In this document: in pieces, positions 1-64,000 of the stretch
Layout of the letters: each line of letters starts with the position of its first letter
Position numbering within the stretch: position 1 is the first letter of the stretch
Assembly (NCBI GenBank): GCA_018221105.1
Contig: JAAOYA010000010.1
Coordinates: 145,678 to 209,677, forward strand
Direction of reading: 5' to 3'
DNA from: Candidatus Woesearchaeota archaeon
GTDB taxonomy: Archaea; Nanobdellota; Nanobdellia; Woesearchaeales; JAAOYA01
Length of the DNA stretch: 64,000 nt
Made by a program: the position numbers and the translations under genes
The notes under the pieces: generated by a model
What the model was told of the DNA's origin: nothing
Database searches by the model: none
What the model saw: only the letters and a program-made list of their open reading frames with translations

Positions 1-876
1 GTTTCCCTTCTCCACAAACCTTTTGATATCATTAATTCTATTTTTACTAACCATACGCTGATATGTTATTTCAATATCTTTTGCATTATATCCTTTTTCT
101 CTTCTATTTACATAAATGTATGGAAATAATTTTTCGGGTTGTATTAAAAAAGTATAATATTTATCGCCTACACCACCATATATTGCAGGGATAGTAACTT
201 TTCCGAGTTCTTTGCATTCTTTATTTCTAAATAAGTAAGCAAATAATTGATATTTTGTACTAGGACCTAATTGATTACTTAAATGTTGAAATGATTCAAA
301 AGTATTTCCATCTATGAAATGGATATTTTTTTCAGAAGCTAAAGAAACATTTTTTTCAAAATCTTCATTATTTTTTGAAATAATTAAGAATGAAATTTTT
401 AGTTTTTCAGGCTCATATTGCTTTTTTATAGATTTTGATAATCCTTTTTTTATTTTAGATATTTCACTAATCTTTTCTTTTATTTTTTCTTTTTGATTTT
501 CACATAAAATAATAAAAACATTATGTTTGTCTTTTGCAAATATATGAATCTTCTTTCTTTCGTCACCATCTAATATAGTAAAATTAGAATCACTAGCTAT
601 TTGAGAAAAACCCATTCTTTCAAAAAGAACCCATGTTTCATCGATTAAAAAATCCAATTCTTCTTTGTCTTTTCTGAAGACAAATTCTCTTTTTAGTTCT
701 CTATTTACTTCCCATCCTTTTTTAATATATTCATTTTTATGCTCTTTTCTAATTTTTTTTTCAATAAATTTTTTAGATTTTATCTTAGATATTTTCACTA
801 GTTCTTTTCCTGATAGTAACGTTCCAAATATATCTGGTCCTCCAATAGAAATTTTTTCTTTTATATCATCAGACAT
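1..876 (-). CDS. hypothetical protein (3' end runs off window start; absent from ORF track because no stop in window)
   Basis: Manual translation of reverse strand from ATG (rc of 874-876): MSDDIKEKISIGGPDIFGTLLSGKELVKISKIKSKKFIEKKIRKEHKNEYIKKGWEVNRE... continues open to position 1 with ordinary, non-low-complexity composition. The + strand ORFs 314..496 and 665..886 are F/S-rich low-complexity antisense artefacts. Confidence 0.5.
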   Translation of the reverse strand, partial: MSDDIKEKISIGGPDIFGTLLSGKELVKISKIKSKKFIEKKIRKEHKNEYIKKGWEVNRELKREFVFRKDKEELDFLIDETWVLFERMGFSQIASDSNFTILDGDERKKIHIFAKDKHNVFIILCENQKEKIKEKISEISKIKKGLSKSIKKQYEPEKLKISFLIISKNNEDFEKNVSLASEKNIHFIDGNTFESFQHLSNQLGPSTKYQLFAYLFRNKECKELGKVTIPAIYGGVGDKYYTFLIQPEKLFPYIYVNRREKGYNAKDIEITYQRMVSKNRINDIKRFVEKGN

Positions 877-1101
877 TTTTGGATAATAAACCTTTTATTA
901 ATTGTACACTATAAACTACATGTTAAATTTAAAACTTTCTCTTTAGATTTTAAATTTAGGATAAAAATTTTAAAGTCAGGATAAAAACTTAGCAATAAAA
1001 TGTCTATCAAAAAAACGTTTGTATATGACGAGAACTTTTTGGTTAAAAAATTAGTGCAAGAAAACCGTGGTTTTTTTATATTACCAAATCATTAGACAGT
1101 T

Positions 1102-1743
1102 ATGTTCCTTGGTCATTATGCAGTAGGATTTCTTTTAAAGCGCAAATTCCAAGAAGTCCCTCTTTGGCTTTTGTTGGTGTTTTCGCAGTTGATTGACATT
1201 ATTTGGCCTGTGTTGGTCATGTTTGGTGTTGAGAAGGTCGCTTATAATGCTGCTGCTAATCCTTTCTTGCGCGTTGAGTACACATTCTACCCGATATCGC
1301 ATAGTTTGATAATGACTTTGCTCTACGCAGTACTAGTCTTTTTCTTGTTTCACAAGCTCAAGAACAAGACCTGGGCTTTGGCTTTAAGCATTGCTGTAGC
1401 TTCACACTGGTTTTTGGATTTGATTACGCACGTTCCTGACCTTCCGATTCTTTTAACGTCAAAGGTTGGGCTGGGGCTCTGGCAGTACCCTAAGGGTTGG
1501 TTTCGCACTGAAGTGATTTTTTTTGGTATTGCAACGTATTTCGTGCTGGATAGTAATAAAGATAAAAGTTTTAGGATTTGGATGTTTAGCGGCTACATTT
1601 TAATGATAATGCTCTTCTTGTTTATGTTTTTCGCGCCAGCAATAACACCAACAAACCTACAATTAGGATTAACAACACTACTAGTCATGGCTATCCTGCC
1701 TACTTTTGCATATTTTGCAGAAAAAAAAGGAAGAAAAAAATAA
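1102..1743 (+). CDS. membrane-bound metal-dependent hydrolase, YdjM/DUF457-like
   Basis: Multi-TM protein with His/Asp-containing segments (HYAVGFLL, SHSLIMTLL, ASHWFLDLITHVPDLP) reminiscent of the DUF457 family. Confidence 0.4.
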   Translation: MFLGHYAVGFLLKRKFQEVPLWLLLVFSQLIDIIWPVLVMFGVEKVAYNAAANPFLRVEYTFYPISHSLIMTLLYAVLVFFLFHKLKNKTWALALSIAVASHWFLDLITHVPDLPILLTSKVGLGLWQYPKGWFRTEVIFFGIATYFVLDSNKDKSFRIWMFSGYILMIMLFLFMFFAPAITPTNLQLGLTTLLVMAILPTFAYFAEKKGRKK

Positions 1744-1746
1744 TTT

Positions 1747-1923
1747 TTATTTTTTGTTCCACATTGCTAGTAGTTCTTGCTTGTGCGTTACTGCAAGAAT
1801 GACTGCTCCTACTCCTACTGCTATTAGGATGTCTGCTGCCCATTGTCCGTTTAGTAGTCCAAAGCCAACGCCTACTAGTAGGCTTCCGACTAGTGGTAGA
1901 AAACAAATGTTTTGTTTTGCCAT
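1747..1923 (-). CDS. small hydrophobic protein (58 aa)
   Basis: Manual translation MAKQNICFLPLVGSLLVGVGFGLLNGQWAADILIAVGVGAVILAVTHKQELLAMWNKK. Local GC-richer stretch consistent with Gly/Ala/Val-rich TM coding. Below the 60-aa track cutoff. Confidence 0.3.
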   Translation of the reverse strand: MAKQNICFLPLVGSLLVGVGFGLLNGQWAADILIAVGVGAVILAVTHKQELLAMWNKK

Positions 1924-1997
1924 TTTTTCACCCCCATTATTTTTTCTTTGATATCCATTTTTGCTTTTTTCTTTTACTATTATTTAATTGTTTTCAT

Positions 1998-2723
1998 CTA
2001 ATGTAAATCAGAGTCTTCTGTTTCAATATTGACTTTTCCGCTTGCTGCTTGTGCTTCTGTAAAACTATCATAGTAGCATCCAACACTAACCCATCGTTGT
2101 TCATCATGAATGCTCTCATCATTCATGAATGTTTCGTAGTCGCTGACGATTTTTTGTATTTTTTGTAGCTCGACGTCTTTAACACTTTCATCTAATAAAG
2201 CGTAAGGACAAACCGATAGTATGTCCTCTGCTAGTGCACTACTTTTAAATATCATCAAGCCCCACTTTCCAAAACCCTCATCAGGAGCAGTAAGAGGTGA
2301 GACTTCTCCTATCACATCACCAACAACCACAGTGTCACCTTTGGAGACTTGTGGGTTTAGTACGTGTTCGTAATTAATAGTCCAAGAACCATGATTGATC
2401 AATACCGAGTAATCGTCAGAGTAAAGTTTTGGAACACTCTCTACAACACCATTACTAACTGCGTAAACTTTTGAGCCAACAGGCAAGTAAAACTCTGGGT
2501 GTGGACTAATACCTCCTACCTCATAAGAATCTCCGTATTCGTGAAATATTTTGTCTGTCCAGTGAAAATCGTGCATTACAACGTCATCAACATTTATGCC
2601 TATAGAATATATTGTTGGAGGAGTTTGTAGTTCTTCTTCAAAAGTATCTTCTAGCATTACTGGCTCTTTTGCACAACCAACTAGTAGAACTATTAAAAAA
2701 ACTAATAAGTACCTCTTTTGCAT
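1998..2723 (-). CDS. lipoprotein with degenerate LytM/peptidase-M23-like beta-barrel domain
   Basis: Signal peptide plus lipobox (LLVGC). Segment VGSKVYAVSNGVVESV...SVLINHGSWTINYEHVLNPQVSKGDTVVVGDVIGEVSP fits the M23 fold pattern, but the terminal HxH catalytic motif is not seen. Confidence 0.4.
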   Translation of the reverse strand: MQKRYLLVFLIVLLVGCAKEPVMLEDTFEEELQTPPTIYSIGINVDDVVMHDFHWTDKIFHEYGDSYEVGGISPHPEFYLPVGSKVYAVSNGVVESVPKLYSDDYSVLINHGSWTINYEHVLNPQVSKGDTVVVGDVIGEVSPLTAPDEGFGKWGLMIFKSSALAEDILSVCPYALLDESVKDVELQKIQKIVSDYETFMNDESIHDEQRWVSVGCYYDSFTEAQAASGKVNIETEDSDLH

Positions 2724-2741
2724 TTTATTATTTGCAAAGTT

Positions 2742-3023
2742 TTACACTGTCATTTCGAATTTAGTGATGTTTTGCGTTAAAGGCTTGAACGGGAACGGTC
2801 TTTGATTGCTAACAAATGTTGCGTAGCGCAAAAAGATGTACATTTGCGTGTTCCAAATCTCGCAAAAATCAGCTATTGACTGGTTTCTTTTAGCAACTAC
2901 TAATGCTATGAAAAAGTTTGTTATTGCAAGTAGGTGTATTAGCATTTTCCAAACTCCTAAAATTATTCCTGAAACAATCAATACTGGTATTCTCATTAAT
3001 GCTTCTTTACGATCGGTTTTCAA
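2742..3023 (-). CDS. small membrane protein
   Basis: 93-aa ORF with two hydrophobic helices; no recognisable family. Confidence 0.25.
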   Translation of the reverse strand: MKTDRKEALMRIPVLIVSGIILGVWKMLIHLLAITNFFIALVVAKRNQSIADFCEIWNTQMYIFLRYATFVSNQRPFPFKPLTQNITKFEMTV

Positions 3024-3264
3024 AAATTATCACCTCAATATCAATTTTTGATATTCGAGTATTTAAAGTTTGCCAATAAATTTTTATAATAGTCTACTGA
3101 TTAAAGTATTATGAATCCAAAAGATGTTAATGTTAGAGATTTTAATCCTGTTTATCGTACTCTTGAAAGATTAGAAGAACAAAAAAGACAGCGTAATTTA
3201 GAGCGTTCTGCGAGCCTTCCAAACTTGCGAGATTTTAGTCTTGCTTACAGAATTTTAGAAAAAG

Positions 3265-3672
3265 ATGAAAAATAAAATTTTTATAACAACTGTTTTGTTG
3301 TTGATTGTTTTAGTGTTTACTGCTTGTGCTAACACTACTGTTGTCAATGACAGGCCTACTGTTTGCACGATGGATTATACTCCTGTTTGCGCTAAAGTTG
3401 ATGTTCAATGCATTAAAGCACCTTGTCCTCCAATAAGTCAAACTTTTTCAAATAAGTGCGAGGCAGAGGCTGCTGGCGGTTTTGATATTACAGATGGCGA
3501 GTGCCAGTTTGAGTGTGACGCACAAAATCCTTGCAAGAATGAAGGTTTTGATTGTTACAAGTTTGAAGACGTGAGCACTCCTTTTTGTTATAATGATGAC
3601 CCATGCGAGCGTTGCGAATCAGGACAATGCCTAATACTAGAGTCTTATCCAATGCAGGTGCGTTGTGAATAG
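3265..3672 (+). CDS. secreted cysteine-rich lipoprotein with Kazal-like inhibitor motif
   Basis: Signal peptide/lipobox (VFTAC). CTMDYTPVCA...QTFSNKCEAEAAG matches the Kazal Y-x-PVC...TY/F-S-N-x-C-x-A core. A second Cys-rich half follows (14 Cys total). Confidence 0.45.
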   Translation: MKNKIFITTVLLLIVLVFTACANTTVVNDRPTVCTMDYTPVCAKVDVQCIKAPCPPISQTFSNKCEAEAAGGFDITDGECQFECDAQNPCKNEGFDCYKFEDVSTPFCYNDDPCERCESGQCLILESYPMQVRCE

Positions 3673-3704
3673 TTTTTTAAAGTCTTTTAATAATAATTGT
3701 TTTT

Positions 3705-6029
3705 ATGAGTGAGCTTTACACTTTGCGTCCGCAAAAAGGGGTTTTTGTCAATTATCGTTTTGTCAAAAGTCCTTTGACTTGGATATTCTTTATAATCTTA
3801 CTTTCAGGATTGTTTAATTTTGTTTTTTTAATTGCAGGGATATTGTTGTTAGCGTTTAATTATTATCGTTTTAGGGTGCAGTACAAGAAAACAAAATATG
3901 TTTTCTTGGCAGATAAACTAATACAACAGACTGGTGGATTGTTTCATGATAAAGAAACTGAACTGTTAATCACCAATATAACGCACGTCTCGAAAGTGCT
4001 GCCTTTTATTGAAAACAAACTCTTTGACACTGGCCACGTGTTCATTCAAGCTGCTGGCAGTAGTAAAGCAGAAGTTGTACTAAAAAGCATTGCTAACACT
4101 AAAAAATTTTATGATTACGTTTTTAATTTAATGCAGCATAATGGTTTCAAACTAAAAAAACAAGAGCAAGTACAAGTTGAAAGCCCAGCGTTTAGTGGAG
4201 TGCTTTTTGAAACACTAACACACTTTTTTGCTAAAATTTTTATTGTTTTGTTTGTCTTGATACAAATTATTGGTGAATCATTCGATCTTTTGATGGATGT
4301 TATTCGCTCGCCAACATTGCTTGCGGGTTTTGGCTTGTTAGCAGCTTTTGTATTGTTTGTTATAGTTGTTCACAGTATTTTCAAGTTTTTGGACCTTATC
4401 AATCGACGCTACACTGTTTTTGATGATACTATAGAATACAAAGAAGGTTTTCTCACAAAACACTATTCTTTTATGCCAACAGAAAACTTAGCTGACGCTG
4501 AAGTAAAACAAACAATAGTTGATAAAATCTTTAGTTTATACGACGTCAAAATTAGTGTTCAAGGAGCAGGTCAAGAGATATTATTTAAAAATATGAAAAA
4601 TGGCAAGTTGCTTGAAGAAAACCTTGACAAATTGATTCAAGGAGCTCAAAAAATAACTAAGAGCGCGAAAACTGTTGCAAAACAAGAGGTTCCAACAACA
4701 AAACTTGAAAAGAACACTGAGTTCACAGCGACTTATAAAATGAGCTTTTTTAGGGCTTTGATCCAGACACTTATTATCATACCATTTTTTCCAATATGGA
4801 TTTTTGTTGCATTAATTGTCGGCATTACTGCTGCTGTAACAACTTATAATGTTAAAGCTTCTAGTGTTGAACAACGCTACGATTTTATCACAAAAAAAGT
4901 TTTAGAGTTCAGTGTTGATAAAGTTACGGCAATCAATATTAGCGAGAATTTTATTGACAAGTGGTTCAATACCATAACTATTAATTTTTCTTCTATTGGC
5001 TCGCACGAAAAAATCAGTTTTAAACACTTAAAAAAAACTGATGACTTACAAAATAATATTTTATCAAAGTTTGGACTGGTAGAACAAACTAAAACTCATA
5101 GCATTTTTTCAACTTATCGAATAAGAGATTTTATAGCTGCAAACAGTGTCTTCCTATTCTTTTACGCTTTAGTTTTTGCTCCATTAATGCTATTTTTTAC
5201 TGTTTTTGTTAGCAGTCAATCAACAGAAGGCACCATTATTTTAACAGGAATACTAGCGGGAATAGTGCTCTTGCCAACAATTTTTATTCTTACTAGCATG
5301 CTTTATGGTTTATTCGTGTACAAGTTTTCACGCTTGGACTTTTACAAGGACCATTTTTATTTTCAAAAAGGATTCTTTTTTCGCAATTATTACCATGTAC
5401 TGTACGATAATGTTAAAGGTATAAAAACTACCAAATACCCATTGTCTAGCTCTGGTAGTATTCTATTCAACGTTGCTGGTGAAACAATGGCACAAGCCAA
5501 TAATCAAAAAGGTCAACAAATGCTAATGTCAAACCAGTTTAAAATGCGCTATGTAAGCAATATAAAATTAAAAGATGAATTGTTAGAGTTCATATTCTAC
5601 AACAAGCCAACAGTAGAACAATTAGAACAGTTTATGAAACAAGATTCTTTTGAACATGAGACAGTGCTAAGTGTAAAACCACGATTAGCAAACACTATAG
5701 TACCATTAATCATTATTAGCATTATCATTCCACCTTTGCTGTTCTTGTTGCCAATCATTTTATTGTTTGTAATTCTCACGTTGAAAATGACAACTTACGA
5801 ACTACAAAATCATAGATTGTTAAAACGTTCAGGAATATTGTACAAGAAGCAGCAATCTATAATTTTTTACAAAATAGACCACATTAACAAAAAACAAGGT
5901 TTTTTGAACAAAGTGTTTTCTAACGGTTCTGTTATTGTTAACACTACCGGAACTAGTCGTGCTGAAATGATTGTAAAAAACATTAAAGAATTTCCTGAAT
6001 TTTATCAAAAACTAAAAGAGAATTACTAA
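3705..6029 (+). CDS. membrane protein with four YdbT-like bacterial PH (bPH_2) repeats
   Basis: Four repeats of [TM hairpin]-[~100 aa soluble module], each beginning Y-x-(L/V/F)...; pattern typical of membrane-flanked bPH_2 domain proteins (YdbS/YdbT). Confidence 0.45.
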   Translation: MSELYTLRPQKGVFVNYRFVKSPLTWIFFIILLSGLFNFVFLIAGILLLAFNYYRFRVQYKKTKYVFLADKLIQQTGGLFHDKETELLITNITHVSKVLPFIENKLFDTGHVFIQAAGSSKAEVVLKSIANTKKFYDYVFNLMQHNGFKLKKQEQVQVESPAFSGVLFETLTHFFAKIFIVLFVLIQIIGESFDLLMDVIRSPTLLAGFGLLAAFVLFVIVVHSIFKFLDLINRRYTVFDDTIEYKEGFLTKHYSFMPTENLADAEVKQTIVDKIFSLYDVKISVQGAGQEILFKNMKNGKLLEENLDKLIQGAQKITKSAKTVAKQEVPTTKLEKNTEFTATYKMSFFRALIQTLIIIPFFPIWIFVALIVGITAAVTTYNVKASSVEQRYDFITKKVLEFSVDKVTAINISENFIDKWFNTITINFSSIGSHEKISFKHLKKTDDLQNNILSKFGLVEQTKTHSIFSTYRIRDFIAANSVFLFFYALVFAPLMLFFTVFVSSQSTEGTIILTGILAGIVLLPTIFILTSMLYGLFVYKFSRLDFYKDHFYFQKGFFFRNYYHVLYDNVKGIKTTKYPLSSSGSILFNVAGETMAQANNQKGQQMLMSNQFKMRYVSNIKLKDELLEFIFYNKPTVEQLEQFMKQDSFEHETVLSVKPRLANTIVPLIIISIIIPPLLFLLPIILLFVILTLKMTTYELQNHRLLKRSGILYKKQQSIIFYKIDHINKKQGFLNKVFSNGSVIVNTTGTSRAEMIVKNIKEFPEFYQKLKENY

Positions 6030-6030
6030 A

Positions 6031-6180
6031 ATGTTTTTAGGTTATAGAATGTTTGGCTGGATTATTTTATTAGCCGGTGGTTTCATCACTATTTTTGGTT
6101 TTGTCAAATGGAGTTTTTGGCAGATAATGATTGGCGCTTTTATGGTTATTGTTGGATTGTTCATGTCAAGAATTAGTTAA
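6031..6180 (+). CDS. small membrane protein (49 aa)
   Basis: MFLGYRMFGWIILLAGGFITIFGFVKWSFWQIMIGAFMVIVGLFMSRIS; two TM helices immediately after the bPH gene. Confidence 0.3.
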   Translation: MFLGYRMFGWIILLAGGFITIFGFVKWSFWQIMIGAFMVIVGLFMSRIS

Positions 6181-6502
6181 GCGGTCCTTTTTGAGTATAA
6201 GCTACTGCTTTTAGGAATTCTTCAGTGTTCAAAAATGCATGCGGTACTACTATTATAAGGCCTAAAACTCTATAGCTTACCGGGTTCTCTTCGCATTTTT
6301 TGTAGTGTCGCCAAGAATTAGTAAGTAATCTGTTTACATTACCGTTTGAATAAATTTCTTCTTTTCCTGCGTGAGGTCCTGTTTCTATAACTCTTTTTTC
6401 TAGTCTTCCATCGCGCAGTTTTGCTTTTATTTCTATTTCAATATCTACCGCGTCCGCTATGTCTTTTAATGTTTTGCAACACTCATCAATTTTAGCTAGC
6501 AT
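6173..6502 (-). CDS. hypothetical protein
   Basis: 109-aa ORF, non-repetitive composition; no family recognised. Confidence 0.4.
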   Translation of the reverse strand: MLAKIDECCKTLKDIADAVDIEIEIKAKLRDGRLEKRVIETGPHAGKEEIYSNGNVNRLLTNSWRHYKKCEENPVSYRVLGLIIVVPHAFLNTEEFLKAVAYTQKGPLN

Positions 6503-6552
6503 CGAGAGTATAAAACAAAGTTTTTTATAAGTGTTATGCCAAACAATTATTT

Positions 6553-6750
6553 ATGAAACTATTAAAACGTGTTGAAGACTACTTTTGGAGTGGCAACAGA
6601 CTGGCCAAAGCAATGATATTTTATGGTTTTGGAGTTGTAATATTATTGTACGGTTTATACTATCAAAAATGGGTTATTGCAGGCATCGCAATTGCTTTTC
6701 TAGTAATTGACACAATAATCAATTTTTTAAGTTGGAGCCAGTACAATTAA
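6553..6750 (+). CDS. small membrane protein
   Basis: 65 aa, two hydrophobic helices. Confidence 0.3.
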   Translation: MKLLKRVEDYFWSGNRLAKAMIFYGFGVVILLYGLYYQKWVIAGIAIAFLVIDTIINFLSWSQYN

Positions 6751-6932
6751 GAATGATATGCTTCATCTAAATGTTTATTCATAGCCGCTGGTCTGGTACT
6801 ATATAATATTGGCAGTTCTTTAGCTCTTTCTTGTTCATCTATTCTGCCAAAGCGCTCACCGCAAGGAATACAGGATACTAAAATACCACAACCTTCGCAT
6901 TCCTCGTGAATTACTCTTTTAAACAGTTCCAT
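6747..6932 (-). CDS. small zinc-ribbon protein
   Basis: CEGCG...CIPCG, i.e. CxxC-x9-CxxC. Confidence 0.4.
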   Translation of the reverse strand: MELFKRVIHEECEGCGILVSCIPCGERFGRIDEQERAKELPILYSTRPAAMNKHLDEAYHS

Positions 6933-7003
6933 AACAAGCTCTCAAAGATTCTTATTTAATAATTTATCGTCAATTTTTTATATAAGACAATTTTTGTCAT
7001 AAC

Positions 7004-7402
7004 ATGACAAATGATTATTTTGCACAAGCAGCTACTCGTTACAATCCTAAAGATTTTCGCAAGAATGCGGGTTTTGACTTTTATGCAATGGCAGAATTGC
7101 AACGTATTAATCCTCAGAAAGCTGAAGAAGTCAGAATTGCAATGCTTGAAGAATTTATTGAAAGTCAACCTTTAGAAAAGCAGGAAGATATAAAGCAGTT
7201 GTTGCAACTAATAAAAGAAGGGAGTGCGACGCATTCTTCACAGATTCACCGTGCAGGTGTTGCTTTAAATTTTGCAACTGATAAAGCTTACGGCCCTGGA
7301 GGATTAACAGAAACAAATAGAAAGTATCTTCCAAAAATCGCCGAAGAAATTTCAGAAATACGTTGCCCAGCACAAAAAGCTTTAGATCTTCTAAAAAAAT
7401 AG
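7004..7402 (+). CDS. hypothetical protein
   Basis: 132-aa ORF, plausible composition. Confidence 0.4.
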   Translation: MTNDYFAQAATRYNPKDFRKNAGFDFYAMAELQRINPQKAEEVRIAMLEEFIESQPLEKQEDIKQLLQLIKEGSATHSSQIHRAGVALNFATDKAYGPGGLTETNRKYLPKIAEEISEIRCPAQKALDLLKK

Positions 7403-7449
7403 TTTTTTTTAGCAAAACGTTTTTATACGAAAAAATTCTTTAATACACT

Positions 7450-8184
7450 ATGAGTGAAAAAGAGGCAGTAGGTGTTGACGTAACTTTTGTTGTTGGCACT
7501 CCCGGGGCCACAATAACAATTGATCAGGACAGCACAGAAATTGGAGTGTTAACAGTTGGAGAAAGTGGCAAAGCTCACACTAGCCTAAAACCAGGATTGT
7601 ACAGTTTTTTGTTAGAGTTAGGCGATAGAAATCAAATTCTTACAAAGCAAATAAAACCAAAAAGCAGTGAAACAATAAAATTGCAGTTTGGCAAAATCGC
7701 AGAACATCACGTTTCAAGTGAAGGCCACGAAGGTGTTTTTCCAATTTTTAAGATTTTTTTTGCAGTAATATTTTTAGGCCTTGTAGGACTTGGAGTAATG
7801 CTATACTCTGATAAAACTTTGGACTTTGAAACTTTTAATTTTTTACAAAAAGAAGAAGTTATAGAAGTTGACACTACCCCTGTTTTTGTAGAGCCAGTGT
7901 ATGAGACTAGAATTCACGAATTATTAGAAAATGATGTGTTATTAGGCGAAGAATTGAGCGCTCAAGGAAGGGTCATTTTCGTAAATGGTGTTCCAGCAGG
8001 AGAACTATTCTTTGATCAAAAAGTCTTAGACTCGCAAGGTCACAGCATATTTTTCGTGCTAAAAAGTGGTCGTGGTTTTAGAAAAGACAAAATCTACAAT
8101 ATAACAGGGCGATTAGTAAAGTATGAAGGCGTCAAATACTTGTCAGTAACAAAAAACATTATAGAAGTTGGCGACGCACCATAA
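7450..8184 (+). CDS. hypothetical single-pass membrane protein
   Basis: Central TM helix (FPIFKIFFAVIFLGLVGLGVMLY) separating two soluble domains. Confidence 0.45.
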   Translation: MSEKEAVGVDVTFVVGTPGATITIDQDSTEIGVLTVGESGKAHTSLKPGLYSFLLELGDRNQILTKQIKPKSSETIKLQFGKIAEHHVSSEGHEGVFPIFKIFFAVIFLGLVGLGVMLYSDKTLDFETFNFLQKEEVIEVDTTPVFVEPVYETRIHELLENDVLLGEELSAQGRVIFVNGVPAGELFFDQKVLDSQGHSIFFVLKSGRGFRKDKIYNITGRLVKYEGVKYLSVTKNIIEVGDAP

Positions 8185-8217
8185 AGTTTTTTATATAAGA
8201 ATTCTTTTTGCTAGTTT

Positions 8218-8535
8218 ATGAGTATTGACGCACAAGCACAACCGCAATTAAAGACTTGGGATGATATTGAAAGTTTTGATGATATTGTACTAGAGGCTGA
8301 GAGAGAAATAATTAAAGAATTATTAGAATCTAATCCAGAAGTTTGTCCTGAACTGATGCTTGGCGGACAATTTTTTTATTTTTGTGGCAAAGACTTGATA
8401 CCGCCTTTTGATGAAACCAATCTAGAACCTTCAAACCCAGTGTATAAAAGACACCAACAAGTTATTTTTATGCAATTGTATTGTATGAAAGATCATAAAA
8501 AATGTGCTTATTTTAATGACAGAAAAAAACTTTGA
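8218..8535 (+). CDS. hypothetical protein
   Basis: 105-aa ORF. Confidence 0.35.
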   Translation: MSIDAQAQPQLKTWDDIESFDDIVLEAEREIIKELLESNPEVCPELMLGGQFFYFCGKDLIPPFDETNLEPSNPVYKRHQQVIFMQLYCMKDHKKCAYFNDRKKL

Positions 8536-8557
8536 TTTTTTTAAGGTCGTTTTTGTA

Positions 8558-8809
8558 TCATTTTTTATAAAAGTTTTTTCTGTGGCCTATTTGCACAATT
8601 AGTATTTCTAATTTATTTTCTATCACTCTTAGTACTATCCTATAGTCTCCGACTCTAAGAGCAAAGTATGGACTTCCCACTAATTTTTTTATGTGTGCAT
8701 ATGGCCTTATTTTACATCGTTCTAAACTATCAATTATTCGTTGTTGGATAGATTGTTCTAATTTTTGAAATTGTTTTAATCCAATACTAGAAAAAGTTAT
8801 AGTGTACAT
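8558..8809 (-). CDS. relE: RelE/ParE-family toxin (type II TA)
   Basis: YRIVLRV...LEILIVQIGHRKNFY, a typical RelE/StbE C-terminal signature; 83 aa. Confidence 0.75.
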   Translation of the reverse strand: MYTITFSSIGLKQFQKLEQSIQQRIIDSLERCKIRPYAHIKKLVGSPYFALRVGDYRIVLRVIENKLEILIVQIGHRKNFYKK

Positions 8810-8810
8810 T

Positions 8811-9032
8811 TTAATTAAGGCCTAATTTTTTTTTGACCTCTTCTAGAGTATGTACTTTTCCTTCCTTGTACTCTTTTTCTGCTTGAGCGATATCTTTTTT
8901 TGTTTGTTCTGATAATTCCATAGTGTCTTCTATTAAGTCCCAAATGACTTCTTCGTAGGTTTCTTTTTCGTAGAGTTTTCTCGCTTTGAGTTTTTCGATT
9001 AAGTCTTTGCTGACTTGAATAGTAGTTGCCAT
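8811..9032 (-). CDS. putative antitoxin partner of RelE
   Basis: 73-aa charged helical protein immediately upstream; stop is 1 nt from the toxin start. Confidence 0.55.
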   Translation of the reverse strand: MATTIQVSKDLIEKLKARKLYEKETYEEVIWDLIEDTMELSEQTKKDIAQAEKEYKEGKVHTLEEVKKKLGLN

Positions 9033-9070
9033 AGTGAACTATAGAACGTTATAGTATTTAAATTTTTTGT

Positions 9071-10369
9071 TTATTCTAAGAAGTTTTCAACATACTCTGA
9101 ACGTTCACTTATCTCGCCGCGCAAATTCTTCAAAATTAGTTCTTTTGTTTCTTTTTTGTTATAGTTTGATAGTAGCCATGCTAGTTTTACAAATGTTGTT
9201 TCTATTGTCATGTCATTGCCGCCGGCCAAGACGCCTATTTGTTTTTGTCGTACTTGGTTTTCGTACACGTGGTCGTGCAATCGGCCAAAGATTGTTTGCG
9301 GCGCTAACACTATAATTAAACCGTCAGAGATTAATTTTTTTAAAGAATTATAGATTTTGGTGTTTTCTTTTGTAAAACCATCAAATTCTGCTACTGAGAG
9401 ATTGCCAAGTCCTGTTGCTGCTATTACTAAACCATCAAAATTTTTGTAAAACTCAACCTCAACAGCTGACATGTTTGGGTGTTGGTATAATATTCCAATT
9501 TTTATTTTTGGATTGAATAATTTAACACTGATTTTGCCAGCAGCTTTTTTTGGAAGATTTTTTTCAAGCCACTTAATATTGTTTGCCTTATAGTTAACTA
9601 ATGCCAATGCTTTACCGTTGACTGCCATAAAAGCGTCACGCCTACTAGAGTGTAATTTGCGACATTTTAGTGCAGGCAGTATTACTGCTTCGTTATCGTT
9701 TGATGTGCTATGCATGCATACTGCAACACTTCCAAAGCCTGAATTGGCTGCAAAGTACACTGCGTTAATCAGGTTTAGTGCTGCGTCACTACTGCCACGA
9801 TCACTACTTCTTTGCGCTGCAGTCAATATTACTGGTTTTGACAAGCCTTCAATCATAAAACTTAGCGCTGCACTGCTATAATGTAGTGTGTCTGTGCCGT
9901 GTGTTATTATCACGCCGTCAACTCCACTATCAAATTCTTTTTTTACTTCTTTTGCAATGATGTTATAATGATCGAATCGAATGTTTTCGCTTAACATGTT
10001 AGAAACCAAGCGACTTTTTAAGTTTGCAATTTTGTTTAATTCTGGAAACATACTTATTAATTCTTCTGGGTTGAATTGCGCGCTTACAGCTCCTGTATTA
10101 TAATCAACTTTTGATGCAATGGTGCCGCCTGTATGCAATATGCTAATTGTTGGCAGTTTTTTGTTAATCATTGTTTTAGAAACTTTTTTCTTCAACCCTG
10201 ATAATTTTTTTAATACTTCTATTTTTTTAATGTTTTTTTTGTCAATTCCTATATTATAACCGTTAGAAAGCTTTACAAATACTGCTCCAGAAGATTCTGG
10301 CATTAATACTCCTTCTACAATATCAGTAGAAGTTATTATCCTAACAAGATTTCCTGGTTTTGTGCTCAT
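9071..10369 (-). CDS. gatD: Glu-tRNA(Gln) amidotransferase subunit D (GatD)
   Basis: N-terminal GatD-specific domain (...GVLMPESSGAVFVKLSNGYNIGIDKKNIKKIEVL) followed by an asparaginase domain with ILHTGGTIAS and HGTDT motifs; 432 aa. Confidence 0.8.
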   Translation of the reverse strand: MSTKPGNLVRIITSTDIVEGVLMPESSGAVFVKLSNGYNIGIDKKNIKKIEVLKKLSGLKKKVSKTMINKKLPTISILHTGGTIASKVDYNTGAVSAQFNPEELISMFPELNKIANLKSRLVSNMLSENIRFDHYNIIAKEVKKEFDSGVDGVIITHGTDTLHYSSAALSFMIEGLSKPVILTAAQRSSDRGSSDAALNLINAVYFAANSGFGSVAVCMHSTSNDNEAVILPALKCRKLHSSRRDAFMAVNGKALALVNYKANNIKWLEKNLPKKAAGKISVKLFNPKIKIGILYQHPNMSAVEVEFYKNFDGLVIAATGLGNLSVAEFDGFTKENTKIYNSLKKLISDGLIIVLAPQTIFGRLHDHVYENQVRQKQIGVLAGGNDMTIETTFVKLAWLLSNYNKKETKELILKNLRGEISERSEYVENFLE

Positions 10370-10403
10370 GTAGAATTAACTTGGGGCTTGCTTTTTTTAA
10401 AGT

Positions 10404-12680
10404 TTACCCGAAATATGCTGGTTTTGCTTTTTCTAGTTCTTTGCCGCGCGCTTGAGTGAAATGTTTTTGTATGTCTTCGTATGCTTTTTCTATCTCTTTG
10501 GTGACTGATGGGCGTACTTTTTGTAGTGCTTTTTCAAAGTGTTCGTGGGTTACTTCTTTGGCTTTGATATCCTCGCGAAGTGCCAGTATTGCTGCTTCGC
10601 GACATATTGCTTCTATGTCTGCTCCAGCGTAGCCTTCTGTCTTATCTACTAATTCTTTTAATGTAACGTTTTTTAATGGCATGTTTTTTGTGTGTACTTT
10701 GAATATTTTTTCACGACTTTTAACATCAGGCACAGGCACTAATATTATGCGATCGAAACGTCCAGGGCGCAGCAGTGCCGTGTCTAGCATGTCTGGTCTG
10801 TTAGTTGCTCCTAAAAATACTACGTCTTTTAGTGTTTCTAGACCGTCCATTTCTGTTAGTATTTGGTTGACGACACGCTCGGATACTTTTGCATCAGATG
10901 ACATTCCGCGCCTTGGCGCTAAACTATCAATTTCGTCAAAAAATATTATTGTTGGACTTGTTTGTCGTGCTTTGTCAAAGATTTTGCGAACAGCCCTTTC
11001 ACTTTCACCGACCCATTTTGATAATAATTCTGGTCCTTTGACCAAAATAAAGTTTGCATCACTTTCTTTTGCTACTGCTTTTGCCAGCATTGTCTTGCCT
11101 GTTCCCGGAGGACCATACAATAATATTCCTCTTGGCGGGTTTACGCCTAGTTTTTTGAAACTTTCAGGGTGTTGCAATGGCCATTCTACTGCTTCTTTTA
11201 ATTCTTGTTTTACGCCTTCAAGTCCTCCAACATCATCCCAACTAACAGTTGGTTTTTCTATTAGTACTTCACGCAAAGCTGATGGCCTAACTGTTTTTAG
11301 TGCTTCATCAAAATCTTTTTGTGATATTCTTAATTTTTCTAGTGTTTCTTTTGGTACTGGTTCTGCTTCTTTTAATTTTAATTCTGGCATAATTTTGCGC
11401 AATACTATCATAGCACTTTCTTTAGCTAGCGATTCCAGGTCTGCCCCCACAAAACCATGTGTTACACCGGCTAGTTTTTCTAAGTTTACGTCTTTGTCAA
11501 GTGGCATGTTTCGAGTGTGAATTTTTAAGATATTCAGGCGACCTTCTTTTTTTGGAACTCCAATTTCTATTTCACGATCAAATCGTCCAGGCCTACGCAG
11601 TGCTGGGTCTAACTCGTTTGGAATGTTTGTTGCTGCGATTACTACAACTTTACCACGACTTTTCAGACCGTCCATTGTAGCAAGTAATTGTGCTACAACT
11701 CGACGCTCAACTTCTCCTTTGCTTTCTTCGCGTTTTGGCGCTATAGCATCTATTTCATCAATGAATATTATTGAAGGAGCATTCTTTTCTGCATCTTCAA
11801 ACTTTTTTCGCAGGTTTGCTTCTGATTGACCGTAGAACTTGCTCATTATTTCAGGGCCATTAATCAAGATGAAATTTGACTGAGTCTCGTTGGCTACTGC
11901 TTTTGCCAGTAATGTTTTTCCTGTTCCAGGACTACCATGCAAAAGAACTCCTTTTGGCGGTTCAATGCCTAATCGCTCGAAGATTTCAGGGTACTTCAAA
12001 GGTAATTCTACCATTTCACGAACTTTTTTTATTTCTTCATCAAGACCTCCAATGTCCTCGTAAGCTACTTCTAATACTTGTTTTTCGCTAACCTCTACCG
12101 CTTCAGGGTTAAAGACAACATCTGTCAGGTCTGTGACTATTACTGGTTCTCCTTTAGGAGTCGAATCTACTACTATGAATTTAAGGTCTCCAAGGCCAAA
12201 ATTGACTGTTGTCTCATCAAGTAAATTAAAAATGTCTGGAAATAGGTTTTCACTAAGACTAGTTCTGCGACGTCTTGTGCCGCCAAGCGATACAACATCA
12301 CCTTTTAGCATTGCACGACCTAACAATCCCTGCTTAAAAAGATTTGGAGGAGCACGTATCATTAGTCCTTTTCGTGCTGGCGCAATAATGACTTTTTTTG
12401 CTTCTTTGATTTCTGCCTTTTTTACAGTCACTAATTCACTAATACCAGTTTTCGCGTTTCGACGTGTCAAACCGTCCATTCGAACAATATTCAATCCTAT
12501 GTCGCCAGGGTATGCCCTGTCAGCGATTGCTACTGTTGGCCTCTCACCAGATATTTCAACTATTTCGCCAGGCCTAACGCCTATTTCGTGCATGAAAGTA
12601 CTATCTATTCTGACGATTCCCTTGTTTATATCGTCTTGTATAGCTTCTGTTACTTTTAATCTAATAACTTTTTGTGTCAA
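10404..12680 (-). CDS. cdc48: CDC48/VCP-like AAA+ ATPase
   Basis: N-domain plus two AAA modules ([15 protein letters not shown]; [15 protein letters not shown]); second-region homology; 758 aa. Confidence 0.92.
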
Positions 12681-12699
12681 AGTATTCCCCCAACTGTTT

Positions 12700-13107
12700 T
12701 TAGGTTGTTTTTACTTTTGGAAATTGTATTGGTGGTGGCAGGTTTAAATCACGAGATAAAATAATCGCTTGTATTTCTGCTTTTAACAATACTGCATTGA
12801 AAATTTTTTGCATTATTTCACTATCTACCTTTTTGTCTTTTTCCCACTTTTTTATTATGTCTTTTGTGGTTTTAGAGTCTGCAAGGTATAATAGTTCGCC
12901 GCCTAACGTGATATTGCCAATTTTTGGAGTGTAGTCTAATGTGTATTCAAAGTGAAATTTTAAACCGTCTTGTTTTGAACTTCCAAGTTCAACGTCAGTT
13001 TTTTCTACTTTGTTAACTCCAACGTTTTTTTTGATGTTGACCTTTTGTGTCATTGGCCCTTTCTTTTCTGCTTTTATAGTTGTAAAGTTAAATCCTATTA
13101 CTGTCAT
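12700..13107 (-). CDS. hypothetical protein (upstream of cdc48)
   Basis: 135-aa ORF, 20 nt from the cdc48 start. Confidence 0.4.
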
Positions 13108-13373
13108 GGTATTATCACCTGAAACGCTCTAATTCCGAACTATATATAAATTTTACTCATTTTAGCAACCATTGCTTTTATAAATAAAACTGTTTTCTCG
13201 ACTAATCACAATGGTGGAAAAAACACTTGAAGAACTAAGTTCTATGGGATTTGAACCTTTTGAAGTAAGTTATGCTGGTTATTCTTGGTTTAAACGTGAA
13301 GAAAATGTCATTTTCGCAACTGAAATTAGTAAAGGCATCTATGACATTCACAACTATGAAAAATTACGACAAG

Positions 13374-14306
13374 ATGAAGCATAAGAAAGTAGAACAGGTA
13401 AACCTGAAAAAGGATATGACTGTTAATCAATTGGTTAAAGAGTTTGAAAATAGTGGTGTGATGGGGGCTGGTCGCATTGCAAGAGCCGCAAATATTTCTC
13501 AGAACATGATACAAGACACTGATTGTAAGGTTTTTTTGGGTTTTGCTGGTGCAATGGTACCTGGCGGCATGAAAAATGTTATTATTGAAATGTTAAAAAA
13601 CGGTTGGATTGACGTTTTCGTGACAACTGGCGCTAACCTGACTCATGACTTGGTAGAAGCACTTGGCTATAATCATTATCAAGGAAATTGCAATGCAGAT
13701 GATAAAAAATTGCACGAAGAACAAGTTGACAGGATTTATGACTCTTACATGCCAAACAATGTCTACGTCGGACTAGAAAAATTCTTTCAACAACATTGGG
13801 AAAAATTATCAGAAAATAAGATGAATATTAGAGAATTCTTACACAAACTAGGAAGCCTGGTAGAGGACAAAAACAGCATTTTACGCGTTTGCCACGATAA
13901 TAATATTCCAATATTTTGTCCTGCAATAAGTGACAGTGGAATTGGATTGATGGTTTGGGGACAATTAGCAAAAGGCAAAAAAATAAGTGTTGGAGCATTT
14001 GATGATTTATTAGAAATACTTGATACTGCTTGGACTGCAAAAAAAACAGGTGTGATATATGTTGGCGGCGGAGTGCCAAAAAATTATATTCAACAAGCAA
14101 TGCAATTCAGCCCAAAAAGCGCAGAGTACGGAGTTCAAATCACAATGGACAGACCAGAACCAGGAGGCAGTAGTGGAGCAGAATTGCGTGAAAGTATTAG
14201 TTGGGGCAAACTAAACAGTGAAGCAAAATTTGTTGATGTCATAAGTGACGCCACAATTGCACTGCCATTAATTGTTGCAGCCATCAAAAGCAGAATTTCT
14301 TTATAA
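13374..14306 (+). CDS. dys: deoxyhypusine synthase
   Basis: GAMVPGGMKNVIIEMLKNGWIDVFVTTGANLTHDLVEALG and the C-terminal DHS fold. The ORF opens at 13272, but conserved sequence begins near the in-frame ATG at 13374. Confidence 0.85.
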   Translation: MKHKKVEQVNLKKDMTVNQLVKEFENSGVMGAGRIARAANISQNMIQDTDCKVFLGFAGAMVPGGMKNVIIEMLKNGWIDVFVTTGANLTHDLVEALGYNHYQGNCNADDKKLHEEQVDRIYDSYMPNNVYVGLEKFFQQHWEKLSENKMNIREFLHKLGSLVEDKNSILRVCHDNNIPIFCPAISDSGIGLMVWGQLAKGKKISVGAFDDLLEILDTAWTAKKTGVIYVGGGVPKNYIQQAMQFSPKSAEYGVQITMDRPEPGGSSGAELRESISWGKLNSEAKFVDVISDATIALPLIVAAIKSRISL

Positions 14307-15000
14307 TTTCAATTCCTAAACTAACAGTTTTGCCATCAACGTCCTTTTCAGGGTTTATTTCTACCAAGTCAATTATTGCAGCCCTGCCAATTAACGGCTC
14401 TATTAACTCAAAAAACTTAACTTTACTAAAACCATTAGGTTCGAGGTGTCCGGTGCCGGGCGCAAGACTAGGGTCTATCACGTCAATGTCAATACTAACA
14501 TAAAGAATTTCATAATTTTTTGCAAATTGTTCAATTTGTTCTTTAACTGCCTCACTAACAGATAAAGTTCTAATTTTTTTAGCTTCTAAGTATTCTTGCT
14601 CCTCATCTGATATGTTGCGAGCGCCAATCAACAAAACATTTTCAGGGTCTAATTCTCCCTCATCAATCAACGCACGCAAGTAATCTTCGTGTGTTGGAGG
14701 ACTAAAATCGCTTTGCAAGTCTGGGTGAGCGTCAAACACTATAAAGCCAACACTATCATGATTGTGCTTTAATCCTTTAAACGCGGGATAAGTTATTGAA
14801 TGATCGCCACCAATCAACATTACTGGCTCGTCAATTAAAGCTATTTTTTGCTCTATAACATCAAAACTTACTTCAACATTAAAATTGTCAACTTGCAATA
14901 TTTCAACATCTAACTCTTCTACAATAACTGAAGGCATATTCTGACAACCTTCATTTTTTGATAGTGTTCCACCGCCAAAGGGCACTCCTATTAATTTCAT
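14284..15000 (-). CDS. speB: arginase-family enzyme, probably agmatinase
   Basis: Mn-binding motifs GGDHSITY, FDAHPDL and SIDIDVIDP; 238 aa. Confidence 0.8.
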   Translation of the reverse strand: MKLIGVPFGGGTLSKNEGCQNMPSVIVEELDVEILQVDNFNVEVSFDVIEQKIALIDEPVMLIGGDHSITYPAFKGLKHNHDSVGFIVFDAHPDLQSDFSPPTHEDYLRALIDEGELDPENVLLIGARNISDEEQEYLEAKKIRTLSVSEAVKEQIEQFAKNYEILYVSIDIDVIDPSLAPGTGHLEPNGFSKVKFFELIEPLIGRAAIIDLVEINPEKDVDGKTVSLGIEIIKKFCF

Positions 15001-15125
15001 AAAAACTAGCGATTAATACTTTTTTATTAAGGTTTTGGACGAAAACTATATAACTGACCTAATACCATATATATGTAGGAACTCGCATAGTAATTTCAGG
15101 GGAAAACTTACAGAGTTGAAACAAT

Positions 15126-15620
15126 ATGCCACCACTGGCACGAGAACTCGAAGACGAAAGCGATCATAGGTCTGCTTTAGCAGCGATTGTTAGCGCAGAA
15201 TACTTAGAGCGTTTTGAAAAAGAACAACTTGTTCGCACAGAAAAAGAAGTTGAAGCAGTAAATTACGTTCTAGGCTTTATTGACAATCATTATTCTACAC
15301 TGATTAAACTTTTAGAGTTACATGAGTCAATGCCTGATTTCGAAGATAGATTATTTGAAGGCACAATAAAACAATTATCAAATTTTGTTGGCAGGGCACG
15401 CTATCAATACCTTGATGACGCTTTAGGAATTCACAGCACAGAATTAATAGAAAATCGCAGTTATATAGAAGATCATGTAGATTTTATAATACCAGACCAT
15501 AATAAAAAAAATAATGGTGTGGCAAAATATATTCTAAGCGAACAAGGACAAGAAGCTTACGAAACTTTAGAAAATTCTAATTTAATAACAAAAACTATTG
15601 GCCCTCGACTGCCTTATTAA
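15126..15620 (+). CDS. hypothetical protein
   Basis: 164-aa acidic protein. Confidence 0.4.
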   Translation: MPPLARELEDESDHRSALAAIVSAEYLERFEKEQLVRTEKEVEAVNYVLGFIDNHYSTLIKLLELHESMPDFEDRLFEGTIKQLSNFVGRARYQYLDDALGIHSTELIENRSYIEDHVDFIIPDHNKKNNGVAKYILSEQGQEAYETLENSNLITKTIGPRLPY

Positions 15621-15666
15621 TTCTAGCAAAAGCTTTTTATTTAACTTAATTTGATAACCTCTCACG

Positions 15667-16059
15667 ATGAGTGAACCAGCATATTTAGGATCAATAGCAC
15701 AACAACGATTAACAACTATTAATACTCAAAGAGAAAAAGAACAAAATGATGTTGCTCTAGCAGCACAAATCATCACCGATTATTGGCCAGAAATTAAAGA
15801 TGCAATACGACTAGTAGCTTCTGATGAGCAAACACAACAAGATTATTTGCTTCAAGATACTATTAGCATGGTTAAGCGAATAAGAAGCTATTCAATGAAA
15901 CCTATAGATAACCATAGAGAACTCATAGAGCGCAAAAAAGATGATAGTTGTCCTGAAGGAAGATTAGAACTTACTGACTTATTAGTTTTTGATAGGGGTT
16001 GTCCAATAAGAGTTCCAACAAAAAAAGGTTTGAAAGCTATTGATTGTGAACCCAAATAA
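15667..16059 (+). CDS. hypothetical protein
   Basis: 130-aa ORF. Confidence 0.4.
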   Translation: MSEPAYLGSIAQQRLTTINTQREKEQNDVALAAQIITDYWPEIKDAIRLVASDEQTQQDYLLQDTISMVKRIRSYSMKPIDNHRELIERKKDDSCPEGRLELTDLLVFDRGCPIRVPTKKGLKAIDCEPK

Positions 16060-16108
16060 ATTCTAGAATAACTTATTTTTTGTAGAAACATTTTTATAAA
16101 AAAATTCA

Positions 16109-16879
16109 TTGTTAATTCTTATGTGGACCATAAAAGAAGTAAAAAAACTATCGAACTTAAAAAATCCTGTTTTTGTTGAAGGAATGCCTGGAATTGGAAA
16201 TGTTGGAAAAATTGTTACTGATTTTCTAATACAAGAATTAAAAGCAGAACTAACAGCGACTTTTCACTCTGACAGCTTGCCAAACGCTGTTTATGTAAAA
16301 GAAGACAATCTGGTCTCTTTGCCAAAGATTGAATTATATCATAGAAAACTAAAAAGTCAAGACTTACTAATACTAACAGGCGATGTTCAACCAAGCGAAG
16401 AGAGTGCTAGTTGGCAGTTCTGTCAAAAAGTACTAGATTACTTAAAAACTCATAAAGTTGATACTATTATCACAACAGGCGGCATTGGACTTGTAGAAGA
16501 GCCAAAAAAACCAATAGTTTACATCACTGGAAACAACAAGGAGTTCATCAAGAATTTCAAAAAAGACACAGAGCTCAACGATAAAATTTATGGTATTGTA
16601 GGACCAGTAATTGGGGCTGCAGGCCTATTAGTTGGAATGGCCGGCAAAAAAAAGGCTATTGCATTACTTGCTCAAACACTAGCGCACCCAACTTATTTGG
16701 GAATGGCAGGGGCTAGTCAAATCATTAAAACACTCAATAAAAAATATTCCTTAGAGGTTGATACTAAAAAATTAGAGCGTGAAATAGAAAAGTTCAATAA
16801 AGAATTAAAAGAAAAAACTATTAAACTACAAAAAAAGGCTAATGTTGTAGAAGAACAAAGCACTAATTATATTGGATGA
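16109..16879 (+). CDS. PAC2-family proteasome assembly chaperone (PbaA/B-like)
   Basis: N-terminal VEGMPGIGNVGKIVTDFL motif and overall PAC2 architecture. Confidence 0.65.
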   Translation: MLILMWTIKEVKKLSNLKNPVFVEGMPGIGNVGKIVTDFLIQELKAELTATFHSDSLPNAVYVKEDNLVSLPKIELYHRKLKSQDLLILTGDVQPSEESASWQFCQKVLDYLKTHKVDTIITTGGIGLVEEPKKPIVYITGNNKEFIKNFKKDTELNDKIYGIVGPVIGAAGLLVGMAGKKKAIALLAQTLAHPTYLGMAGASQIIKTLNKKYSLEVDTKKLEREIEKFNKELKEKTIKLQKKANVVEEQSTNYIG

Positions 16880-18129
16880 AAATGAAAATAACAAAAATTA
16901 CTGGTCGAATGATATTAGACTCAAGAGCTAATCCCACACTAGAGTGCGATGTTATAACACAAAAAGGCATTTTTGGACGTGCTGCCACTCCAAGTGGCGC
17001 ATCAAAAGGAAAGTTTGAAGCGTACGAGCTAAGAGATAACAAAAAAGCTTTTGGTGGTTTAGGAGTAAGTCAAGCACTAAAAAACTTCAAGAAAATCGAA
17101 CAAGTACTAATAGGTGTTGATGTTGCAGACCAACAACAAATTGATCAGTTAATGTTAACACTTGATGGCAGTCCAAGAAAAGAACGATTAGGAGCTAACA
17201 CTATTTTGGCTGTTAGCATGGCATCAACAAGAGCAGCAGCAAAAGAAAAAAACCTAACATTATACGAGTACTTAGCAAAAATCTCAAATAATAAAAAATT
17301 TCAACTTCCAATACCATTTGCTAACGTGTTAAACGGCGGGCGTCACGCTGGCAACAAACTAGCAATGCAAGAGTTCATGATAGCCCCAATCAAAGCTAAA
17401 AGTTTTTCTCAAGCAACTCAAATGATTAGTGAAACTTACAACACACTTAAAAAAATGTTATCTGATCGTTTTGGCAAAGCTGCCGTAGCTTTAGGTGATG
17501 AAGGAGGTTTTGCGCCCCCAATTGAAAGGGCAGAGCAAGCACTAGATTTTTTAACAAAAGCAATAAAGACTGCTGGTTACAAAAACAAAGTCATGATTGC
17601 AATAGATGTTGCCGCTAGTGAAACTTACAAGGGAGGACTTTATAACTTGCACAAGACAATGACTCAAGATGAACTAGCAGAATACTATTTTGATCTTATC
17701 AAACAATATCCAATTATCAGTATTGAAGACCCTTTTGACCAAGAAGATTATGAAAGTTGGAAAGCGTTTACAAAAAACACTAAAATACAAGTTGTTGGTG
17801 ATGACTTGTTAGTGACTAGTCCTTCTCGTATTCAAATGGCAGTTGACAAAAAACTGTGCAACAGTTTACTCTTAAAGATTAATCAGGTTGGCACTATCAG
17901 TGAAAGCTTGACAGCTCACAAGCTGTCACGACAAGCAAAGTGGCACACAATGGTAAGTCATCGCAGTGGTGAAACAGAAGACTCTTACATCAGTGATTTA
18001 GCAGTAGGTATTGGTGCCAAACTTGCAAAAATTGGTGCTCCAGCTCGAAGTGAGAGAACAGCAAAGTATAATCAGTTATTAAGAATTGAAGAAGAGCTTG
18101 GCAAAAAAGCAAGTTTTGCAAAATGGTAA
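16876..18129 (+). CDS. eno: enolase
   Basis: SHRSGETED and the enolase C-terminal barrel; 417 aa. Confidence 0.93.
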   Translation: MKMKITKITGRMILDSRANPTLECDVITQKGIFGRAATPSGASKGKFEAYELRDNKKAFGGLGVSQALKNFKKIEQVLIGVDVADQQQIDQLMLTLDGSPRKERLGANTILAVSMASTRAAAKEKNLTLYEYLAKISNNKKFQLPIPFANVLNGGRHAGNKLAMQEFMIAPIKAKSFSQATQMISETYNTLKKMLSDRFGKAAVALGDEGGFAPPIERAEQALDFLTKAIKTAGYKNKVMIAIDVAASETYKGGLYNLHKTMTQDELAEYYFDLIKQYPIISIEDPFDQEDYESWKAFTKNTKIQVVGDDLLVTSPSRIQMAVDKKLCNSLLLKINQVGTISESLTAHKLSRQAKWHTMVSHRSGETEDSYISDLAVGIGAKLAKIGAPARSERTAKYNQLLRIEEELGKKASFAKW

Positions 18130-19625
18130 TAAAAAAGAGGGTAGCACTGATAATTCTAGATGGTTTTGGAATAAGAAAAGAATCTATTGGTAATGCTGTT
18201 AAAAAAGCTAAGATGCCCTATTATAGGTCACTAGTAAAAAAGTACCCTAACAGCATTAGCAATGCTTCTGGCCCTGCTGTTGGACTGCCAAAAGGCACTA
18301 TTGGCAATAGTGAAGTTGGACACTTGACACTTGGCAGTGGACGATTAATAAAACAAGACCTTGTCAGGATTAATGATTCAATAAAAGATAAAAGTTTTTA
18401 CAAGAATAAAGTATTGCTCAACGCTGCAAAACACGTCAAAAGACACAGTTCTGCCCTGCACTTAATGGGGCTTTTAAGCGATGGTGGAGTGCACTCTCAT
18501 ATTGATCACTTATTCGCACTTTTAGAGTTTGCAAAAATACAAGGATTAAAAAGAGTTTTCATACATGGATTCTTAGACGGTCGTGACGTTCCACCCAAAA
18601 GTGCTGGCAAATACGTAAAAAAATTGTTTGATAAGATGAACAAATTAGAAATTGGAGAATTAGCAACAATACAAGGACGTTATTTTGCAATGGACCGTGA
18701 TAATCGTTGGGACAGAGCAGAAAAAGGCTATACTTGTGTTGTCAACGGCATTGGCCATCAACGCCATGACGCATTGCAAGCAATAAAAGACTCCTACAAA
18801 ATAGGAGTTACTGACGAGTTTTTTATTCCTACAGTTTTGCACACTGAAGCCACAATTGAACCTCACGACTCAGTGATTTTTTTTAATTTTCGCTCTGACA
18901 GAGCCAGGCAACTAACACGTGCTTTTGTTGAAGGCCGTTTTGATAAGTTTCATCGTCCAAAACTAAAAAAAGTACATTTTTACACTTTAACACGTTACTC
19001 TAAAAGTGTTAGGAGACCTGTCGCTTTCAAACCAGAAAAAATCAAGAACACTCTTGGAGAAGTATTATCAAAAAACAAAATCAAGCAATTGCGCTTGGCA
19101 GAAACTGAAAAGTACGCTCACATCACATACTTTTTTAATGGCGGCAAAAGCGACCCTTACAAAAACGAGCATCGAATGCTTGTTAACAGTCCTAAAGTCG
19201 CAACTTACGATTTAAAACCTGAAATGAGCTTAGCACAAGTAGAGAAAAAGTTTTTAGAAAACATTTCAAAGTACGATGTTTTTATTGTAAACTTTGCAAA
19301 TCCTGACATGGTAGGTCACAGTGGCAAAATGATTCCAACTGTTAAAAGCCTCGAATATGTTGATTTATCACTTTCAAAAATTGTTCCAAAACTACTCACT
19401 AAAAATTATGATGTTATAATAACAGCAGATCACGGCAATGCAGAAGAATTAATAGGAGTTCATCAAACAAGCCACACCACTAATCCAGTGCCGCTATTAC
19501 TAATCACCAATAATAAAATAAAACTAAAAAAGAAAGTTTGCGGTGCAAGCGACGTGGCGCCAACAATACTAACAATTTTAAACATCAAAATTCCAAAACA
19601 AATGAGTGGAGAGAGTTTAGTATGA
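18123..19625 (+). CDS. gpmI: 2,3-bisphosphoglycerate-independent phosphoglycerate mutase, bacterial GpmI type
   Basis: ALIILDGFG...NSEVGHLTLGSGR N-terminus and ~500-aa length typical of bacterial iPGM rather than archaeal ApgM. Confidence 0.85.
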   Translation: MVIKKRVALIILDGFGIRKESIGNAVKKAKMPYYRSLVKKYPNSISNASGPAVGLPKGTIGNSEVGHLTLGSGRLIKQDLVRINDSIKDKSFYKNKVLLNAAKHVKRHSSALHLMGLLSDGGVHSHIDHLFALLEFAKIQGLKRVFIHGFLDGRDVPPKSAGKYVKKLFDKMNKLEIGELATIQGRYFAMDRDNRWDRAEKGYTCVVNGIGHQRHDALQAIKDSYKIGVTDEFFIPTVLHTEATIEPHDSVIFFNFRSDRARQLTRAFVEGRFDKFHRPKLKKVHFYTLTRYSKSVRRPVAFKPEKIKNTLGEVLSKNKIKQLRLAETEKYAHITYFFNGGKSDPYKNEHRMLVNSPKVATYDLKPEMSLAQVEKKFLENISKYDVFIVNFANPDMVGHSGKMIPTVKSLEYVDLSLSKIVPKLLTKNYDVIITADHGNAEELIGVHQTSHTTNPVPLLLITNNKIKLKKKVCGASDVAPTILTILNIKIPKQMSGESLV

Positions 19626-20014
19626 ACTACAAAGATTACGGCAACACTGTTGCAATACTAGGGGCTAGTAATAAGCCGGAACGTTTTTCAAACAAAGCTG
19701 TAAAAGCTTTCAAAGAAGAAGGATTTAAAGTTTTTCCCGTAAACCCTAAAGAAGGAAAAATTGAAGACCTTAAATGTTTTAAGAGTTTAGAAGAAATAAA
19801 AGAAAATATTGATATTGTTAGTGTTTACTTAAAACCTGAAATATCAATACAAAAAAATCTTACACAACAAATAACATTGAAAACTCCTAAACTTGTGATT
19901 TTAAACCCTGGCACTAGCAGTATGAATTTTAATCGTCAATTACAAGAAGCAGGCTTGAATTTTGTAATGCAATGCTCAATCAGGGGATTAGGCCACAGCC
20001 CAGAAGAATACTAA
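19622..20014 (+). CDS. CoA-binding domain protein (YccU-like)
   Basis: TVAILGASNKPERFSNKAVKAFKEEGFKVFPVNPK; start chosen at the internal ATG that overlaps the gpmI stop. Confidence 0.55.
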   Translation: MNYKDYGNTVAILGASNKPERFSNKAVKAFKEEGFKVFPVNPKEGKIEDLKCFKSLEEIKENIDIVSVYLKPEISIQKNLTQQITLKTPKLVILNPGTSSMNFNRQLQEAGLNFVMQCSIRGLGHSPEEY

Positions 20015-20049
20015 AACCTTTTAATATAATCAACAAATTCTAAACTAAT

Positions 20050-20709
20050 ATGCAATTAAAAAAGCACGAGCACAAAATACCTAAAGAAATCTATACTAGT
20101 CTAGAACTGCGCGGTTTTCAAACTTTACGACCATCACAAATCAAAGCCATTGACGCTGGACTATTTGAAAAAAAGAATTTACTGGTTTGCACTCCAACAG
20201 GCAGTGGCAAAACACTTGTTGCAGAACTAGCATTCATTGATTCAATAAAACACGGTGGCAAAACAGTCTACATAGTGCCATTAAAAGCATTAGCGTCTGA
20301 AAAATTTAAAGAATTCAAAAAATATTATCCAAACATTAAAACTGCTTTGTCAATTGGCGATTATGACAAGAACGAAGAACGACTGGCAAACTATGATTTA
20401 ATAATCACAACAAGTGAAAAACTTGACTCTTTAATTCGTCATCACACACCATGGATTTCAAAAGTCAACCTTGTTATTATTGACGAAATACACTTGTTAA
20501 ACGATCCAAGTCGTGGTCCAACACTAGAAATACTAATCACTTTACTAAAAAAACTTCTTAAAGCACAATTCATAGGGCTTTCCGCGACCATTGGCAATCC
20601 TAAAGAATTAGCTGATTGGCTGAGTGCAGAACTCGTAGAAGACGGTTGGCGTCCTGTAGAGTTAAAGCACGCAGTGTACCGCGACGGTGAAATACATTAT
20701 AAGAAATAA
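20050..20709 (+). CDS. Ski2/Hel308-like helicase, RecA1 domain only (truncated; possible gene remnant)
   Basis: Walker A CTPTGSGKTLVAE, DEIH box and SAT motif are present, but the ORF stops after ~219 aa. No RecA2/winged-helix/ratchet domains follow; the next gene is on the opposite strand. Confidence 0.6.
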   Translation: MQLKKHEHKIPKEIYTSLELRGFQTLRPSQIKAIDAGLFEKKNLLVCTPTGSGKTLVAELAFIDSIKHGGKTVYIVPLKALASEKFKEFKKYYPNIKTALSIGDYDKNEERLANYDLIITTSEKLDSLIRHHTPWISKVNLVIIDEIHLLNDPSRGPTLEILITLLKKLLKAQFIGLSATIGNPKELADWLSAELVEDGWRPVELKHAVYRDGEIHYKK

Positions 20710-20712
20710 TTT

Positions 20713-21051
20713 TTAGTACATTACTAGGCCAATCAATATGAATATGTAGGCCACGATAAAAAGCGAGTACATCAAAAAAAGTTTTTTTTCTTTGTGAACA
20801 TAAGCGTAAGCCAACAATGGTATTGTAAGAATAAAAAATCCAACCCAAGTAATTGCAGAAACTCCGCTTGTTTGTTTGTTAACCCAAATGCCCCACATTT
20901 GCGGTATCATAGTTATTGGAAAAAGTATTGCAATAATATTTACTAACTCATCCAAAAAACGCATTTTTGCGTCATCATGCGGGTAAGGCTGTAGCTCTTG
21001 AGTGGCTCTCTTGCGCCTGTGCTGGTGTATTAAATGTTTTGGTAATGGCAT
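20713..21051 (-). CDS. small membrane protein
   Basis: 112 aa, three hydrophobic helices. Confidence 0.4.
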   Translation of the reverse strand: MPLPKHLIHQHRRKRATQELQPYPHDDAKMRFLDELVNIIAILFPITMIPQMWGIWVNKQTSGVSAITWVGFFILTIPLLAYAYVHKEKKLFLMYSLFIVAYIFILIGLVMY

Positions 21052-21055
21052 TTTT

Positions 21056-22486
21056 TCACTTCAATAGTTTTTTTAGTATTTGGCGAACTTCCTGTGGTGA
21101 AGCTGCTCCTTTTGATTGGCGCATCACTTGTCCCATCAAAAAATTAAAAGCTTGTTCTTTACCTTTAGCGTATTCTTCTACTGTTTTTGGGTTATCATCA
21201 ATTGCTTTTGCAGCCCACAATTCTAATTGGTTTGAATCACTGACCATTTTCAAACCATGTTTTTGCACGTAGTGTTCTACATCAAATGGTTTTACTACTA
21301 GTTGTTCTAAGATTTTTTGTGCTACTGTTTCCGTGATCTTTTTTTGCTCTAATAGTATTAATAATTTGCTAAAGTGTGTGTGATCAAATTTGATATCACT
21401 AAAGTCTAACTTGTTATAATTTAAAACTCTGGCTAGTTCGCGACGAGCCCATTTTGCTGCTAGTATAGGATCAACTTCTTTTGTTAGTTTTTCAAAAAAT
21501 TCTGACAGGTTATAGTCTTGTGTTAAAACTTTTGCGTCATCGCTTGATAAATTGAATTCTTTTTTGTAGCGTTTTTCTCTATCATGATGTAATTCTGGCA
21601 AGGTTTCCTTGATTGTTTTTTGCCAATCATCAGTTAATTCAGTGATTGTCAAATCAGGGTCTAATATGTAGCCATAATCATCTTCTGATTCTTTAGTTCT
21701 CAAACTTTGAGTTATTCCTGTCTCACTATCCCAAGAGCGTGTTTGTTGAACTATTTTTTGTCCTTGCAAGAGTGCTTCTTTTTGGCGCAATAACTCATAC
21801 ATTAAGGCTTTTTCTATTTCTTTAAATCCACTAATATTTTTTATTTCTGCTCTTGTATAGCCTGAGGCTTTAATTGAAACGTTAGCGTCTGCTTTTATTG
21901 TTCCGTCACTAATATCGAATATTTGTAGGTATTGCAAAACAGTAATTAGTGCTTTTAGAAAATCTCTTGCTTGTGCTGCGCTTGTTATTTCTGGTTTTGT
22001 AACAATCTCTAATAGTGGTCTTCCTGAACGATTATAATCTACTAGTACACTGTTTGATTTGTGCATTCCGCCAGGATGCATTAGTGCTGCTGGATCTTCT
22101 TCAATGTGCACTCTCTCAAGTCCAATTTTAGTGCCATCAGGCAATTGTAAGTGACCACCAACTCCTATTGGTCTATCATATTGTGTTATTTGATAGTTTT
22201 TGCTCATGTCTGGATAAAAATATGTTTTGCGACTAAAGATTAGTTCTTTGTCAATATCACTGTTTAATGCCATGCAAAGTCGCAGTGCGTAATCGACTGC
22301 TTTTTTGTTAAGAACTGGCTTGCTGCCGGGCAAGCCCAAGCACACATCACAAGTTAATGTGTTAGGTTCACTGCTTCCTCTTGTTGGACAACTACAAAAT
22401 AGTTTAGTAAGCGTGTTTAATTCTACGTGAACTTCTAATCCTATTACTTCGTCAGTTTTGAACTTCATCTTGTTGTAGTGCTCCAA
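21056..22486 (-). CDS. gatB: Asp/Glu-tRNA amidotransferase subunit B
   Basis: GLEVHVELNT...CSCP N-terminus and C-terminal YqeY-like domain; 476 aa (too short for GatE). Confidence 0.9.
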   Translation of the reverse strand: MEHYNKMKFKTDEVIGLEVHVELNTLTKLFCSCPTRGSSEPNTLTCDVCLGLPGSKPVLNKKAVDYALRLCMALNSDIDKELIFSRKTYFYPDMSKNYQITQYDRPIGVGGHLQLPDGTKIGLERVHIEEDPAALMHPGGMHKSNSVLVDYNRSGRPLLEIVTKPEITSAAQARDFLKALITVLQYLQIFDISDGTIKADANVSIKASGYTRAEIKNISGFKEIEKALMYELLRQKEALLQGQKIVQQTRSWDSETGITQSLRTKESEDDYGYILDPDLTITELTDDWQKTIKETLPELHHDREKRYKKEFNLSSDDAKVLTQDYNLSEFFEKLTKEVDPILAAKWARRELARVLNYNKLDFSDIKFDHTHFSKLLILLEQKKITETVAQKILEQLVVKPFDVEHYVQKHGLKMVSDSNQLELWAAKAIDDNPKTVEEYAKGKEQAFNFLMGQVMRQSKGAASPQEVRQILKKLLK

Positions 22487-23885
22487 TTAGTTGGAATAGT
22501 TTTTCTTCTTTTAGTTGGTCTGCTATAAACATCATTCCTATTGGCAATCCTTTGTGCTCTATTAATGGAATGCTAGCGTGTGGCAGTCCTGCAAGGTTTG
22601 GCCCTGCTGTCATGACGTCCATCATATAATTTTGCAGTGGTGTTAATTTTTTTGCTTCATTAAATGTTGGCGGTATAACAGGCATAGTAGGACAGAGCAA
22701 TAAGTCATAGTCTTTGAATGCTTTTTGATATTCTTTAACCATTAATTGGCGGCTTTGTTGTGCTTTGATATAATATGCGTCGCGATAACCTGCCATTCTA
22801 GCAAAACTTCCTAGCATTATACGACGTTTTGCTTCTTCGCCTAAGTGTTTGCTTCTAACTGTTGAAAAATAATCATTAAAACTACCCTCTAGTTTTTCGT
22901 GAGCTCCATAGCGCATGCCACAATATTTTGCCAGATTAGTTGAAGCTTCTGTTGTTGCCAGTATGTAATAAGTTGGCACTGCATAATCTGTTATTTGTTT
23001 TAAACTGATTTTTTTTACTTTTGCACCAATAAACTCTAATTTTTTTATTGTTTGATTTAATGCTTCCATTACTTGCACGTCAACACCTTTGCCCATTGAT
23101 TCTTCTATGACTCCTATTTTGAAGCCTTTGATTGATTTTTCTAAGTATTCAGCATAATCAACTGTTGGAACCTCTAATGAAGTACTATCTTTTTGGTCGT
23201 GACCACTGATGACTTCTTGCACTAATGCTACAGCTTCAGGGTTTGTGCCCATCGCGCCTATCTTGTCTAGGCTATTGCCATAATCTATTAGTCCATAACG
23301 TGATACCCTGCCATAGGTTGGGCAAAACCCTATAACTCCACAAAATGAAGCTGGTGCGACAATGCTGCCGCCTGTAGACTCTCCTAGGCTTACGTGTTCA
23401 AAACTTGCCAGTTTTGATATTCCTCCACTACCGCCTGATGAACCGCCACAAACACGTTTTTTGTCAACTGGGTTTAATGGAGTTTTATAGCCTAACCCTA
23501 CGTTTGTTGCGAAACTGCCAAATCCAAACTCGTCCTGTGAGGTTTTACCTATTATTATTGCTCCTTCATCAATAACGCGCTGCACTGCCGTGGCATTGAA
23601 TAATGGCTTGTAGCCTTTTAGTATTCTAGAGCCTGCAGTGCTTTCCACGTCTTTTACATTAATGCAATCTTTGACTGAAATGAATAGTCCTGCTAATCGT
23701 TTACTTTTAGCATTCTTTTTTAGTGTCTTTGCTTGCTCTAGTGCTAAGTCTTCACAGATAACATTAAAGTAATGGTATTCTTTGTTGATTTTCTTAATTT
23801 CTGCCAATACTTTTTTTGTTTTTAGAACCATGTCAACTTTACCATTTTGTACTTTTTCAATATACTCGTCAATTCTCATTTTCAT
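22452..23885 (-). CDS. gatA: Asp/Glu-tRNA amidotransferase subunit A (amidase)
   Basis: Amidase signature GGSSGGSGG...GESTGGSIVAPASFCG; 477 aa. Confidence 0.9.
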   Translation of the reverse strand: MKMRIDEYIEKVQNGKVDMVLKTKKVLAEIKKINKEYHYFNVICEDLALEQAKTLKKNAKSKRLAGLFISVKDCINVKDVESTAGSRILKGYKPLFNATAVQRVIDEGAIIIGKTSQDEFGFGSFATNVGLGYKTPLNPVDKKRVCGGSSGGSGGISKLASFEHVSLGESTGGSIVAPASFCGVIGFCPTYGRVSRYGLIDYGNSLDKIGAMGTNPEAVALVQEVISGHDQKDSTSLEVPTVDYAEYLEKSIKGFKIGVIEESMGKGVDVQVMEALNQTIKKLEFIGAKVKKISLKQITDYAVPTYYILATTEASTNLAKYCGMRYGAHEKLEGSFNDYFSTVRSKHLGEEAKRRIMLGSFARMAGYRDAYYIKAQQSRQLMVKEYQKAFKDYDLLLCPTMPVIPPTFNEAKKLTPLQNYMMDVMTAGPNLAGLPHASIPLIEHKGLPIGMMFIADQLKEEKLFQLIGALQQDEVQN

Positions 23886-24166
23886 ACTGCCCTAGGACCC
23901 CTAAAATATCCGTCTTGTTTGTGCTTTGTATTTTTTAGTGCTTCTTGTTGGCTCAAACACTTTTTTGGAATGTCTTCTCGTAGAACATTTTTTTTTGTTA
24001 TTGGTTGTGCTAGAACTGGCTCACCACTAGTTTTTAGCTTGTCTAATTTTTTAAAAGCTTCAAGAATATCTGCAAAATCCTTAGTGAAAGTTTTAATCTC
24101 AGCAGGTGTTAGTTTTAGCCTAGCATTTTGCGCTACTTTTTTTATTAGTTCTGAGTCTATTTTCAT
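23882..24166 (-). CDS. gatC: Asp/Glu-tRNA amidotransferase subunit C
   Basis: 94-aa GatC-like protein, overlaps the gatA start by 4 nt. Confidence 0.75.
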   Translation of the reverse strand: MKIDSELIKKVAQNARLKLTPAEIKTFTKDFADILEAFKKLDKLKTSGEPVLAQPITKKNVLREDIPKKCLSQQEALKNTKHKQDGYFRGPRAV

Positions 24167-24237
24167 CTAGAATCAATGAAGCTGTGTTATTTAAAAAATT
24201 TTGCAAAAAAGCAATTATTTTGCTTTTTTCTTAATAA

Positions 24238-24597
24238 TTAGAGTTTGCAGTGTTTGCAGTCTTGTGATTGACATTCTTTATTTTTCATATTCCATTTGAT
24301 AGACCATTGTTTTATGTCTTTTATTATTTTGATGAATGCTTCACCGCTTTTGGTTAATTGATACTCGCTTGTTATTGGAAAGTGTGTTGTATCAACTTTT
24401 TTTGTTATTAGTTTTTCTTTTTCTAATTCTTTTAATCTTAAAGATAGTATTTTTGGTGTTATGCGCACTATGTTGTTTTTTAGTTGTGAGTATCTTTTCT
24501 TGTTTGAGTCGCCCTTGTATAATTCTAGCAGTATCAATAGTGTCCAGCGCTTGCCTAAAAAATCAACTGTGTTGTAAATTGTGCATTGTTTGTTCAT
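24238..24597 (-). CDS. HxlR-family winged-helix transcriptional regulator
   Basis: FLGKRWTLLILLELYKG...RYSQLKNNI..ITPKILSLRLKELEKEKLI; C-terminal Cys-rich tail. Confidence 0.7.
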   Translation of the reverse strand: MNKQCTIYNTVDFLGKRWTLLILLELYKGDSNKKRYSQLKNNIVRITPKILSLRLKELEKEKLITKKVDTTHFPITSEYQLTKSGEAFIKIIKDIKQWSIKWNMKNKECQSQDCKHCKL

Positions 24598-24674
24598 GGT
24601 ATACTTTAGGATACTATCAACTATATAAATAAGTATCTTTAATATAGCTAATATAAAAAAGCTATTAAAGGTTT

Positions 24675-25508
24675 TTGATTATGGTAAAAAGAAGCATTAT
24701 TGAAATAAACGAAGAAAAATGCGATGGTTGCGGATTGTGTATTCCTAATTGTCCAGAAGGAGCATTACAAATAATTGATGGCAAAGCACGACTCATCAGC
24801 GATTTGTTCTGTGACGGTTTAGGAGCGTGCATCGGTCACTGCCCAAAAAATGCTATCAAGGTAATAGAGCGAGAAGCAGAGCCTTATAATGAATTAAAAG
24901 TCATGGCAAACATTGTAAAACACGGTGAGAACACAATAAAAGCTCATCTAGAGCACCTGGCTGAACACGGCGAAACAGAGTTTTTAAACCAAGCTGTAGA
25001 ATACTTAAAATCTAATAATATGGCTGTGCCAAACTACAAAAAGGCTTGTGATGATTTGGCGTGCGGGTGTCCGGGAAGCATGGTTCAAACAATACAAAAA
25101 AAAGATTCTGATAAAAAAGAAACTTCTTCGTCTGTGCAAAGCTCAACACTTTCTCAGTGGCCAATTCAACTAAGTTTATTGCCACCGCAAGCCCCATTTT
25201 TTAATAATAGTAATTTAGTGATAATGGCTGACTGTGTCGGTTTTGCTAATCCAAACCTTCATAACGAATTATTAAAAGATAATAGTATTGCTATTGGCTG
25301 TCCAAAACTTGATGATATAACAGAATACCAAGAAAAAATCAAGAGCATTATTGAATTGAACGATCTAAAATCTATAAGTGTTGCAATAATGCAAGTTCCG
25401 TGCTGCAGTGGATTGTACACTATTGTAGAACAAGCACTCAATGATTCAGGTAAAAAAATTCCATTAAAAAGAATTGTTATAGGAATTGACGGCACAACAC
25501 TAGAATAA
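24675..25508 (+). CDS. 4Fe-4S dicluster domain protein with unknown C-terminal Cys-containing domain
   Basis: CDGCGLCIPNCP and CDGLGACIGHCP ferredoxin motifs. Confidence 0.6.
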   Translation: MIMVKRSIIEINEEKCDGCGLCIPNCPEGALQIIDGKARLISDLFCDGLGACIGHCPKNAIKVIEREAEPYNELKVMANIVKHGENTIKAHLEHLAEHGETEFLNQAVEYLKSNNMAVPNYKKACDDLACGCPGSMVQTIQKKDSDKKETSSSVQSSTLSQWPIQLSLLPPQAPFFNNSNLVIMADCVGFANPNLHNELLKDNSIAIGCPKLDDITEYQEKIKSIIELNDLKSISVAIMQVPCCSGLYTIVEQALNDSGKKIPLKRIVIGIDGTTLE

Positions 25509-25768
25509 CTATTTCTTTTTAGCTTTGCGTTTTTGTTTTTTAGAAGGGTATTTATCCTGATGTCTTGGAGTATAACGAAGTAACAGTCCTAAAAACATTA
25601 TTATTAGAACTAATAATATTGATGTTCCAAGGCTCAAATCAATCTTGCCATAATACGTGTAAATAAATGTTAGCAAGAAAGCTAATAGTAAAAACATCAA
25701 ATACTTGTCAGTTATCTTGTCACCTCTTAGCATAAGAAAACATTTAGTTTTTTGGTTTATAAACTTTT

Positions 25769-26854
25769 CTAGAATTTGATAAAGTTTAGTTTTGAAACAG
25801 TTTTTCTGGCGTCTTCTAAGTCTTTTTCGAACTTTGTCATAAAAATTGTCATTTTCTCGCACGCCAAGTCTTTTAATTGTCCGCTTGTCATGTGACCGCT
25901 TTTGTACTCTCCATAAATCTGGTCTAGTTCTTCGTCATCTTCTATTAAGTGTTGTTTTAATAGTTCGAATACCATGTCTTTTTCTACTTCTGCACCATGC
26001 TCGCGGTGCTCTTCTAGTGTTGCGCGACCGCCTGTTACTGCTCTTCGTATTTTCTTGCAGGCTGTTTCAACGTCTTCTGGTAGTTCAATGCAACTTTGCG
26101 GTTTTGATTTTGACATTTTTAGGCTTCCGTCAAGTGATGGTGTGAACTTTGTATAAATTGAACTTGGAGCGAAGAATTTCTTTGCTTTAGTGCGACTTAC
26201 AATGTCGCGTGTTAAGCGTATGTGAGGGTCCTGATCTACTCCTACTGGTATAATTCCTGGCATTCGCTCTTTTAACTGAGGGTACAGTATGTCACCTGCT
26301 TGTATTACAGCGCTCATTATACGACCGGGATCTGCGTTGCCGTAAATGCTTTTGAACTCATTTAATGTAATTTTTTTTGCAAATTCAAAGCCTAATTGTA
26401 CAACGTCACGGTTTTGTGATTGAAAGTAAAAAATTGTTTTTTTAGGGTCAAGTCCTAATGCAATGTATGCTGGTATGTGAAATTCCATTGCCCGCCTTCT
26501 TGCTTCTTCTAATGACACCCCGCGTGCAGCAGCGCTCTCAAGGTCAGCCACTAAAATGTAAGTTTGAGCTCCCATTTTTTGAAAGTAAGCCATCAATTCA
26601 ACAATCATTTTAGAGCCAAAGTGTAATTTATCATTGGTTGGCATTATGCCAGTTAGAACATAGAATGGTTTTTTGTTTTTGATAGCCTTGGCTATGATTT
26701 TGAGGTCTCGCCCTGCAAAGACAACACCTCGGCGCATTAAACGATTAGATGATGGAAAATCTTCTGGGTTGAATTTTTCCAGTCCGAAATCCTTTATTAG
26801 CTTTGTATAATCTTGTGGCAGTTCACTGCCATAAGGATCAATAATCTTTTTCAT
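25769..26854 (-). CDS. trpS: tryptophanyl-tRNA synthetase (archaeal/eukaryal class I Trp/Tyr family)
   Basis: HIGH-like LHFGS and KMSKS motifs; TGIMPTNDKLHFGS resembles TrpRS more than TyrRS. Confidence 0.65.
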   Translation of the reverse strand: MKKIIDPYGSELPQDYTKLIKDFGLEKFNPEDFPSSNRLMRRGVVFAGRDLKIIAKAIKNKKPFYVLTGIMPTNDKLHFGSKMIVELMAYFQKMGAQTYILVADLESAAARGVSLEEARRRAMEFHIPAYIALGLDPKKTIFYFQSQNRDVVQLGFEFAKKITLNEFKSIYGNADPGRIMSAVIQAGDILYPQLKERMPGIIPVGVDQDPHIRLTRDIVSRTKAKKFFAPSSIYTKFTPSLDGSLKMSKSKPQSCIELPEDVETACKKIRRAVTGGRATLEEHREHGAEVEKDMVFELLKQHLIEDDEELDQIYGEYKSGHMTSGQLKDLACEKMTIFMTKFEKDLEDARKTVSKLNFIKF

Positions 26855-26876
26855 AAATATCAGATAGTCTTGGTGT

Positions 26877-27332
26877 TTATTTAAAGTTTTCTTCTAATAG
26901 GTCTATTGCTTTTTCTCTTTTAGCAGGGTAAACTGCTATTGAGAATTTAATGTGAAAACAATTACCAGAATCAACAATAATATATTCATTATTTAATAAT
27001 TTATTTTTGTCAAGTCGCAAGTAAAAAAATAAATCATTATCTAAGCGAGAATCTAACTGTTTTAATAATAATTCTTTTTGTTCAACACTTAATTGTTTTT
27101 TTAAATTGTTAAAAAACTCTGTTATGTGACGCTGCTTTTCTAGTTTTATTTCATATACTATTATTTGACGGTCGTTAAACCCAACAGTTTTAGATTCTTT
27201 TAACAATATTTTTTCAATCGACACTAGTTTTAATAATGCACTCTTGATTTGTTCTTGGTCCTCCTCAGGAGGCGCGAAAACACTTATTGTAATATTGTGA
27301 AACAATTTCATAACAAACTTTAAAAACTTCAT
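26877..27332 (-). CDS. hypothetical protein
   Basis: 151-aa ORF, 22 nt downstream of trpS. Confidence 0.4.
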   Translation of the reverse strand: MKFLKFVMKLFHNITISVFAPPEEDQEQIKSALLKLVSIEKILLKESKTVGFNDRQIIVYEIKLEKQRHITEFFNNLKKQLSVEQKELLLKQLDSRLDNDLFFYLRLDKNKLLNNEYIIVDSGNCFHIKFSIAVYPAKREKAIDLLEENFK

Positions 27333-27340
27333 TATTATTA

Positions 27341-28255
27341 TTGTTTTTGATGAAACACACTCGTAAAGTAACTTTGATGCTTGTAGGATTCTTTTTTTTA
27401 GCGCAAATTATCGGACTTTTCGTAGTAAACCAGTACATTGACGTAGAATTAACAGAACAGACCGGTACTACAAAGTTCAAACCAGCAAATGTTGGTCCAC
27501 TAGAGTTAGACGTTGACATTCCAGAAGAACAACAGAGCAAGACTTTCATTCCAGTATTTATTGCAATACTTGTTGGCACAATGCTTGCGTTGCTCTTGAT
27601 TAAGTTTCGAACTGTTAGACTTTGGAAATTATGGTTCTTTTTCGCAGTTCTTATCACATTAAGCATTAGTTTTGGAGCATTCATAAACCCGTACGTTGCT
27701 TTTGTTTTCGCAGCAATTCTAACATACTTTAAAGTGTTCAGGCCAAACTTTTACGTTCACAACTTCACAGAATTATTCATATACGCTGGCCTAGCAGCAT
27801 TACTAGTTCCAATGCTTAACGTGTTTAGTGCAATCATACTATTATTTTTGATTAGTGCTTATGACATGTACGCTGTATGGCAATCAAAGCACATGATAAA
27901 ACTTGCAAAATTTCAAGCAGAAAGTCGATTGTTTGCAGGACTTATGATGCCATACTCTAAAAGCAAGAAAAAAATAATTACCAAAGTTCCAACAAATATC
28001 ACACCAACAAAAAGTATTCGAAGAGAAACCGTTAGAACTGCTATTTTGGGCGGTGGGGATATTGGTTTTCCACTAATTTTTGCTGGAACAGTATTAAAAG
28101 TTATAGGAATTTGGCAAACACTGATTATTTCAGTAGGTGCCACGATAGCATTATACCTACTACTAGTTTATGGCAAACAAGACAGGTTTTACCCAGCAAT
28201 GCCCTACATCAGCGCAGGAGCACTAATCGGGTACTTGATAGTATTGGTGATATAG
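27341..28255 (+). CDS. presenilin/signal-peptide-peptidase family intramembrane aspartyl protease
   Basis: YD motif (LISAYDMYAVW), GxGD motif (AILGGGDIGFPLIFAG) and PAL-like PAMPY within a multi-TM protein. Confidence 0.65.
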   Translation: MFLMKHTRKVTLMLVGFFFLAQIIGLFVVNQYIDVELTEQTGTTKFKPANVGPLELDVDIPEEQQSKTFIPVFIAILVGTMLALLLIKFRTVRLWKLWFFFAVLITLSISFGAFINPYVAFVFAAILTYFKVFRPNFYVHNFTELFIYAGLAALLVPMLNVFSAIILLFLISAYDMYAVWQSKHMIKLAKFQAESRLFAGLMMPYSKSKKKIITKVPTNITPTKSIRRETVRTAILGGGDIGFPLIFAGTVLKVIGIWQTLIISVGATIALYLLLVYGKQDRFYPAMPYISAGALIGYLIVLVI

Positions 28256-28257
28256 AT

Positions 28258-29448
28258 TTACTTTTCTTCCTTTATTTTCATAAATATTATTGCTGCAGGA
28301 ATCAATAAAAATCCTCCAATAAAGATTGTTTTTTGGCCTCCAATCGTATCAACTAAGAGACCGTTAATAGGTAATGCTATAAGTCCGACAATTGATAATA
28401 ACATACTTTCAACAGAACCAATTGTTGCTCGCATTTTTGATGGTATAAAACGATGAAAAAACATTCTTTCAGCAGGTTTTCTTCCAGCCATGAAAAACTC
28501 AAAGCTCATAAACACTAAAAAAGCAAAAAATATGCTGTTAACAAAAACTGCCATCATTGCAGCAATAGCTGGTAAAAAAAGATATTTTATTATGAATGTT
28601 CTTTGCTTTTTCAATAATTTATTAGTAATCAAAGGTCCTAAAGTCCAAGTTAACGCTATTGCAGACCACATGTAACCAAAAGCATGATCTGGAAAACCAA
28701 GCGATTGCATTACTGGAACCCAACTAATTCCTGTGTTAAGATTATAGCCAAAAATGACTATCATGCTAGCCGCTAAAAAATAAAATATTACCTGATGATT
28801 ACGACTATACTCAAGTGAATCAACAGATTGTTTTTTTAAGATTTTAAAAGAATCTTTAATTGATATTTTTTTACGATTATAGTTTTCCTTTGCAAAAGAC
28901 AGTATTATAAAAGCTGAAACATAACCAAGAGCAGCTGCCAACCAAATAATTTTTAAACCAAAAAATTTTACTGCTAAAGCCCCTATAAAACCTGAAATTA
29001 CTAATCCGAAACCTCCTATAGATAAATTTTTTGAAAAATAAGTCTTCAAATACTTTTTGTTTCTCCCTTTTAATAAGTCAACAACCCATGCTTCTTTAGC
29101 ACCACTCCAAAAAGTTCCGGCGAAACCTAAAAATGCTTGAATTGCAAGTATTGCATAAAAATTAGTAAAAAAATACATTAGCATAAAACCTGTACTTGCT
29201 AAAACAAAGCTCAAAAGAACAGAAAGCTTCCTGCCATAAATATCTGCTATTGCTCCAGTAGGAACTTCAAAAATTAAAGCAAACAATGGGTAAACAGCCA
29301 TTATCAGACCAATCTGAAAAAAACTAAACTCCAAACTTTTAAAATAAACAACCAAAAAAGCAGGAACAAAAAAAAACATTAAACTAATAAACATATCCAA
29401 ATAAAAAGGCCACAATACTTTCAATTCTTCTTTTTCGAAAAACTTCAT
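28258..29448 (-). CDS. MFS transporter
   Basis: 12-TM topology; GRK-like loop motif DIYGRK. Confidence 0.7.
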   Translation of the reverse strand: MKFFEKEELKVLWPFYLDMFISLMFFFVPAFLVVYFKSLEFSFFQIGLIMAVYPLFALIFEVPTGAIADIYGRKLSVLLSFVLASTGFMLMYFFTNFYAILAIQAFLGFAGTFWSGAKEAWVVDLLKGRNKKYLKTYFSKNLSIGGFGLVISGFIGALAVKFFGLKIIWLAAALGYVSAFIILSFAKENYNRKKISIKDSFKILKKQSVDSLEYSRNHQVIFYFLAASMIVIFGYNLNTGISWVPVMQSLGFPDHAFGYMWSAIALTWTLGPLITNKLLKKQRTFIIKYLFLPAIAAMMAVFVNSIFFAFLVFMSFEFFMAGRKPAERMFFHRFIPSKMRATIGSVESMLLSIVGLIALPINGLLVDTIGGQKTIFIGGFLLIPAAIIFMKIKEEK

Positions 29449-29489
29449 AACACAAAAGTATTTAAGACGGTTTAAATAATTAACTAATA

Positions 29490-30098
29490 ATGAAAGATAT
29501 GCGCAAGATTGTTCAAGAAGGTTATGATAAGGGAGATTATCAACAATTTTATCGAACTGATGATAGTTTAAATTCTTGTGAAAAACGCTTTATGAAAAAG
29601 TTCACAGAGTTAATTTCTAAAAATGCAAAAGTTTTAGATTTAGGTTCAGGTATAGGATTGCCCTATGATAAGCATTTAGTCAAAGAAGGCTATTCTATAA
29701 CAGGAATTGATATTTCACAAAAACATGTTGATACTGCTAAAGAAAATGTTCCTCAAGCAAAATATATTAAAGGAGATTTTTCAACATTAAAATTTAATGA
29801 AAAATTTAATGCTATTATTTCTTTTTATGCAATATTTCATATTCCAAGAGAAGAACACAAAGCATTATTTGAAAAAATTAATTCTTTATTGACTAACAAA
29901 GGTGTCATTCTAATAACCATGGGTGCTGATGATATGAAATTAGCAGTCGATGATTTTGTAGGCTCAAAAATGGCTTGGAGTTCTTACAGTATTGAAGAAA
30001 ATAAGAGATTAGTAGAAAAAGCTGGTTTTAAGATTCTTTATTTTGAAGAAGAAAAAGAAAAAGAACATCATCTTTGGATATTGGCACAAAAAGTCTAG
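29490..30098 (+). CDS. class I SAM-dependent methyltransferase
   Basis: Motif I VLDLGSGIGLP. Confidence 0.7.
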   Translation: MKDMRKIVQEGYDKGDYQQFYRTDDSLNSCEKRFMKKFTELISKNAKVLDLGSGIGLPYDKHLVKEGYSITGIDISQKHVDTAKENVPQAKYIKGDFSTLKFNEKFNAIISFYAIFHIPREEHKALFEKINSLLTNKGVILITMGADDMKLAVDDFVGSKMAWSSYSIEENKRLVEKAGFKILYFEEEKEKEHHLWILAQKV

Positions 30099-30895
30099 TA
30101 TAGGTTCAATGTTTTTTGTTTCAACTGCGCACTATATGATGATGGATTGATTGTCATTCCGTCGCGTGCTGCTATGACTTGTACTTCATGTTTGTTTTGT
30201 AATTCTCGCGCAACATATAATGGATCTGCGTCAATTAGTTCAGCGCTAAAATGTGTTAGAATAACTAAAGCGGGTTTGATTTTAGTAAGAATTTTTTCTA
30301 CATCAACAACACTTAGGTTTGTTTGACTGTGTTTTAATGCTAACACGTTCAAAATTAGTATGTCTGCGTCTTTGTGCAATTCTGGCAACTCATTAAAATA
30401 TTTAGTGTCGCCAACGTATGAAAGGTTAAACTCTGGTGTTAATAACTTAAATCCGATGCCTGTTTTTTCTGAGTGTTCTGTTTTTGTAAATATTATTTTA
30501 GTATTGCCTACTTCTGTGCTTTTACCTGCTTCTGCTGTTATTTTGTTGTTTAGTTTGTCTGAAAAGTGCTGGTTTAGTCCTTGTTCCACGAATTCTTTGC
30601 TTGCTATAAGGATTCCTTTTTTGTCACGTCCAGCATTAGTCATAGCAGATATTACTGCGTTGACATCGTTTGAGTGCGCCAAGTGATTGTGACTGACTAG
30701 TATCACACTGTTTGAGCGTAGGTTCTCACCGTAGAATTTTCCCATGACTAGTGCTCCTGGTCCTGGATCGATGTGAAATTGTAATCCTCCAGCTTTTACT
30801 ATTATACCGCCACTGCTACGTATTTGCTTGCTCACGACCAGTGGCCCACCACCTGTTCCCAAAAATGTTACTCCAACTTCTGCCATTTTGACCAA
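30095..30895 (-). CDS. MBL-fold metallo-hydrolase
   Basis: VSHNHLAHSNDV (HxHxDH) metallo-beta-lactamase signature. Confidence 0.65.
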   Translation of the reverse strand: MVKMAEVGVTFLGTGGGPLVVSKQIRSSGGIIVKAGGLQFHIDPGPGALVMGKFYGENLRSNSVILVSHNHLAHSNDVNAVISAMTNAGRDKKGILIASKEFVEQGLNQHFSDKLNNKITAEAGKSTEVGNTKIIFTKTEHSEKTGIGFKLLTPEFNLSYVGDTKYFNELPELHKDADILILNVLALKHSQTNLSVVDVEKILTKIKPALVILTHFSAELIDADPLYVARELQNKHEVQVIAARDGMTINPSSYSAQLKQKTLNLY

Positions 30896-30955
30896 AATTC
30901 GGTAATTATGTACTAATTATAAACTTTATGAAAAAACCCTTAATTGCAGATAAGC

Positions 30956-30965
30956 TTTATAAATA
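30956..30965 (+). promoter_or_regulatory. TATA box (TTTATAAATA) ~25 nt upstream of SRP RNA 5' end
   Basis: Archaeal-type TATA element at the expected spacing from the predicted transcript start. Confidence 0.45.
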
Positions 30966-30985
30966 AAACAGAAATTTCTGGTATT

Positions 30986-31258
30986 GGCGAGCTAGGCCGG
31001 GTTACTAGCCCTTAACCTTTACCGCAAACGGGCTTTACGGCGGGGCTTAAAGCGCAAGGCGGCTTTAGTGAACATTGTTGGTCCTATCAGTTGCTGTCGA
31101 CGTCTCGTCCTTTAGGGTTTGCCTTTGTGGAAAACTGGTCAGACCCTGACGGGAGCAGCCATAACCTTTTAGGTAGGTGTCTAGAGGGTAGCGGGATTGA
31201 GGCGCTGGCAGGATTAAACCAACAGTGCCATTTTAGTCCACTTGTTGCCCGCTCGCCA
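30986..31258 (+). ncRNA. ffs: signal recognition particle RNA (7S RNA)
   Basis: GC-rich island in AT-rich DNA. 5' GGCGAGCUAGGCCGGG pairs with 3' CCCGCUCGCC. Helix-8-like GGUCAGACCCUGACGGGAGCAGCCA (cf. conserved GGAAGCAGCCA). ORF 31091..31273 inside it is spurious. Confidence 0.7.
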
Positions 31259-31304
31259 CTAATTCATCAATAAATTTATTAATATCTACGATAAGAACAA
31301 TAAG

Positions 31305-33932
31305 ATGCATTCATTTAAACCAATTCAGGACAAATGGCAAAAAAAATGGGCAGAACAAGAAGTTTTCAAAGTAGTTGAAGACAATAAAAAGCCTAAGTTT
31401 TACTGTTTGGAAATGTTTCCATACCCTAGTGGTAGTGGTTTACACATGGGCCACGCTTTCAATTATACTATTGGTGACGTGTACTCTCGTTTTAAGCGAA
31501 TGAACGGTTTTAACGTTTTATACCCCATGGGCTATGACAGCCTTGGCTTGCCTGCTGAAAACGCTGCAATACAAGCTAAAGCTCATCCTAAAAAATTCAC
31601 AGAAGATAGTATTAAAACTTTTATCAAGCAACAAAAAGAACTAGGTCTGTCCTATGATTGGAGCAGAACTCTTTCTAGTCATGAACCAGAATATTATAAG
31701 TGGAATCAATATTTTTTCTTAAAATTTTTAGAAAATGATTTAGTGTACAAGAAAAAGGCTGCTGTTAACTGGTGCTCAAAGTGCAACACAGTACTTGCAA
31801 ACGAGCAAGTTCATGGTGGCAAGTGTTGGCGCCACACCGACACTGAAGTAAAATTAAAACATTTAGAGCAATGGTTTATCAAAACAACACAGTACGCAGA
31901 AGAATTATTAGAAGACTTGGATAAGATTAATTGGCCACAAAGAATAAAGATTATGCAGCGCAATTGGGTTGGCAAAAGTCATGGCACTACTATAACATTC
32001 AAAATTAATGATGTTGAATGGCCAATTTTTACGACTCGCCCTGACACTTTGTTTGGCGTGACTTTTATGGTAATCTCAGCACAACATCCTAAACTTGATA
32101 GTCTTGTTACTAAAGAGCAAAAAAGTGAAGTTGACAAGTTTTTGAAAAAAATCACGTCAACTAGCGCAAAAGACACTGAAGAGTTAGATAAAGTTGGAGC
32201 ATTCACAGGTTCATACGCTATTAACCCGATAAATAATGAAAAAGTTCCAGTCTACACAGGCAATTTCGTTCTAGCAGAATACGGCAGCGGTCTTGTGATG
32301 GCGGTTCCGGCTCACGATCAGAGAGATTTTGAATTCGCAAAAAAATACAAACTACCAATAAGAGTGGTTATTGAACCGTTCAATCACCCGCTTGACGCAA
32401 ACAAGATGAGCAGAGCGTATGTTGAAGACGGCCGCTTAGTAAACAGTGGCGATTTTAACGACGCTAACAATCGTGATGCTATTGAAGAAATTAGTGTGTA
32501 TTTAGAAAAAAGTCGCTCGGGCAAGAGAACAGTGCAATACAAATTACGCGATTGGCTAATATCAAGACAGCGTTATTGGGGCACTCCAATACCAATAATA
32601 TACTGTGACGCGTGTGGCATGGTACCAGTACCATATGATCAACTGCCTGTAAAACTACCTGAAAAAGTAAAGTTTGGAAAGGGCAACCCACTACTTACAA
32701 GCAAGGATTTTGTTAATGTTAAATGCCCAAAATGCAACAAAGACGCTAAACGTGAAACTGACACTATGGACACCTTCATGGACAGCAGCTGGTACTTCTT
32801 AAGATATTGTGATAACAAAAATGACAAAGAACCATTCAAAAAAAGCAATGTCAAGTATTGGATGCCAGTAGACCAGTACATTGGAGGCGCAGAACACGCC
32901 TGCATGCATCTTATTTACGCGCGATTCTTCACAAAAGCACTACGTGACTTGAAAATGCTTGATTTTGACGAGCCATTCACAAATCTATTCAATCAAGGAA
33001 TGCTGCACGGCGAAGACGGCCACGTAATGTCAAAATCTCGCGGCAACACTGTACTGCCAGAAGTAGTAAGCAAAAAATATGGTATTGACACAGCAAGATT
33101 CTTCCTAGTATCAATTGCACTACCCGATAAGGATTTGGAGTGGAGCAGCACGGGAATTGATGGCACCTTGCGTTTCATAATAAGAGTGATGAAATATTTT
33201 GACAATGTAAAAATCGGTAAGGACTCCAAAAAAGTTGAGAGCAAACTAAACAGTGCAATAAAAAATATTACAGAATACATTGAAAACTTCAAGTACAACC
33301 TTGCAATAATCAACATAAGAAAATTATTCGAAAGTCTAGATCAAGAGGTTAGTAAGGCAACGCTTGAAAAATTCTTAAAACTCTTGCACCCGTTTTGCCC
33401 TCACATAACAGAAGAATTATGGGAGAAAATAGGCAACAAACCATTTATCAGTTTAGAAAACTGGCCAAAGTTTGACGCCTCAAAAATTGATTTAGAAGTT
33501 GAAGCAGCCCAAGACCTAGTTGATCAAACACGCAAAGACATATTGCACATTAAAAGTCTTTTGAGCCTTAAAGGATTCAAAAAAGTTAAAGTGATAGTGG
33601 CCCAAGAGTACAAGTATCAAATGTTTAAAATCGTTAAAAAACAATTAGAAAAAACTCGCGATCCAACAATTATATTAAAAGAATTGATGAATACAGACCT
33701 TAAAGAGTACGGCAAAGAAATCAGCAAGAGTTTAGGACGATTAATTAGTGATCCTAGCAAGTTGCCAAGCATTATTTTAGGTGACACTGCTGAAATTAAA
33801 GCATTAAACAATGCAAAAACTATTCTTGAAAAAGAGTTCAATACATCAATAGAAATAATTAAAGAAGTAGATTCTAAAGAAAGCAAATCAGGCAATGCAA
33901 TGCCAGGAAAACCAGCAATAATAATAGAATAA
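31305..33932 (+). CDS. leuS: leucyl-tRNA synthetase, bacterial type
   Basis: N-terminus KWQKKW...FYCLEMFPYPSGSGLHMGHAFNYTIGDV...MGYDSLGLPAE aligns with bacterial LeuRS; KMSKS as VMSKSRGN; 875 aa. Confidence 0.9.
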   Translation: MHSFKPIQDKWQKKWAEQEVFKVVEDNKKPKFYCLEMFPYPSGSGLHMGHAFNYTIGDVYSRFKRMNGFNVLYPMGYDSLGLPAENAAIQAKAHPKKFTEDSIKTFIKQQKELGLSYDWSRTLSSHEPEYYKWNQYFFLKFLENDLVYKKKAAVNWCSKCNTVLANEQVHGGKCWRHTDTEVKLKHLEQWFIKTTQYAEELLEDLDKINWPQRIKIMQRNWVGKSHGTTITFKINDVEWPIFTTRPDTLFGVTFMVISAQHPKLDSLVTKEQKSEVDKFLKKITSTSAKDTEELDKVGAFTGSYAINPINNEKVPVYTGNFVLAEYGSGLVMAVPAHDQRDFEFAKKYKLPIRVVIEPFNHPLDANKMSRAYVEDGRLVNSGDFNDANNRDAIEEISVYLEKSRSGKRTVQYKLRDWLISRQRYWGTPIPIIYCDACGMVPVPYDQLPVKLPEKVKFGKGNPLLTSKDFVNVKCPKCNKDAKRETDTMDTFMDSSWYFLRYCDNKNDKEPFKKSNVKYWMPVDQYIGGAEHACMHLIYARFFTKALRDLKMLDFDEPFTNLFNQGMLHGEDGHVMSKSRGNTVLPEVVSKKYGIDTARFFLVSIALPDKDLEWSSTGIDGTLRFIIRVMKYFDNVKIGKDSKKVESKLNSAIKNITEYIENFKYNLAIINIRKLFESLDQEVSKATLEKFLKLLHPFCPHITEELWEKIGNKPFISLENWPKFDASKIDLEVEAAQDLVDQTRKDILHIKSLLSLKGFKKVKVIVAQEYKYQMFKIVKKQLEKTRDPTIILKELMNTDLKEYGKEISKSLGRLISDPSKLPSIILGDTAEIKALNNAKTILEKEFNTSIEIIKEVDSKESKSGNAMPGKPAIIIE

Positions 33933-33945
33933 AAAAATACTAAAT

Positions 33946-34143
33946 TTAGTGTTTTTTGAATTGTGCTGCTAAGTCTGCTAGGTCAACGTGTCCCATGAAT
34001 TGTGCTCTGCAACAATATCTTTCTAGTCCTACTGTGTCTAGTGCTTCTTTGTTGGTTTTTTTCTTTTTTAGCAGGCTGTTGTATTCTTCCCAAAGGTGTC
34101 CTATTGGTTTTCCACAACTGAAACATCTAACTGGTATAATCAT
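33946..34143 (-). CDS. rpoN: DNA-directed RNA polymerase subunit N (Rpb10)
   Basis: MIIPVRCFSCGKPIGHLWEEY...LGLERYCCRAQFMGHVDL. Start moved to the internal Met; the ORF-track 5' extension is unconserved. Confidence 0.85.
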   Translation of the reverse strand: MIIPVRCFSCGKPIGHLWEEYNSLLKKKKTNKEALDTVGLERYCCRAQFMGHVDLADLAAQFKKH

Positions 34144-34150
34144 TTTCGTA

Positions 34151-34609
34151 TCACCTATAACTTTTTTGTCTTTTTGCTCTTGCTTTTGAATCGTTTGGCT
34201 TGCACATTTCTTTGCGTCGCACATCTGCCACTAGTAATGTTCTATCATAATCAAGGTATTTTTTTCGCAGTGTTTCATCATTGTTGAACTCTACAATTGC
34301 CTTTGCTATTGCTAAGCGTGCTGCATCTGCTTGTCCGTTGATACCGCCACCTTGAACGTTTACTGAAATATTGATTTTTTTTGCTGCGTCACCGCATAGT
34401 ATTATTGGCTCTAATAGTTTTTCGCGCATTAGCATTGGTTGCACGTGGTCTATCATTTGCGAGTTTACGCGCACTAATCCTGTTCCACTGGTAATTTTTG
34501 CTCTTGCTACTGCTGTCTTGCGCTTTCCTGATACTATGACTGTTCTAGTTTTAGGCTGTTTTGGTTTTGATTTTGCCTTGCTTGTTTTTTTCATTCTAGT
34601 TCTTCCCAC
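34151..34609 (-). CDS. rps9: 30S ribosomal protein S9 (uS9)
   Basis: C-terminal ...SKARAKRQKSYR. Confidence 0.85.
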   Translation of the reverse strand: MGRTRMKKTSKAKSKPKQPKTRTVIVSGKRKTAVARAKITSGTGLVRVNSQMIDHVQPMLMREKLLEPIILCGDAAKKINISVNVQGGGINGQADAARLAIAKAIVEFNNDETLRKKYLDYDRTLLVADVRRKEMCKPNDSKARAKRQKSYR

Positions 34610-35015
34610 CCAGTAAGATTATTAGGTCTTTTACTTTAACATATTTTAAAGTTGGTAATTTGTTTAAGCTTGCTTGTTTGAATTGTACTGTTTCTTTGCC
34701 CTCAAATGTTTGTGGCATCGTATTATAGCACATCACGCGTTTGAAGGCCTCGCTGCCTTTTGATTGTTTGTATGGTATCATTGAGCGTATTATTCTTCTT
34801 ACGAATCGTTCTGATGTTCTATGGATTTTTGGTTTTCCGTGAGGGTTTGTTCCAAGATTTCGTAAGTGTTGGTATTTTGCCAGTAGGTTTTCTTTTGTTC
34901 CACTAATTATTGCTTCTTGACAGTTTACAATGTCTACTTTTTCTCCTAGCATTACTTTTTTTGCTGCAAAACTTGCAATTCTTCCCACGATTTGATCTCT
35001 TGCGTCTATAATCAT
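34596..35015 (-). CDS. rpl13: 50S ribosomal protein L13 (uL13)
   Basis: MIIDARDQIVGRIAS...; conserved cluster position. Confidence 0.85.
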   Translation of the reverse strand: MIIDARDQIVGRIASFAAKKVMLGEKVDIVNCQEAIISGTKENLLAKYQHLRNLGTNPHGKPKIHRTSERFVRRIIRSMIPYKQSKGSEAFKRVMCYNTMPQTFEGKETVQFKQASLNKLPTLKYVKVKDLIILLGGKN

Positions 35016-35066
35016 TTTAAATTTCTCCGAAATTTAAAGCTTGAAAATTTTTAATTTTCATTGTTT

Positions 35067-35450
35067 TTAACCGATAATTTTTGCTTTTTTTCCTTTTGGA
35101 TTTTTTATTATTGCTTGTGCTAAGTCTAAGACTTCGCCTTTAGCGTTTTGGATTTTTTCTTTTGCGCTTTGTGAAAAACTGTAAGCTGCTATTGTTAGCT
35201 TGTGGTTTAAGTCACCTGTTGCTAGTACTTTTCCTGGCACTACTACAAAATCGTTTTCTTTGGTGTAACGATTGATTCGTGATAGGTTTACTTGGCGCCT
35301 TTTACGAGTAGGCTTTTCTAAGTCTACTGCTACTCGATTCCACAAAGGTGCTTTTTCTTTGCTTGCAGTTTTTTTAAGCTCGCTTATGAGCCCGTTTAAT
35401 TGTTCGTGTTTCATTTTTTTGTGATTATAATGCGGGCGCTCAAAAATCAA
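35067..35450 (-). CDS. rpl18e: 50S ribosomal protein L18e (eL18)
   Basis: Sequence and position between L13 and RpoD. Confidence 0.75.
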   Translation of the reverse strand: MIFERPHYNHKKMKHEQLNGLISELKKTASKEKAPLWNRVAVDLEKPTRKRRQVNLSRINRYTKENDFVVVPGKVLATGDLNHKLTIAAYSFSQSAKEKIQNAKGEVLDLAQAIIKNPKGKKAKIIG

Positions 35451-35483
35451 AGATTTTTGGCTCCCTCATTTTCTTTTTGAAAA

Positions 35484-35591
35484 TGCGGGGGACGGGGTTT
35501 GAACCCGCGCAGGCACTAAGCCACAAGGCTTTTACAAACAGTTGAGTTGTTTTCCTCAACCTTGCCCGTTTGACCACTCCGGCACCCCCGC
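35484..35591 (-). tRNA. tRNA-Leu (anticodon GAG) with ~24-nt intron in the anticodon loop
   Basis: Folds as GCGGGGG-UG-CCG-GAGUGGUCAAA-CGG-G-CAAGG-[UUGAGGA]-intron-CCUUG-15-nt variable arm-GCGGG-UUCAAAC-CCCGU-CCCCCGC-A. Class II architecture; canonical Y32-U33-GAG-R37-A38 loop; no encoded CCA. Confidence 0.7.
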
Positions 35592-35597
35592 AAAGCT

Positions 35598-36377
35598 TTA
35601 TGCTTTTTTGAGGAGGTTTACAAAAGTGTCAAGTTTTTTGTCAAATTCGTCTGCTGCAGTTATCAGAGCTTTTTTATTGTCTAATTGTCCCCAACCTTCC
35701 ATTTTTATTAGAAAGTCTTGGTCTGTGCTTTCAATTTTGACTTGTCCTGCGCTTATGTCTTCACACTCGCCGCATAGGTTGCAATCGTTTAATTTTTTGA
35801 TTGTTAGTTTGCCGCTTTTTACTTCGAATACTTTTTTTGGACAATTATCTGCTATGTCTTGTGCGTTTTCTGGTTTTAATATTTTGATTTTTGGCATGTA
35901 TTGATAATACATTATTCCTGGTGTCCATTTCGAGTGTGTTTTTCCTATTCCTAGTACTGCTGTAGCTTCTAGTTCTAATTCTTGGTCTTCTAGCAGGTTT
36001 ACTATTAGTGTTTTGGGATGTACTGGTTTGACTTTAGGATCTTTTGATTTCAAGTCTGAAGCGTAGACTGTTTTTGGCCCCTTAGCTTTTAATATTAGTT
36101 TTAATTGGCATTGAGCACAACCGGCGCCTTTGCACTTGCAATCTTCTACCATGTTATAACTTTTCAGGTCAGTGCTTAAAACTAACAGTCCTAGACGGTG
36201 TGCTATTGTTTCATCGTAGAGTATTGAGCTATTTTTTCGAAATTCTACTATTTCTACTGCCATTGTCGGCGTCAATCCTGTGTACGAGCGCCTTATTGTG
36301 TTAGCGTAGGCTGGTGTTGAACCAGTAATTTCAAAATCCAGTTTATTATCTTTTTTTGCCAATTGTTTGATTTTCAT
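35598..36377 (-). CDS. rpoD: DNA-directed RNA polymerase subunit D (Rpb3-like) with 4Fe-4S domain
   Basis: Cys clusters [11 protein letters not shown] and [10 protein letters not shown]. Likely start at the internal Met (MKIKQLAKK...), which abuts the S11 stop. Confidence 0.85.
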
Positions 36378-36826
36378 ACTCTTCGCCCCCTTCGACCGCC
36401 TTTTTTTCGACACCCATCGTGCGGTACTGGTGTCACGTCTGTTATCACACCTATTCGAAGTCCCATTCTGCTAATCGCTCTTACTGCTGCTTGAGCTCCT
36501 GGCCCAGTGTTTGCTGGCCCGTTGTGACCTCCTGGCGCTTTAATTTTTACGTGTAATCCTGTAATGCCTTTTTCTTTGGCTGCTTCTGCTGCTCTTTTTG
36601 CTGCCATCATTGCCGCTGTCGGGCTTGATTCCATTCGATGACTTTTTACTACCATTCCACCGCTTGCTTTGCTGATGGTTTCTGTTCCTGTCATGTCTGT
36701 GATGTGAATTATTGTATTATTGTAACTTGAGTATATGTGTGCTACTGCCCACTTGAGGTTTTCGTTTGTTGGCCTTGAGCGGTGTTGGTGTTCTCTTGAT
36801 GGCCTGTTTTGGTGTTCTCGTCTCAT
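36374..36826 (-). CDS. rps11: 30S ribosomal protein S11 (uS11)
   Basis: [20 protein letters not shown]...[19 protein letters not shown]. Confidence 0.88.
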
Positions 36827-37551
36827 TTTGTTTCTTCTTCTGCTTTTTGTGCTGCTTTTTCTAATTCTGCTTTTTCATCTTGTGTTACTACTTCTTTTTC
36901 TGAGTTTGTGATTGTCTCTTGTGCGTCAATTATTACTTCTTTGTCGAATACTTCGTCAATTGATGGAGCGTCTTCTTCTGGATCTGTTATTGTTTTTGCG
37001 TCTTTTTGCTCGATTGTTTCTTTTTTGATTTTTTGTTTTTCAATGATTCTTTCTGGGTGATTGTCATTTGATAAACTGCTTTTTTGGCTGAACTGTATTG
37101 TTTTTTCTTCGTCAAGACTTACCAAAAATGATGGTGTTGTAATTTTTTTATCACCTATTGTTACGTGGTGGTGTACTATGAGTTGTCTTGCTTGTTTTGG
37201 GCTTCTTGCAAGTCCTTTTTTTACTAGTAGTGCGTCTAAGCGTCGATTCATTATAGCTTCTGTACTTAGACCTAAAATGTCGTCTAGGTTTTGTTCTTTT
37301 TGTAGTAGTCCGTAGCGTTTTAGCCTGTGCAGTAATTGTTCTCTTTCAATATCTATTTGTTTTGATTGTGATCGAATGATTCTTTTGGAGTGTTCTTTGA
37401 ATTTTTTTAGTAGGCTGTTGACTCGCCAGATTTCTTTTTTGTTTCTTAGTCCGTAATCGTATAAGAGTTTTTTTTCTGTTTCAATGCGTGCTTGCTCCCA
37501 AGGGTGCACTGGGCCACTGTATTTTTTTCTGTGTTTTCTTGGATCTCCCAT
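36823..37551 (-). CDS. rps4: 30S ribosomal protein S4 (uS4) with ~60-aa acidic C-terminal extension
   Basis: N-terminal S4 domain plus the S4 RNA-binding domain, then a Glu/Lys-rich tail. Confidence 0.85.
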
Positions 37552-37560
37552 TTTAAATCA

Positions 37561-38022
37561 CTATTTTTTTCTTTTTACTCCTAGGCTTCCTTTGCCTTTG
37601 TTTTTTCTAAAGTTTGATTTTGTTCTCTGACCGCGCAGTGGTAAGCCCCAGGTGTGTCTAAATCCTCTAAAACTCTTGATTTTCTTTATTCTTTTGAGGT
37701 CTTCTTCTTTTGCCATCATCAAATTAGTACTTGAAACGTGCATGTCGACTCCTGTTTCATAGTCTTTTTGTCTGTTGTACATCCAATTTGGCATTCCTGC
37801 TTTTTGCGGGTTTTGTACTGCTTCGTCTAAGGCTTTAATTTCAGAATCTGTTAGTGTGCCTGTTTTTTTGTTTGGTGCAATGCCTACTAGTTTGCATATT
37901 GCGTTTGCAAAGCTAAAGCTTACTCCTTTGACTTTTTTTAATGCTATACCAACATTTTTTTTGCCGTCTATGTCGGTGTTGGCTATTCTTATCAAGTGTT
38001 TGAAATCTTTGGATTCACTCAT
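37561..38022 (-). CDS. rps13: 30S ribosomal protein S13 (uS13)
   Basis: S13 family sequence; first gene of the cluster. Confidence 0.88.
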   Translation of the reverse strand: MSESKDFKHLIRIANTDIDGKKNVGIALKKVKGVSFSFANAICKLVGIAPNKKTGTLTDSEIKALDEAVQNPQKAGMPNWMYNRQKDYETGVDMHVSSTNLMMAKEEDLKRIKKIKSFRGFRHTWGLPLRGQRTKSNFRKNKGKGSLGVKRKK

Positions 38023-38136
38023 TTTAATTTTTTTCTCCAGAAGAACATAGCGTTTTGCAGCCCTAGAGGCGCTCTTCTGGGAACTCGGGCTATTTTCTCG
38101 TGTGAATTGCGTTTTATTTATAAAGATTGCGGTAAA

Positions 38137-38210
38137 GGGCGGTCGCCGGGAATTGAACCCGAAACTGGAGATCCACAGTCTCCTATGATAACCATTTCAC
38201 TACGACCGCC
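38137..38210 (-). tRNA. tRNA-His (anticodon GTG) with genomically encoded G-1
   Basis: Cloverleaf G(-1)-GCGGUCG-UA-GUGA..UCAU-A-GGAGA-CUGUGGA-UCUCC-AGUU-UCGGG-UUCAAUU-CCCGG-CGACCGC-C73. The extra 5' G pairs with C73. Confidence 0.8.
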
Positions 38211-38235
38211 ATAATTTAGCTTTTAGAAAGTTGTT

Positions 38236-38248
38236 TATTTTATAAAGT
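38236..38248 (-). promoter_or_regulatory. TATA-like box (CTTTATAAAATAA) ~26-38 nt upstream of tRNA-His
   Basis: Position and sequence match an archaeal promoter. Confidence 0.4.
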
Positions 38249-38773
38249 TTAGCCTTTGATGGCGTGTACTGGTGTTGTTTCTACCAGTAAATCTTTCAAG
38301 TAAAAAAATGAGAATGCTAAAACGTACAAGGCTATTATTGGTAGCATGTTTTTAAATTCCAGTCCTGCAAAGTTTTTTACTAGCAGTACCATAACTGTTA
38401 TAGAGATTAACGCCATTGATGGTATGAACAGTCCTGCAATTAATTGTTTTTCGGTTTGTACTTTTTCTAGGTCTTTGATTAAATGGTTGAACATATAGCC
38501 AAAACTTCCGCCTATTGTTATTATAAAAAAGTACATTGCAATACCTTTTGTCAGCATTAGTATTGGCGCTAGTATGAATACTACTATCATATTGCCAAAA
38601 ATTGTGAGCAGTAACGCCATCCAATAAACAAACTCTCCTATTGTTGGGAAAAAACTGCTTTTAGAAATTGTTTTATTGTTTTTTTTTGTTGGCTTGTTTA
38701 ATATTTTGAATGCTTTGTCTACTTCTTCTTTGCTCCAACCCTTTGCTAGGAGTTCTTCTTTAGACCAAGTCAT
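38249..38773 (-). CDS. hypothetical membrane protein (last gene of minD operon)
   Basis: 174 aa, four TM helices; start overlaps the minD stop by 4 nt. Confidence 0.5.
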   Translation of the reverse strand: MTWSKEELLAKGWSKEEVDKAFKILNKPTKKNNKTISKSSFFPTIGEFVYWMALLLTIFGNMIVVFILAPILMLTKGIAMYFFIITIGGSFGYMFNHLIKDLEKVQTEKQLIAGLFIPSMALISITVMVLLVKNFAGLEFKNMLPIIALYVLAFSFFYLKDLLVETTPVHAIKG

Positions 38774-39546
38774 TTTTTTAAACCTACTTGTTTGAGAACG
38801 TTTTCAAACAAATTACCCTTTTTTTGTAGTGTGCTAATATATTGCTTTCCTAAAAGTTTTGCTGCAAGACTTTTATAGCTTTGACTTGCCGCGCTTTGTG
38901 GATTATAATAGAATAACGGGTTTTTTAAGTGTTGTGCTTTTGCGTGATTCTCGTCATAGGGAATTGTCTCTATTACTTTTGTTTGCAGCATTGCCTCAAC
39001 TTCTTTTTTTGTAAGCTCCAATGTATTGCCGCGTACTTTGTTCAGTACAACGCCTAATATTTTCGCGCCGTGATCTTTTGCTATTTTAATGGTTTTTAGC
39101 GCGTCGGTCACTGCTGGCACGTCAGGTGTTGTTATCATTAATAGTTCGTCACTTGCATTTATTGCTTGAACAAATTCTTTGCCTAAACTTTCACTAGTAT
39201 CAAGTATTACAACATTGGCCGTTCCAACAAGCTCTAATAATATTTCTTGCAATCTTGAATAATCAATGTTTAAATTGTCAACATTGGTGCTTGCAGGTAT
39301 TATTATCAGCCCGCTTGGGTGGCGACAAGCGCAATCTGTAATGTTTTTTATTCCTTGCAATGCATCACCAATGGTGTTTTTGACTTTTGTAGCTCCTAAG
39401 TACAAGCTTAGGTGAGGGTTTTGCTTATTAGCATCAACTACTACTACACTATGGCCGTAATCGCTTATGGCTTGGCCTAAATTGATTGCTGTTGTAGTTT
39501 TTCCAACACCACCTTTTATTGACGTTAGGGCAATGTACTTAGTCAT
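38770..39546 (-). CDS. minD: MinD/ParA-family P-loop ATPase
   Basis: Deviant Walker A SIKGGVGKTTTAINL; 258 aa. Confidence 0.85.
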   Translation of the reverse strand: MTKYIALTSIKGGVGKTTTAINLGQAISDYGHSVVVVDANKQNPHLSLYLGATKVKNTIGDALQGIKNITDCACRHPSGLIIIPASTNVDNLNIDYSRLQEILLELVGTANVVILDTSESLGKEFVQAINASDELLMITTPDVPAVTDALKTIKIAKDHGAKILGVVLNKVRGNTLELTKKEVEAMLQTKVIETIPYDENHAKAQHLKNPLFYYNPQSAASQSYKSLAAKLLGKQYISTLQKKGNLFENVLKQVGLKK

Positions 39547-39994
39547 TTTCTAAAAGTTCTTCGATGTGTTTTACGTACTCGCGCGCTTTATTATAATAAT
39601 CAGTGACTGTCTCTATTTTTATTCCTATAACATCTTCTAATATCACTGTCATTGTAACGTGGCGTCGGTACTCGTTTTTGCGCGTGAATTCTGCTCTGTT
39701 GACACGGCGCAAGAATAAGTAAAAAGTGATCATTTCTTGTATTAATTCATCATCAGCGTATGCTTTTTTTAATGTGTCTGCTTTTAGTGCTGGTGTGGTT
39801 GGCAAATCAATTATCTTATTTTCATCTTTGGCTTTTTGTGCTAGCGCGTCAAATAAGAAGTCTATTGCATCAATTAATCGTATTACAACACTTTTTAGAA
39901 CATCACATGTGCGAGCGTATTTTAGTGATACGTACACGAGGTGGTCGACTCTTTTGAGTTCTTCTTTTGCACTCTCAATGTATTCTTCTATCAT
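39539..39994 (-). CDS. hypothetical protein
   Basis: 151 aa; overlaps minD start by 8 nt and the upstream gene by 4 nt. Confidence 0.45.
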   Translation of the reverse strand: MIEEYIESAKEELKRVDHLVYVSLKYARTCDVLKSVVIRLIDAIDFLFDALAQKAKDENKIIDLPTTPALKADTLKKAYADDELIQEMITFYLFLRRVNRAEFTRKNEYRRHVTMTVILEDVIGIKIETVTDYYNKAREYVKHIEELLEND

Positions 39995-40461
39995 TTGTTT
40001 TCAAGTAAGGTAATTAACTGTTTAATAAAAAGTTTTGCCTTAAGCAAATACTTTTTCAAGTCATTTGCAGTGAAAGTTTTCATTCTATAATCACTACTGC
40101 ATATTACAAAAGCGTCTTTTCGCTGAAATTCTACAGGGCTTTTCTTGTGCATTTGTATTATCTCATGTAATTCACGCATCAATTTTACCATTTCAACGTC
40201 TAAATTTTTTCTTGTTACTATTTTTTCTCTAAAAAGTCGTATTTTGCTTTCAAAATTGTCAGGGTATGCTGGGATGCGCTTGTACAATCGCTCGTATGTT
40301 AGCACACTATCCATAGCGCTTTGCATACCTAAAAATATGTTTTTTAAAACAGGCAACAATAACTTGTTATCACGTACTAGCGGGTAAGTTTGTGTTAGCA
40401 TGTGATCTGCAAGATATAGGTATCTTTGAGCTTGATTTTTTTGTGTTATTACCTCTTCCAT
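39991..40461 (-). CDS. hypothetical protein
   Basis: 156 aa helical protein. Confidence 0.45.
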   Translation of the reverse strand: MEEVITQKNQAQRYLYLADHMLTQTYPLVRDNKLLLPVLKNIFLGMQSAMDSVLTYERLYKRIPAYPDNFESKIRLFREKIVTRKNLDVEMVKLMRELHEIIQMHKKSPVEFQRKDAFVICSSDYRMKTFTANDLKKYLLKAKLFIKQLITLLENK

Positions 40462-40507
40462 CGATAAAAAATATACTTGATGTTATATAAAAGAATAGCG
40501 GAAAAAT

Positions 40508-41311
40508 TTAGTTTTCACCAGTAGGATATTCTTCAATATAAGCTTTAATAAGCTCTTCAAAAAAAGTTACAGCTCTAGTCAAGTAATCCAACATCATTTC
40601 AGGTTGGCAGTACAAGGCGCTCATCTTATCAAGATTTTCTATTTTTCTTAAAGCTCTCCACTCTTGAACTACAGAATTATCTATTTGCGAAAATAGTCTA
40701 TTTTCTAATGGCTCTGATTTTCCGTAAGGATATGATCCTTCAATCATACAACCAGCACTGTTTGGTGCTGCAATAGTTTTTTGCATAGCTTCACGAAACT
40801 TTTTAACAAACTTTTTGTAATCTGTATTTTGATAATATTCTGAAAACAGAAGACTTTGACGTACATTTCTTAAATTCCACCTAAATACGGATTGTCCTGT
40901 CAACCCAGCGATTTCATATCGAAATTGACTTCTATAATCAGGTCCAAAACATGCTTGAGAGTTTTCAAAATGTTGTTCGAAGTGCGGGTCAAAGCAATTA
41001 AAGCGTCCGTCACGCATTGTAGCAAGGTCTGCAACACTAACTTGAAAGTCATGAGAATACACTTCTAATGCTTTTGCAACAATTTTTGATAATTCTTTAA
41101 ACTTTTCTTTTTCAATAATTATATCATCACCAAAAATAAACAAACCATCAATATCACTTTCTCCAAAAACACAGTCATCACGCAGTATTGAACCATGCAC
41201 AATAAAACTTAATTCTTCAATATCAGATCTTTTTAGTTCACTCACTAAATAATCAATAAATCCTAAATAATCTGCTTTAGACGGTCTTTTCTTATCGTAT
41301 CCTAATACCAT
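40508..41311 (-). CDS. Pol-beta-superfamily nucleotidyltransferase domain protein
   Basis: hGS...x12...DiD motif: IVHGSILRDDCVFGESDIDGLFIFGDD. The ~170-aa C-terminal region is unassigned. Confidence 0.55.
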   Translation of the reverse strand: MVLGYDKKRPSKADYLGFIDYLVSELKRSDIEELSFIVHGSILRDDCVFGESDIDGLFIFGDDIIIEKEKFKELSKIVAKALEVYSHDFQVSVADLATMRDGRFNCFDPHFEQHFENSQACFGPDYRSQFRYEIAGLTGQSVFRWNLRNVRQSLLFSEYYQNTDYKKFVKKFREAMQKTIAAPNSAGCMIEGSYPYGKSEPLENRLFSQIDNSVVQEWRALRKIENLDKMSALYCQPEMMLDYLTRAVTFFEELIKAYIEEYPTGEN

Positions 41312-41341
41312 AGGCGGGTGCCTGAGAACTTATATAAAAAT

Positions 41342-41680
41342 TTATTCTTGTAATTGCATTATTGCAGCTGCTATGTCACCGTCAGCTTCAACTAAAGCTT
41401 TCTCGGCTTTTTCTTGGTCAACGTTTGCTTGCGTCGCAACTGTTTTTATGTCTTCTTCACTGATTGTTGGTTGAGAACTTGTTGGTTGTTCTATTGCTTT
41501 GCCTGTTATCTGCCATGTTTCTTGGCCCATCATGTTAACTTTTGCAACAGAAGGGTTTTCAATGATTATGTCTTTGTCAGCTGTTTTGATTATTACTGCT
41601 TGTGCTTCTACTTCTATTTGTTTTATTCCCATGCGCTGCATTGCTTGGCGCATTTGTCGTTGATTCATCCCGGGCATCAT
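41342..41680 (-). CDS. nac: nascent polypeptide-associated complex protein (archaeal NAC alpha)
   Basis: MQRMGIKQIEVEAQAVIIKTADKDIIIENPSV NAC domain plus C-terminal UBA-like ...ALVEADGDIAAAIMQL. Confidence 0.75.
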   Translation of the reverse strand: MMPGMNQRQMRQAMQRMGIKQIEVEAQAVIIKTADKDIIIENPSVAKVNMMGQETWQITGKAIEQPTSSQPTISEEDIKTVATQANVDQEKAEKALVEADGDIAAAIMQLQE

Positions 41681-41682
41681 TT

Positions 41683-41862
41683 TTATTGTATTCCTAAAAA
41701 CCTAAAGCCTTGAGCGTGCAATACTAATTCTAATAGTATCACTACCACGACTAGTATTATGACATGTTGTGGTTGTATCTCGAATTTTGACTTGTAGTCT
41801 TCAAAGTATCGTACTAAGCCTCCCATTCCACTGGGCATTCGTATTTTGTTGTCTCTAGCCAT
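41683..41862 (-). CDS. secG: preprotein translocase subunit Sec61beta (SecG)
   Basis: Manual translation MARDNKIRMPSGMGGLVRYFEDYKSKFEIQPQHVIILVVVVILLELVLHAQGFRFLGIQ; archaeal Sec61beta GLVRYF...I.P motif plus C-terminal TM. Confidence 0.65.
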   Translation of the reverse strand: MARDNKIRMPSGMGGLVRYFEDYKSKFEIQPQHVIILVVVVILLELVLHAQGFRFLGIQ

Positions 41863-41880
41863 TTTTTGTGTTTGTAGTGT

Positions 41881-42200
41881 ACAGGGGTTATAAGCCGCCT
41901 TTTGTCAAACCCGAAAACAAAACTTTTTTCCTGTTTTGTTCGATGGTTTGCGCTGGTATTTGACTTAGCGTCTAATGACTTGCACCGGTCGAGGTACGCA
42001 CTCGTTTCATCCTTTCCTTCTGAAGCGTCAAAGGGTTAACTGACACCAGTCACCTGGTGCTTCGCGCTTATCATTCTCATATCAGAGGTGGTTTCGTTGC
42101 TGCGTGGTTTTCCCAGGATTTCTCCTGCTGCCATAAAGCAGTGACCTTTTTTGGTGGGCGGACTTTCCTCAGTACATTGTACCGTTAACCAGCCACCCCC
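41881..42200 (-). ncRNA. rnpB: RNase P RNA
   Basis: GC-rich island. Minus-strand sequence contains GAGGAAAGUCCGCCC (CR-I, P4 5' strand) and ACAAAAGGCGGCUUAUAAC (CR-V, P4 3' strand). Confidence 0.7.
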
Positions 42201-42224
42201 ACTACTATAACAAGGATTCTTAGA

Positions 42225-42236
42225 GTATTTTTAAAG
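42225..42236 (-). promoter_or_regulatory. TATA box (CTTTAAAAATAC) ~26-35 nt upstream of RNase P RNA
   Basis: Archaeal promoter geometry relative to the predicted 5' end. Confidence 0.4.
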
Positions 42237-43316
42237 CTTTTGCAAAATTAGTATTGTCTCGGATTGTTTTGATGGTTGTACTGTTAGACTTTCTACTGCT
42301 TTGAAATCATGCTTTGTTGCGGCCTCGATAAGCAGGCTTTCTGAGCGTGCTAGTAATGCTATTTTGCCGGTTTTTTTTAGTACGTATTTTGCTTGGTAGA
42401 ACAGTTCATCGTAGAGTTTTTTTATGTCTGTTTCGCGGTGATTGCGACTGACAAATGGTGGATTGCTTGCAATACAGTCAACACTTTCCTGTTCTATTTT
42501 TGTGTCTAACCATTCAACATTAACTCTTGAGAATGTTATGAGTTTGTTAACGTCTGCTATTTTAGCGTTTTTCTGGCTTGCTTTGATGTTGTGCAGTGAA
42601 TTATCATAGCCTATTATTCTAGCTTTAGAATCAACTGTTTTTTTCTCGTATGCGTCAAAGTCAGCATCAATTTTTAGTTTTATTTTTCGAAATTTGTTAA
42701 TGCTTTTTTTGCTTGCAAAAATTGCTGCTTCTATGCAGGTGCTGCCATCAGCGCAAAAAGGGTCAAGTAGTTTTTTAGAACTGTCAAAACCGCTTAGTCG
42801 AACTAGGTTATAAGCTAGTGTTCCTTTAATACTGGCTGGTATTGAAAAGATTTTATAGTCTCTTTTTGATAGGTCGATTGACGCTATGTCAACTCCTATT
42901 ATGCAATAGTTTTCACAAACATTCACTTGCGCTGTCTGTTTTGGGTTTTGCAAGTCAACTGGCTTGCCCTGCTCGTGTATTATAGCGCCTATTTCTTTTT
43001 CTAAGTCTATACTTTCAAAATCGTGCTCTCCAACAACTCTTGTTGTGCGAACTACAAAAGTATCTGTTATGGCGTCATAGTTTAGCTTTTGTGCTTTTTC
43101 TAATAGGTCTTTTTTTATTTCAAAACTAAAATGGCCAAGTAATTGCACTATTCTTGTTGCGCTTTGAGAAAAGTATGCTAACTCGTATAATTCTTCTTTA
43201 GAGCATTCGAAAACTACTGCGCTTTCTATTATCTTGCTTTTCTTTCCTATTAGCTCATAGACTTCTTTTTGTGCTGTTCGCTCTAAGCCTTTTATTGTTA
43301 TTAGTGCTGCTTTCAT
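42231..43316 (-). CDS. THUMP-domain RNA methyltransferase (Trm14/TrmN-, RlmL-like m2G)
   Basis: N-terminal THUMP-like region; motif I LLDPFCADGSTCIEAA; NPPF catalytic motif (ASNPPF). Confidence 0.7.
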   Translation of the reverse strand: MKAALITIKGLERTAQKEVYELIGKKSKIIESAVVFECSKEELYELAYFSQSATRIVQLLGHFSFEIKKDLLEKAQKLNYDAITDTFVVRTTRVVGEHDFESIDLEKEIGAIIHEQGKPVDLQNPKQTAQVNVCENYCIIGVDIASIDLSKRDYKIFSIPASIKGTLAYNLVRLSGFDSSKKLLDPFCADGSTCIEAAIFASKKSINKFRKIKLKIDADFDAYEKKTVDSKARIIGYDNSLHNIKASQKNAKIADVNKLITFSRVNVEWLDTKIEQESVDCIASNPPFVSRNHRETDIKKLYDELFYQAKYVLKKTGKIALLARSESLLIEAATKHDFKAVESLTVQPSKQSETILILQKL

Positions 43317-43346
43317 AATTATTAGAAGTTTGTTATTGTTTTTAAG

Positions 43347-45809
43347 TTATTCGTCGCCGTTGTCATCTGTGATGATTTTTGCAGCTGCCACTACTTTGTC
43401 ATCGCTTGATTTCATGCGCATTAATCTTACTCCTTGAGTGTTGCGCCCTATCATGCTAATGCCTTGGGCTGCTGTTCTTATTATAATGCCGTTTTTGCTG
43501 ATTAGCATTACTTCATCGTGTGCTGTTACTGCTTTGACGCTTACAACTTTGCCGTTTCGACTGGTTGTTTGAATGTTTATTACTCCACTGCCACCACGAT
43601 TTATTAGTCTGTACTCTGAGATTTTTGTTCTTTTTCCAAAACCGTTTTCTGTAATTGTCAGCAAGGCGTCTTCATCGTTTGCTAATACCATTCCAACTAG
43701 TTCATCGCCTTTTTTTAGGCTAATGCCACGAACGCCTCTACTAGTTCTTCCTATTGATCTAGCGTCGCGCTCGTGAAACTTAACTGCTTTACCATTGCTT
43801 GAAGCTAGAATTATTTGTTGCTCGCCATCTGTTAGCACAGTGTTAATTAATTGATCATTATCGTCTAAGTTTATTGCAATAATACCGCCTTTTCTTGGTC
43901 TTGAATAAGCGCTCAAACTGGTTTTTTTAATAACACCGTTTTTTGTGGCCATGAGCAAGTAATGATTGTCATCAAATTCTTTTATTGGAATGCAACTGTA
44001 GACTTGTTCTCCTTCTTCTAAGTTTAATAGGTTTATTACTGCTTTGCCTCGTGCTTGACGGCTTGCTTCTGGTATCTTATAAACTTTTAGCCAGTGCACC
44101 TTGCCTTTGTTTGTAAAAAACAGTAAGTAATCGTGAGTGCTGCTAACAAATATTTGTTCTACCCAATCTTCTTCTTTTGTTCCAGTGGCAATGATTCCTT
44201 TGCCGCCTCGACGTTGTGATTTGTAAGTGTCAATTGGCAATCGTTTAGCGTAACCAGCGTGTGTTAGTGTTACTACAACATCTTCTTGTTCTATTAAGTC
44301 TTCAATGTCTAAGTCTTCGTCTTCAACGTCTAAAATGTTTGTTTTTCTGGCGTCTGAAAACTTGTTTTTTAGTTCTTCTAACTCGCTTTTTATGATATCT
44401 AAGATTTTTTGGTGGCTTGCAAGAATGCTTTTTAATTCTTCTATTAATTTTAGTAGTTCTTTGTGTTCTTCACGTATTTTTTCTTGCTCTAAGCCTGTAA
44501 GTCTTTGCAAGCGCATCTCAAGTATTGCTTTGGCTTGAGTCTCTGATAGTTTATAGTTTTGCATCAGGCCAGTTTTCGCGATTTCTGCACTGTTAGATTT
44601 TTTAATTAATTCTACAACACGATCAATATCGTTTAATGCAATAATCAGTCCTTCTAATAGGTGAGCTTTTTCTTGTGCTTTTGTCAAATCATACTGTGTG
44701 CGCCTTGTTATGACTTCTACACGGTGATCGATAAAGTGTTGTAATAATTCTTTTAGGTTCATGAGTTTTGGCTGATTGTTAATCAAAGCTAGCATGTTCA
44801 CGCCAAAAGTTACTTGTAATCTTGAATACTTGTACAATTGGTTTAGTACAACATCACTAGAAGCATCTTTTTTTAATTCTACAATCATTCGCATTCCATC
44901 ACGGTCACTTTCATCACGCAAATCGCTGATGCCCTCAATTTTTTTGTTTTTTACCATATCAGCAATGTGCTCTATTAGTGCTGCTTTGTTTACCATGTAG
45001 GGAAGTTCTGTAACAATAATGCGCTCTCTGCCTTTGCGCTCTTCAATGATTGTCTTGGCTTTTAGTTTTATGTGACCTTTGCCTGTTTGATAAGCAGAGT
45101 TTATACCGTTTTTTCCCATTATTGTAGCGCCTGTTGGAAAGTCAGGTCCTGGCAGATAATTCATTAATTCTGCAATGCTAGTTTCTGGATTGTCGATAAG
45201 AATCATTAATGCTCCTGTAACCTCTGACAAATTGTGTGGTGGAATGTTTGTTGCCATTCCGACTGCAATACCGCTTGAGCCATTGACTAGTAAGTTTGGC
45301 ATTTTTGCTGGTAGAACTGTTGGCTCTTTTAGACTGTCATCAAAGTTTGGCTGGTAATTGACTGTTTCTTTTTCAATATCTTCGAGCAGTGTTTCTGCAG
45401 CTTTTGAGAGTCGTGCTTCTGTGTAACGCATTGCTGCAGCATTGTCACCGTCAACACTTCCAAAATTTCCTTGGCCATTGATTAGTGGGTAGCGCAAACT
45501 AAAGTCTTGCACCATTCTAACTAAGCTGTCATATACTGCGCTGTCACCGTGAGGGTGATATTTACCTAGAACTTCACCAACAATACGAGCACATTTTTTG
45601 AATGGCTTGTTTGACGCCATTCCTAACTCGTTCATGGCATAAAGTATTCGCCTGTGCACTGGTTTTAGTCCGTCTCGAGCGTCTGGCAGGGCACGGCCTA
45701 CTATCACGCTCATAGCATAATCGAGGTAAGAAGTCTTCATTTCCTCATTGATTTCTCGAGGCACAATTTTTTCTGTTGGCGCCTTTGGCGCTAGTGTTTC
45801 ATCAACCAT
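43347..45809 (-). CDS. gyrA: DNA gyrase subunit A
   Basis: [26 protein letters not shown] with active-site Tyr region, and GyrA-box QRRGGKG in the C-terminal beta-pinwheel; 820 aa. Confidence 0.92.
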
Positions 45810-45936
45810 TTTAAAGTATTTTCTCGTCTATAATCAATTCAATTAAAGGCTATTTATAAAGCTTTCTGCACGTTTTTTATGCACGAGAAATCATAAAAAT
45901 TCTTATGAATTTTTGGGATACTCCAAAATGCTTTTT

Positions 45937-46086
45937 TTAGAGCATTTTCGATACTATGGTATTTTTTGTTTTGAAACTGCTACCGCAATACACGCATTTT
46001 TTGCGATTATTTGATAAGTATAATGTTGTTGGTGTTGTTAGCATTGTGTTGCCACAATTTGGGCATAAGACTTTGAAAGTTCTCAT
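45937..46086 (-). CDS. small zinc-ribbon protein (49 aa)
   Basis: Manual translation MRTFKVLCPNCGNTMLTTPTTLYLSNNRKKCVYCGSSFKTKNTIVSKML (CxxC...CxxC). Confidence 0.35.
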   Translation of the reverse strand: MRTFKVLCPNCGNTMLTTPTTLYLSNNRKKCVYCGSSFKTKNTIVSKML

Positions 46087-46139
46087 CAAAAAAAGATTTT
46101 TTTAGAAGTTTAAAAGCCTCGCGCGCACATGTCCAGTGA

Positions 46140-47018
46140 CTAGTGCTTTTTGTGATGGTGGTGTTCTATTTTGCGCTCTAGTTTTATTGGGCGTAAGCGT
46201 TCTACTTTTTCAAAACGCCCTTCATCTATGTGATCAGCTCCCACGATAGGCTCCAACTCACTTTCGTCCTCTGACGGTTTTTCGTGCTCTTCTTTGCTTG
46301 CTGGCTCTACGCTTGGAAGGTTTGCTTGGTGAAAGTCCACCATTGAAACAACAAACAAATAACTAATCAGCGTGCTTAGTACTGCAATGTTTTCAACTTC
46401 AATGCCTTGGTACACTCCAAAAGCTGTGTATTTTGCAATCAAGATAAAAATTGCTATCAAAAACGCTGGTATGAGAAAATGCAACGGTATTTTGACTCTT
46501 GCAAAACTAGCAGTGAACAAAGTTATCACAGGAGCAAAAAATATTATTAAAAGTCTTGTGAATGGCTCGTTGACCATATAAGATAACCAGAAAATAAATA
46601 TCATAAACCCAACGCCAAGACCTATCAGTTTAAAGTCAGCACCTTGAAATACTGGTTGTTTCCCATGTACTACAAAATCTATTGCTCCATCAATTGTTTC
46701 TTGCGCGTGGCCATAGTTTAACATTGCCATCTTAATATCATCGATGGTATAACCGCGCATTTGCTGTTCTTGAACATAATCAATCAAACTTTCTGTTATT
46801 TCATCAAATAATCGACGGCTTAGTATCTTGCTTTTTTTCTTTGGCAGTCGTGGTTTGAAATCTTGATGATTTAATTGTTTTATCGCATCATCAATAAGGT
46901 TTTTGTGATGTTTTTTTTCTAGTGCGCGCTGTATTGCTTCAATAGAATAGCCGTTGGTGAGTTCTGTTTTTATGTAATCGCGCAAATCAACCTCTAAAGT
47001 TTTTTCTAGCTTTTCCAT
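46140..47018 (-). CDS. membrane protein with duplicated N-terminal helical module and C-terminal His-rich tail
   Basis: Two related ~50-aa N-terminal repeats (YSIEAIQRALEK / YTIDDIKMAMLNYG), four TM helices, ends ...IEHHHHKKH. Confidence 0.5.
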   Translation of the reverse strand: MEKLEKTLEVDLRDYIKTELTNGYSIEAIQRALEKKHHKNLIDDAIKQLNHQDFKPRLPKKKSKILSRRLFDEITESLIDYVQEQQMRGYTIDDIKMAMLNYGHAQETIDGAIDFVVHGKQPVFQGADFKLIGLGVGFMIFIFWLSYMVNEPFTRLLIIFFAPVITLFTASFARVKIPLHFLIPAFLIAIFILIAKYTAFGVYQGIEVENIAVLSTLISYLFVVSMVDFHQANLPSVEPASKEEHEKPSEDESELEPIVGADHIDEGRFEKVERLRPIKLERKIEHHHHKKH

Positions 47019-47062
47019 AAAGTGTAGTCGTCTTAGAAGGTTTATAAATGTTATGCCAATAA

Positions 47063-47683
47063 TTAGTCTTTTTGCTCTAATTGAGGTTGCTCTACTAATT
47101 GAGCAGGCTCTGATTGTTCAAGCTTTGTTGTCTCTTTAACTGTTTCTTGTTCGCTATACTCTTCAACTTTTGTTTGCGGGTCAACAAGCTCTAATTGATC
47201 AAAAATCTTGCTTTCCTGGCCTTTAGGAAGATCAAAATAATCATTAAATTTAGTTGTCAGTTTTAATATGTATGAGCGCCCATGTTTTTCTTTTGATATG
47301 AAACCAGCGTTTAATAACTCTCCTATTTGCTCGTAGGCTTTGCTAGTGCGCATTTTTATTACTTCCGCTTGCAGCACTGGTTGCTTCCAAGCAATAACTG
47401 CCAGTGTTTCCATAACACTTTTTGTTAGTTCAGCGTTTGGAATGAGTTTTTGCACTAGTGGCAGATAACGCTCTGCTGTGACCATTTTAAACTCGTTAGT
47501 GTCTTCTGTTATCATTATAGGGCTTTCACGCTGTGCGTACTCTTCTTGTAATTCTTGCAAGAATTTTTTTATTGATGGAGTGCTTTTTAGTTCTAATAGA
47601 CTGCTTAGCTCTTGAACGCTTACTTTTCTACCGCAAGCAAATAGTATCGCCTCAATTTGTTTTTTATAGTCTTGTTCGCTCAT
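47063..47683 (-). CDS. scpB: segregation and condensation protein B
   Basis: QIEAILFACGRKVS...METLAVIAWKQPVLQAEVIKMR...GELLNAGFISKEKHGRSY, tandem winged-helix ScpB signature. Confidence 0.8.
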   Translation of the reverse strand: MSEQDYKKQIEAILFACGRKVSVQELSSLLELKSTPSIKKFLQELQEEYAQRESPIMITEDTNEFKMVTAERYLPLVQKLIPNAELTKSVMETLAVIAWKQPVLQAEVIKMRTSKAYEQIGELLNAGFISKEKHGRSYILKLTTKFNDYFDLPKGQESKIFDQLELVDPQTKVEEYSEQETVKETTKLEQSEPAQLVEQPQLEQKD

Positions 47684-48270
47684 TTTACTCTCTCGTATTT
47701 CTTGCCTGTTTTCTTTATTAATTTTTGCTCTACTAAAACTTTTAGAAAACCTTTTAATTCTTTGTCGTCTAAATTTAATATGTTCATTATTTCTTTTTCA
47801 GTTCGCGCCTCACCTAAAACGTGTAGCATGCTATTGCGCAGCAGTATGCTCATGTTGCGTTTTAAGAAACTGTTTTGCGCGTTTAATTGTTTTGCTACCA
47901 TGTCAACATGGTGTAGTTTTCCAACAAGTTCTGTAAATAATGTTGTAGCGTTTGCTGCTTGAAATGAAAAAGTTGCGGGCTCTACTATTTCTACGCTCGA
48001 TGGCATGTAATCAAAACAAAATCCTACAAGCGCTTCCATGTTTTTCGCTAGTAATTCTACTTCACTGTAAGTGCTAAAAAGTTCTCCTTGTTCTGTTGGC
48101 TTTGCAGTGCTTTGTTTTATAACGTGCAAGTCTTTATCATCTTTTATTGCTTTTAGTATTTGCGCCATTGTCTCATCAACATGTGCTAATGGCTTGCCAA
48201 CTAATTCTATGACTGCTACTGCTTGAATGTAGCCTTTATCGAGTTTTTCTTCAATTTCTTCTTTTTTCAT
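47680..48270 (-). CDS. hypothetical protein in the scpA position (possible divergent kleisin)
   Basis: Overlaps scpB start by 4 nt. C-terminal winged-helix-like ...ILNLDDKELKGFLKVLVEQKLIKK, but the canonical ScpA N-terminal motif is not seen. Confidence 0.4.
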   Translation of the reverse strand: MKKEEIEEKLDKGYIQAVAVIELVGKPLAHVDETMAQILKAIKDDKDLHVIKQSTAKPTEQGELFSTYSEVELLAKNMEALVGFCFDYMPSSVEIVEPATFSFQAANATTLFTELVGKLHHVDMVAKQLNAQNSFLKRNMSILLRNSMLHVLGEARTEKEIMNILNLDDKELKGFLKVLVEQKLIKKTGKKYERVK

Positions 48271-48294
48271 GATAATTCTCGAATTCTTACGTTT

Positions 48295-49887
48295 TTATAA
48301 GTTTTTCCGTCCTAAAAAGTAGAACACATTAAAAAGCATTAAGCCAGTGAGCACAATGTACGCTAATTGTTTTTTTAGTTTTACTTGTTTTGACTCGTAA
48401 ATTATACTATTGCGTGAAACAATAACTGGCAATTTATCACTTGCAATGCTAATTATTGGTTGCGCAACACCTACACTTTCAAAACTTGCGCTTTGAGCGC
48501 TAGCCTCTTGTACTCCTGACTGTACTGTTAAAGGATTTTGTAAACTGACAGTTTTGGTTAGTTCGTAAGGTGTTTTCAAATCATCTTTTCGTATTACAAC
48601 TTTTAGTTTGTAATCGCCACTTTCGCCTTCAAGCACAATGTTTTCTAGTGTTATTTGCGCGTCTGTACTAGCTTGTAAAGTAATAGTTTTAGTGTTTGCG
48701 TCGCGCTCGCCACTATAACTTTTTGGTCCTCGGTAAATGTAGCTGTAAACACTAAATGAGTGTTTTTCGTCATCATTGTTTTCAATTAATAATTTAGTTT
48801 TTGCTGTTGTTCCAATAAGTATTATTGGTTCGTAATCAATGATTTCATAATTGATTGTTTTGCTAGTGGAAGTTTTTGTTTTGTACTTTGTTATTTCATC
48901 ACAGTTTTTTGTGCTTGTTCCACTAAGATGTATTTTTTTTGTTATGACATTATCCAAGCCTTCAATTAGTAAGTCATAATCTTTATTTTTTAGTCTGCCA
49001 TTACAATTTGGTTTTAATTGTACTGGCGTATTAACTATTGCTTCTGAAAACTTTGAATTGATGTAGAATTTGCTAGTGGTTGCCGCGTTAGGTATTCTAA
49101 TATAAACTACTGTTTTGCCAGAGTCTCCCCTGAAAGCTCTTGTTTTGACGTGCACTATATCTCCAAAAGTTGCCTCTGTTGGATAATCTAGTAGTTCTAC
49201 TTCTGAATTGTAGCGCTCTACTCCTTTTTTCACTACTAATTTTTCATCGTAAATGTTTTCATTGGTGTTATTGCACTTAGCGTGCAATTTAGCGCATAGT
49301 ATGAATGCTTTGTCAGTCTCTGAAAATTTTGGAGTGTAACTTTTCTGATTGTCGTTTGACGTGTTATACTTTTTTTTGAGGATGTTTTTAAAAACGTCTT
49401 CAATCCAATATTCAATCTCATAATCAAAAGTTTCATCCAATTCAAAAGAATATTTTATTGATTCATTATTTTCATATAATTTTTTTGTAGATGTTAACTC
49501 TAGTGATACATTGCAAGGTATTGTGTTAGTGTCAATAACATTAATGGTTTTGCAAATAATTTGTTCACTATTATTTATTTGACCGCACAAAACAAACTCT
49601 CCAACTTCACCAATTACTAACGTGCCAGTGTTTGCGTACTTATAACTTTTCACGTCAACTGTGAAAAAATCACTAAAAACTAACGTGTTATTTTTTGATA
49701 AGTTATAATTTACAGTCACACTTACATAATCTCCTCCACTGCTATAAGTTGTGTTCTTGATTTTAAAAAGTCGAGTGTACTCTGAATCCATAAAAACAAC
49801 ATCATCAACATATGTTTCGATAGTCATTTGTGCATTGACAACTGGCAAGAGCAATAATAACAATAAAATAATTTTTGTCTTTAACAT
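48295..49887 (-). CDS. cell-surface glycoprotein (signal peptide, C-terminal TM anchor)
   Basis: N-terminal signal, many N-x-S/T sequons, C-terminal hydrophobic anchor LAYIVLTGLMLFNVFYFLGRKNL. Confidence 0.55.
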   Translation of the reverse strand: MLKTKIILLLLLLLPVVNAQMTIETYVDDVVFMDSEYTRLFKIKNTTYSSGGDYVSVTVNYNLSKNNTLVFSDFFTVDVKSYKYANTGTLVIGEVGEFVLCGQINNSEQIICKTINVIDTNTIPCNVSLELTSTKKLYENNESIKYSFELDETFDYEIEYWIEDVFKNILKKKYNTSNDNQKSYTPKFSETDKAFILCAKLHAKCNNTNENIYDEKLVVKKGVERYNSEVELLDYPTEATFGDIVHVKTRAFRGDSGKTVVYIRIPNAATTSKFYINSKFSEAIVNTPVQLKPNCNGRLKNKDYDLLIEGLDNVITKKIHLSGTSTKNCDEITKYKTKTSTSKTINYEIIDYEPIILIGTTAKTKLLIENNDDEKHSFSVYSYIYRGPKSYSGERDANTKTITLQASTDAQITLENIVLEGESGDYKLKVVIRKDDLKTPYELTKTVSLQNPLTVQSGVQEASAQSASFESVGVAQPIISIASDKLPVIVSRNSIIYESKQVKLKKQLAYIVLTGLMLFNVFYFLGRKNL

Positions 49888-51044
49888 TTTAAGAATGGGT
49901 ATAGTAGTGAGAATGTTGCCGCTATGATAAAGCTTATTGTGAAAGGGTAAAAATCAATGAAGAATACTAACATTATAAACGGTAAGAATATTATCCTGCT
50001 TAAATTAAAGATTATTTCTCTGATGACAATAAAAGTATAATAGTTTTCTTTTGTCGCGTCATCATAGCTTTGAGCGCTCCATGGCAAGTGCAATATTTTT
50101 TCTGAAAAATTCTTGTAAGAATCTACGAGTATTACTCTAAAAGCGTTGTTTGCGAAAACTCTGCCAATCCACGCGAAAAAGTATAGTGTTGTCGCAAAGC
50201 GCAATAGTTTTTTCTTGTTTTTTTGTTTGTCGCTGATTTTTCCAATAAAGTACACTATCATTAAGGATACAGATATAGTTACTGTTACTACAAATCCTAC
50301 TTTTTGTGTTGTCAAAAATAATATTATCAAAAATATTGGCCATAGTATTCTGCCAATTATTGATTCTACAGCGTAGCCTGAAAAACTTAGAAAGTTTGTA
50401 ATGTTTTGCTTGTTTGTCAGGTATTGTTTTGCTAGTTTATAATTCAGCATTGTGCTTTCTTTGATATCTGGGCTGAAGAACAATGGTATGACACTAAAGA
50501 ACAGTATTATTATTGCAATAATAAACAGTGCATCATAACTTTTTAAGCCAATAATAATTCCTGCTATTGCTGGCGCGATAACAGTTCCAATGATTGATAA
50601 TATTCCAATGATTGATAATTCAGTGCCACGTTTTTTCGCATTAGAGTGTTCTATGTAATTGAGGTGAAATCCATAATTGTAAAACATCATCCTAAAAGCT
50701 TTGATTGTTGGCAGTACAAAAAACAAGGCTTTTATTGAAGGTAATAATTGCAGTCCGATATAATAGAATACTAGAAACGGTACTGAAATGAATATTGCGT
50801 GTTTGATGCCTATGTTTGTGACAATCCGCGCGCTAAATAGTGAAAATATCACGAATGACAAGCTGATCAAAAAAAAGAATAATATTATTTTTGTTATTGA
50901 ATAACCGTTTTGGTACAAGTATATTGGCACGAAAAAGCTTATTAGGTTTTGTGCTATTGTCATCAAAAATACTGATGTGTATAATTGATTGATTTCTTTT
51001 TCAACAAAGAATTTGTGAAGCAAGTGATGACTGTGATGTGACAT
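49881..51044 (-). CDS. MFS transporter
   Basis: 12 TM helices. Confidence 0.6.
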   Translation of the reverse strand: MSHHSHHLLHKFFVEKEINQLYTSVFLMTIAQNLISFFVPIYLYQNGYSITKIILFFFLISLSFVIFSLFSARIVTNIGIKHAIFISVPFLVFYYIGLQLLPSIKALFFVLPTIKAFRMMFYNYGFHLNYIEHSNAKKRGTELSIIGILSIIGTVIAPAIAGIIIGLKSYDALFIIAIIILFFSVIPLFFSPDIKESTMLNYKLAKQYLTNKQNITNFLSFSGYAVESIIGRILWPIFLIILFLTTQKVGFVVTVTISVSLMIVYFIGKISDKQKNKKKLLRFATTLYFFAWIGRVFANNAFRVILVDSYKNFSEKILHLPWSAQSYDDATKENYYTFIVIREIIFNLSRIIFLPFIMLVFFIDFYPFTISFIIAATFSLLYPFLKC

Positions 51045-51071
51045 ACTAAAACTTTTGTTGTTATTGCTTTA

Positions 51072-51626
51072 TTAATTTAACGCAATGAGTAGTGTTTCAA
51101 TAATCGCAGCGATTAAAAGAAGCGGCAGTACAATGTAGGTGAATTGTTTAGCTGTTTTCGCCGCTCTTTGTTTAAAATCTTTTTTTATTGAAAGTCCTAG
51201 TTTTACTCCCAAGTACGATGCTATAATTATCGCCGGTATTTCAAAAATTCCGTGCGGTAAAAGATACAAAAACACGTAGTTTGTTGACTCCAAAGCTTTT
51301 TGTTTTACTATTGCTCCCGCTATAAAACCATTGAACGCCAGTATGATAAATGGCAAAACTATTGTAATGCCCAATAATATTGTGATAAAAGCCATTCTTA
51401 GATTGTTATATAGTATAAAACCAAATAATTCTATGATGTTGTAATCTTGTGTTTTTGCGAGTAATATGTCAGTTATTGTTTGTTGCAATTGTAATAGTGT
51501 GTTTTCAAATATTGTTCCAAAAATAAATCCTGCAAAAAAAACAATTGTTAGACTAATGATTAATTTTTTATCATTTTTTAAGTCATTGATTAAGTCTATT
51601 ATTTTATTCATTGTAAATTCCCACAA
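51072..51626 (-). CDS. membrane protein, SpoIIM/DUF95-like
   Basis: 184 aa, 4-5 TM helices; topology as in the stage II sporulation protein M family. Confidence 0.35.
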   Translation of the reverse strand: MWEFTMNKIIDLINDLKNDKKLIISLTIVFFAGFIFGTIFENTLLQLQQTITDILLAKTQDYNIIELFGFILYNNLRMAFITILLGITIVLPFIILAFNGFIAGAIVKQKALESTNYVFLYLLPHGIFEIPAIIIASYLGVKLGLSIKKDFKQRAAKTAKQFTYIVLPLLLIAAIIETLLIALN

Positions 51627-52587
51627 TATCGTGGCCGCACTGGCACTTATTGTTCTTTATTTTGTTTGATATTAGTCCAAAACCACTGCGGCTGATTAAC
51701 AATTTTTTGCATTTTGGACAATTTGTGTTCGTTTGGCTGCCAATATTTCCTAAGTACACATAATCTAAATATTTGTCTGCTATTTTTTTTGCTTGTTCTA
51801 ATGTGTTTGTCTGCGTCGGAGGTTGTGTTGTCTTGTATGATGGATAGTATGCGCTAAAGTGCAGTGGTATTTTTTTGTTAATGTTTGCAATCCACCTAAC
51901 CATTTTTTCTATTTCTTTTAAGTCATCATTGAGCTTTGGTATTATTAGATTAGTGATCTCAAGCCATACTTTGCCATTAAGAAATTCAATGGTGTTTTTT
52001 ACTGGCTCTAATTTTGCTTTGCATTGTGTTTGATAGAATCGTTCGTTGAAAGCTTTCAAGTCAATGTTTGCAGCGTCAATATTTTTTACTAATCTTTTTA
52101 ATGGTTCTAAATTAATAAAACCGTTACTTACAATTATGTTTTTTAGTTTGTGACGTTTTGCTATTTTTGCTGTGTCCATCAAATACTCATAAAATATTAT
52201 TGGCTCAGTGTACGTGTAACTTATAGAATCACAATCGTTCTCTAAAGCTAATTCTACAATTTTTTCTGGCGTGTACTCTGCTACTTTTTTTGGTTTTGTT
52301 TTAGAAATTGTATAATTTTGACAGTGCAAACACCCAAGATTACAACCGATAGTTCCCAGCGAAAATGTTTTAGTGCCTGGCAAATAATGATATAATGGCT
52401 TTTTTTCTATAGGATCAACATTTAATGCTATTGGCTGCGCATAAACCAGCGAGAACAACCTACCTTTAATGTTTTGGCGAACTCCACAAACCCCGACTTT
52501 ACCATCAGCAATCACGCAATTGTGAGGGCACAAAGTGCACTTTACTTTAGAGCCAATCCTCTTATCAAAAAACCTTGCAAGGCGCAT
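51604..52587 (-). CDS. AmmeMemoRadiSam-system-type radical SAM enzyme (PflA-like)
   Basis: N-terminal CTLCPHNC...C cluster, radical SAM CNLGCLHCQN (CxxxCxxC), PIEKKPLYHY motif. Confidence 0.75.
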   Translation of the reverse strand: MRLARFFDKRIGSKVKCTLCPHNCVIADGKVGVCGVRQNIKGRLFSLVYAQPIALNVDPIEKKPLYHYLPGTKTFSLGTIGCNLGCLHCQNYTISKTKPKKVAEYTPEKIVELALENDCDSISYTYTEPIIFYEYLMDTAKIAKRHKLKNIIVSNGFINLEPLKRLVKNIDAANIDLKAFNERFYQTQCKAKLEPVKNTIEFLNGKVWLEITNLIIPKLNDDLKEIEKMVRWIANINKKIPLHFSAYYPSYKTTQPPTQTNTLEQAKKIADKYLDYVYLGNIGSQTNTNCPKCKKLLISRSGFGLISNKIKNNKCQCGHDIVGIYNE

Positions 52588-52647
52588 AAGAAAAGTAAAG
52601 AAATTATATTATTAAAAGTTTTGTTAAAAAAATAAAAAAAAATTGTT

Positions 52648-53049
52648 TTAAACTTTTCTCCGCTCAAGATAATATTCAAGTAATACTCCGTATGTTCTTC
52701 CAGGTCGTGCGTTATCACCAAGACCGTTCTCTAAAGAAACAGTACCTACATTAATTATGCCTTTATCTGTTTGAGCTCTTATCATTTCACTTTTTCCTGA
52801 GCTAAACTCTGTTTCTTCTAACTCTTCACCTAATCTCCTACAACAATAAACGACAGCTTCCAAATTAAAACTAGAAAACTGAACACTGGTTACAGGTTCT
52901 GGAGTTTCGCGGTTCTTTTCTCCAACAATAATTTTAACAGTATCACTTACAAGCGGGTCAAGAAAACTGTATTGTGGATTAATATTGTTCATTAAAAAAT
53001 ATATTATGTCATTACTGATATTTATTGTTTGTTGTGCTAGACTATTCAC
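52648..53049 (-). CDS. hypothetical protein
   Basis: 133-aa ORF upstream of the radical SAM gene. Confidence 0.35.
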   Translation of the reverse strand: MNSLAQQTINISNDIIYFLMNNINPQYSFLDPLVSDTVKIIVGEKNRETPEPVTSVQFSSFNLEAVVYCCRRLGEELEETEFSSGKSEMIRAQTDKGIINVGTVSLENGLGDNARPGRTYGVLLEYYLERRKV

Positions 53050-53118
53050 TATTTAAAAACAACAGTTTTTTTTTTAGAAAGTTTTTTATACTGTGTTAAG
53101 CCCAATTTATTAAAAGAG

Positions 53119-54360
53119 GTGTGGCAATTGGCATTACTAGGTTTTGGCAAGAAAAAAAATTCAACAATTGATTCTACAACACCAGAGGCTGCGCCGCCAC
53201 CACCACCAGAACCAGAAGACACTGATATTGACAAATTACAAGCTGATTTTAGTAAGATAAGCAACGATGAAGGTGCGGACACAGGACTTAATAGTGCTCC
53301 AGACTTAAATTTTGATCTTCCACCACTGCCAGATTTGGGAGGTGATACTAAAACAGTTGATAAACCAAAGCCTAAGGGTCCATCTTTAGATATTGACTTG
53401 CCGCCAGCACCTGATAGTACTTCAATGCCAAAAACTGAAGTTTCAACACCTGATATCAAACCTGTTGATTTAGAAATGCCTCCAGAGCCTCCAAGTTCGA
53501 AACCACCAGCAAAACTAGAGCCTCAAAAACCTTCCAGTGATAAAGAATTGCCACCACTTCCAACAGAATTGCCAAGCGCTCCACAAAAAACTGAAGTTTC
53601 AACCATTAATACTGCGCCACTTCCAGAACCTGACGCTATTGATGCAGTTTTAAGTGGAAAACCAGTAGAGAAAAAAGAAAAAGAAGAGCTTAAGGTTCCA
53701 GCGTTACCTCAAAAGCTTCCAGAGCCACCAAAAGCAACACCTATTCTGAAACCTAAGCCTAAAAAGAAAGGATTGTTTGCAAAAAAAGTCGTTCCTCAAA
53801 AACCTGTTGTTGTTGGTGCTATAGAGTCAGAGACTGGAGCTCTTGATCAAATAATGGGAGGCTTAAAAGAAAAGCAGCCAGTAATAGCTACGCCTGTACA
53901 GTCAATTGTTACCCCGCCAAAGTTGCCTTCATTAAAAGAACCTGCCCCAGTGGTTCCTTCTTTAAAAACTGAAGCTACTAAGCTTCCAGCACCAACTGTT
54001 AAACCTGTAAGTTTAGAAAATCCTCCAGAGCGCTTGCCACCAATTGAAGATTTAGGAATTACCAAAGAAGAGTTAGAACATGCTAGGACAATGATTACAC
54101 AAAAATTGTCAAGTACGAAAACTACGGGTTTTGGTCCTCCAAAACCATCACCACTATATGTTAAACTAGAAAGTTATAAGTCATTAGATTCAGACCTGCA
54201 ATTTTTGAGCGCTAAACTGGATGACGCTAACAAATTAATCGCTAAAAGCAAAAGAACACTTGCTGATAAAGAAGCACAGTTTAGACAATGGAGTAGTATG
54301 ATTGAAGAAATTCAAAGAAAATTATTATATGTTGACAAAAAAATTTTTGGTGAGAGCTAA
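53119..54360 (+). CDS. Pro/Glu/Lys-rich intrinsically disordered protein with C-terminal coiled-coil domain
   Basis: ~300 aa of PxxP / DLPPLPD-type repeats with no TM, then PLYVKLESYKSLDSDLQFL... helical domain. Confidence 0.6.
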   Translation: MWQLALLGFGKKKNSTIDSTTPEAAPPPPPEPEDTDIDKLQADFSKISNDEGADTGLNSAPDLNFDLPPLPDLGGDTKTVDKPKPKGPSLDIDLPPAPDSTSMPKTEVSTPDIKPVDLEMPPEPPSSKPPAKLEPQKPSSDKELPPLPTELPSAPQKTEVSTINTAPLPEPDAIDAVLSGKPVEKKEKEELKVPALPQKLPEPPKATPILKPKPKKKGLFAKKVVPQKPVVVGAIESETGALDQIMGGLKEKQPVIATPVQSIVTPPKLPSLKEPAPVVPSLKTEATKLPAPTVKPVSLENPPERLPPIEDLGITKEELEHARTMITQKLSSTKTTGFGPPKPSPLYVKLESYKSLDSDLQFLSAKLDDANKLIAKSKRTLADKEAQFRQWSSMIEEIQRKLLYVDKKIFGES

Positions 54361-54584
54361 TGAGTGAACCAATATTTGTAAAAGTTGAAGCTTACAAAGA
54401 CGTGCAAAACATATTAACATTAGTAAATGATAATATGGGACGAGCAAGAAAATTATTACAAGAGTTAAAAGATTTAAAACTTGAAGAAGACAAACAATTA
54501 AACGATTTTTCATTGCAATTAGCAGAAGTTGAGAGCAAAGTCGCAACAATCAATCGCGAGCTAAGCAATTCACCACAACAATAA
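54360..54584 (+). CDS. small coiled-coil protein (paralog 2)
   Basis: PIFVKVEAYKDVQNIL... N-motif shared with the C-domain of the upstream gene; ATGA start/stop overlap. Confidence 0.55.
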   Translation: MSEPIFVKVEAYKDVQNILTLVNDNMGRARKLLQELKDLKLEEDKQLNDFSLQLAEVESKVATINRELSNSPQQ

Positions 54585-54585
54585 A

Positions 54586-54909
54586 ATGGAACAAGATATT
54601 TTTTTTGTTGGCGTTGACAAACCAGACCTACTAAGGCGCAATTTAATGGAAGCTTCAAAGCTAACAATAAATTTTTTTCACCAAGCTAACGAGTTTCAAT
54701 CACTGCGACAGCGAAAAATACGCTTGTTAGAACAACTTTCTGAAGTAGTAGTCAAAACTAATGCTTTGATTGGAGAGTTAAAACATTCTTTTCCAAACAT
54801 TGATTCTTTACCACTGCCACAATTAGACATTGTAGCGCACAATGCAAACCTTCAAGCATTAGAGAATGAACTGACAGATATTGAAAACCAGTTAGACCAA
54901 CTCAACTAA
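54586..54909 (+). CDS. small coiled-coil protein (paralog 3)
   Basis: DIFFVGVDKPDLLRRNL... N-motif; 1-nt spacer from the previous gene. Confidence 0.55.
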   Translation: MEQDIFFVGVDKPDLLRRNLMEASKLTINFFHQANEFQSLRQRKIRLLEQLSEVVVKTNALIGELKHSFPNIDSLPLPQLDIVAHNANLQALENELTDIENQLDQLN

Positions 54910-54984
54910 ATAGTTTTATAAATAATTCATTAGTTCTAGCATCACATTCGCGGGTATCAAAAATAAATATTTTTGGGACCCGCG

Positions 54985-55180
54985 CAGTACCTTTGCGGGG
55001 GTAGGAAAGCGGTCAAATGAAAATCGGGGATTTCCAAAGCTCTGAAATCCTGCGGCTTTCAGATCAAATCCGCTGGACTCAAGAATTATTGAGTGCGGGT
55101 AACAAACCAAGTTTTTTGATGGCGAATCCGCCCATTATTGTGGAATCCAGTCCCTTAGTGGGTTCGGGGGTTCGAATCCC
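54985..55180 (+). tRNA. tRNA-Leu (anticodon CAA) with two predicted introns (D-arm ~51 nt; anticodon loop ~61 nt)
   Basis: Exons assemble to GCGGGGG-UA-GGA-AAGCGGUCAAA-UCC-G-CUGGA-[CUCAAGA]-UCCAG-UCCCUUAGUGGGUUC-GGGGG-UUCGAAU-CCCUC-CCCCCGC-A (class II Leu). First insertion 55008..55058 is flanked by TCAAAT direct repeats; second 55075..55135 follows the canonical anticodon loop. Confidence 0.55.
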
Positions 55181-55260
55181 TCCCCCCGCATTTACCACTC
55201 TAAAACAATAATCTTTAAATAAAAGCAATTGCTTGACTGAACAACTGAGGGGAGAACATT

Positions 55261-56010
55261 ATGAAACTTACACTTGCAGAACCAAGATATTTAAAAGACA
55301 GTGTTAGTATAATTAGTGATTTAGTCAACGAAGCACGTTTTACTATAACAAAAGACGCTGTTGAACTTGTTGCTATGGACCCTGCTAATGTTGCAATGGT
55401 AGTGTTCAAATTATTATCTAGCAGTTTTGTCGAATACACTATTAAAGAAGACACCAGTATCGCAATAAATTTGTCAAACTTAAAACAAGTATTAGCACGA
55501 GCAAAAGCTAATGATATGCTAACTTTAGAGCTTGACAAGGACGCTAGCAGACTAATTGTCAAATTCAAAAGCAACACTATAAGAACTTTTAGCTTGCCAA
55601 TTCTTGATTTAGAAGAAAAAGAACAAAAAGTTCCAGAACTAACTTTTCCAATAACCATTGAGACAAGCTCAGCAGTACTCAACGAGGCAATCGAAGACGC
55701 TGACGTTGTAGCAGAAAGCGTGAATTTCATTGCAGAAAAAAATAAGTTGACACTTTTAGCTGAAGGCGACCTCTCAAATGCTAACATTGAAATTAGCGCT
55801 GATGACGAGACTAAAATCCAGGCTGAGGGCATGGATAAAGTTAAAGCAAAGTATTCAATTGAATACATGAAAAAAATCATTAAAGGCTCAAAACTGTCTG
55901 ATAGAGTTAAAGTTCAATTCAATAAAGATTACCCATTAAAAGTAGAGTACAAAAGCGTTGACAAAGTGTTAATGACTTTCATACTAGCACCACGAGTAGA
56001 AAACGATTAA
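55261..56010 (+). CDS. pcn: DNA polymerase sliding clamp (PCNA)
   Basis: 249 aa; MKLTLAEPRYLKDSVSIISDLVNEARF... PCNA N- and C-domains. Antisense ORF 55215..55880 is a Ser-rich artefact. Confidence 0.88.
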   Translation: MKLTLAEPRYLKDSVSIISDLVNEARFTITKDAVELVAMDPANVAMVVFKLLSSSFVEYTIKEDTSIAINLSNLKQVLARAKANDMLTLELDKDASRLIVKFKSNTIRTFSLPILDLEEKEQKVPELTFPITIETSSAVLNEAIEDADVVAESVNFIAEKNKLTLLAEGDLSNANIEISADDETKIQAEGMDKVKAKYSIEYMKKIIKGSKLSDRVKVQFNKDYPLKVEYKSVDKVLMTFILAPRVEND

Positions 56011-56055
56011 AACCCTGGTTCTAGAGAATAAGAGGTGCAAGAAATAGTATAGGCG

Positions 56056-57195
56056 ATGTTAATGAATGATGATTATTTGAGTAGGGCTGAAGCTGAGGAT
56101 TTGGCTGCAAATTATTTGGCAAATGAAAGTGTTGTTACTTCAACACAAGAAATTTTAGATTCTGGAGTTATACCTGCACTTAAAGGTTTTGTGGCTCGTC
56201 CTGGAAAAGTCTCGGATAGTATTTTTGGCGGGTGGTATGAATATCTTGATAAAGCAAACGATGAAATGATAGAATTTGAAAATCCTTCGCTTTACGCAAA
56301 AAATGATGTTCCACTACGAGCTATGGTTCGAACTCCAGAAATATCAACTCATGATCAGCAACGTGGCGGCATTCCTTTTAAAGATCAAATACTTGCACTA
56401 AACCATAATTACATGCGAAAATTAGCATCGCGTTTTATTGGAACTTCACAGTTTGAAGTTGACGGTTTAGAAGATAGTAGTGTTGTTATTGCTGCTGAAA
56501 ATCTTGATCAGTTCATGTTTGAAAATGTCCTTAGAGCTTTTATGGCAGATACAACAACTACAACTTCATTGATTAATGCTTGGCGAAAGGGCAAAAAAAA
56601 GTTTTGCGGTCATGACATTGAAAGTATTAGAGATCAATTATTTACAAATGGACCTTTACCTTATATTATGGATACTCCTAGCACTAAAAGCGATGTTAGT
56701 GATGAAAGTGTCAGCCCTCATACTTTATTTCGCAGAAACATTTGCACTCCAGCAGAGTATCGTACAATTATTAATGGTTCTATAGCTGCTTTTGGTGCTG
56801 TAAGTCAGTACTTGCTTAGCAAAGGAATATTATTTGCGGATACTAAAACAGAACATGGGCGTAACAAACGAGGCGAAATTGTTAGCCAAGATGAATTGTT
56901 CACAATGGATAGTAGCAGATTTTGGCTAGAAGATGAGTATAACGAACAATTTGAAAAGCTTCAAAATGGAGAAATTGCAAAATTAGCACCTGTTCATTAT
57001 TCTAAAGAGTTTGCACGTGAGTTTGCTGAAGGTAAAAAAGGTTTTACTGATGATCAAAAAGTCAAGATTGCTGCTCGCTACATTGAAGGTATTCAACACT
57101 TGTTAGGAGAACGTTTTATTCCTGACATGCGAGGGCGCGATGAGAGAGTTGTTGCTGGTTTAGAAAAAGTGGTTAGTGAAATAATAATACCATAA
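56056..57195 (+). CDS. purC: SAICAR synthetase (PurC)-family protein, long form
   Basis: ILFADTKTEHGRNKRGEIVSQDELFTMDSSRFW matches the PurC L-x-DTK-E-G...DE..TPDSSRFW core; 379 aa. Confidence 0.55.
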   Translation: MLMNDDYLSRAEAEDLAANYLANESVVTSTQEILDSGVIPALKGFVARPGKVSDSIFGGWYEYLDKANDEMIEFENPSLYAKNDVPLRAMVRTPEISTHDQQRGGIPFKDQILALNHNYMRKLASRFIGTSQFEVDGLEDSSVVIAAENLDQFMFENVLRAFMADTTTTTSLINAWRKGKKKFCGHDIESIRDQLFTNGPLPYIMDTPSTKSDVSDESVSPHTLFRRNICTPAEYRTIINGSIAAFGAVSQYLLSKGILFADTKTEHGRNKRGEIVSQDELFTMDSSRFWLEDEYNEQFEKLQNGEIAKLAPVHYSKEFAREFAEGKKGFTDDQKVKIAARYIEGIQHLLGERFIPDMRGRDERVVAGLEKVVSEIIIP

Positions 57196-57198
57196 ATT

Positions 57199-57444
57199 CT
57201 ATTTTATTATTTTGTAGCTTTTTATTAGGTGTAATCGTGTTTTTATTGTTTTGTAGAGTTTTTCGAATTCTTCTGTGCTTAATTCTACTAGTCCTGAGGA
57301 GTCTTTGCCGCGAAATGCTAGAATTATTTTTTCGTCACTTGGATTGAATAGGTCTTCGTTGATGATAACTTCTTGTATTTTTCCTGACGTGTGCACCCGC
57401 ACTATTCCGTCCTTGTTAATTTTTTTAATTTTTATATCCATCAA
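57199..57444 (-). CDS. hypothetical protein
   Basis: 81-aa ORF. Confidence 0.35.
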   Translation of the reverse strand: MMDIKIKKINKDGIVRVHTSGKIQEVIINEDLFNPSDEKIILAFRGKDSSGLVELSTEEFEKLYKTIKTRLHLIKSYKIIK

Positions 57445-57492
57445 ACCACCTGAATGTGCAAATAATTAAACAAAATATAAAAGTTTCTATTC

Positions 57493-58722
57493 TTGCGTGA
57501 TAACAAAGCTTTTTATGTGGTTAAAAAAAACTTATTATATATGTTTTTAGCAAAGAGTTATTATAGCAGGACAAAATCCACACAACTAGCAATTATTGCT
57601 TTGCTGACAACTTTAGGTGTTGGAGCTATTGATTCTATATGGAGTGTGTACATTAATAACTTATTAAATGATAATGTGGCACTTGTGGGACTTATAACAG
57701 GACTTTTTACTTTTGGCGCTATGCTAATTTTGCTTTTTGATGCTCCACTATTAGAGTTTTATCATGAGAGAAAGTTGTATGTTATCAGCACCATAGTATT
57801 AATTATTGGTTACACATCCTTTTTTTTTATTAAGTCTCTAGGATTGTTTTTAGTAGCGGCTTTTGTTTCAATGACAGCTTTGACTTTAAGAAGACAAAAT
57901 TATGGCATTCTAGTTCGCGAAAACAATAGAGCTAAAAACATGGGCGAGGCTGAAGGATTACAGTATACTTTGATGAATGTTGGATGGCTTATCGGTCCAT
58001 TAATTGGTGGTTTTGTTGCCGCACAACTTGGGTACAATTATGTTTTTTTGTTCGCGACTGTTTTTTTGATTATCAGCTTTTTTTTGTTTGAAGTTACAAA
58101 AATCAAAGAGTGCAATCATTGTAACATTGAACGTTTTACAATAAAACAAGGCTTTTCAAACCTAAGTTCTTATTTTAAAAAAAAGGATTTGGTAAGAAAT
58201 TATTTTGTTAGTGGTGGCATTTCAATGTATTGGGGAATACTTTACATTTATGTTCCACTGCTTATAATAAAAGAAGGTCTTGCTAGTTATTGGATTGGAA
58301 TAGCACTTTTCAGTATTTGCGTGCCACTAGTGCTTTTAGAATATGTTATTGGTATAAAATCAGATAGCATAGGTTTTAGAAAATTACTGGTTTATGGTTA
58401 TGCAATAATGGCATTGTTTGCTTTTTTGGCTTTTAGCACAAAAAACATTTATTTTAGCATTTTATACTTGGCGCTTGGCAGTATTGGAGCTGCGTGTGTT
58501 GAAGGTACTAGAGAAGCGCATTTTTTTAAACTAATTAAAAAATATGAGAGCGAAAAATATTATGGTCCTTATAATACTCACCGCCAAGGATTCTCAACTA
58601 TTGGAAAAATAACAACAGCTGGTGTTGTAGTATTGTTTCCTCTGAATTATTTCTTTTTGTATATGTCGATTGCAATGTTATTTTTTGCTTTTATGGCAAC
58701 AACTATCAAAAAGTCTCAGTAG
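57493..58722 (+). CDS. MFS transporter
   Basis: 12 TM helices; the start may be the internal Met. Confidence 0.65.
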   Translation: MRDNKAFYVVKKNLLYMFLAKSYYSRTKSTQLAIIALLTTLGVGAIDSIWSVYINNLLNDNVALVGLITGLFTFGAMLILLFDAPLLEFYHERKLYVISTIVLIIGYTSFFFIKSLGLFLVAAFVSMTALTLRRQNYGILVRENNRAKNMGEAEGLQYTLMNVGWLIGPLIGGFVAAQLGYNYVFLFATVFLIISFFLFEVTKIKECNHCNIERFTIKQGFSNLSSYFKKKDLVRNYFVSGGISMYWGILYIYVPLLIIKEGLASYWIGIALFSICVPLVLLEYVIGIKSDSIGFRKLLVYGYAIMALFAFLAFSTKNIYFSILYLALGSIGAACVEGTREAHFFKLIKKYESEKYYGPYNTHRQGFSTIGKITTAGVVVLFPLNYFFLYMSIAMLFFAFMATTIKKSQ

Positions 58723-58725
58723 AAA

Positions 58726-60291
58726 TTACATTTTGTTTAACTTGTTGGTTAATTCTTCTATTTCTTTAGCTCGCTCTTGAATGCTTTTTGGTTTTTTAGG
58801 AGCGTATTTTACTATTAATAATATTATAACACCTAAAAGTCCTGAAATCATGATGATTATAACAAATAATTTTAGTATTTTTGAAAAAAGCGATTTTTCT
58901 CCTTCTTGCACATTGCTTGTTTGTTCTACTTGTGGAGCGTTTAATACTGTTATATTTTGACATTCTGTAAATGTAGCGTCTTGAAAGTATAGGTCTGCGC
59001 AAACTTCTTGTTCGTTGCCGCCAGCGTTTATGTATAAGTCTATTGTTTGACTTTGTGCTGGAACAATTTTGATTATTCTTTTTTGTTCTTTTAAGTATAA
59101 TATTATATCTTGCTTTGGTAGGTCAGCTAACATTTTAATATTAAGCCCTAGTGGCTCGCCAAAATTAATTTCGTTCTCTGATACAAAAAAATCAAATGGT
59201 TTTTCTTGTACTGTTATTGTTAGTGGAATTGAATGTTGAACATTATCGTATTCTACTGTTAAATCGTATAAGTGCACTCCAAGAATTGCTCCATTAATTA
59301 GTAGGTTTGTTTGTTTTGAAATATTAGTTTTAACTTCTATTGTGCTCTCTTGCAAGCTTATTATTTGATTGTCTATTATTGATAGGCTGATTGTCAAATC
59401 TCGATCTATTAAAAAAGTTATTGGGTGCTCGATTGTTAACCCTTCAAAGGTTGTTATTGTAATCTTTGATGGCAAAACTAGTTCTTGAGAACTTGTAGTA
59501 TTACTCGTGCCACCGCCCATGCCTCCGCCGCCTCCATCACCGCCTCCGCCGTCGCCGGTGATGCAAGTAATGCTTTCTGTTGGCTTTAATATTTGCGTTC
59601 CACAATTATTGCTGTCTGTGCAGGTTCTTGTGCCGCACGTGCTTTGTGACCATGCAGTGCAGCTCCAACTTTCAACACAATAACCTTGCAGGCTGAAGTA
59701 CTGGTCTGAAGTGTTAAAATTGTTGAAGTTAACTGTGTTGTTGACAATTTGTAGGTTGTACTCGCTTGTTCTATCTACAAAATTAATGCCGTCAAACCAG
59801 TAAAGATAATATGCTGTATGATTTTCACTGCTGTTAACTACTACGCTAACATTGATAAAAGGATTTTGGGCGTGCACTGTCATATTTTTTTCAAAATAAC
59901 TACTGGTTGTTCTAATGCTTGTTATGTTTAGTGTTGGCGAGCTTACATTAAACTTTAAGAATGAAGGTGTTTTGCCATTGTCGGCGCTCCAGCTTAAGTG
60001 CGTGCTGTTTTGCGTGACTGTTACAGGGGTATTGTTCTCAATTACTTGCCAGCTAAAACCGTTGGGCCACTTTGGCGGTTTTGGTATGCTAATGTTTACA
60101 GGGTTTTGAATGTTATACACTAATGGCAATAATATTGTAATATTTGGACCTCCTACGATTACTGGCGTTGTCTGATTTGGCATTGTTTGATTAGTCCAAG
60201 CTGGAGGTATCTGCATTCCTACATTGAACGTGTCAGCGTAGACAACAGTACACATTAATACTATGATGAAAAATAGTGTTTTAAATCTCAT
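58726..60291 (-). CDS. cell-surface glycoprotein (S-layer-like; signal peptide, Gly-rich linker, C-terminal TM)
   Basis: Signal MRFKTLFFIIVLMCTVVYA; more than 20 N-x-S/T sequons; Cys cluster CTAWSQSTCGTRTCTDSNNCG; GDGGGGDGGGGGMGGG linker; C-terminal TM plus KK tail. Confidence 0.6.
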   Translation of the reverse strand: MRFKTLFFIIVLMCTVVYADTFNVGMQIPPAWTNQTMPNQTTPVIVGGPNITILLPLVYNIQNPVNISIPKPPKWPNGFSWQVIENNTPVTVTQNSTHLSWSADNGKTPSFLKFNVSSPTLNITSIRTTSSYFEKNMTVHAQNPFINVSVVVNSSENHTAYYLYWFDGINFVDRTSEYNLQIVNNTVNFNNFNTSDQYFSLQGYCVESWSCTAWSQSTCGTRTCTDSNNCGTQILKPTESITCITGDGGGGDGGGGGMGGGTSNTTSSQELVLPSKITITTFEGLTIEHPITFLIDRDLTISLSIIDNQIISLQESTIEVKTNISKQTNLLINGAILGVHLYDLTVEYDNVQHSIPLTITVQEKPFDFFVSENEINFGEPLGLNIKMLADLPKQDIILYLKEQKRIIKIVPAQSQTIDLYINAGGNEQEVCADLYFQDATFTECQNITVLNAPQVEQTSNVQEGEKSLFSKILKLFVIIIMISGLLGVIILLIVKYAPKKPKSIQERAKEIEELTNKLNKM

Positions 60292-60860
60292 TTTTTTCGA
60301 AAAAGTTTCTTTGATATTATATTACTTCTTTTCCACAATAAAAAGATTACGAAAAATAGCACTATAGTAAATGATAAATAGTAATAATTGAGTTTTTTTG
60401 GTTTTGTTCCAACACCATTTTCATCAACTATTAGCACGTCAAAAGAGCGTGTTAATCGCATGTTCATACCAATCATTCCACCGTTGTTATCTTTGGCTTG
60501 TGGTGTTATTGAATAAATTATTTTATGGGCGTCCCCAATTTGTGCGTCTTTTGGAGCCTTGATTTTTAAGAATATTTCAGTATCAAAAGATTTTGCTGGC
60601 AGGTTGTATGTTTGGTTAGGGTTTATGATTGTTGCTATTTCACTATTAATAACCAATGTGACTGTTACTGGTTCTTCTTGCGGGTTTTGTAGTGTAAGTT
60701 TTAGAACGTGCTCTTGGCCTTGTAATAATCTTAAAGTGTTATCTTTAAGATAGTCTTGTGCTACTCCTAAAGCTTGAGTTTGTGAACTAAGAAAAATTGT
60801 TAAAAAAAGAATGAAAAAAAATTTTTTCATGATCTTTAATTGTAAGCTTCCACTAACCAT
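60288..60860 (-). CDS. small secreted/anchored surface protein
   Basis: Signal peptide (MKKFFFILFLTIFLSS), beta-rich body, C-terminal TM. Confidence 0.5.
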   Translation of the reverse strand: MVSGSLQLKIMKKFFFILFLTIFLSSQTQALGVAQDYLKDNTLRLLQGQEHVLKLTLQNPQEEPVTVTLVINSEIATIINPNQTYNLPAKSFDTEIFLKIKAPKDAQIGDAHKIIYSITPQAKDNNGGMIGMNMRLTRSFDVLIVDENGVGTKPKKLNYYYLSFTIVLFFVIFLLWKRSNIISKKLFRKK

Positions 60861-61300
60861 TGTGTGCTAGCGTTTGTGCTATAAGAACCATTACTGATAC
60901 CTGCTGGCACGTCAACCCACACGTATAGGTCTTGAGTAGTATTGCGTGATAAGTTAGCACTTGGTATTATAATGTTAGCAGTTAAAGCAATACCTTTAGC
61001 ATCATCAGTAGAGTTTATTGTGAAATTTCCAGCTCCTATTGTATCAACGCCGTTTGTTAACTCATCAGCTGTAACATTAATGGTTGCAAAGTCACCATTA
61101 CCAGTATTGTTAAGTGTTTGCGGGTCATCGGACGCGTTAACATTATTAACTCCTGCGCCAGCTGCAGTGAAACTTATACTGTTAGATGTTAGCGAGAAAG
61201 CATAAAGTGTGTTGTATGTCAAATTATTACCTTCATCTTGCGTTGCATTGCTTGAAGCGTCATCAATTGCGTAAACGTCTATAGTCCATAGTCCTGACTC
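60836..61300. repeat. direct repeat copy 1 (3' coding end of paralog A)
   Basis: ~88% nucleotide identity with 61762..62230 by eye, including the first bases after the stop codon. Confidence 0.7.
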
Positions 61301-61696
61301 ATCATAATAGTTCATGTCGATGGTGCAAGTGACTCCTCTTGTTGTTCCGCCTGTCCAAGCAGCATAATCTGAACAACTGCTGCTAAATCGTGTAACGCCG
61401 TTGAGTGTTACGTTAGCTGTTGCTAGTGTTGGATCCACAGTGCCAAAACCGTTATCGTCTGTTACATTAAATAGTATTGTAACTGCTTTTGTTGTTCCCT
61501 CATTTGGTGTGTCGCTTGCTGCGCCAACAGCTTGTATTGCTGGTGGACTGTTGCTGATTGTTAGTGTAACATTGAAGTATTGTTGTGTGTTATTATATCC
61601 TAAAACAAAGCTTGATAGTGGTGTAAGTAATAGTGTTGCAGCAAGTAAGAAAATCATTAATGTTGCAATAGTTTGTGTTTTGTCTTGTCCACTCAT
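60836..61696 (-). CDS. secreted Thr/Asn-rich surface protein, paralog A
   Basis: N-terminal hydrophobic leader, many N-x-S/T sequons. C-terminal ~150 aa ~85% identical to the next gene (ends ...STNASTQWLVEAYN). Confidence 0.6.
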   Translation of the reverse strand: MSGQDKTQTIATLMIFLLAATLLLTPLSSFVLGYNNTQQYFNVTLTISNSPPAIQAVGAASDTPNEGTTKAVTILFNVTDDNGFGTVDPTLATANVTLNGVTRFSSSCSDYAAWTGGTTRGVTCTIDMNYYDESGLWTIDVYAIDDASSNATQDEGNNLTYNTLYAFSLTSNSISFTAAGAGVNNVNASDDPQTLNNTGNGDFATINVTADELTNGVDTIGAGNFTINSTDDAKGIALTANIIIPSANLSRNTTQDLYVWVDVPAGISNGSYSTNASTQWLVEAYN

Positions 61697-61761
61697 TTTA
61701 CATATTAATTATATTAATATACCTTTTACGCTACTGGTATTTAAATGTTTTGTTTTTTTAA

Positions 61762-62230
61762 TTAGTTATAAGCTTCCACTAGCCATTGTGTGCTAGCGTT
61801 TGTGCTGTAAGAACCATTACTGATACCTAATGGTATGTCTAACCAAACGTAGAAGTCTTGAGTGCTATTGCGTGTTAAGTTAGCGCTTGGTATTATAATG
61901 TTAGCAGTCAAAGCAATACCTTTAGCATCATCAGTAGCGTTTATTGTAAAGTTTCCAGCCCCTATAGTATCAACGCCGTTTGTTAACTCGTAAGCTGTAA
62001 CATTAATAGTTGCAAAGTTACCGTTGCCAGTGTTATTAATTATTTGTGGGTCATCAGACGCGTTAAGATTGGTAGCTCCTACAGTGGCCGCTGCAAAACT
62101 AATATTGTTTTGTACAAGGCTAAAAGCGTATAAAATATTGTATGTGAAACTTGTCGTATCATTATAATCTGATAGTCCTGCGTCATCACTAGCAGTTACA
62201 TTAATTGTCCAAGCGCCTGGCAAATCATAA
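61762..62230. repeat. direct repeat copy 2 (3' coding end of paralog B)
   Basis: See copy 1. Confidence 0.7.
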
Positions 62231-64000
62231 TAATACATTGCAACACTACAATTGTACCGTGTGGCTGTTGCACTGATTGTGTTATTGTCACAAATTCCAC
62301 TTCTTAAAACGCCATTCTTTGAAAACTCTGCTATAGCACTACTATGATTGAAATTGCTTTCTGTGTCTGTTACGTTAAAGTCAAAGTTCACATTCGTTAT
62401 CGAAGCATCTGTAGGATTCTGACTTGCTATTGGTTGAACCTCAGTAATACTTGGAGCAGTATTTGAAACAATAAGTATTGTTATGTTAGTGCTGTTGCCC
62501 CAACTACTATAATTATAACTATCATAAACTCTTATTGCACAACTCCACTCATCATCAACACTAGTATTGCCGCTGCCAAGAGTAGCATTAAACAATGTAC
62601 CGTTAGCATAACTGTTATTATAGTCTAATGTAAAATTCAATGTAGCATTTTTATACCATCTAACAGTCACGTTCAAAACATGACTATTATTATCGGTCAA
62701 TGTACTAACACAATTGAGGTCTTGGTTTGTTGCATTGCCACCATCCGAGCTATTGATTGTTGGCAAAGGAGTGTTAGGTATTGTATTGGGAACTGTGAAT
62801 GGGCTGTTTGTAGCATTTGGTTGCCCCACTCCATTAGCGTGGTTGATATCGCAGGTGTACGCTACCCAACTATTTTGTCCTCCCATAGTAAGATTTGCTG
62901 TTACAGTACAGGTTGCTGGCTGTCCTGAAGTTGTTTGCGATGAAGTACACCAATTACCATTACTGCAAACACCTGTTGGTGGAGGACCTTTATCACAACT
63001 AATAGTTGAGCCTCCTTTACAGATTATCATGGCGTAATCATAACCCCTAGTAGCACTTGTTGCTGTCCCGTTAAACGTGATGTTACTTCCTACTATCACA
63101 GGATCAGGTGTGTCAGTGACGTCAAAGTCAAACTCCGCAGGGTCAGCGGGTCCGTCATGGACGTAATCATAAGTTATGCTACTATTTACAGATTTTAAGT
63201 CAAAGACTGATTGGTAACCTGAGTGGTTCATATCAATAAAGTACGCGCCGTCATCACCAATACTTACTTCCCCTACTAAGGTATCTGTGTTTTCTTCGTA
63301 GACTTCGATTGTTGCTCCACTACTATTTATTACATAAACGTCAATATAGTTTTCATTTGTCAAATTCTTTTCAAAGTAGGCTCTTACGTAATCACCAGCA
63401 GGTATTGTATAGTATACACTGTCAATTTCTTTCACTTCATCATAAATGTTTGTTATAAGGCTTCTTGCACTATCTAAGTGTTCAGCATCAGTGATATTAA
63501 TCTCTACATAATATGTTTGATTTGACAAGTGCGGCACAATCCATTCAATTCTATCAATTAGTTTGTTATTGTTTGTATCAATATATGTCGCATCGTTTAC
63601 TAATTGTTTTGTGTTATTAACAAGCCAGTAAAGTTTTGCAGCTCCTTTGCGAGTTTCACGAATTGTAGTGTACACTTGTATGTTTTCATAGTGTACATCA
63701 GAGCTTATTGTTATTCGTTTTTTGTGATTGCTGATTTTTTCTTCTTTTTTGGTTGGCGCTTCTGTATAATATTCTATTTCTATTTGTTTTGTTTGCTCTC
63801 TAATTGTTGTTTGTCTTGCTTTAGTTTTTACTTTTGAGTTTTCAATTTTTTGTTTTTTGTTTGCCACTATATTATAGGCTGTTATGTTAGTGGCTTTTTT
63901 CGGAATATCCACAGTAATATCATCTACTGTGTTATCATACTCTAATGTTCTAGTCCATTTTACTGGCTTATTGATTTCAACTTTTTCTTGGATTGTTTTG
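61762..64000 (-). CDS. large secreted Thr/Asn-rich surface protein, paralog B (5' end beyond window)
   Basis: The frame stays open upstream of the listed GTG at 63912 to the window edge. Same C-terminal domain as paralog A, with a much longer N-terminal region. Confidence 0.6.
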   Translation of the reverse strand, partial: KTIQEKVEINKPVKWTRTLEYDNTVDDITVDIPKKATNITAYNIVANKKQKIENSKVKTKARQTTIREQTKQIEIEYYTEAPTKKEEKISNHKKRITISSDVHYENIQVYTTIRETRKGAAKLYWLVNNTKQLVNDATYIDTNNNKLIDRIEWIVPHLSNQTYYVEINITDAEHLDSARSLITNIYDEVKEIDSVYYTIPAGDYVRAYFEKNLTNENYIDVYVINSSGATIEVYEENTDTLVGEVSIGDDGAYFIDMNHSGYQSVFDLKSVNSSITYDYVHDGPADPAEFDFDVTDTPDPVIVGSNITFNGTATSATRGYDYAMIICKGGSTISCDKGPPPTGVCSNGNWCTSSQTTSGQPATCTVTANLTMGGQNSWVAYTCDINHANGVGQPNATNSPFTVPNTIPNTPLPTINSSDGGNATNQDLNCVSTLTDNNSHVLNVTVRWYKNATLNFTLDYNNSYANGTLFNATLGSGNTSVDDEWSCAIRVYDSYNYSSWGNSTNITILIVSNTAPSITEVQPIASQNPTDASITNVNFDFNVTDTESNFNHSSAIAEFSKNGVLRSGICDNNTISATATRYNCSVAMYYYDLPGAWTINVTASDDAGLSDYNDTTSFTYNILYAFSLVQNNISFAAATVGATNLNASDDPQIINNTGNGNFATINVTAYELTNGVDTIGAGNFTINATDDAKGIALTANIIIPSANLTRNSTQDFYVWLDIPLGISNGSYSTNASTQWLVEAYN

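Follow-up and report, generated by a model that had tools for sequence, protein, structure and literature searches.

A conserved DPANN operon encoding paralogous proteins of predicted HEPN fold, an archaeal MinD and a membrane protein

Introduction

Proteins of the HEPN-T clade, including AF0298/UPF0332 (PDB 2hsb) and HepT toxins such as SO_3166 (5yep), are the closest known to the two small proteins described here. The HEPN motif Ex3[KR] was defined by Anantharaman et al. (2013, PMC3710099), who also proposed that ParA/Soj-HEPN dyads of the MAE_18760 family are toxin-antitoxin systems in bacteria. For DPANN archaea, a cluster table (Makarova et al. 2019, PMC6393860) lists cls.004259 (NEQ050) as 'MNT fused to HEPN, typically in house-keeping context' and cls.004340 (NEQ484) as 'alpha helical protein, house-keeping context', the latter entry giving no description of fold or operon.

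MinC and MinE do not occur in archaea, and no partner of an archaeal MinD is known outside the haloarchaea. In Haloferax, MinD4 and MinD2 position the motility and chemotaxis machinery and are encoded near che and arl genes; the MTS of MinD4 is essential, and its gene neighbourhood pointed to its cargo.

We analyzed a locus in a 64,000-nucleotide stretch (the window) of a Candidatus Woesearchaeota archaeon contig, in which genes for a nucleotidyltransferase (NTase), two small proteins (ORF2 and ORF3), a MinD ATPase and a membrane protein (TM) lie in a row. A literature search on HEPN, MinD and Woesearchaeota/DPANN returned no description of this operon.

Results

The locus holds two transcription units

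The features of the locus are as follows.

41331..41338, minus strand: TTTATATA box, putative NTase promoter, 20 nt before the NTase ATG
40508..41311, minus strand: NTase, 267 aa, adjoining the conserved operon and outside it
40484..40491, minus strand: TTTATATA box 23 nt upstream of the ORF2 ATG, putative promoter for the four-gene operon
39991..40461, minus strand: ORF2, 156 aa, paralog of predicted HEPN fold without the RRH triad, accessory and missing in some clades
39539..39994, minus strand: ORF3, 151 aa, protein of predicted HEPN fold, conserved core of the module
38770..39546, minus strand: MinD ATPase, 258 aa, archaeal type and accessory, with a deviant Walker A motif and a C-terminal amphipathic tail, NLFENVLKQVGLKK
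38249..38773, minus strand: TM, 174-aa membrane protein, core partner of ORF3
38137..38209, minus strand: tRNA-His, synteny anchor downstream of the module and outside it

An earlier note on this DNA had read the five genes as one tightly coupled operon. The five minus-strand ORFs it listed, with their lengths, motifs and overlaps, are all real. ORF2 and ORF3 share ATGA (4 nt), ORF3 and minD share ATGACTAA (8 nt), and minD and TM share ATGA (4 nt). The N-termini match those of homologs in alignments (MEE.. and M.EE.. for the two small proteins; MTK[FY]IA.. for MinD; M....L.EKGW for TM), and the overlaps are therefore not artefacts of wrong start codons, a doubt that the note itself had voiced. 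Junctions of -4 and -8 nt were seen again in dozens of other genomes and are the commonest junction lengths elsewhere. With the 4-, 8- and 4-nt overlaps of the window, this recurrence supports translational coupling of the last four genes in one operon.

The inclusion of the NTase gene in this operon did not hold. The spacer between NTase and ORF2 is 46 nt long and holds a T5 tract immediately after the NTase stop codon, followed by a TATA-type TTTATATA box. This box occurs six times in the window, in every case 20 to 36 nt upstream of a same-strand ATG ORF of at least 80 aa. By BLASTP and an NTase family HMM of 110 members, the NTase is missing at all 80 related loci, and among the 81 genomes examined it occurs at this position only in this one. 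Its relatives occupy five different, unrelated housekeeping contexts, and a comparison of the small genes upstream of NTase homologs found no ORF2- or ORF3-like gene beside them. In other genomes, the junction between NAC and the module carries other inserts (a hydrolase, a Cys-rich 622-aa protein, a CorC-type transporter and a DoxX-like protein), none of which was an NTase. Because the gene has its own putative promoter, is missing at 80 of 80 loci and has relatives in five contexts, it is not part of the unit. Thus, the region consists of a monocistronic NTase gene and a four-gene operon, ORF2-ORF3-minD-TM.

These results bear directly on a toxin-antitoxin or defence reading, in which the NTase would be an MNT antitoxin that AMPylates the HEPN toxin or toxins, or MinD would be the antitoxin as in ParA/Soj-HEPN dyads. 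The NTase gene does lie immediately upstream in this genome, which favours that reading; its absence from every related locus, its putative promoter and its five unrelated contexts argue against it. The NTase rather appears as a DPANN gene in its own right, inserted into housekeeping contexts, which corrects the interpretation of the region as an NTase-HEPN toxin-antitoxin or signalling cassette.

The NTase carries H39-G40-S41, x11, D53-I-D55 and a third carboxylate, D95, in agreement with the Pol-beta NTase pattern hG[GS]-x9-13-Dh[DE]h. G40, D53, D55 and D95 are invariant in six homologs, and the Pol-beta-type assignment first made from the GS...DID motif is therefore sound. The window protein falls below every Pfam cutoff, and Pfam, NCBIfam and PADLOC scans assign it to no family; its relatives match PF01909 (26.3 bits against a cutoff of 21) or PF18765. 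A PDB search with the NTase profile returned only designed repeats and short NTase-core matches, the match to CdnD (E = 0.005) covering 46 residues only. The PADLOC Cyclase profile scored 15.9 bits on a P-loop-like segment only. Identity as a CD-NTase/CBASS cyclase was rejected, with NCBIfam CBASS_cyclase_b at 11.1 bits against a cutoff of 200. The architecture is a Pol-beta NTase domain followed by a putative C-terminal helical HEPN-like domain.

ORF2 and ORF3 are paralogs with a predicted HEPN fold

An hhalign comparison of ORF2 with the ORF3 family gave a strong match (96.9%, E = 1.8e-10). In the predicted structure, an insert separates helices 2 and 3 of a four-helix up-down bundle, as in the HEPN fold (about 100-150 aa), and the nearest structures by Foldseek were HepT toxins (best E-value, 0.04). 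HEPN families in Pfam and NCBIfam gave no match at E <= 0.1 for the window proteins and 32 ORF3 homologs, and a PDB sequence search with the ORF3 family profile gave none at E <= 10. Scans of the window proteins with Pfam, NCBIfam and PADLOC returned nothing for ORF2 or ORF3, and member-wise Pfam scans of the ORF3 family yielded weak, scattered matches only. No sequence profile from Pfam, NCBIfam, PADLOC or PDB searches detects the fold, and HEPN membership rests on the predicted structure. The search for HEPN domains in the two small ORFs, which the earlier note had suggested, was accordingly positive at the level of the predicted fold, with sequence profiles silent. Altogether, the comparisons and structure predictions indicate that ORF2 and ORF3 are paralogs, probably of HEPN fold, in a family outside current profile libraries.

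Residue conservation in ORF3 was assessed across 188 sequences. Helix 1 carries E11-E12-L-K-R15, in which E12 and R15 are invariant and E11 is present in 139 of the 188; the Ex3[KR] motif holds in most sequences. Position 105 is Arg in 154 sequences, Lys in 27 and non-basic in 7, and after six further residues H112 follows (185 of 188), with R110 and R111 invariant or nearly so. A predicted beta-hairpin holds this R/K-x6-H element, some 15 residues ahead of the last helix and not at its N-terminus. In total, 12 residues of ORF3 are invariant, and most of them are polar. ORF2 keeps a basic residue (R114) at the motif and has no His there; its conserved residues are D19, H20, Y26, D31 and H105-KKSPVEF-x-R114. 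None of its 59 homologs has a Pfam domain on record, and the named ones belong to Woesearchaeota, Nanoarchaeota or Nanobdellota. A toxin function would be compatible with the predicted HEPN fold, with HepT toxins as its nearest structures, and with the conserved Tyr/Phe near the His of ORF3 (E-[YF]-RRH); the proposal of ParA/Soj-HEPN dyads as bacterial toxin-antitoxin systems (PMC3710099) points the same way.

MinD is an archaeal-type ATPase and TM a predicted four-helix membrane protein

MinD scored 193.3 bits against TIGR01969 (minD_arch), below the cutoff of 201.75, with a full-length match (4-250 of 251); among PDB entries, A. fulgidus MinD-1 is its closest relative (1hyq, E = 7.5e-38). 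Its deviant Walker A motif, S-I-K-G-G-V-G-K-T-T (residues 9-18), has the signature Lys, which is kept in most module MinDs. The initial identification of a MinD/ParA ATPase was thus correct and can be narrowed to an archaeal-type MinD without known Min partners. One clade lacking ORF2 retains MinD, but with the signature Lys replaced (GNAGQGKTT). The window MinD ends in NLFENVLKQVGLKK, and about two-thirds of 46 module MinDs end in ..LLxKLGL[KR], a tail whose amphipathicity was judged by eye. Of 80 loci, 45 have MinD between ORF3 and TM, and most of these show -4 or -8 junctions. Two known systems were considered and dropped: Get3/Get1-like tail-anchor targeting, given that the ATPase, a 258-aa MinD, matches ArsA over the P-loop only, and the archaeal Dip divisome-positioning system, which is GTPase based and unrelated.

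TM was described at the outset as a 4-TM protein, and inspection bears this out, with a Lys-rich N-terminal domain preceding four hydrophobic stretches. In the TM alignment, a putative cytoplasmic N-terminal domain of three helices (L.EKGWSxEE) precedes four hydrophobic helices, the second and third of which are joined by a conserved loop; the window TM lacks the His residues of this otherwise conserved DIEH..HH loop. RecX_HTH1 matched the N-terminus weakly in 11 of 26 members and was the sole recurrent Pfam match, with no family otherwise assigned; a PADLOC scan gave no match for TM.

The ATPase raises the possibility of a Min-like positioning or division system. MinD would then be central and TM the topological anchor. 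ORF2 and ORF3 would be four-helix proteins without catalytic activity that serve as adaptors or regulate the ATPase, in the manner of MinE, MinC or ParA partners, and no RNA would be involved. An archaeal MinD with the signature Lys and an amphipathic tail would suit this role, in a domain of life that has no MinC or MinE and in which MinD partners are not known; however, the operon lacks MinD in about 40% of lineages while ORF3 and TM persist, and in one clade MinD itself lacks the signature Lys. ORF2 has no motif His, and many HEPN-fold domains are noncatalytic (PMC3710099), but the 12 invariant, mostly polar residues of ORF3 fit a ligand or active site better than an adaptor surface. We therefore consider a Min-like system doubtful. 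Roughly 40% of lineages do without MinD, which leaves it a modulatory role at most.

The module is conserved at a fixed housekeeping position

ORF3 relatives were present in at least 593 GTDB species representatives, and the family comprises 839 clusters at 90% identity. Most records are labelled Woesearchaeota or Nanoarchaeota, and the context was of DPANN type in all loci examined. The position is nearly always Sec61beta-NAC-(ORF2)-ORF3-(MinD)-TM-tRNA-His-S13-S4-S11-RpoD, where parentheses mark genes missing from some loci, and tRNA-His lies just downstream of TM, on either strand, in most related loci. NAC and ORF3 share a 4-nt overlap in seven genomes.

ORF2 is missing in about 20 of 80 loci, which cluster on the ORF3 tree, and TM adjoins ORF3 (or MinD) in 53 of the 62 loci with enough flank. 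The full ORF2-ORF3-minD-TM arrangement occurs across most deep clades of the ORF3 tree, and losses are clade specific. ORF3 and TM thus form a near-constant core, and ORF2 and MinD were lost in separate clades. The full arrangement is probably ancestral, and the retention of context across the deep ORF3 tree is consistent with vertical inheritance. The gene order could have been simply a known archaeal minD neighbourhood; the order is indeed conserved, but the partners are uncharacterised proteins, and the earlier description of an uncharacterised membrane-associated module is still fair for the four-gene operon.

The flanks, GyrA-Trm14-Sec61beta-NAC and S13-S4-S11-RpoD, are as conserved as the module although their genes are functionally diverse. 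Synteny extends over the entire GyrA...RpoD region throughout the clade, and the adjacency to NAC and ribosomal genes may therefore reflect inertia. The same observation, together with the independent loss of MinD and ORF2, would also suit four unrelated genes without a common function, kept adjacent by the general synteny of a slowly rearranging housekeeping region. However, stop/start overlaps of 4-8 nt join all module genes in many divergent genomes, ORF3 and TM come to overlap or adjoin directly in most of the loci that have lost MinD, and ORF2 and ORF3 are paralogs. Adjacency without a common function is improbable in view of these features.

The same distribution weighs on the toxin-antitoxin reading. 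Toxin-antitoxin systems are patchy, whereas the module is found at a fixed position in at least 593 species with its context kept across the deep tree. A scan of viral contigs found no relatives of ORF3 or the NTase, PADLOC gave no match for ORF2, ORF3 or TM, and the core partner of ORF3 is a membrane protein and not an ATPase. MNT-HEPN (MntA-HepT) systems are co-transcribed NTase/HEPN pairs of patchy, mobile distribution; here no such pair is conserved, and the distribution is neither patchy nor mobile. The defence flavour given to the locus in the earlier note is contradicted by its fixed position, species range, deep conserved context and lack of viral-contig relatives. A toxin-antitoxin or defence function is accordingly unlikely, and the specific schemes with the NTase or MinD as antitoxin have very little chance of being right.

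Discussion

Woesearchaeota-type DPANN genomes are tiny. At least 593 species representatives of such archaea retain the module in one fixed place, amid genes for translation and secretion, which argues for an important function. As the best reading, we infer a HEPN dimer with a housekeeping role that is docked on the membrane, binds or cleaves an RNA or nucleotide, and is positioned or regulated by MinD. ORF3 would pair with ORF2 as a HEPN-type dimer, or form a homodimer in genomes that lack ORF2. A cluster of invariant His, Arg, Lys, Tyr and Asp residues, comprising DH in helix 1, K25/Y26/R28/D31 in the helix 1-2 turn and E-[YF]-R-R-H before the last helix, would bind, and probably cleave or sense, an RNA or nucleotide ligand. 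The dimer may dock on the cytoplasmic face of TM through the N-terminal three-helix domain and the helix 2-3 loop.

ParA/MinD ATPases are generally encoded next to their cargo or adaptor. On this basis, an ATP-bound MinD dimer, held on the membrane by its C-terminal amphipathic tail, may position or gate the ORF3-TM complex. The role would be housekeeping and not defence, as suggested by the fixed position and the lack of viral-contig relatives. Taken as a whole, the account of two transcription units, a conserved ORF2-ORF3-minD-TM operon with paralogous HEPN folds and a membrane-docked mechanism is one in which our confidence is evenly balanced.

A much narrower version holds that the ORF3/ORF2 HEPN dimer is an active RNase, which TM tethers to the membrane and MinD controls spatially, and that its targets are mRNAs or tRNAs where co-translational secretion takes place. 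We give this version only a slim chance. If it were true, the module would be a DPANN-specific archaeal analogue of membrane-anchored HEPN RNases such as Ire1, and its coupling to the Sec61beta and NAC genes would be functional. The broader reading of a membrane-docked HEPN dimer would place a HEPN-fold family in housekeeping rather than conflict, and the module would supply a defined group of candidate partners or cargo for an archaeal MinD.

Comparison with known systems

In contrast to the HEPN-T clade, the ORF3 model has a three-stranded sheet before the last helix, with E-[YF]-RRH inside the sheet, and neither ORF2 nor ORF3 has a profile-level match to any HEPN Pfam family. The two proteins are paired with a paralog and a membrane protein instead of an MNT, at a fixed housekeeping position consistent with vertical inheritance. 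The module resembles ParA/Soj-HEPN dyads in gene arrangement, with a gene of predicted HEPN fold beside a SIMIBI-class deviant-Walker-A ATPase. Those dyads, however, are found in bacteria with a patchy distribution, and a defence or toxin-antitoxin role is predicted for them, whereas the module has an optional archaeal MinD, two HEPN paralogs and a membrane protein at a conserved housekeeping locus.

Among the DPANN clusters (PMC6393860), cls.004259, as described in the table, matches the putative architecture and the housekeeping contexts of the window NTase. ORF3, likewise compared by description only, resembles cls.004340 in being mostly alpha-helical, DPANN specific and in a housekeeping context. 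The window MinD belongs to the same ATPase family as 1hyq and Haloferax MinD4 and MinD2, shares with them the archaeal lack of MinC and MinE, and carries an amphipathic tail as MinD4 does. Its neighbours differ from those of the Haloferax proteins: in these DPANN archaea, MinD is encoded beside proteins of predicted HEPN fold and a 4-TM protein.

Gene organization of the locus

The five minus-strand ORFs were all present exactly as the earlier note had given them, in a Candidatus Woesearchaeota MAG (locus tags GOV04_05495 to GOV04_05505; GC content, ~36%). The GyrA, Trm14, Sec61beta, and NAC genes lie upstream, and tRNA-His, S13, S4, S11, and RpoD lie downstream.

Features of the locus
40508-41311, minus strand, nucleotidyltransferase-like gene (NTase), 267 aa
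39991-40461, minus strand, ORF2, 156 aa
39539-39994, minus strand, ORF3, 151 aa
38770-39546, minus strand, MinD, 258 aa
38249-38773, minus strand, membrane protein (TM), 174 aa
38137-38209, tRNA-His(GTG), adjoining the membrane-protein gene downstream

The overlaps at ORF2/ORF3, ORF3/MinD, and MinD/TM (ATGA, ATGACTAA, and ATGA; 4, 8, and 4 nt) were confirmed as genuine, with the start codons supported because the N-termini line up with those of homologs. The -4 and -8 junctions were the commonest type among related genomes too. Of the five-gene, NTase-centered operon proposed earlier, the coupling of ORF2-ORF3-minD-TM (the module) held, but the NTase gene fell outside the unit, with its own TATA-like box, a spacer before ORF2, and no relatives at 80 related loci (ORF3-centered, ±8 kb), whether by BLASTP or with a 110-member family HMM.

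The spacer between the NTase stop codon and ORF2 is 46 nt long. A T5 tract opens it, and it includes a TTTATATA site 23 nt ahead of the ORF2 ATG; a separate TTTATATA is located 20 nt ahead of the NTase ATG. This octamer occurs only six times within the 64-kb window (positions 6977, 8190, 13143, 24622, 40484, and 41331). Because all six sites precede a same-strand, ATG-initiated ORF of ≥80 aa by 20 to 36 nt, the octamer probably acts as the archaeal TATA box of short-leader or leaderless genes. This pattern suggests a strong TATA consensus and leaderless or very short-leader mRNAs in this organism.

The NTase gene and its insertion site

A word-index search recovered 5 NTase homologs versus 251 cluster representatives by exhaustive profile search, nearly all of 260 to 285 aa, and the relatives therefore form a coherent family. 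This family (P0180-P0334) is fast-evolving and badly undersampled by k-mer-seeded searches. The catalytic hGS...DxD...D signature was invariant in the aligned homologs, and some members match PF01909 or PF18765. Homologs were found between RpoD and L18e, after enolase, adjoining MnmA, PNO1-KH, and eIF2beta genes, and among genes of no recognized function; the small genes upstream of the homologs that were compared were unrelated to ORF2 and ORF3.

The window carries the NTase at the NAC-module junction (41312-41341), where other genomes carried unrelated genes (loci L002, L012, L023, L029, and L061). Two of these loci encode a CorC/CNNM-type CBS transporter; the others have a DoxX-like membrane protein, a Cys-rich protein of 622 aa that looks secreted, or an alpha/beta-hydrolase-like gene in opposite orientation. 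The junction is therefore a variable insertion site. NAC overlaps ORF3 by 4 nt in seven genomes without ORF2. A 4-nt overlap of NAC with the first module gene (ORF2, or ORF3 where ORF2 is absent) was observed at L005, L007, L018, L019, L022, L026, L030, L034, and L036, a hint that translational coupling may extend from NAC into the module in such genomes.

Distribution and history of the module

The module is a conserved operon of translationally coupled genes among housekeeping neighbors; it encodes two proteins with a predicted HEPN fold, a membrane protein, and, optionally, MinD. ORF3 had 839 homolog clusters, and at least 593 of the GTDB species representatives have a relative; ORF2 had 59 clusters. 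The conserved DPANN-type context was present at 80/80 loci. Synteny of the four module genes with no shared function is an improbable alternative. Most loci were labeled Woesearchaeota or Nanoarchaeota. Many were labeled "uncultured Methanosarcinales archaeon" (L004, L010, L017, L024, L027, and others) and one "Candidatus Aminicenantes bacterium"; these are probably mislabels or misbinned contigs.

Architectures at the 62 loci with enough flank
NAC-ORF2-ORF3-MinD-TM, 21
NAC-ORF2-ORF3-TM, without MinD, 13
NAC-ORF3-MinD-TM, without ORF2, 8
NAC-ORF3-TM, without MinD and ORF2, 8
Partial architecture, 12

In 53 of these loci the TM gene adjoined ORF3 or MinD, and where MinD was missing, ORF3 and TM mostly abutted or overlapped (-4); ORF3 and TM form the core. 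In a neighbor-joining tree of ORF3, the full arrangement occurred in most deep clades and losses were clade specific (one clade without MinD, one without ORF2 and MinD, and one without ORF2). This distribution makes the four-gene order the probable ancestral state. Most loci have tRNA-His directly downstream of TM; its strand varies, so it has been inverted in place several times. A tRNA-Leu(GAG) after RpoD is similarly conserved.

A reading as a toxin-antitoxin (TA) or defense module was not borne out. Bacterial ParA/Soj-HEPN dyads are proposed TA systems (PMC3710099), but the fixed position and broad distribution of the module, the absence of ORF3 and NTase relatives in a scan of viral contigs, and the unlinked NTase make such a role here very improbable.

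Protein features

Over 188 nonredundant ORF3 sequences, E12, R15, H18, K25, Y26, R28, T29, D31, R39, E108, R110, and V113 were invariant; H112 was present in 185, and an Arg occupied position 105 in 154 sequences, with a Lys there in 27. ORF3 contains R/K-x6-H and E-x3-R elements, which are features of HEPN domains (PMC3710099); its motif His, however, lies in a predicted hairpin rather than at the helix N-terminus. ORF2 shares DH (helix 1), Y26, D31, and EFxR with ORF3 and lacks the RRH triad.

The TM protein begins with a Lys-rich domain of ~45 residues with a conserved L.EKGWSxEE motif, and weak RecX three-helix matches were found in 11/26 members. Our reading of the alignment places four hydrophobic helices after it. 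Most members carry DIEH-x3-4-HH, which could be a metal or ligand site, in the loop joining helices 2 and 3; at residues ~100 to 111 the window protein reads DLEK..EKQ, with all loop histidines absent. The positive-inside rule would place both this loop and the N-terminal domain on the cytoplasmic side.

The module MinD appears to belong to the archaeal family, with the signature lysine and an amphipathic C-terminal tail common to about two-thirds of module MinDs. A Min-like positioning system with ORF2 and ORF3 as inert helical adaptors is unlikely. In the ORF2-less clade (L020, L031, L040, L049, L068, L074, L076, and L077), MinD has GNAGQGKTT versus GKGGVGKTT, so that the deviant Walker A motif has lost its signature lysine; the C-terminal ..L..LGL tail is kept. 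ORF2 loss and signature-lysine loss coincide in this clade.

Proposed function and comparison with known systems

In the proposed mechanism, ORF3 would, like other HEPN domains, form dimers, either with ORF2 or with a second ORF3, and these would dock on TM from the cytoplasmic side. The invariant basic and His pocket of ORF3 would take up a nucleotide or an RNA, with cleavage of the RNA a possibility. MinD would be attached to the membrane as an ATP dimer and would gate the complex or set its position. Such a role for MinD is in keeping with the rule that ParA/MinD genes adjoin those of their cargo, as Haloferax minD4 adjoins motility genes. We give this overall picture even chances; RNA cleavage specifically is less likely than not.

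The module is broadly conserved, and its organisms are uncultured. No description of the module or of the ORF2/ORF3 HEPN family was found in the searchable literature. ORF3 may correspond to cls.004340, one of the "enigmatic" DPANN clusters, which is described as alpha-helical and as having housekeeping neighbors. The archaeal Dip positioning system is unrelated. HEPN-T domains, archaeal MinD, and the bacterial ParA/Soj-HEPN dyads are precedents for parts of the module. The best predicted structural match was the HEPN-T structure AF0298; a conserved N-terminal His with a retained basic residue is the proposed alternative active site of AF0298-type HEPN domains (PMC3710099), and this pattern is likewise present here.

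Follow-up and report, generated by a model that had tools for sequence, protein, structure and literature searches.

A conserved gene trio of DPANN archaea encoding a putative membrane-tethered coiled-coil complex

The DPANN archaea, almost all of them uncultivated, account for a large share of the diversity of archaea, and the function of most genes conserved among them is not known. Of the membrane anchors to which the proteins described here can be compared, SepF anchors FtsZ to the membrane in both archaea and bacteria; its amphipathic N-terminal helix targets the membrane and is joined by a flexible linker to an oligomerising domain at the C-terminus. ZipA combines a membrane anchor (a true transmembrane helix) with a long proline-rich linker and a C-terminal binding domain. 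To our knowledge, the known division anchors and positioning systems of archaea have been worked out in haloarchaea. CdpC (HVO_0399) is described as the membrane anchor of FtsZ1 in haloarchaea; it depends on zinc fingers in its N-terminal and C-terminal domains and binds FtsZ1 through the latter (bioRxiv 10.64898/2026.07.16.738847). The Dip system (DipA/DipB/DipC) positions the divisome in FtsZ-using archaea and within DPANN has been reported only in Nanohaloarchaeota (PMC13228585). When the literature was searched for the gene trio presented below, no description of the family was found; what surfaced were Dip and CdpC, which are analogous systems.

The trio is located on a Candidatus Woesearchaeota contig, within a window of 64,000 nucleotides (the whole stretch of DNA that was analysed). 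An earlier, sequence-only reading had pointed to three tightly packed ORFs, and these were confirmed on one strand (+) at 53119/53128-54360, 54360-54584 and 54586-54909. The features of the locus are as follows:

53128..54360, + strand: p1, the long subunit (GOV04_05580), 410 aa from a TTG start; identical to NCBI protein P0002
53128..53163, + strand: N-terminal motif of p1, MALLGFGKKKNS, a degenerate version of the consensus shared by the long forms
53164..54144, + strand: disordered Pro/Glu/Lys-rich linker of p1, 19% Pro, net charge -9, no Cys
53314..53331, + strand: linker motif 1, DLPPLP ([DE]-hydrophobic-P-P-x-P)
53395..53412, + strand: linker motif 2, DLPPAP ([DE]-hydrophobic-P-P-x-P)
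53473..53490, + strand: linker motif 3, EMPPEP ([DE]-hydrophobic-P-P-x-P)
53545..53562, + strand: linker motif 4, ELPPLP ([DE]-hydrophobic-P-P-x-P)
54145..54357, + strand: C-terminal A domain of p1 (PLYVKLESYK...QRKLLYVDKKIFGES), with a short strand-like hydrophobic motif followed by a predicted coiled-coil helix of ~57 residues
54360..54584, + strand: p2, the short subunit (GOV04_05585), 74 aa, a free-standing A domain
54586..54909, + strand: p3, the third subunit, 107 aa, belonging to family C

The longest ORF for p1 opens with a GTG at 53119 and encodes 413 aa; initiation at the TTG codon of position 53128 gives a product that is 410 aa long and begins MALLGFGKKK. The latter is the NCBI call and also fits the conserved N-terminus of the family, and for these reasons it was taken as the better start. 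The junction between p1 and p2 is TAATG, in which the final A of the TAA stop serves as the first base of the ATG (a 1-nt overlap), and not the ATGA overlap described previously; the 1-nt spacer reported between the p2 stop and the p3 start is correct. As the junctions of the trio are so tight, translational coupling is suggested, which would favour nearly stoichiometric synthesis of the three subunits.

All three proteins had been taken in the sequence-only reading for copies of one domain triplicated. This holds for the C-terminal ~70 aa of p1 and for p2, which are true paralogues as judged by their sequences (BLASTP E=3e-8, 23% identity) and define a family named here the A domain. The HMM of this family matches residues 343-412 of the 413-aa ORF of p1 with E=2e-22 and p2 with E=4e-26. 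When all 1.84 billion representatives were scanned with HMMER, 963 cluster representatives matched at E<=1e-3, and 47 did so at E<=1e-10; almost all of the matches are either short proteins of ~72-80 aa or long forms of 130-410 aa carrying the domain at the extreme C-terminus. The domain starts with a conserved strand-like motif, P-[VIL]-[FY]-V-K-[IV]-[ED]-x-Y-K, and column conservation is 99% at W50, 94% at Y12, 91% at E43 and 86% at P4. From positions 12 to 68 hydrophobic columns recur with a spacing of 3-4, broken by a conserved K40-x-x-E43-D44, and the AlphaFold2 (AF2) model of p1 has residues 350-407 as a long helix (pLDDT >90), the helix of the domain amounting to ~8 heptads. Readings of the opening motif (P-x-F-V-K-I-E-x-Y-K) as the start of a ribbon-helix-helix or SepF core were rejected, the modelled helix being continuous over ~57 residues.

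Searches for a described relative of the A domain gave no significant match in Pfam, NCBIfam, PADLOC or the PDB, in line with the earlier statement that no named family could be assigned. Pfam had no match for p1, p2 or 46 members of the A family, SepF (PF04472) included, and sub-threshold coiled-coil noise (Sec2p, Med9, NPV_P10) was all that Pfam, NCBIfam and PADLOC returned. PDB sequence searches with the profiles of families A and C found only generic coiled coils (E>=0.02). In word-indexed protein searches p1 and p2 retrieved only themselves, and the 46-sequence A profile retrieved only 11 short unnamed metagenomic proteins. It is a general property of coiled-coil proteins that they draw spurious similarity in such searches.

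The third protein is not demonstrably a paralogue of the other two. Its N-terminal motif, FFVxI..P..RR.ILE, precedes a long helix, which a loop connects to the C-terminal helix (ELxxLExEL..IExxL), and in its AF2 model (pLDDT 80.9) the helices span residues 13-68 and 79-106. It is matched by the HMM of a separate co-conserved family, family C, with E=2e-24, and on the strength of the model this family is predicted to form a helical hairpin; searching the PDB with the p3 model in Foldseek yielded no hit below E=0.1. A place for p3 as a third paralogue was rejected, since p2 and p3 align by BLASTP with E=17 and hhalign gives a probability of only 13-23%. When 81 family-C N-domains were scored on the A-domain HMM, the median was 5.2 bits forward and 8.2 bits reversed, and because reversed sequences outscore the forward ones the likeness is attributable to coiled-coil periodicity and not to homology. 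By the same control, marginal A-HMM matches of two third-gene ORFs (L076, L085) were discounted. Lys-rich spacers and tails are typical of family C; p3 lacks the spacer found in most of its relatives and has a net charge of -6 (family median +11).

The trio constitutes a previously undescribed operon, and both of its families, A and C, are unannotated. A search of other genomes for the triplet, which the sequence-only reading had proposed, covered 81 loci (80 fetched and the window), and the order long-short-C was kept in 79 of them. In 79 of the 80 genome loci the short form comes after the long form in the same orientation, the exception being a cut contig, and family C lies immediately 3' of the short form in 79/81 loci. 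The same trio occurs in four more loci of divergent relatives (L081, L083-L085; L082 repeats L081). At least 228 species-representative genomes match a single 9-residue pattern of the A domain, the genome scan having been built on seven closer A-family sequences. The genomes with the trio are those of Woesearchaeota and of Nanoarchaeota-type archaea, which belong to DPANN (kingdom Nanobdellati). When MAGs are related, shared synteny may reflect inheritance and not function. It could be argued that these are three ordinary lineage-specific coiled-coil proteins of unrelated roles, kept together by inherited synteny, all 80 loci coming from one broad lineage and similarity among coiled coils being easily spurious. 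We consider this quite unlikely, given that the long-short-C order, with genes overlapping or nearly touching, survives divergence down to ~25% identity and differing flanks, and that two A-domain paralogues are retained side by side.

As had been noted before, tRNA-Leu and PCNA are found downstream of the trio in the window, the tRNA-Leu(CAA) having two introns. Across the loci RNase J lies downstream in 43 and PCNA in 31, and the only same-strand neighbours of the trio are tRNA, RNase J and PCNA. Upstream are ScpB, an adjoining winged-helix protein and GyrA. Such a conserved neighbourhood, together with the basic character and Lys-rich spacers and tails of subunit C, could point to a soluble nucleoid- or replication-associated coiled-coil adaptor in which C binds DNA or RNA, which works with its neighbours in chromosome handling and in which the N-terminal motif of the long subunit is no anchor. 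This reading is unlikely for several reasons: the genes for ScpB and GyrA run in the opposite direction, with four unrelated genes intervening in the window; Pfam, NCBIfam and Foldseek identified no DNA-binding fold or family; the C subunit of the window is acidic; and the conserved hydrophobic-then-basic N-terminus described below would be left without explanation. No trio relatives were found in a scan of viral contigs, and PADLOC gave zero matches for seven trio proteins from three loci, which is consistent with a housekeeping cellular role. The FtsZ signature GGGTG[STA]G was absent from all ORFs of the window and the 80 loci.

The long forms share an N-terminal consensus, M-G-F-L-K-F-L-K-R-x-K-K, that is a short hydrophobic or amphipathic stretch followed by a basic cluster. 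A regular expression recognised it in no fewer than 123 of the 139 long forms, with the remainder being mostly start-codon miscalls. Its resemblance to verified membrane-targeting sequences (MinE MALLDFFLSRKK, MinD GFLKRLF) suggests that it may be a membrane-targeting sequence too. The Eisenberg hydrophobic moment of the consensus is 0.51, and that of the p1 copy, MALLGFGKKKNS, only 0.10. The N-terminus of p1 is therefore a weak version of the motif, which counts against a membrane tether.

The same N-termini bear on whether the long subunit might be exported, the complex then acting as an extracellular or surface tether (for instance in host-cell contact) with the proline-rich arm as a rigid spacer, as in TonB. 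Envelope-spanning proteins typically carry Pro/Glu/Lys-rich spacers, DPANN archaea are attached to hosts, and one of the conserved neighbours, a divergently oriented gene of cluster c2 (48295-49887 in the window), is surface-protein-like with a C-terminal TM segment. The long-form N-terminus has just 4-6 hydrophobic residues followed immediately by Lys/Arg, with neither a signal-peptide hydrophobic core nor a TM segment, and export signals were not found on the short and C subunits, all of which makes export very improbable.

Between the N-terminal motif and the A domain, the arm of p1 extends over ~330-340 residues. The sequence-only reading had described it as long, of low complexity and without a TM segment, and both the composition of p1 (of its 410 residues 66 are P, 52 are K and 33 are E, with zero Cys and one His) and the AF2 model, in which residues 1 to ~310 are disordered and the linker has pLDDT mostly <60, bear this out. 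Across 78 loci the linker is 51-326 aa long, with medians of 18% Pro and a charge of -15. Motifs of the class [DE]-hydrophobic-P-P-x-P, to which the DLPPAPPPLEGF-type motif belongs, occur 80 times in 80 linkers as against 3.4 +/- 1.7 in composition-preserving shuffles, a count that is inflated by shared sequence ancestry across loci. The first copy has a median position of residue 21, and p1 has four copies of [DE]-[LM]-P-P-x-P.

MIM2 proline motifs are known to recruit Vps4-type MIT ATPases, and the N-termini of ESCRT-III proteins insert into the membrane. Given a start of MGLF/MGFL followed by basic residues and enriched proline motifs just beyond it, an ESCRT-like form of membrane remodelling could be imagined, with the PPxP motifs acting as MIM2-type sites for a Vps4/CdvC-type MIT-domain ATPase and the N-terminus inserting in the membrane. 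This is also highly unlikely. None of the subunits has a Snf7/ESCRT-III match in Pfam, an AAA ATPase is absent from the conserved neighbourhood, and the A domain (~70 aa with a single helix of ~57 residues) and the 107-aa hairpin of p3 differ from the ESCRT-III core of ~150-200 aa.

We consider it somewhat more probable than the contrary that the trio forms a heteromeric coiled-coil complex or adaptor tethered to the membrane. The N-terminal motif of the long subunit (MGFLKFLKRxKK; here MALLGFGKKK) would bind the cytoplasmic face of the membrane, and the acidic, proline-rich disordered linker, highly variable in length, would extend into the cytoplasm, where its one to several [DE]-hydrophobic-P-P-x-P motifs may serve as docking sites for a putative partner. 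The A domain of the long subunit would pair with its paralogue, the free-standing A domain that makes up the short subunit, and with the hairpin subunit C, which is usually basic. Charges are complementary across the family, with medians of -7 for the short A domain, +1.5 for the long A domain and +11 for C; this argument is weaker in the window, since p3 is acidic and lacks the Lys-rich spacer. Membrane binding is suggested by the motif; heteromer formation and its stoichiometry are inferred as well, and so is a partner that would bind the proline motifs. The oligomerising scaffold or tether proposed in the sequence-only reading is supported by the conserved N-terminal motif, which that reading had not noticed, by the variable acidic linker and by the retention of the trio.

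Regarding the process served, anchoring of a cytoplasmic machine (divisome or chromosome-handling) is the leading guess because the architecture is that of SepF, ZipA and CdpC; division or chromosome handling is likewise a guess when drawn from synteny. In its most specific form the trio would be an adaptor or membrane anchor peculiar to DPANN that serves the machinery of division or of chromosome segregation, convergent with SepF, CdpC, ZipA and Dip, with its N-terminus on the membrane, a multivalent PPxP arm capturing a partner (FtsZ, another filament or an ATPase) and the coiled coil setting valency or spacing. We put this forward only tentatively, as a doubtful possibility.

The likeness to SepF, ZipA and CdpC is one of build, not of sequence, and is best regarded as analogous. 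The long subunit has the same build as SepF if it does bind the membrane as suggested, and the strand-then-helix start of the A domain superficially resembles that of the SepF core. However, SepF has an alpha/beta core whereas a single long coiled-coil helix is predicted for the long subunit, whose linker is also far longer, and the trio has two extra dedicated subunits. ZipA is TM-anchored, unlike the long subunit, and its domain was not detected in the trio by Pfam or NCBIfam. The N-terminus of MinE and the C-terminus of MinD resemble MALLGFGKKK and MGFLKFLKR over 10-12 residues, a low-information motif that offers an analogy only; MinE and MinD domains were found in none of the trio proteins (Pfam, NCBIfam). 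Fast sequence evolution within a conserved domain plan is common to the trio and to CdpC (bioRxiv 10.64898/2026.07.16.738847). CdpC is described as a haloarchaeal protein with zinc fingers, whereas the trio is found in Woesearchaeota and Nanoarchaeota-type genomes and p1, with no Cys and one His, has a coiled-coil C-terminus. Dip is, like the trio, a three-gene archaeal operon, in which DipC has conserved termini around a variable disordered region and one component carries a membrane-targeting helix (PMC13228585); its GTPase (DipA), DUF2073 SepF-like protein (DipB) and Zn-ribbon protein (DipC) were not matched in the trio proteins.

Three hypothetical proteins can now be described as two families, A and C, in a fixed gene order across the loci examined and with a clear, testable build, in which a coiled-coil core is joined through a multivalent arm of proline motifs to an N-terminus that resembles a membrane-targeting sequence. 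If the trio is such an adaptor, it would represent another independent solution for tethering a cytoplasmic machine to the membrane and would give a handle on the cell biology of organisms not yet grown. Otherwise, it could still be proposed as a new Pfam or arCOG entry and is a useful synteny marker beside tRNA-Leu, RNase J and PCNA. One subfamily (L086) departs from the usual order, in that a C-type gene comes directly after the long form and the short form is missing from its usual place, and so the short subunit may not be obligatory.

The trio of genes reads in one direction, in the order long subunit (p1), short subunit (p2) and third subunit (p3, family C):

53119 (GTG) or 53128 (TTG) to 54360, + strand, ORF, p1
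54360-54584, + strand, ORF of 74 aa, p2
54586-54909, + strand, ORF of 107 aa, p3

The TTG at 53128 is favoured as the start of p1 because the long forms share a conserved N-terminal motif. Two NCBI entries, GOV04_05580 (410 aa, TTG start) and GOV04_05585, are identical to p1 and p2 and both lie on a 232.6-kb contig of a Candidatus Woesearchaeota archaeon, whose phylum belongs to the DPANN kingdom Nanobdellati. The p1/p2 junction is TAATG, with one base common to stop and start, and not the ATGA overlap of the sequence-only reading, which was correct in giving a 1-nt spacer before p3 (its start lies one base past the p2 stop). An antisense ORF of 136 aa (53049-53459, - strand) runs across the 5' part of p1. 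Because its product is Ser/Gly-rich and of low complexity, and p1 itself shows family-wide conservation, this ORF is unlikely to be a gene.

The three proteins had been taken for one domain in triplicate, and this stands for two of them. The last ~70 residues of p1 align without gaps to the whole of p2 by BLASTP (23% identity, E=3e-8), and this shared coiled-coil segment is here called the A domain. As a third copy p3 failed in BLASTP, profile-profile and reversed-sequence tests. Against p2 it gave E=17 by BLASTP, and the profiles of families A and C matched with a probability of 23% over a 25-column patch only; the family-C N-domain alone reached 12.6% (P=0.002) against the A profile, with reversed controls at P=0.013-0.018. 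When 81 family-C N-domains were scored with the A-domain HMM, the medians were 5.2 bits forward, 8.2 bits reversed and -0.55 bits shuffled. As reversed sequences outscore forward ones, the likeness of p3 to the A domain is one of heptad periodicity and composition, and marginal matches of the A HMM to the third genes of two loci, L076 (8.6e-4) and L085 (3e-4), were discounted because of the same control.

Word-indexed protein searches with p1 and p2 matched the queries alone. A HMMER scan of 1.84 billion cluster representatives with a profile of p2 and the p1 C-terminus gave 963 proteins at E<=1e-3, of which 47 reached E<=1e-10. The best 150 of the 963 form two classes, with the domain alone (~72-80 aa) or at the extreme C-terminus of a protein of 130-410 aa; two giant coiled-coil proteins are the exceptions. 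The consensus begins P-[VIL]-[FY]-V-K-[IV]-[ED]-x-Y-K-x-[IV]-L, continues with K-x-K-L-x-E-A and L-K-x-E-E-D-x-E-L-x-x-W, and ends I-[EK]-x-K-L-x-x-I-D-K-x-L-F-E, with Tyr12 conserved in 94% and Trp50 in 99% of the family; the p2 of the window has Phe at position 50. Hydrophobic columns are spaced by 3-4 between positions 12 and 68 and are broken, where the heptad seam would run on, by a charged patch at positions 40-44 in p2 numbering (K40 82%, E43 91%, D44 77%). This pattern fits a coiled coil of eight heptads whose central layer is polar, and the patch or the position-50 Trp could set partner specificity or register.

The family-C alignment consists of an N-domain (FFVxI..P..[IV]RR.ILE..K....LQ.[FY]EKFK..R..K), a conserved LPxTxLR turn, a Lys-rich spacer that the p3 of the window lacks, and a C-terminal helix (ELxKLExEL..IExKL). 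A single-sequence AlphaFold2 model of p3 is a helical hairpin (helices 13-68 and 79-106, mean pLDDT 80.9), for which Foldseek found nothing in the PDB below E=0.1. Pfam, NCBIfam, PADLOC and PDB searches with both families returned coiled-coil noise and no true match, in agreement with the earlier failure to match the shared domain to a named family, and no description of the A-domain family was found in the literature searched. Net charges of the subunits are complementary across the operon, with medians over 78 loci of -7 for the short A domain, +1.5 for the long A domain and +11 for C, although the window's own C is acidic (-6).

The operon is a conserved, unannotated and lineage-wide feature of DPANN archaea. 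Scanning one genome per GTDB species with a single 9-residue pattern, we found A-domain relatives encoded in at least 228 species-representative genomes. The 80 best of these are titled Woesearchaeota, Nanoarchaeota, Nanobdellota or plain "archaeon" MAGs, bar some "uncultured Methanosarcinales". The latter title is carried by loci L001, L002, L004, L008 and about 25 others, all with the same trio; these look like labelling artefacts and not real Methanosarcinales, as the synteny is the same and identity to Woesearchaeota/Nanoarchaeota MAGs reaches 83%. Of 80 loci, 79 carry the long form immediately 5' of the short form and in the same orientation, and in the remaining one the contig breaks off; the median distance from the long-form stop to the first aligned short-form residue is 17 nt. 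A p3-family gene comes next in 79 of 81 loci. More distant relatives keep the whole trio in four loci, among them L081 (repeated as L082) from a GC-rich organism. No relatives were found in the viral contigs scanned. In the subfamily of L086 (2836-3791) and L087, long-form linkers carry FPKY/LPKYE motifs. There the gene for a family-C protein of 116 aa overlaps the end of the long gene by 4 nt, so that the two have no short A-domain gene between them; the contig stops a little further on, and the short gene may be elsewhere.

The long, disordered Pro/Glu/Lys-rich arm ascribed to the first protein was borne out: p1 has 66 Pro, 52 Lys, 33 Glu and no Cys in 410 residues, and its AlphaFold2 model lacks structure from residue 1 to ~310, followed by a short helix (313-328) and a long one (350-407, pLDDT >90). 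A motif in which hydrophobic residues precede basic ones, such as MGFLKFLKREKK, MGLFKKKK or MGIFDFLKK, opens at least 123 of the 139 long forms, most apparent exceptions being start-codon miscalls. The motif is in the style of the verified membrane-targeting sequences of MinE and MinD; the window copy, MALLGFGKKK, has a hydrophobic moment of 0.10 against 0.51 for the consensus. Linkers span 51-326 aa, that of p1 being the longest seen, with medians of 18% Pro and a net charge of -15. Within 80 linkers [DE]-hydrophobic-P-P-x-P occurs 80 times, a count inflated by shared ancestry, against 3.4 +/- 1.7 (maximum 11) in 500 composition-preserving shuffles. Its first copy lies directly past the N-terminal motif (median residue 21), and it recurs across divergent subfamilies; p1 has four, ~25 residues apart (DLPPLP, DLPPAP, EMPPEP, ELPPLP).

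The conserved N-terminal motif, the enriched linker motifs and the kept gene order strengthen the scaffold or tether reading proposed before. The best-supported reading, slightly more likely than not, is a heteromeric coiled-coil complex anchored on the cytoplasmic side of the membrane, in which the N-terminus of the long subunit would supply the tether and its long acidic proline-rich arm would bear multivalent docking motifs; membrane binding, the heteromer and its stoichiometry, a partner that docks on the proline motifs and any cellular process are inferred. Known anchors, namely SepF, ZipA and CdpC, parallel the long subunit in build, as does DipC of the Dip system, whose conserved termini flank a variable disordered region (PMC13228585). 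On paper the trio resembles these systems, but it belongs to none, since membership in each fails on a defining feature: the trio lacks the SepF core, the TM helix of ZipA and the GTPase, DUF2073 and Zn-ribbon of Dip, and the zinc fingers of CdpC (bioRxiv 10.64898/2026.07.16.738847) are absent from the Cys-free p1. The trio is rated a putative membrane-anchored adaptor joined via a disordered region, built from two families without characterised relatives.

Its surroundings in the window include:

30985-31258, + strand, archaeal SRP RNA (Rfam, 108.3 bits)
41879-42205, - strand, archaeal RNase P RNA (Rfam, 123.8 bits)
43347-49887, - strand, conserved upstream block, divergent from the trio
43347-45809, - strand, GyrA, in this block
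47063-47683, - strand, ScpB, upstream neighbour
47680-48270, - strand, winged-helix protein of 196 aa (family ~200 aa), overlapping the ScpB start by 4 nt
48295-49887, - strand, 530-aa protein without Pfam match, secreted or membrane-anchored (relatives have a C-terminal TM segment)
54995-55190, + strand, tRNA-Leu(CAA) with two introns

The 530-aa-type protein, the winged-helix protein, which may be a kleisin partner, and ScpB are found on the upstream side of the trio in 52-57 loci. The window has four unrelated genes between these neighbours and the trio (an MFS transporter, a SpoIIM-like protein, a radical-SAM enzyme and a 133-aa ORF). Downstream are RNase J in 43 loci, not including the window, and PCNA in 31 (window copy 55261-56010). 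Neither the window nor the flanking sequence fetched for the other loci showed an FtsZ signature, and this neighbourhood is too weak to name the cellular process of the trio. The PRC-barrel fold is used by the archaeal division proteins CdpB1 and CdpB2. An 87-aa PRC-barrel protein is encoded ~5 kb 3' of the trio, past RNase J and PCNA, in L081 (14305-14568; L082 6480-6743), where RFC also lies a few kb 3'; beside the window's trio no PRC-barrel gene was seen. The intron-bearing tRNA-Leu followed by PCNA is as first described: ARAGORN called the tRNA once intron 1 (51 nt, 55018-55068, in the D-loop region) and intron 2 (61 nt, 55085-55145, adjoining the anticodon) were removed, the raw sequence giving no call by ARAGORN or by Rfam at its gathering threshold. 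The same tRNA lies without introns directly 3' of the trio in L012 and L024. The RNase P and SRP RNAs are consistent with an archaeal chromosome segment.

Follow-up and report, generated by a model that had tools for sequence, protein, structure and literature searches.

Two bulge-helix-bulge introns in a probable tRNA-Leu(CAA) gene from a Woesearchaeota archaeon

A stretch of 64,000 nucleotides of DNA from a Woesearchaeota (DPANN) archaeon (referred to here as the window) was found to contain a tRNA-Leu(CAA) gene whose three exons are separated by two introns, each bordered by a motif of the bulge-helix-bulge (BHB) type (Table 1). We consider it probable (about 0.87) that the gene is functional and that both of its introns are of the BHB type; their splicing we infer. 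Interruption by two introns is already known in archaea and the window gene adds another member to this type. A first-pass annotation of the locus had proposed a tRNA-Leu(CAA) with one canonical intron and one non-canonical intron in the region of the D-arm, and this was borne out by ARAGORN, by the Rfam model RF00005, by covariation in the stems, by the BHB motifs and by recurrence in related genes. All of the sequence elements it listed are present, although its coordinates were 10 nt too low, the gene lying at 54995..55190 and not at 54985..55180. The insert sizes of ~51 and ~61 nt were correct; the insert boundaries were wrong as given, but when shifted by +10 they fall within 1 nt of the BHB junctions and yield the same mature sequence. 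The non-canonical site does belong to the D-arm region, but position 21/22 follows the last D-loop nucleotide and is not within the D-stem.

Table 1. Features of the tRNA-Leu(CAA) locus (window coordinates).
Feature	Position	Strand	Description
tRNA-Leu(CAA) gene	54995..55190	+	196 nt, three exons and two introns
Exon 1	54995..55016	+	aligns base for base with intron-less relatives
Acceptor stem, 5' strand GCGGGGG	54995-55001	+	exon 1; followed by U8 A9
D-stem, 5' strand GGA	55004-55006	+	exon 1; D-loop then runs to A21 (55016)
Intron 1	55017..55067	+	51 nt; position 21/22; relaxed BHB (HBh' type)
Exon 2	55068..55083	+	A22, D-stem 3' strand UCC (55069-71), G26 (55072)
Anticodon stem, 5' strand CUGGA	55073-77	+	exon 2; loop C32-G37; CTGGA-CTCAAGA at 55073-55084
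Anticodon CAA	55080-55082	+	exon 2
Intron 2	55084..55144	+	61 nt; canonical position 37/38; hBHBh' motif
Competing hairpin ACUCAA (55077-82) / UUGAGU (55089-94)	55077..55094	+	minimum-energy fold
Exon 3	55145..55190	+	A38, then anticodon stem 3' strand UCCAG (55146-50)
Long variable arm	55151-55165	+	exon 3
T-arm GGGGG-UUCGAAU-CCCUC	55166-55182	+	exon 3
Acceptor stem, 3' strand CCCCCGC	55183-55189	+	exon 3; discriminator A73 at 55190
Upstream imperfect palindrome CGCGGGU...ACCCGCG	54949..54984	+	36 nt; GCGGGT at 54950, ACCCGC at 54978
Alternative TATA-like element TTTTATAAATAA	54912..54923	+	read from sequence; ~75 nt upstream of the gene

Removal of the 51 and 61 nt inserts and joining of the exons gave an 84-nt class-II tRNA which was called as tRNA-Leu(CAA), with all arms, by ARAGORN. 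U8, A14, G18 G19, U33, a purine at 37, the T-loop UUCGAAU and A73 are all present in the spliced molecule, and CCA is absent from the DNA, which ends at A73. The spliced product is ~93% identical to intron-less relatives, is collinear with three of them (L030, L034 and L046), and when aligned with L034 differs at 6 of 84 positions, four of which make up two compensatory pairs. The first-pass annotation had staked the gene on a covariance-model scan, and RF00005 aligned to the unspliced sequence over model positions 1-71 of 71 with 31.9 bits, above the gathering score of 29; this full-length alignment was obtained with permissive filters only and carries two large insertions. Default ARAGORN and an Rfam scan in gathering mode made no call at the locus. 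A Leu-specific covariance model (R1) which had been built without the window gene covered only 55093-55190 (51.1 bits) and not the whole gene, taking a segment of intron 2 as a pseudo 5' arm, probably due to a hit-length limit, and was not counted as support.

The reading of the anticodon as CAA follows from the splice register that is supported by the BHB motif; an alternative ARAGORN register (anticodon CAG, intron at 35/36) was rejected as it is without BHB geometry. The gene is not split or permuted, as the three exons are collinear inside 196 nt. A search of 54900-55300 with the Rfam intron families (E <= 10) gave no match and, given this result and the insert sizes, self-splicing group I or group II introns were excluded.

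The window also encodes archaeal RNase P RNA and archaeal SRP RNA, and a PCNA gene lies 70 nt 3' of the tRNA with 58-73% identity to Candidatus Woesearchaeota / GTDB Nanoarchaeota metagenome-assembled genomes (MAGs). No exact-protein record was found for the open reading frame upstream of the tRNA. A second hidden tRNA gene of the window, for Leu(GAG) at 35484-35591, also carries a BHB intron. In many Woesearchaeota MAGs a tRNA-Leu(CAA) gene is found 1.5-2.5 kb upstream of PCNA; a lack of PCNA synteny, as judged from 700 nt of upstream sequence in 30 related genomes, was therefore rejected. Upstream of the closest PCNA relative, at 76% identity, there is no tRNA.

The junctions were judged by the established BHB geometry, in which each strand of a 4-bp central helix is followed on its 3' side by a bulge of 3 nt that is cut between its second and third nucleotides. 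Motifs of the BHB type were present at both introns, and folding of the junctions, as proposed in the first-pass annotation, gave that of intron 1 in the minimum-energy fold and not that of intron 2. Counted back from G26, intron 1 lies between A21 and A22. Its central helix, GGUC (55011-14) with GAUC (55062-65), has four of four pairs including one G.U, the bulges are AA|A at 55015-17 and at 55066-68, and an inner helix of 5 bp (UGAAA 55018-22 / UUUCA 55057-61) leads into a rod-like hairpin formed by the remainder of the intron. The 5' bulge is clean, the 3' splice site lies in an internal loop of 3x4 nt, and because the D-stem provides the outer closure across this loop we assigned the motif to the relaxed HBh' type. 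Unconstrained minimum-energy folding of 55004-55072 reproduced this structure exactly.

The TCAAAT direct repeats reported earlier at intron 1 are present, starting at 55013 and 55064. Seven splice registers within the repeat would give an identical mature RNA, and a single one of these seven (55016|55068) has BHB geometry. We estimated the chance of a 4/4 central helix together with a flanking helix of at least 5 bp at ~5.7e-4 per register, which amounts to a conditional chance of ~0.4% for the seven registers. When all junction pairs of the precursor were considered, 50 loose BHB-like motifs were found with 48 expected by chance, so that the BHB evidence counts only conditional on registers that are compatible with a tRNA.

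A pair of direct repeats which flanks an insert, with an inverted repeat just inside, is also what would be expected if the 51-nt insert were a MITE-like element which had duplicated 6 bp of its target site (TCAAAT) and which ended in inverted repeats of 5 bp (TGAAA/TTTCA). We regard this as barely credible. The direct repeat is itself accounted for by the near-palindromic central helix GGUC/GAUC and the two identical AAA bulges of the BHB, and neither the window nor the ~270 kb of related loci contained a second copy of the insert. Moreover, intron 1 is homologous to a 49-nt intron at exactly the same tRNA position in a related gene, L016 (z = 8.9; 0 of 1000 shuffles equal; 38 of 54 columns identical), while the tRNA bodies of the two genes are only ~68% identical. 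The 21/22 introns of four other relatives (L004, L008, L020 and L045) are unrelated in sequence and without a TCAAAT-type repeat, yet they keep the BHB.

With these four genes and L016, the 21/22 site is occupied in five related genes. Across the six genes, the window gene included, the BHB helices at 21/22 were 96.3% paired with compensatory changes at five of nine pairs, compared with 22-56% pairing in controls in which the partner strand had been slid. The covariation score was 0.80 against 0.31 for shuffled data, and none of 500 shuffles reached 0.80; the junction registers were picked partly by BHB score, which biases these values towards pairing. The third pair of the central helix, between exon nucleotide 20 and an intron nucleotide, is U-A in the window gene and L045 and C-G in L004, L008 and L020. 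Fixed-length junction segments were used for this comparison, as the RNAalifold consensus was misregistered by a MAFFT misalignment of the central hairpin.

Covariation was also seen in the mature structure. When 11 sequences, either spliced or intron-less, were aligned, the stems of the cloverleaf were 99.2% paired, with seven compensatory pairs, compared with ~55% in slid-partner controls. Pair 11:24 (55005:55070), which straddles intron 1, is G-C in the window gene only and C-G in ten relatives.

Related genes were collected in two ways. A search with a degenerate pattern for the 3' exon yielded 17 metagenome contigs carrying tRNA-Leu(CAA) and tRNA-Leu(UAA) genes with 0-3 insertions. The MAG relatives were located with a covariance model trained solely on relatives and were then resolved by spliced alignment. 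ARAGORN called 17 of 17 spliced products as tRNA-Leu(CAA). Among relatives the tRNA-Leu(CAA) gene has between zero and four introns which are spread over six sites. L030, L034 and L046 have none, and a single intron is found at 37/38 in L002 and L042, at 21/22 in L020 and at about 30/31 in L023. Two introns are present in L022 (15/16 and 37/38), in L017, L005, L006, L013 and L014 (30/31 and 37/38) and in the window gene (21/22 and 37/38, of 51 and 61 nt), three in L008 (21/22, 37/38 and 53/54) and in L004 (21/22, 30/31 and 59/60), and four in L016 (21/22, 30/31, 37/38 and 53/54).

The window comes from a metagenome-assembled genome, and both introns are covered by one assembly only. The contig of an independent assembly, L048, is identical to the window gene from 55150 onward but begins at that position, 3' of both introns, and a break within the gene suggests that the assembly graph branches where the 3' exon is conserved. 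Reads of multiple tRNA-Leu loci or strains, joined into a chimera, might have produced the inserts. A chimera would not be expected, though, to place two BHB-flanked inserts in the one register that restores a tRNA, and intron 1 has a homologue at the identical site in a second MAG. As several independent MAGs and metagenome contigs share the architecture, we hold an assembly artefact to be highly improbable.

Intron 2 has a less regular splice motif. In the register 55083|55145 the anticodon stem serves as the outer helix, and the central helix, CUCA (55078-81) with UGUG (55139-42), has three of four pairs and one U.U mismatch. The bulges are AG|A at 55082-84 and GA|A at 55143-45, and the inner helix is a weak one of A/U pairs. 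No other register that yields the mature sequence has BHB geometry. At 37/38 the exon strand of the BHB is formed by nucleotides 32-35 (PMC4090602); this strand is invariant, and for that reason the central helix at this site cannot covary. A central helix with three of four pairs was also seen in 6 of 11 related 37/38 introns and in the intron of the window tRNA-Leu(GAG). The possibility of a nested intron inside intron 2 was rejected, as no convincing inner BHB was found and loose motifs occurred at the chance rate.

A CTCAA/TTGAG helix (55078 and 55089) had been put forward earlier as the BHB helix of this intron. That assignment did not hold, as this helix, formed between the anticodon loop and the 5' end of intron 2, competes with the BHB. 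The resulting hairpin sequesters the anticodon and puts the 5' splice site of intron 2 into a hairpin loop, and for the anticodon arm plus intron 2 it is 8.9 kcal/mol more stable than the fold constrained to the BHB. The intron of L042 has the same competitor hairpin, yet its central helix (CUCA/UGAG) is perfect.

An imperfect central helix and a far more stable competing fold would be in keeping with a decaying tRNA pseudogene, from which the inserts are never removed, with UUG read by another tRNA-Leu. The absence of a call by default ARAGORN and the gathering-mode Rfam scan points in the same direction. Only 64 kb of the genome is seen, so a second Leu(CAA) copy is possible, and tRNA-Leu(UAA) could in principle read UUG, in which case the gene need not be essential. 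Against this, the universal exon nucleotides are intact and every stem pairs, the G-C flip at 11:24 across intron 1 is compensatory, and the BHB helices covary across six genes. The one-mismatch central helix is shared with six of eleven clearly conserved relatives, and the orthologues are interrupted likewise, each of them still yielding a perfect spliced tRNA. Decay of the gene is consequently improbable in our estimation, and a functional, spliced tRNA-Leu(CAA) remains the preferred reading.

The competing hairpin may have another meaning. Intron 2 showed no significant overall similarity to other 37/38 introns (z <= 1.8), and the only motifs they have in common are UUAUUGAGU, which belongs to the competing hairpin and is conserved in the introns of L042 and L013, and GAUG. 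The introns of L042, L013, L014 and L008 contain UUGAGU followed by a D'-like box (AUGA/CUGA), a stem-loop and a C'-like box ([U/C]GAUGA). In these four introns the stem-loop between the boxes shows compensatory changes, and the fifth nucleotide upstream of the D'-like box pairs with C34. In the window intron the guide is in register with C34 and the boxes are degenerate (CGGG and UGAUGG). CUCAA/UUGAG might then represent a guide paired with its target, as part of a box C'/D' half-guide encoded in the intron which would direct 2'-O-methylation of the wobble nucleotide C34 before splicing; we offer this tentatively and think it rather unlikely. The window copy of the guide, with its degenerate boxes, may be a relic. 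No terminal C/D box pair was found in the introns of the window gene or of the four relatives, and the Rfam C/D box RNA families gave no relevant match at the locus.

A box C/D guide in the intron of archaeal pre-tRNA-Trp directs Cm34 and Um39 (PMC2584109), and C34 of Pyrococcus tRNA-Leu(CAA) has been predicted as a C/D target in trans (PMC7668247). As in the pre-tRNA-Trp of Euryarchaeota, the canonical 37/38 intron here contains a segment complementary to the anticodon loop; unlike the tRNA-Trp guide, the introns have no terminal C/D pair and measure 43-61 nt compared with ~100 nt (PMC2584109). If the idea were correct, tRNA-Leu(CAA) would be the first tRNA other than tRNA-Trp with a methylation guide encoded in its intron, and the case would come from a DPANN lineage.

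A stable hairpin had also been noted in the leader of the gene. The hairpin is non-random, with a folding energy of -19 kcal/mol (z = -5.6) that none of 200 shuffled sequences matched, but it may be promoter DNA rather than a hairpin of leader RNA, because its loop is an A/T-rich, TATA-like palindrome (~54958-54975) centered ~28 nt upstream of the mature 5' end. TATA-like elements at comparable distances were read by eye upstream of tRNA-His and tRNA-Leu(GAG) in the window. The alternative TATA-like element, TTTTATAAATAA, resembles CTTTATAAAATAA found upstream of tRNA-His, and a start from TTTTATAAATAA as promoter would place the palindrome in the transcribed leader.

If the gene functions as we propose, it would be transcribed into a precursor of ~196 nt carrying two protein-spliced archaeal introns. 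An EndA of relaxed specificity would cleave within both 3-nt bulges of the BHB at each intron, D-loop nucleotides G18 G19 U20 C20a being paired with the 3' end of intron 1 to form the central helix at that site, and a ligase of the RtcB type would join the exons. The 84-nt product, to which CCA would be added post-transcriptionally, would decode UUG. These steps, from transcription through EndA cleavage and ligation to UUG decoding, are predicted from sequence. DPANN archaea, among them a Woesearchaeote, have been described with an alpha4 EndA which carries an L3 insert, with more tRNA disruption and with incomplete predicted tRNA sets (PMC5829648), and from this literature the endonuclease of the window organism would be expected to be of the alpha4 type with L3. 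No match to the EndA families PF01974 and PF02778 or to RtcB was found among 30 mid-sized open reading frames of the 64-kb window. Archaeal tRNAs with several introns and relaxed BHB motifs have been on record since 2003-2008 (PMC4090602).

The practical weight of these observations lies in annotation, as tRNA genes with introns such as these are missed or miscalled by default tools. In its intron mode ARAGORN miscalled relatives as Gly, Val, Ser or 'Stop' tRNAs, and the training set of the tRNAscan-SE 2.0 models for non-canonical introns contained none from DPANN (PMC8450103). In a survey from 2026, only 96 of 208 complete Nanobdellota genomes had a tRNA set covering all 20 amino acids, and for the gaps the survey proposed either split tRNAs or a failure of detection (bioRxiv 10.64898/2026.05.13.725050). 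The suspicion that some disrupted tRNA genes of DPANN have escaped identification had been voiced earlier by Kaneta et al. (PMC5829648). Hidden multi-intron genes offer a concrete and testable explanation for the missing Nanobdellota tRNAs. The series of related genes with zero to four introns points to intron turnover like that of Thermoproteales in a lineage reported to have an alpha4 EndA, and Woesearchaeota would make a good natural test set for the substrate range of EndA and its co-evolution with intron gain.

The closest known system is the pre-tRNA-Glu(UUC) of Methanopyrus kandleri, which likewise combines an intron of the HBh' type, in the 3' part of the D-loop (20b/21), with a canonical intron at 37/38 (PMC5829648). 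In both genes the D-loop intron has a relaxed HBh' motif whose central helix is built with D-loop nucleotides (PMC5829648). The mature M. kandleri tRNA-Glu has been seen by RNA-seq (PMC5829648), whereas splicing of the window gene is predicted from its sequence. The window gene further differs in that it is a class-II tRNA-Leu, from DPANN and not Euryarchaeota, with the insertion site one nucleotide further 3' (21/22). The EndA of M. kandleri is an (alpha-beta)2 enzyme without a specificity loop, while DPANN reportedly have mostly alpha4 enzymes with the L3 insert (PMC5829648).

Thermoproteales and Thaumarchaeota resemble the window clade in having both canonical and non-canonical BHB introns, in the way intron positions differ among close relatives and in the difficulty of annotation that results (PMC4090602, PMC8450103). 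Pyrobaculum islandicum tRNA-Pro(UGG), for example, has introns at 25/26, 37/38 and 56/57 (PMC4090602, PMC8450103). These organisms belong to another superphylum than the window organism and have an (alpha-beta)2 EndA with an L1 (CSL) loop, and position 21/22 is absent from the reviewed list of intron positions (20/21, 22/23, 25/26...), a list which ends in 'etc.' (PMC4090602, PMC8450103). ARMAN-2 (Micrarchaeota), which is also a DPANN archaeon, has multi-intron genes and relaxed-BHB introns at 53/54 and 59/60 (PMC3239211), sites which recur in the window relatives L008, L016 and L004. The ARMAN-2 introns were described in the T-loop whereas the non-canonical intron of the window gene is in the D-loop, and the ARMAN-2 EndA is of the epsilon2 type, which is not reported for Woesearchaeota (PMC3239211).

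Among the related loci compared with the window gene, the locus L016 carries a tRNA-Leu(CAA) gene interrupted by four BHB-flanked insertions, located at 21/22 (49 nt), 30/31 (22 nt), 37/38 (16 nt) and 53/54 (28 nt). When spliced, the exons form a perfect cloverleaf which ARAGORN calls as Leu(CAA). The stated maximum number of introns per tRNA gene is three (PMC3239211, PMC8450103) and no mention of four BHB introns within one tRNA gene was found in the literature searched. Three further related loci (L004, L008 and L045) contain tRNA-Leu genes with three introns each, and compensatory changes between loci were seen by eye in the BHB central helices at 53/54 and 30/31. The coordinates of these genes, and of features within the window, are presented in the table below.

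Coordinates of tRNA-Leu genes with introns and of open reading frames near the window tRNA-Leu(CAA)
Feature	Location	Strand	Details
tRNA-Leu(CAA), four introns	L016:1131-1329 (contig CAZBGH010000019.1)	+	21/22, 30/31, 37/38 and 53/54
tRNA-Leu, three introns	L004:507-765		21/22, 30/31 and 59/60 (59/60 intron 124 nt)
tRNA-Leu, three introns	L008:1296-1484		21/22, 37/38 and 53/54
tRNA-Leu(UAA), three introns	L045, 3' exon 584-628	-	8/9, 21/22 and 37/38; 196 nt
tRNA-Leu(GAG)	window 35484-35591	-	24-nt canonical 37/38 intron
413-aa ORF	window 53119-54360	+	low-complexity; proline-, lysine- and glutamate-rich
107-aa ORF	window 54586-54909	+	directly upstream of tRNA-Leu(CAA)

The output of ARAGORN in intron mode (-i) was examined over L001-L047 and compared with the calls made on spliced products. 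In this mode multi-intron Leu genes were wrongly reported as tRNA-Gly(gcc), Ser(aga), Val(cac), Asp(atc), 'Stop'(tta) or Leu(aag/cag), and the 'anticodon-loop introns' of 60-80 nt assigned to them were spurious. At L023:4275-4360 (minus strand), the default setting returned Leu(caa) while -i gave tRNA-Gly(CCC) with a 15-nt intron. The second hidden tRNA of the window, tRNA-Leu(GAG), was called neither by default ARAGORN nor by the Rfam gathering-mode scan; it was recovered both by ARAGORN in intron mode and, at 44.3 bits, by an Rfam scan with permissive filters. Three of the four pairs form in the BHB central helix of this gene, and its intron also contains a CUCAAC segment complementary to its own anticodon loop.

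For the window tRNA-Leu(CAA), the best alignment to the Leu-specific covariance model was a truncated pseudo-tRNA at 55093-55190 (51.1 bits). This alignment was favoured because GUGCGGGUAACAAA (55093-55106), a part of intron 2, is similar to the 5' acceptor and D-arm of tRNA-Leu in relatives (GCGGGGGUAGCAAA), a likeness that either arose by chance or is what remains of a 5' half. An independent Logan assembly from the same organism (L048, SRR15671256) contains the counterpart of the window from 55150 onward and breaks off inside the tRNA, exactly where the anticodon stem ends, probably because the assembly graph is broken at the conserved 3' exon. As L048 ends within the tRNA, both window introns are supported by a single assembly.

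The 107-aa ORF had no Pfam match. Information-processing genes surround the tRNA (window 21056-23885, 34151-38022 and 41879-42205, all minus strand, and 30985-31258, plus strand). GatB adjoins GatA (tRNA-dependent amidotransferase), tRNA-Leu(GAG) and tRNA-His are flanked by ribosomal proteins S9, S11, S4 and S13, and the window also encodes RNase P RNA and SRP RNA.

The 37/38 introns of five related tRNA-Leu(CAA) genes (L042, L013, L014, L006 and L008) share a conserved order of xUGA, stem-loop and GAUGA, in which the stems vary by compensation (GGC/GCU, GGUC/GACC, GGCCUU/AAGGUC, GGCU/AGCU and UUGCA/UGCAA). Upstream of the xUGA box lies a guide to the anticodon loop, with the fifth nucleotide 5' of the box pairing with C34. 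This arrangement resembles a K-turn or box C'/D' motif and may serve as an L7Ae/fibrillarin site.

Follow-up and report, generated by a model that had tools for sequence, protein, structure and literature searches.

A tandem pair of surface-protein genes in a Woesearchaeota genome shares a C-terminal domain homogenised by recurrent gene conversion

The window analysed here is a 64,000-nucleotide stretch of a Candidatus Woesearchaeota MAG, from a tiny symbiotic member of the DPANN archaea. Its last part contains four successive minus-strand open reading frames, all of which encode secreted or membrane proteins, in agreement with the first-pass annotation of the sequence. They are p521 (58726..60291, 521 residues), p190 (60288..60860, 190 residues), p286 (60836..61696, 286 residues, GOV04_05630), and a large paralog of p286 (61762..64000), of which the window holds the C-terminal 745 of 970 residues. 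The reading frame of the large gene is still open at the window end, and its start lies beyond it. In the Logan assembly L001 of run SRR15671256, which is 100% identical over 3,394 nucleotides, the large gene (positions 1336–4248) encodes a 970-residue protein, p970, with an N-terminal hydrophobic segment. The small and large paralogs are separated by a 65-nucleotide AT-rich spacer (61697..61761, minus strand), which contains TTTAAATA 43–50 nucleotides 5' of the ATG of p286. Judged by its letters, this element may be a separate archaeal promoter for p286.

Both paralogs terminate in the same type of module, composed of two beta-sandwich domains. The small paralog p286 has a Sec-type N-terminal signal and nothing beyond this signal and the module with which the large paralog ends. 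The AF2 model of p286 has a domain junction near residues 163–166 (pLDDT 90.9), and the chain ends at the last strand, without a C-terminal anchor; the signal peptide is probably cleaved, which would leave p286 with no anchor of its own. At its N-terminus, the large paralog carries a hydrophobic segment, either an anchor or a signal, followed by a string of beta-sandwich domains, and its first ~725 residues have no counterpart in p286. The similar upstream architecture that had been ascribed to the two genes thus holds for the ~135 residues ahead of their most similar part, where amino acid identity is 38–41%, and does not extend to the rest of the large protein. The 970-residue protein has no Pfam domain, C-terminal hydrophobic segment, or cytoplasmic domain; as in the earlier reading, neither paralog has a C-terminal transmembrane segment. 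Its orthologs are 820 to 3,914 residues long (3,094 or more where truncated by the contig) and carry Peptidase_S8, DUF285, and Laminin_G_3 domains; the large paralog is plausibly a variable adhesin.

Sequons are enriched approximately 2–2.5-fold over shuffled controls in three of the four proteins: p286 has 15 (7.0 ± 2.2 in shuffles), p970 has 51 (20 ± 3.8), and p521 has 17 (7.6 ± 2.4). The other proteins of the window have 0–1.5 sequons per 100 residues. The crowding of sequons proposed for all four genes does not apply to p190, which has one. The suggestion of a pilin-like leader was not borne out: the class III (prepilin) motif [KRDE][GA][ALIFQMVED][ILMVTAS][ILMVTAS] directly before a hydrophobic stretch is present in one of 50 family members and absent from p286. 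Instead, most N-termini of the family look like Sec signals, in which a conserved context of the cleavage type places small residues at −3 and −1 just ahead of the mature domain.

The proteins p190 and p521 have no detectable homology to the module. p190 begins with a signal peptide, continues with a single ectodomain predicted to be beta-rich, and closes with a C-terminal hydrophobic segment and a short tail of basic residues. Its true start is probably at 60830, corresponding to Met11 and a 180-residue protein, as given by NCBI. p521 is composed of a signal peptide, a sequon-rich ectodomain, a Cys-rich mini-domain, a Gly/Asp linker, a second ectodomain, a hydrophobic segment, and a short cytoplasmic tail. 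The mini-domain (residues 205–243; 59563..59679, minus strand) contains six cysteines in 39 residues, and the C-terminal hydrophobic segment, which is the predicted membrane anchor, spans residues 467–498 (58798..58893, minus strand), in agreement with the features initially described for this possibly S-layer-like protein. Mini-domains of the same type also occur in unrelated secreted proteins with other domains, of which the named source is Pacearchaeota only.

The four genes belong to a conserved five-gene locus encoding a double-HTH protein, the large protein, the small protein, p190, and p521. The double-HTH protein is a 166-residue open reading frame directly upstream of the large gene, in this genome as in all other loci for which the context is available. 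p190 is conserved immediately beside the small paralog, and its stop codon overlaps the start codon of p521 (ATGA). All five families co-occur in the three arrangements for which the full context is available, two of which are co-directional and one divergent, and therefore they appear to form one functional unit. In genomes L012 and L013, no p190 or p521 genes are seen beside the pair, on contigs that are truncated at one end. One genome has a gene for a T2SSE-type ATPase at a distance of ~3 kb from the cluster.

The 3' ends of the two paralogs share a tract of 319 nucleotides that is 87.8% identical in an ungapped HSP (60836..61154 in p286 and 61762..62080 in the large paralog, both on the minus strand). 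The tract comprises the last 105 codons of the large gene together with the final base of the preceding codon and the stop codon, ends exactly at both stop codons, and spans the greater part of the module's second beta-sandwich. The identity of ~88% stated initially is correct; however, it does not extend over ~465 nucleotides, because wider alignments of the 3' ends have identities of 81.5% over 400 and 74.4% over 465 nucleotides. Neither does the similarity run past the stop codons, downstream of which just 13 of 40 bases match. The divergence of the pair is not uniform: the maximum chi-square breakpoint is at residue 181 of p286 (chi2 = 107), and nucleotide identity changes abruptly there from 51% upstream to 87.7% downstream.

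The source of the sequence is a MAG, and repeats are prone to mis-assembly; however, it is extremely improbable that the tract is a collapsed or chimeric repeat. There are 39 mismatches between the two copies over 319 positions, 23 of them at third codon positions, and the longest exact run is 28 nucleotides. Furthermore, the separate Logan assembly reproduces 3.4 kb identically, and the same arrangement is found in five other genomes.

The evolution of the module was compared among six independent Woesearchaeota and Nanoarchaeota genomes, including the one described here (W; the others are L2, L6, L7, L12, and L13). The first beta-sandwich, the N-domain (residues 45–180 of p286, 61157..61564; 62081..62475 in the large paralog; both on the minus strand), groups by type in all six genomes, so that the large proteins form one group and the small proteins another. 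Its identity within a type is 40–64% for large and 51–61% for small proteins, and 29–40% between types. Accordingly, the N-domain of the large paralog from W is 45–58% identical to those of large proteins from the other genomes and 38% identical to that of p286, which in turn is 51–61% identical to those of small proteins elsewhere. The split of the N-domains into large and small groups across the six genomes indicates that the duplication is old and that the first domain has evolved separately in the two lineages since before these genomes diverged. A recent duplication, one of the two origins considered initially, is excluded by the presence of orthologous pairs in at least these six genomes.

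By contrast, the C-domain groups by genome in five of the six genomes. Its identity within a genome is 86, 70, 71, 75, 67, and 79%, compared to 52–73% between genomes, and the partner from the same genome is the best C-domain match for five of the six large proteins. In L012, the two C-domains are not mutual best matches. Neighbour-joining bootstrap values of the within-genome C-domain pairs, computed on four of the six genomes, are 100, 94, 65, and 50. The start of the tract coincides in all six genomes and lies ~15–20 residues into the second domain of the AF2 model. Between the paralogs of W, pS is 0.32 and pN 0.07 in the C-domain, and 0.70 and 0.42 in the N-domain. The C-domain pS averages 0.75 between genomes, and therefore its synonymous sites are otherwise free to change.

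The sharp breakpoint, the low pS confined to the tract, and the conflicting trees of the module halves substantiate the gene conversion of a shared C-terminal module that was suspected from the single sequence. Recurrent gene conversion has homogenised the second domain, and only this domain, between the two paralogs of each genome. Conversion is recent in W and in two further lineages, with a within-genome C-domain pS of 0.42 in L2 and 0.56 in L13, and older elsewhere (0.70–0.86 in L6, L7, and L12). Since synonymous sites are saturated in L006 and L012, conversion in these two genomes is deduced from protein similarity only, or is absent. The C-domain is under purifying selection after conversion, and it is also more conserved than the N-domain between genomes (pN 0.23 versus 0.39), as would be expected if the C-domain were simply under much stronger selection. 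However, selection on the protein cannot reduce pS to 0.32 where the between-genome value is ~0.75, and it cannot produce C-domains that group by genome together with N-domains that group by type. An explanation without gene conversion, be it by stronger selection or by a recent partial duplication, is very improbable.

Antigenic-variation cassettes of the pilE/pilS or vlsE type contain one expressed gene and several silent partial donors for its variable region. An antigenic-variation family, as proposed initially, is not supported by the organization of the locus: there are no silent partial donor copies within the 64-kb window, the two copies present are complete open reading frames with signals, and the converted part is the conserved end and not a variable region.

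For mtrA-1 and mtrA-2 of Methanococcales and Methanomicrobiales, which are paralogs in a single archaeal operon, long-lasting gene conversion confined to one domain has been described (PMC4632066). As in the mtrA genes, old archaeal paralogs of one operon or locus have one domain that was repeatedly homogenised in each lineage, whereas the rest is architecturally different. A common complex of both paralogs is known for Mtr and is proposed here for the large and small proteins. Unlike mtrA-1 and mtrA-2, the proteins described here are secreted, glycosylated beta-sandwich surface proteins of DPANN archaea, the C-terminal domain is the one homogenised, and the age of conversion differs widely by lineage, from a pS of 0.32 to saturation. 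[quoted passage not shown] The large and small genes resemble the surveyed cases in that paralogs from one genome are closer to each other than orthologs from different genomes and in that the pattern has arisen repeatedly in separate lineages; however, only part of the gene is affected, and neither Pfam nor NCBIfam has a model for the family. The locus adds a case of domain-restricted recurrent concerted evolution.

The p286 family of ~280-residue proteins includes 2,361 cluster representatives, and sequence searches identified no Pfam, NCBIfam, or PDB relative of the family. Fold searches returned only generic Ig-like matches, including FimH, CsuA/B, and an Aaf adhesin, and therefore the predicted structures provide no clue to function. 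Among the best 150 family representatives, 23 carry a hydrophobic stretch and a run of K/R residues immediately after the module. One or two HTH repeats follow the K/R run in 22 of these 23, and they are the same repeats as those in the 166-residue open reading frame upstream of the large gene. Sigma70_r4_2 scores above the Pfam cut-off in one fused tail (27.4 versus 25.7 bits), whereas the other HTH matches are below Pfam cut-offs. Because the hydrophobic stretch of the fused relatives is only 11–16 residues long, their passage through the membrane is presumptive. Membrane-tethered transcription factors of the ToxR type combine an extracytoplasmic domain, a transmembrane segment, and an HTH in one chain. 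The extended relatives with HTH repeats resemble ToxR by sequence, with the reservations imposed by the short stretch and the low scores of most HTH matches. p286 and the large paralog were rejected as single-chain regulators of this kind, because neither carries an HTH or a transmembrane segment after the module.

The repeated copying of the end domain alone between the two genes, here and in relatives, suggests that both proteins belong to one cell-surface complex, and we infer that this assembly is encoded by the five-gene locus. The shared C-domain may be a common assembly or docking element, either by pairing of the two copies or by docking on p190 and p521, the single-pass membrane proteins encoded at the same locus; both copies would therefore have to stay matched. 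Docking would hold the small protein at the membrane together with the C-terminus of the large protein, whose variable part would face outward, presumably for contact with host cells. The membrane-proximal position of the C-domain is suggested by the 23 relatives in which a hydrophobic stretch and a K/R run directly follow the module. However, p190 and p521 are tied to the C-domain by gene neighbourhood alone, and the large protein may be held simply by its N-terminal hydrophobic segment. The reading as a whole, that is, an old tandem pair with domain-restricted conversion and one surface assembly using the C-domain for docking, is held with slightly better than even confidence.

Other readings of the locus are each less probable. 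The proteins could form a pilus- or thread-like filament in which p286 polymerises by strand exchange and the large protein joins through its C-terminal module as a tip adhesin, with the C-domains as the subunit interface. As in two-domain tip adhesins of the chaperone-usher type such as FimH, the C-terminus of an adhesive protein repeats the domain from which a separately encoded small subunit is built; the fold matches listed above, the T2SSE-type ATPase gene, and the possible promoter of the small gene agree with this arrangement. Nevertheless, a filament is unlikely. The pair differs from FimH-type adhesins in that the fold likeness is generic, the module has two complete sandwiches and not one pilin domain, the organism is an archaeon, and there are no chaperone or usher genes. 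A two-component S-layer, with the large protein as the outer lattice, p521 and p190 as membrane stalks, and the small protein as an accessory lattice subunit, is slightly more doubtful still. Ig-like folds, numerous sequons, and neighbours with C-terminal anchors are consistent with it, and candidate S-layer and anchor proteins of Nanobdella share the same general look (bioRxiv 10.1101/2023.10.27.564410). The layout of SlaA/SlaB is similar: a large, glycosylated, Ig-rich outer protein is encoded next to its membrane-anchored partner, which has a transmembrane segment at the C-terminus. However, the size of the large orthologs, together with their protease, lectin, and DUF285 domains, varies too much among close relatives for a lattice-forming protein, and the locus has five genes including one for an HTH protein. 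Kinship to SlaA/SlaB or other known S-layer proteins was not detected by sequence matches in Pfam, NCBIfam, or the PDB, and the fold matches are generic.

It is also conceivable, at rather low probability, that the module is the membrane-proximal part of a new DPANN contact-sensing device, in which giant, variable adhesins are wired to the double-HTH DNA-binding protein as the output, and which is split into separate genes here. The fused relatives, the recurrence of their HTH repeats directly ahead of the large gene wherever the context is available, and the Sigma70_r4_2 match point in this direction. By contrast, the proteins of the window have neither a transmembrane segment after the module nor an HTH, the hydrophobic stretch of the fused forms is short, most of their HTH matches are sub-threshold, and sensing by itself leaves the homogenisation of both C-domains unexplained.

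Some relatives of the large paralog resemble the SPEARE proteins of Nanohaloarchaeota, giant surface proteins with serine-protease and laminin-G-type domains, a C-proximal hydrophobic segment, and a restriction-enzyme-like cytoplasmic domain, which have not been described with a small paralog (PMC6642349). The likeness is one of domain make-up, since these relatives show Peptidase_S8 and Laminin_G_3 domains and a hydrophobic segment followed by an HTH tail. Unlike in SPEARE proteins, the cytoplasmic part of these relatives is a double HTH, and the 970-residue protein lacks the protease, C-terminal segment, and tail.

The locus defines a large unnamed protein family and a conserved five-gene neighbourhood. 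For DPANN archaea, which live attached to other cells, we know of no surface structure mediating this attachment that has been worked out so far. A domain that is kept matched by conversion in several lineages points to protein parts that must fit together, and the family, its neighbourhood, and the conversion signal yield testable predictions about a host-contact apparatus. If the module were part of a contact-sensing device, the adhesins and the HTH protein would be connected by fusion across a short membrane segment or, as here, by adjacency within an operon, and the small paralog would be a matched co-receptor of the large one. Host attachment would then be reported to the genome of the symbiont by an archaeal counterpart of membrane-tethered transcription factors, and the HTH link, if functional, would represent a new kind of archaeal surface-to-genome signalling.

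The four genes of the cluster are located on the minus strand of a 232-kb contig of a Candidatus Woesearchaeota MAG. They encode the single-pass membrane proteins p521 (window 58726–60291) and p190 (60288–60860; the NCBI start is Met11, which gives 180 residues), the 286-residue small paralog p286 (60836–61696; NCBI GOV04_05630), and a large paralog, the open reading frame of which runs from 61762 and is open at the window end. Locus L001 from a separate Logan assembly (run SRR15671256) is identical to the window over 3,394 nucleotides and completes the large gene, which encodes 970 residues with a hydrophobic segment at residues 6–35. There are 17 sequons in p521, 15 in p286, and 51 in the large protein, compared with 7.6, 7.0, and 20 in shuffled sequences; p190 has one sequon only. 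Six cysteines of p521 fall within 39 residues, and the protein also has a Gly/Asp linker and a hydrophobic segment at the C-terminus. The other proteins of the window have 0–1.5 sequons per 100 residues. The next highest density below the cluster is that of a further predicted secreted protein of 530 residues (48295–49887, minus strand), which has the signal MLKTKIILLLLLLLPVVNA and 8 sequons. Scans of all four cluster proteins against Pfam and NCBIfam gave no match at or near the cut-offs, and when p521, the family profile, and the 970-residue protein were compared with PDB sequences, the only hits were linker or low-complexity noise; none of the four has sequence relatives in these databases. 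The window also encodes archaeal RNase P RNA (41879–42205, minus strand), archaeal SRP RNA (30985–31258, plus strand), and one tRNA (38138–38209, minus strand), all above the Rfam gathering score, as well as an archaeal PCNA.

The genes of the two paralogs share a single ungapped blastn match of 319 nucleotides (60836–61154 and 61762–62080; 87.8% identity), which ends at the final base of the stop codon in both. Counted back from the stop, the identity is 81.5% over 400 nucleotides and 74.4% over 465. The first-pass annotation described a repeat of about 465 nucleotides at about 88% identity, of which the identity holds but the length does not, and its extension of the similarity past the stop was overstated, as 13 of 40 bases match downstream. 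The homology of the proteins is longer: residues 45–286 of p286 are 60% identical to the final 240 or so residues of the large protein, with about 40% identity across the first 135 residues and 86% across the last 106. A maximum chi-square scan places the shift in identity at p286 residue 181 (chi2 = 107). Collapse of the two copies during assembly was rejected on the basis of the 39 mismatches in the 319-nucleotide tract, 23 of which are at third codon positions, and of the identical L001 sequence; an assembly artefact is extremely improbable.

The structure of p286 was predicted confidently by AlphaFold2 from a 50-sequence alignment (pLDDT 90.9). The model contains an N-terminal helix followed by two beta-sandwiches at about residues 50–163 and 165–286, which form the module common to both paralogs and are here called the N-domain and the C-domain. 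According to the domain limits in the model, the homogenised tract corresponds essentially to the C-domain. A class III (prepilin) motif is present in only one of 50 family members; the N-termini are thus not of the prepilin type, and the pilin-like leader proposed previously is not supported. Immediately ahead of the mature domain, most members have small residues at positions −3 and −1, the pattern of signal peptidase I substrates, and are presumably cleaved by this enzyme. In the spacer between the paralogs (61697–61761), TTTAAATA precedes the start codon of p286 by 43–50 nucleotides, and another AT-rich box lies closer to that codon; the spacer may hold a promoter of the small gene's own. 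The scan of the window for sigma-70 promoters and terminators is not meaningful for an archaeon.

The pair of large and small proteins was found in five further independent genomes (L002/L003/L008/L010/L017, which are one organism; L006, which equals L011; L007; L012; and L013); locus searches with a narrow family alignment gave 4 and 2 loci. The large partners in other genomes have 820 to 3,914 residues and contain Peptidase_S8, DUF285, or Laminin_G_3 domains. Three contigs with a DPANN-type locus, CAYOEA010000004 (L008/L002), CAYRYB010000006 (L009), and JBHOSX010000052 (L012), were deposited as "uncultured Methanosarcinales archaeon" or "Bacteroidota bacterium". These labels probably reflect mis-binning or mislabelling, and for the Methanosarcinales label co-binning with a host is conceivable.

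The two domains of the module have different histories in the six genomes. The N-domains group by type, with identities of 40–64% between large proteins and 51–61% between small proteins, but only 29–40% between large and small ones, and type-specific indels also separate them. By contrast, grouping by type is absent from the C-domains, whose within-genome pairs are 86, 70, 71, 75, 67, and 79% identical, compared with 52–73% across all between-genome pairs. For five of the six large proteins the best C-domain match is the small protein of the same genome, which has a chance expectation of about 4e-5 with 11 possible partners each. Neighbor-joining trees of four of the genomes have conflicting N-domain and C-domain topologies, and bootstrap values of the within-genome C-domain pairs are 100, 94, 65, and 50. 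The tandem pair is therefore old, and gene conversion limited to the second domain has occurred in several lineages. The first-pass annotation was right about gene conversion; its recent duplication is rejected by the domain-wise identities and the presence of the pair in six genomes, and its antigenic variation is not supported by the two copies in the window.

Synonymous differences per site (pS) between the C-domains of one genome are 0.32 in the window genome and 0.42, 0.56, 0.70, 0.82, and 0.86 in the others, whereas C-domains of different genomes average 0.75 and N-domains range from 0.63 to 0.89. The low values indicate that homogenisation works at the DNA level, and selection without conversion is very unlikely to have produced the pattern. 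Homogenisation is recent in the window genome and two other lineages, and old or absent in the remaining ones, where only a modest excess of amino-acid similarity is left. In each of the six genomes the tract begins at the same position, which suggests that conversions extending into the functionally distinct N-domains were removed by selection. Recurrent, domain-restricted concerted evolution by gene conversion is thus very probable. Domain-restricted concerted evolution, a pattern of the same kind, is known from mtrA-1/mtrA-2 of methanogens (PMC4632066). In a survey of prokaryotes, recurrent concerted evolution was rare and affected mostly proteins of one complex (PMC6053082).

Relatives of p286 with a length of about 280 residues number 59 and come from Woesearchaeota, Nanoarchaeota, and Pacearchaeota. 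Among 1.84 billion representatives, a profile search identified 2,361 family members. The best 150 of these include 92 stand-alone small proteins, 35 long proteins (392–2,434 residues) that end in the module, and 23 in which the module is followed by an extension. The 970-residue paralog (representative P0078) was missed by a word-indexed homology search with p286 despite long exact words in common, and was picked up by the exhaustive profile search.

The paralogs belong to a conserved locus of five families, which also includes a double-HTH protein and p190-like and p521-like proteins. The order is HTH, large, small, p190, p521 in one direction in the window genome, L006/L011, and L007. In L017/L002, which are one contig, p521 and p190 are divergent from HTH, large, and small, and in L004, L005, and L014 HTH and large are divergent from small, p190, and p521. 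The p190-like and p521-like proteins encoded elsewhere (L017 8848–12193; L014 11278–13745; L004 10952–13719) have in common a domain of about 70 residues at the end of a long cytoplasmic tail. This domain has the motif F.YHV...NDF..WI and sub-threshold similarity to DUF5752; the tails of p190 and p521 in the window are short and lack it. Comparison by hhalign of the family profile with p190 and p521 detected no relationship. The Cys-rich mini-domain of p521 (residues 205–243, window 59563–59679) has the six-Cys motif C.ESW.C..WS...CG.R.C.D.N.CGT, which recurs at 49–62% identity in otherwise unrelated secreted proteins with PG_binding_1, Beta_helix/NosD, or Kre9_KNH domains; two weaker matches (38–42%) add Peptidase_C1. 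The cysteine spacing is reminiscent of thrombospondin type 1 repeats; the motif gave no match to Pfam TSP_1. In one genome a T2SSE-family ATPase gene and a 738-residue neighbour are positioned about 3 kb past the p521-like gene (L017 15359–17632), and no such genes are present near the cluster in the window. Genes for LemA, an M48 peptidase, and a rhomboid protease lie 0.6–3 kb downstream of the cluster in L004 (14343–16704) and also in L005; they are possible candidates for processing enzymes and are not kept in the other loci examined.

The HTH protein of the window genome is a 166-residue open reading frame (L001 855–1355, about 655–1,155 nucleotides past the window end on the window's minus strand), which shares 20 nucleotides with the start of the large gene and consists of a pair of HTH repeats, with matches to HTH_38 and Sigma70_r4_2 that are both under the cut-off. 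Every locus with context has a homologous frame upstream of its large gene. The same repeats occur in the extended family members from outside the window (P0065, P0099, P0120, P0141, P0148, and 18 others). In all 23 a hydrophobic stretch of 11–16 residues and a K/R run directly follow the conserved Trp of the last strand of the module, and in 22 one or two HTH repeats come after the K/R run. One tail exceeds the Pfam cut-off for Sigma70_r4_2, and the others fall short of it. The positive-inside pattern makes the stretch a putative membrane span; if it does span the membrane, the C-domain would abut the membrane, with the HTH part in the cytoplasm. The giants P0099, P0141, and P0148 have a region of about 95–195 residues before the first hydrophobic segment, which is predicted to be cytoplasmic, so that both protein ends would lie in the cell. 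The layout of the HTH-fused members, which are on short contigs with little gene context, recalls that of SPEARE proteins, known giant surface proteins of Nanohaloarchaeota (PMC6642349). An identification of P0148 with the giant protein of L014 was rejected.

Several functions of the locus were weighed. Signalling of contact via the HTH protein, a partner of the large gene in the locus whose repeats are fused to the module in the extended family members, is improbable. A fibre with the tip formed by an adhesin is still less probable, and an S-layer pair is the least likely of these. The explanation that combines gene conversion with docking is the best overall and is favoured slightly beyond even chances; its docking part, taken alone, is tentative and falls somewhat short of them. 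According to this combined explanation, the large and small proteins would act in one surface assembly, and the matched C-domain would be a common pairing or docking element that binds either its twin or p190/p521. Host contact would be the role of the large protein's variable ectodomain.
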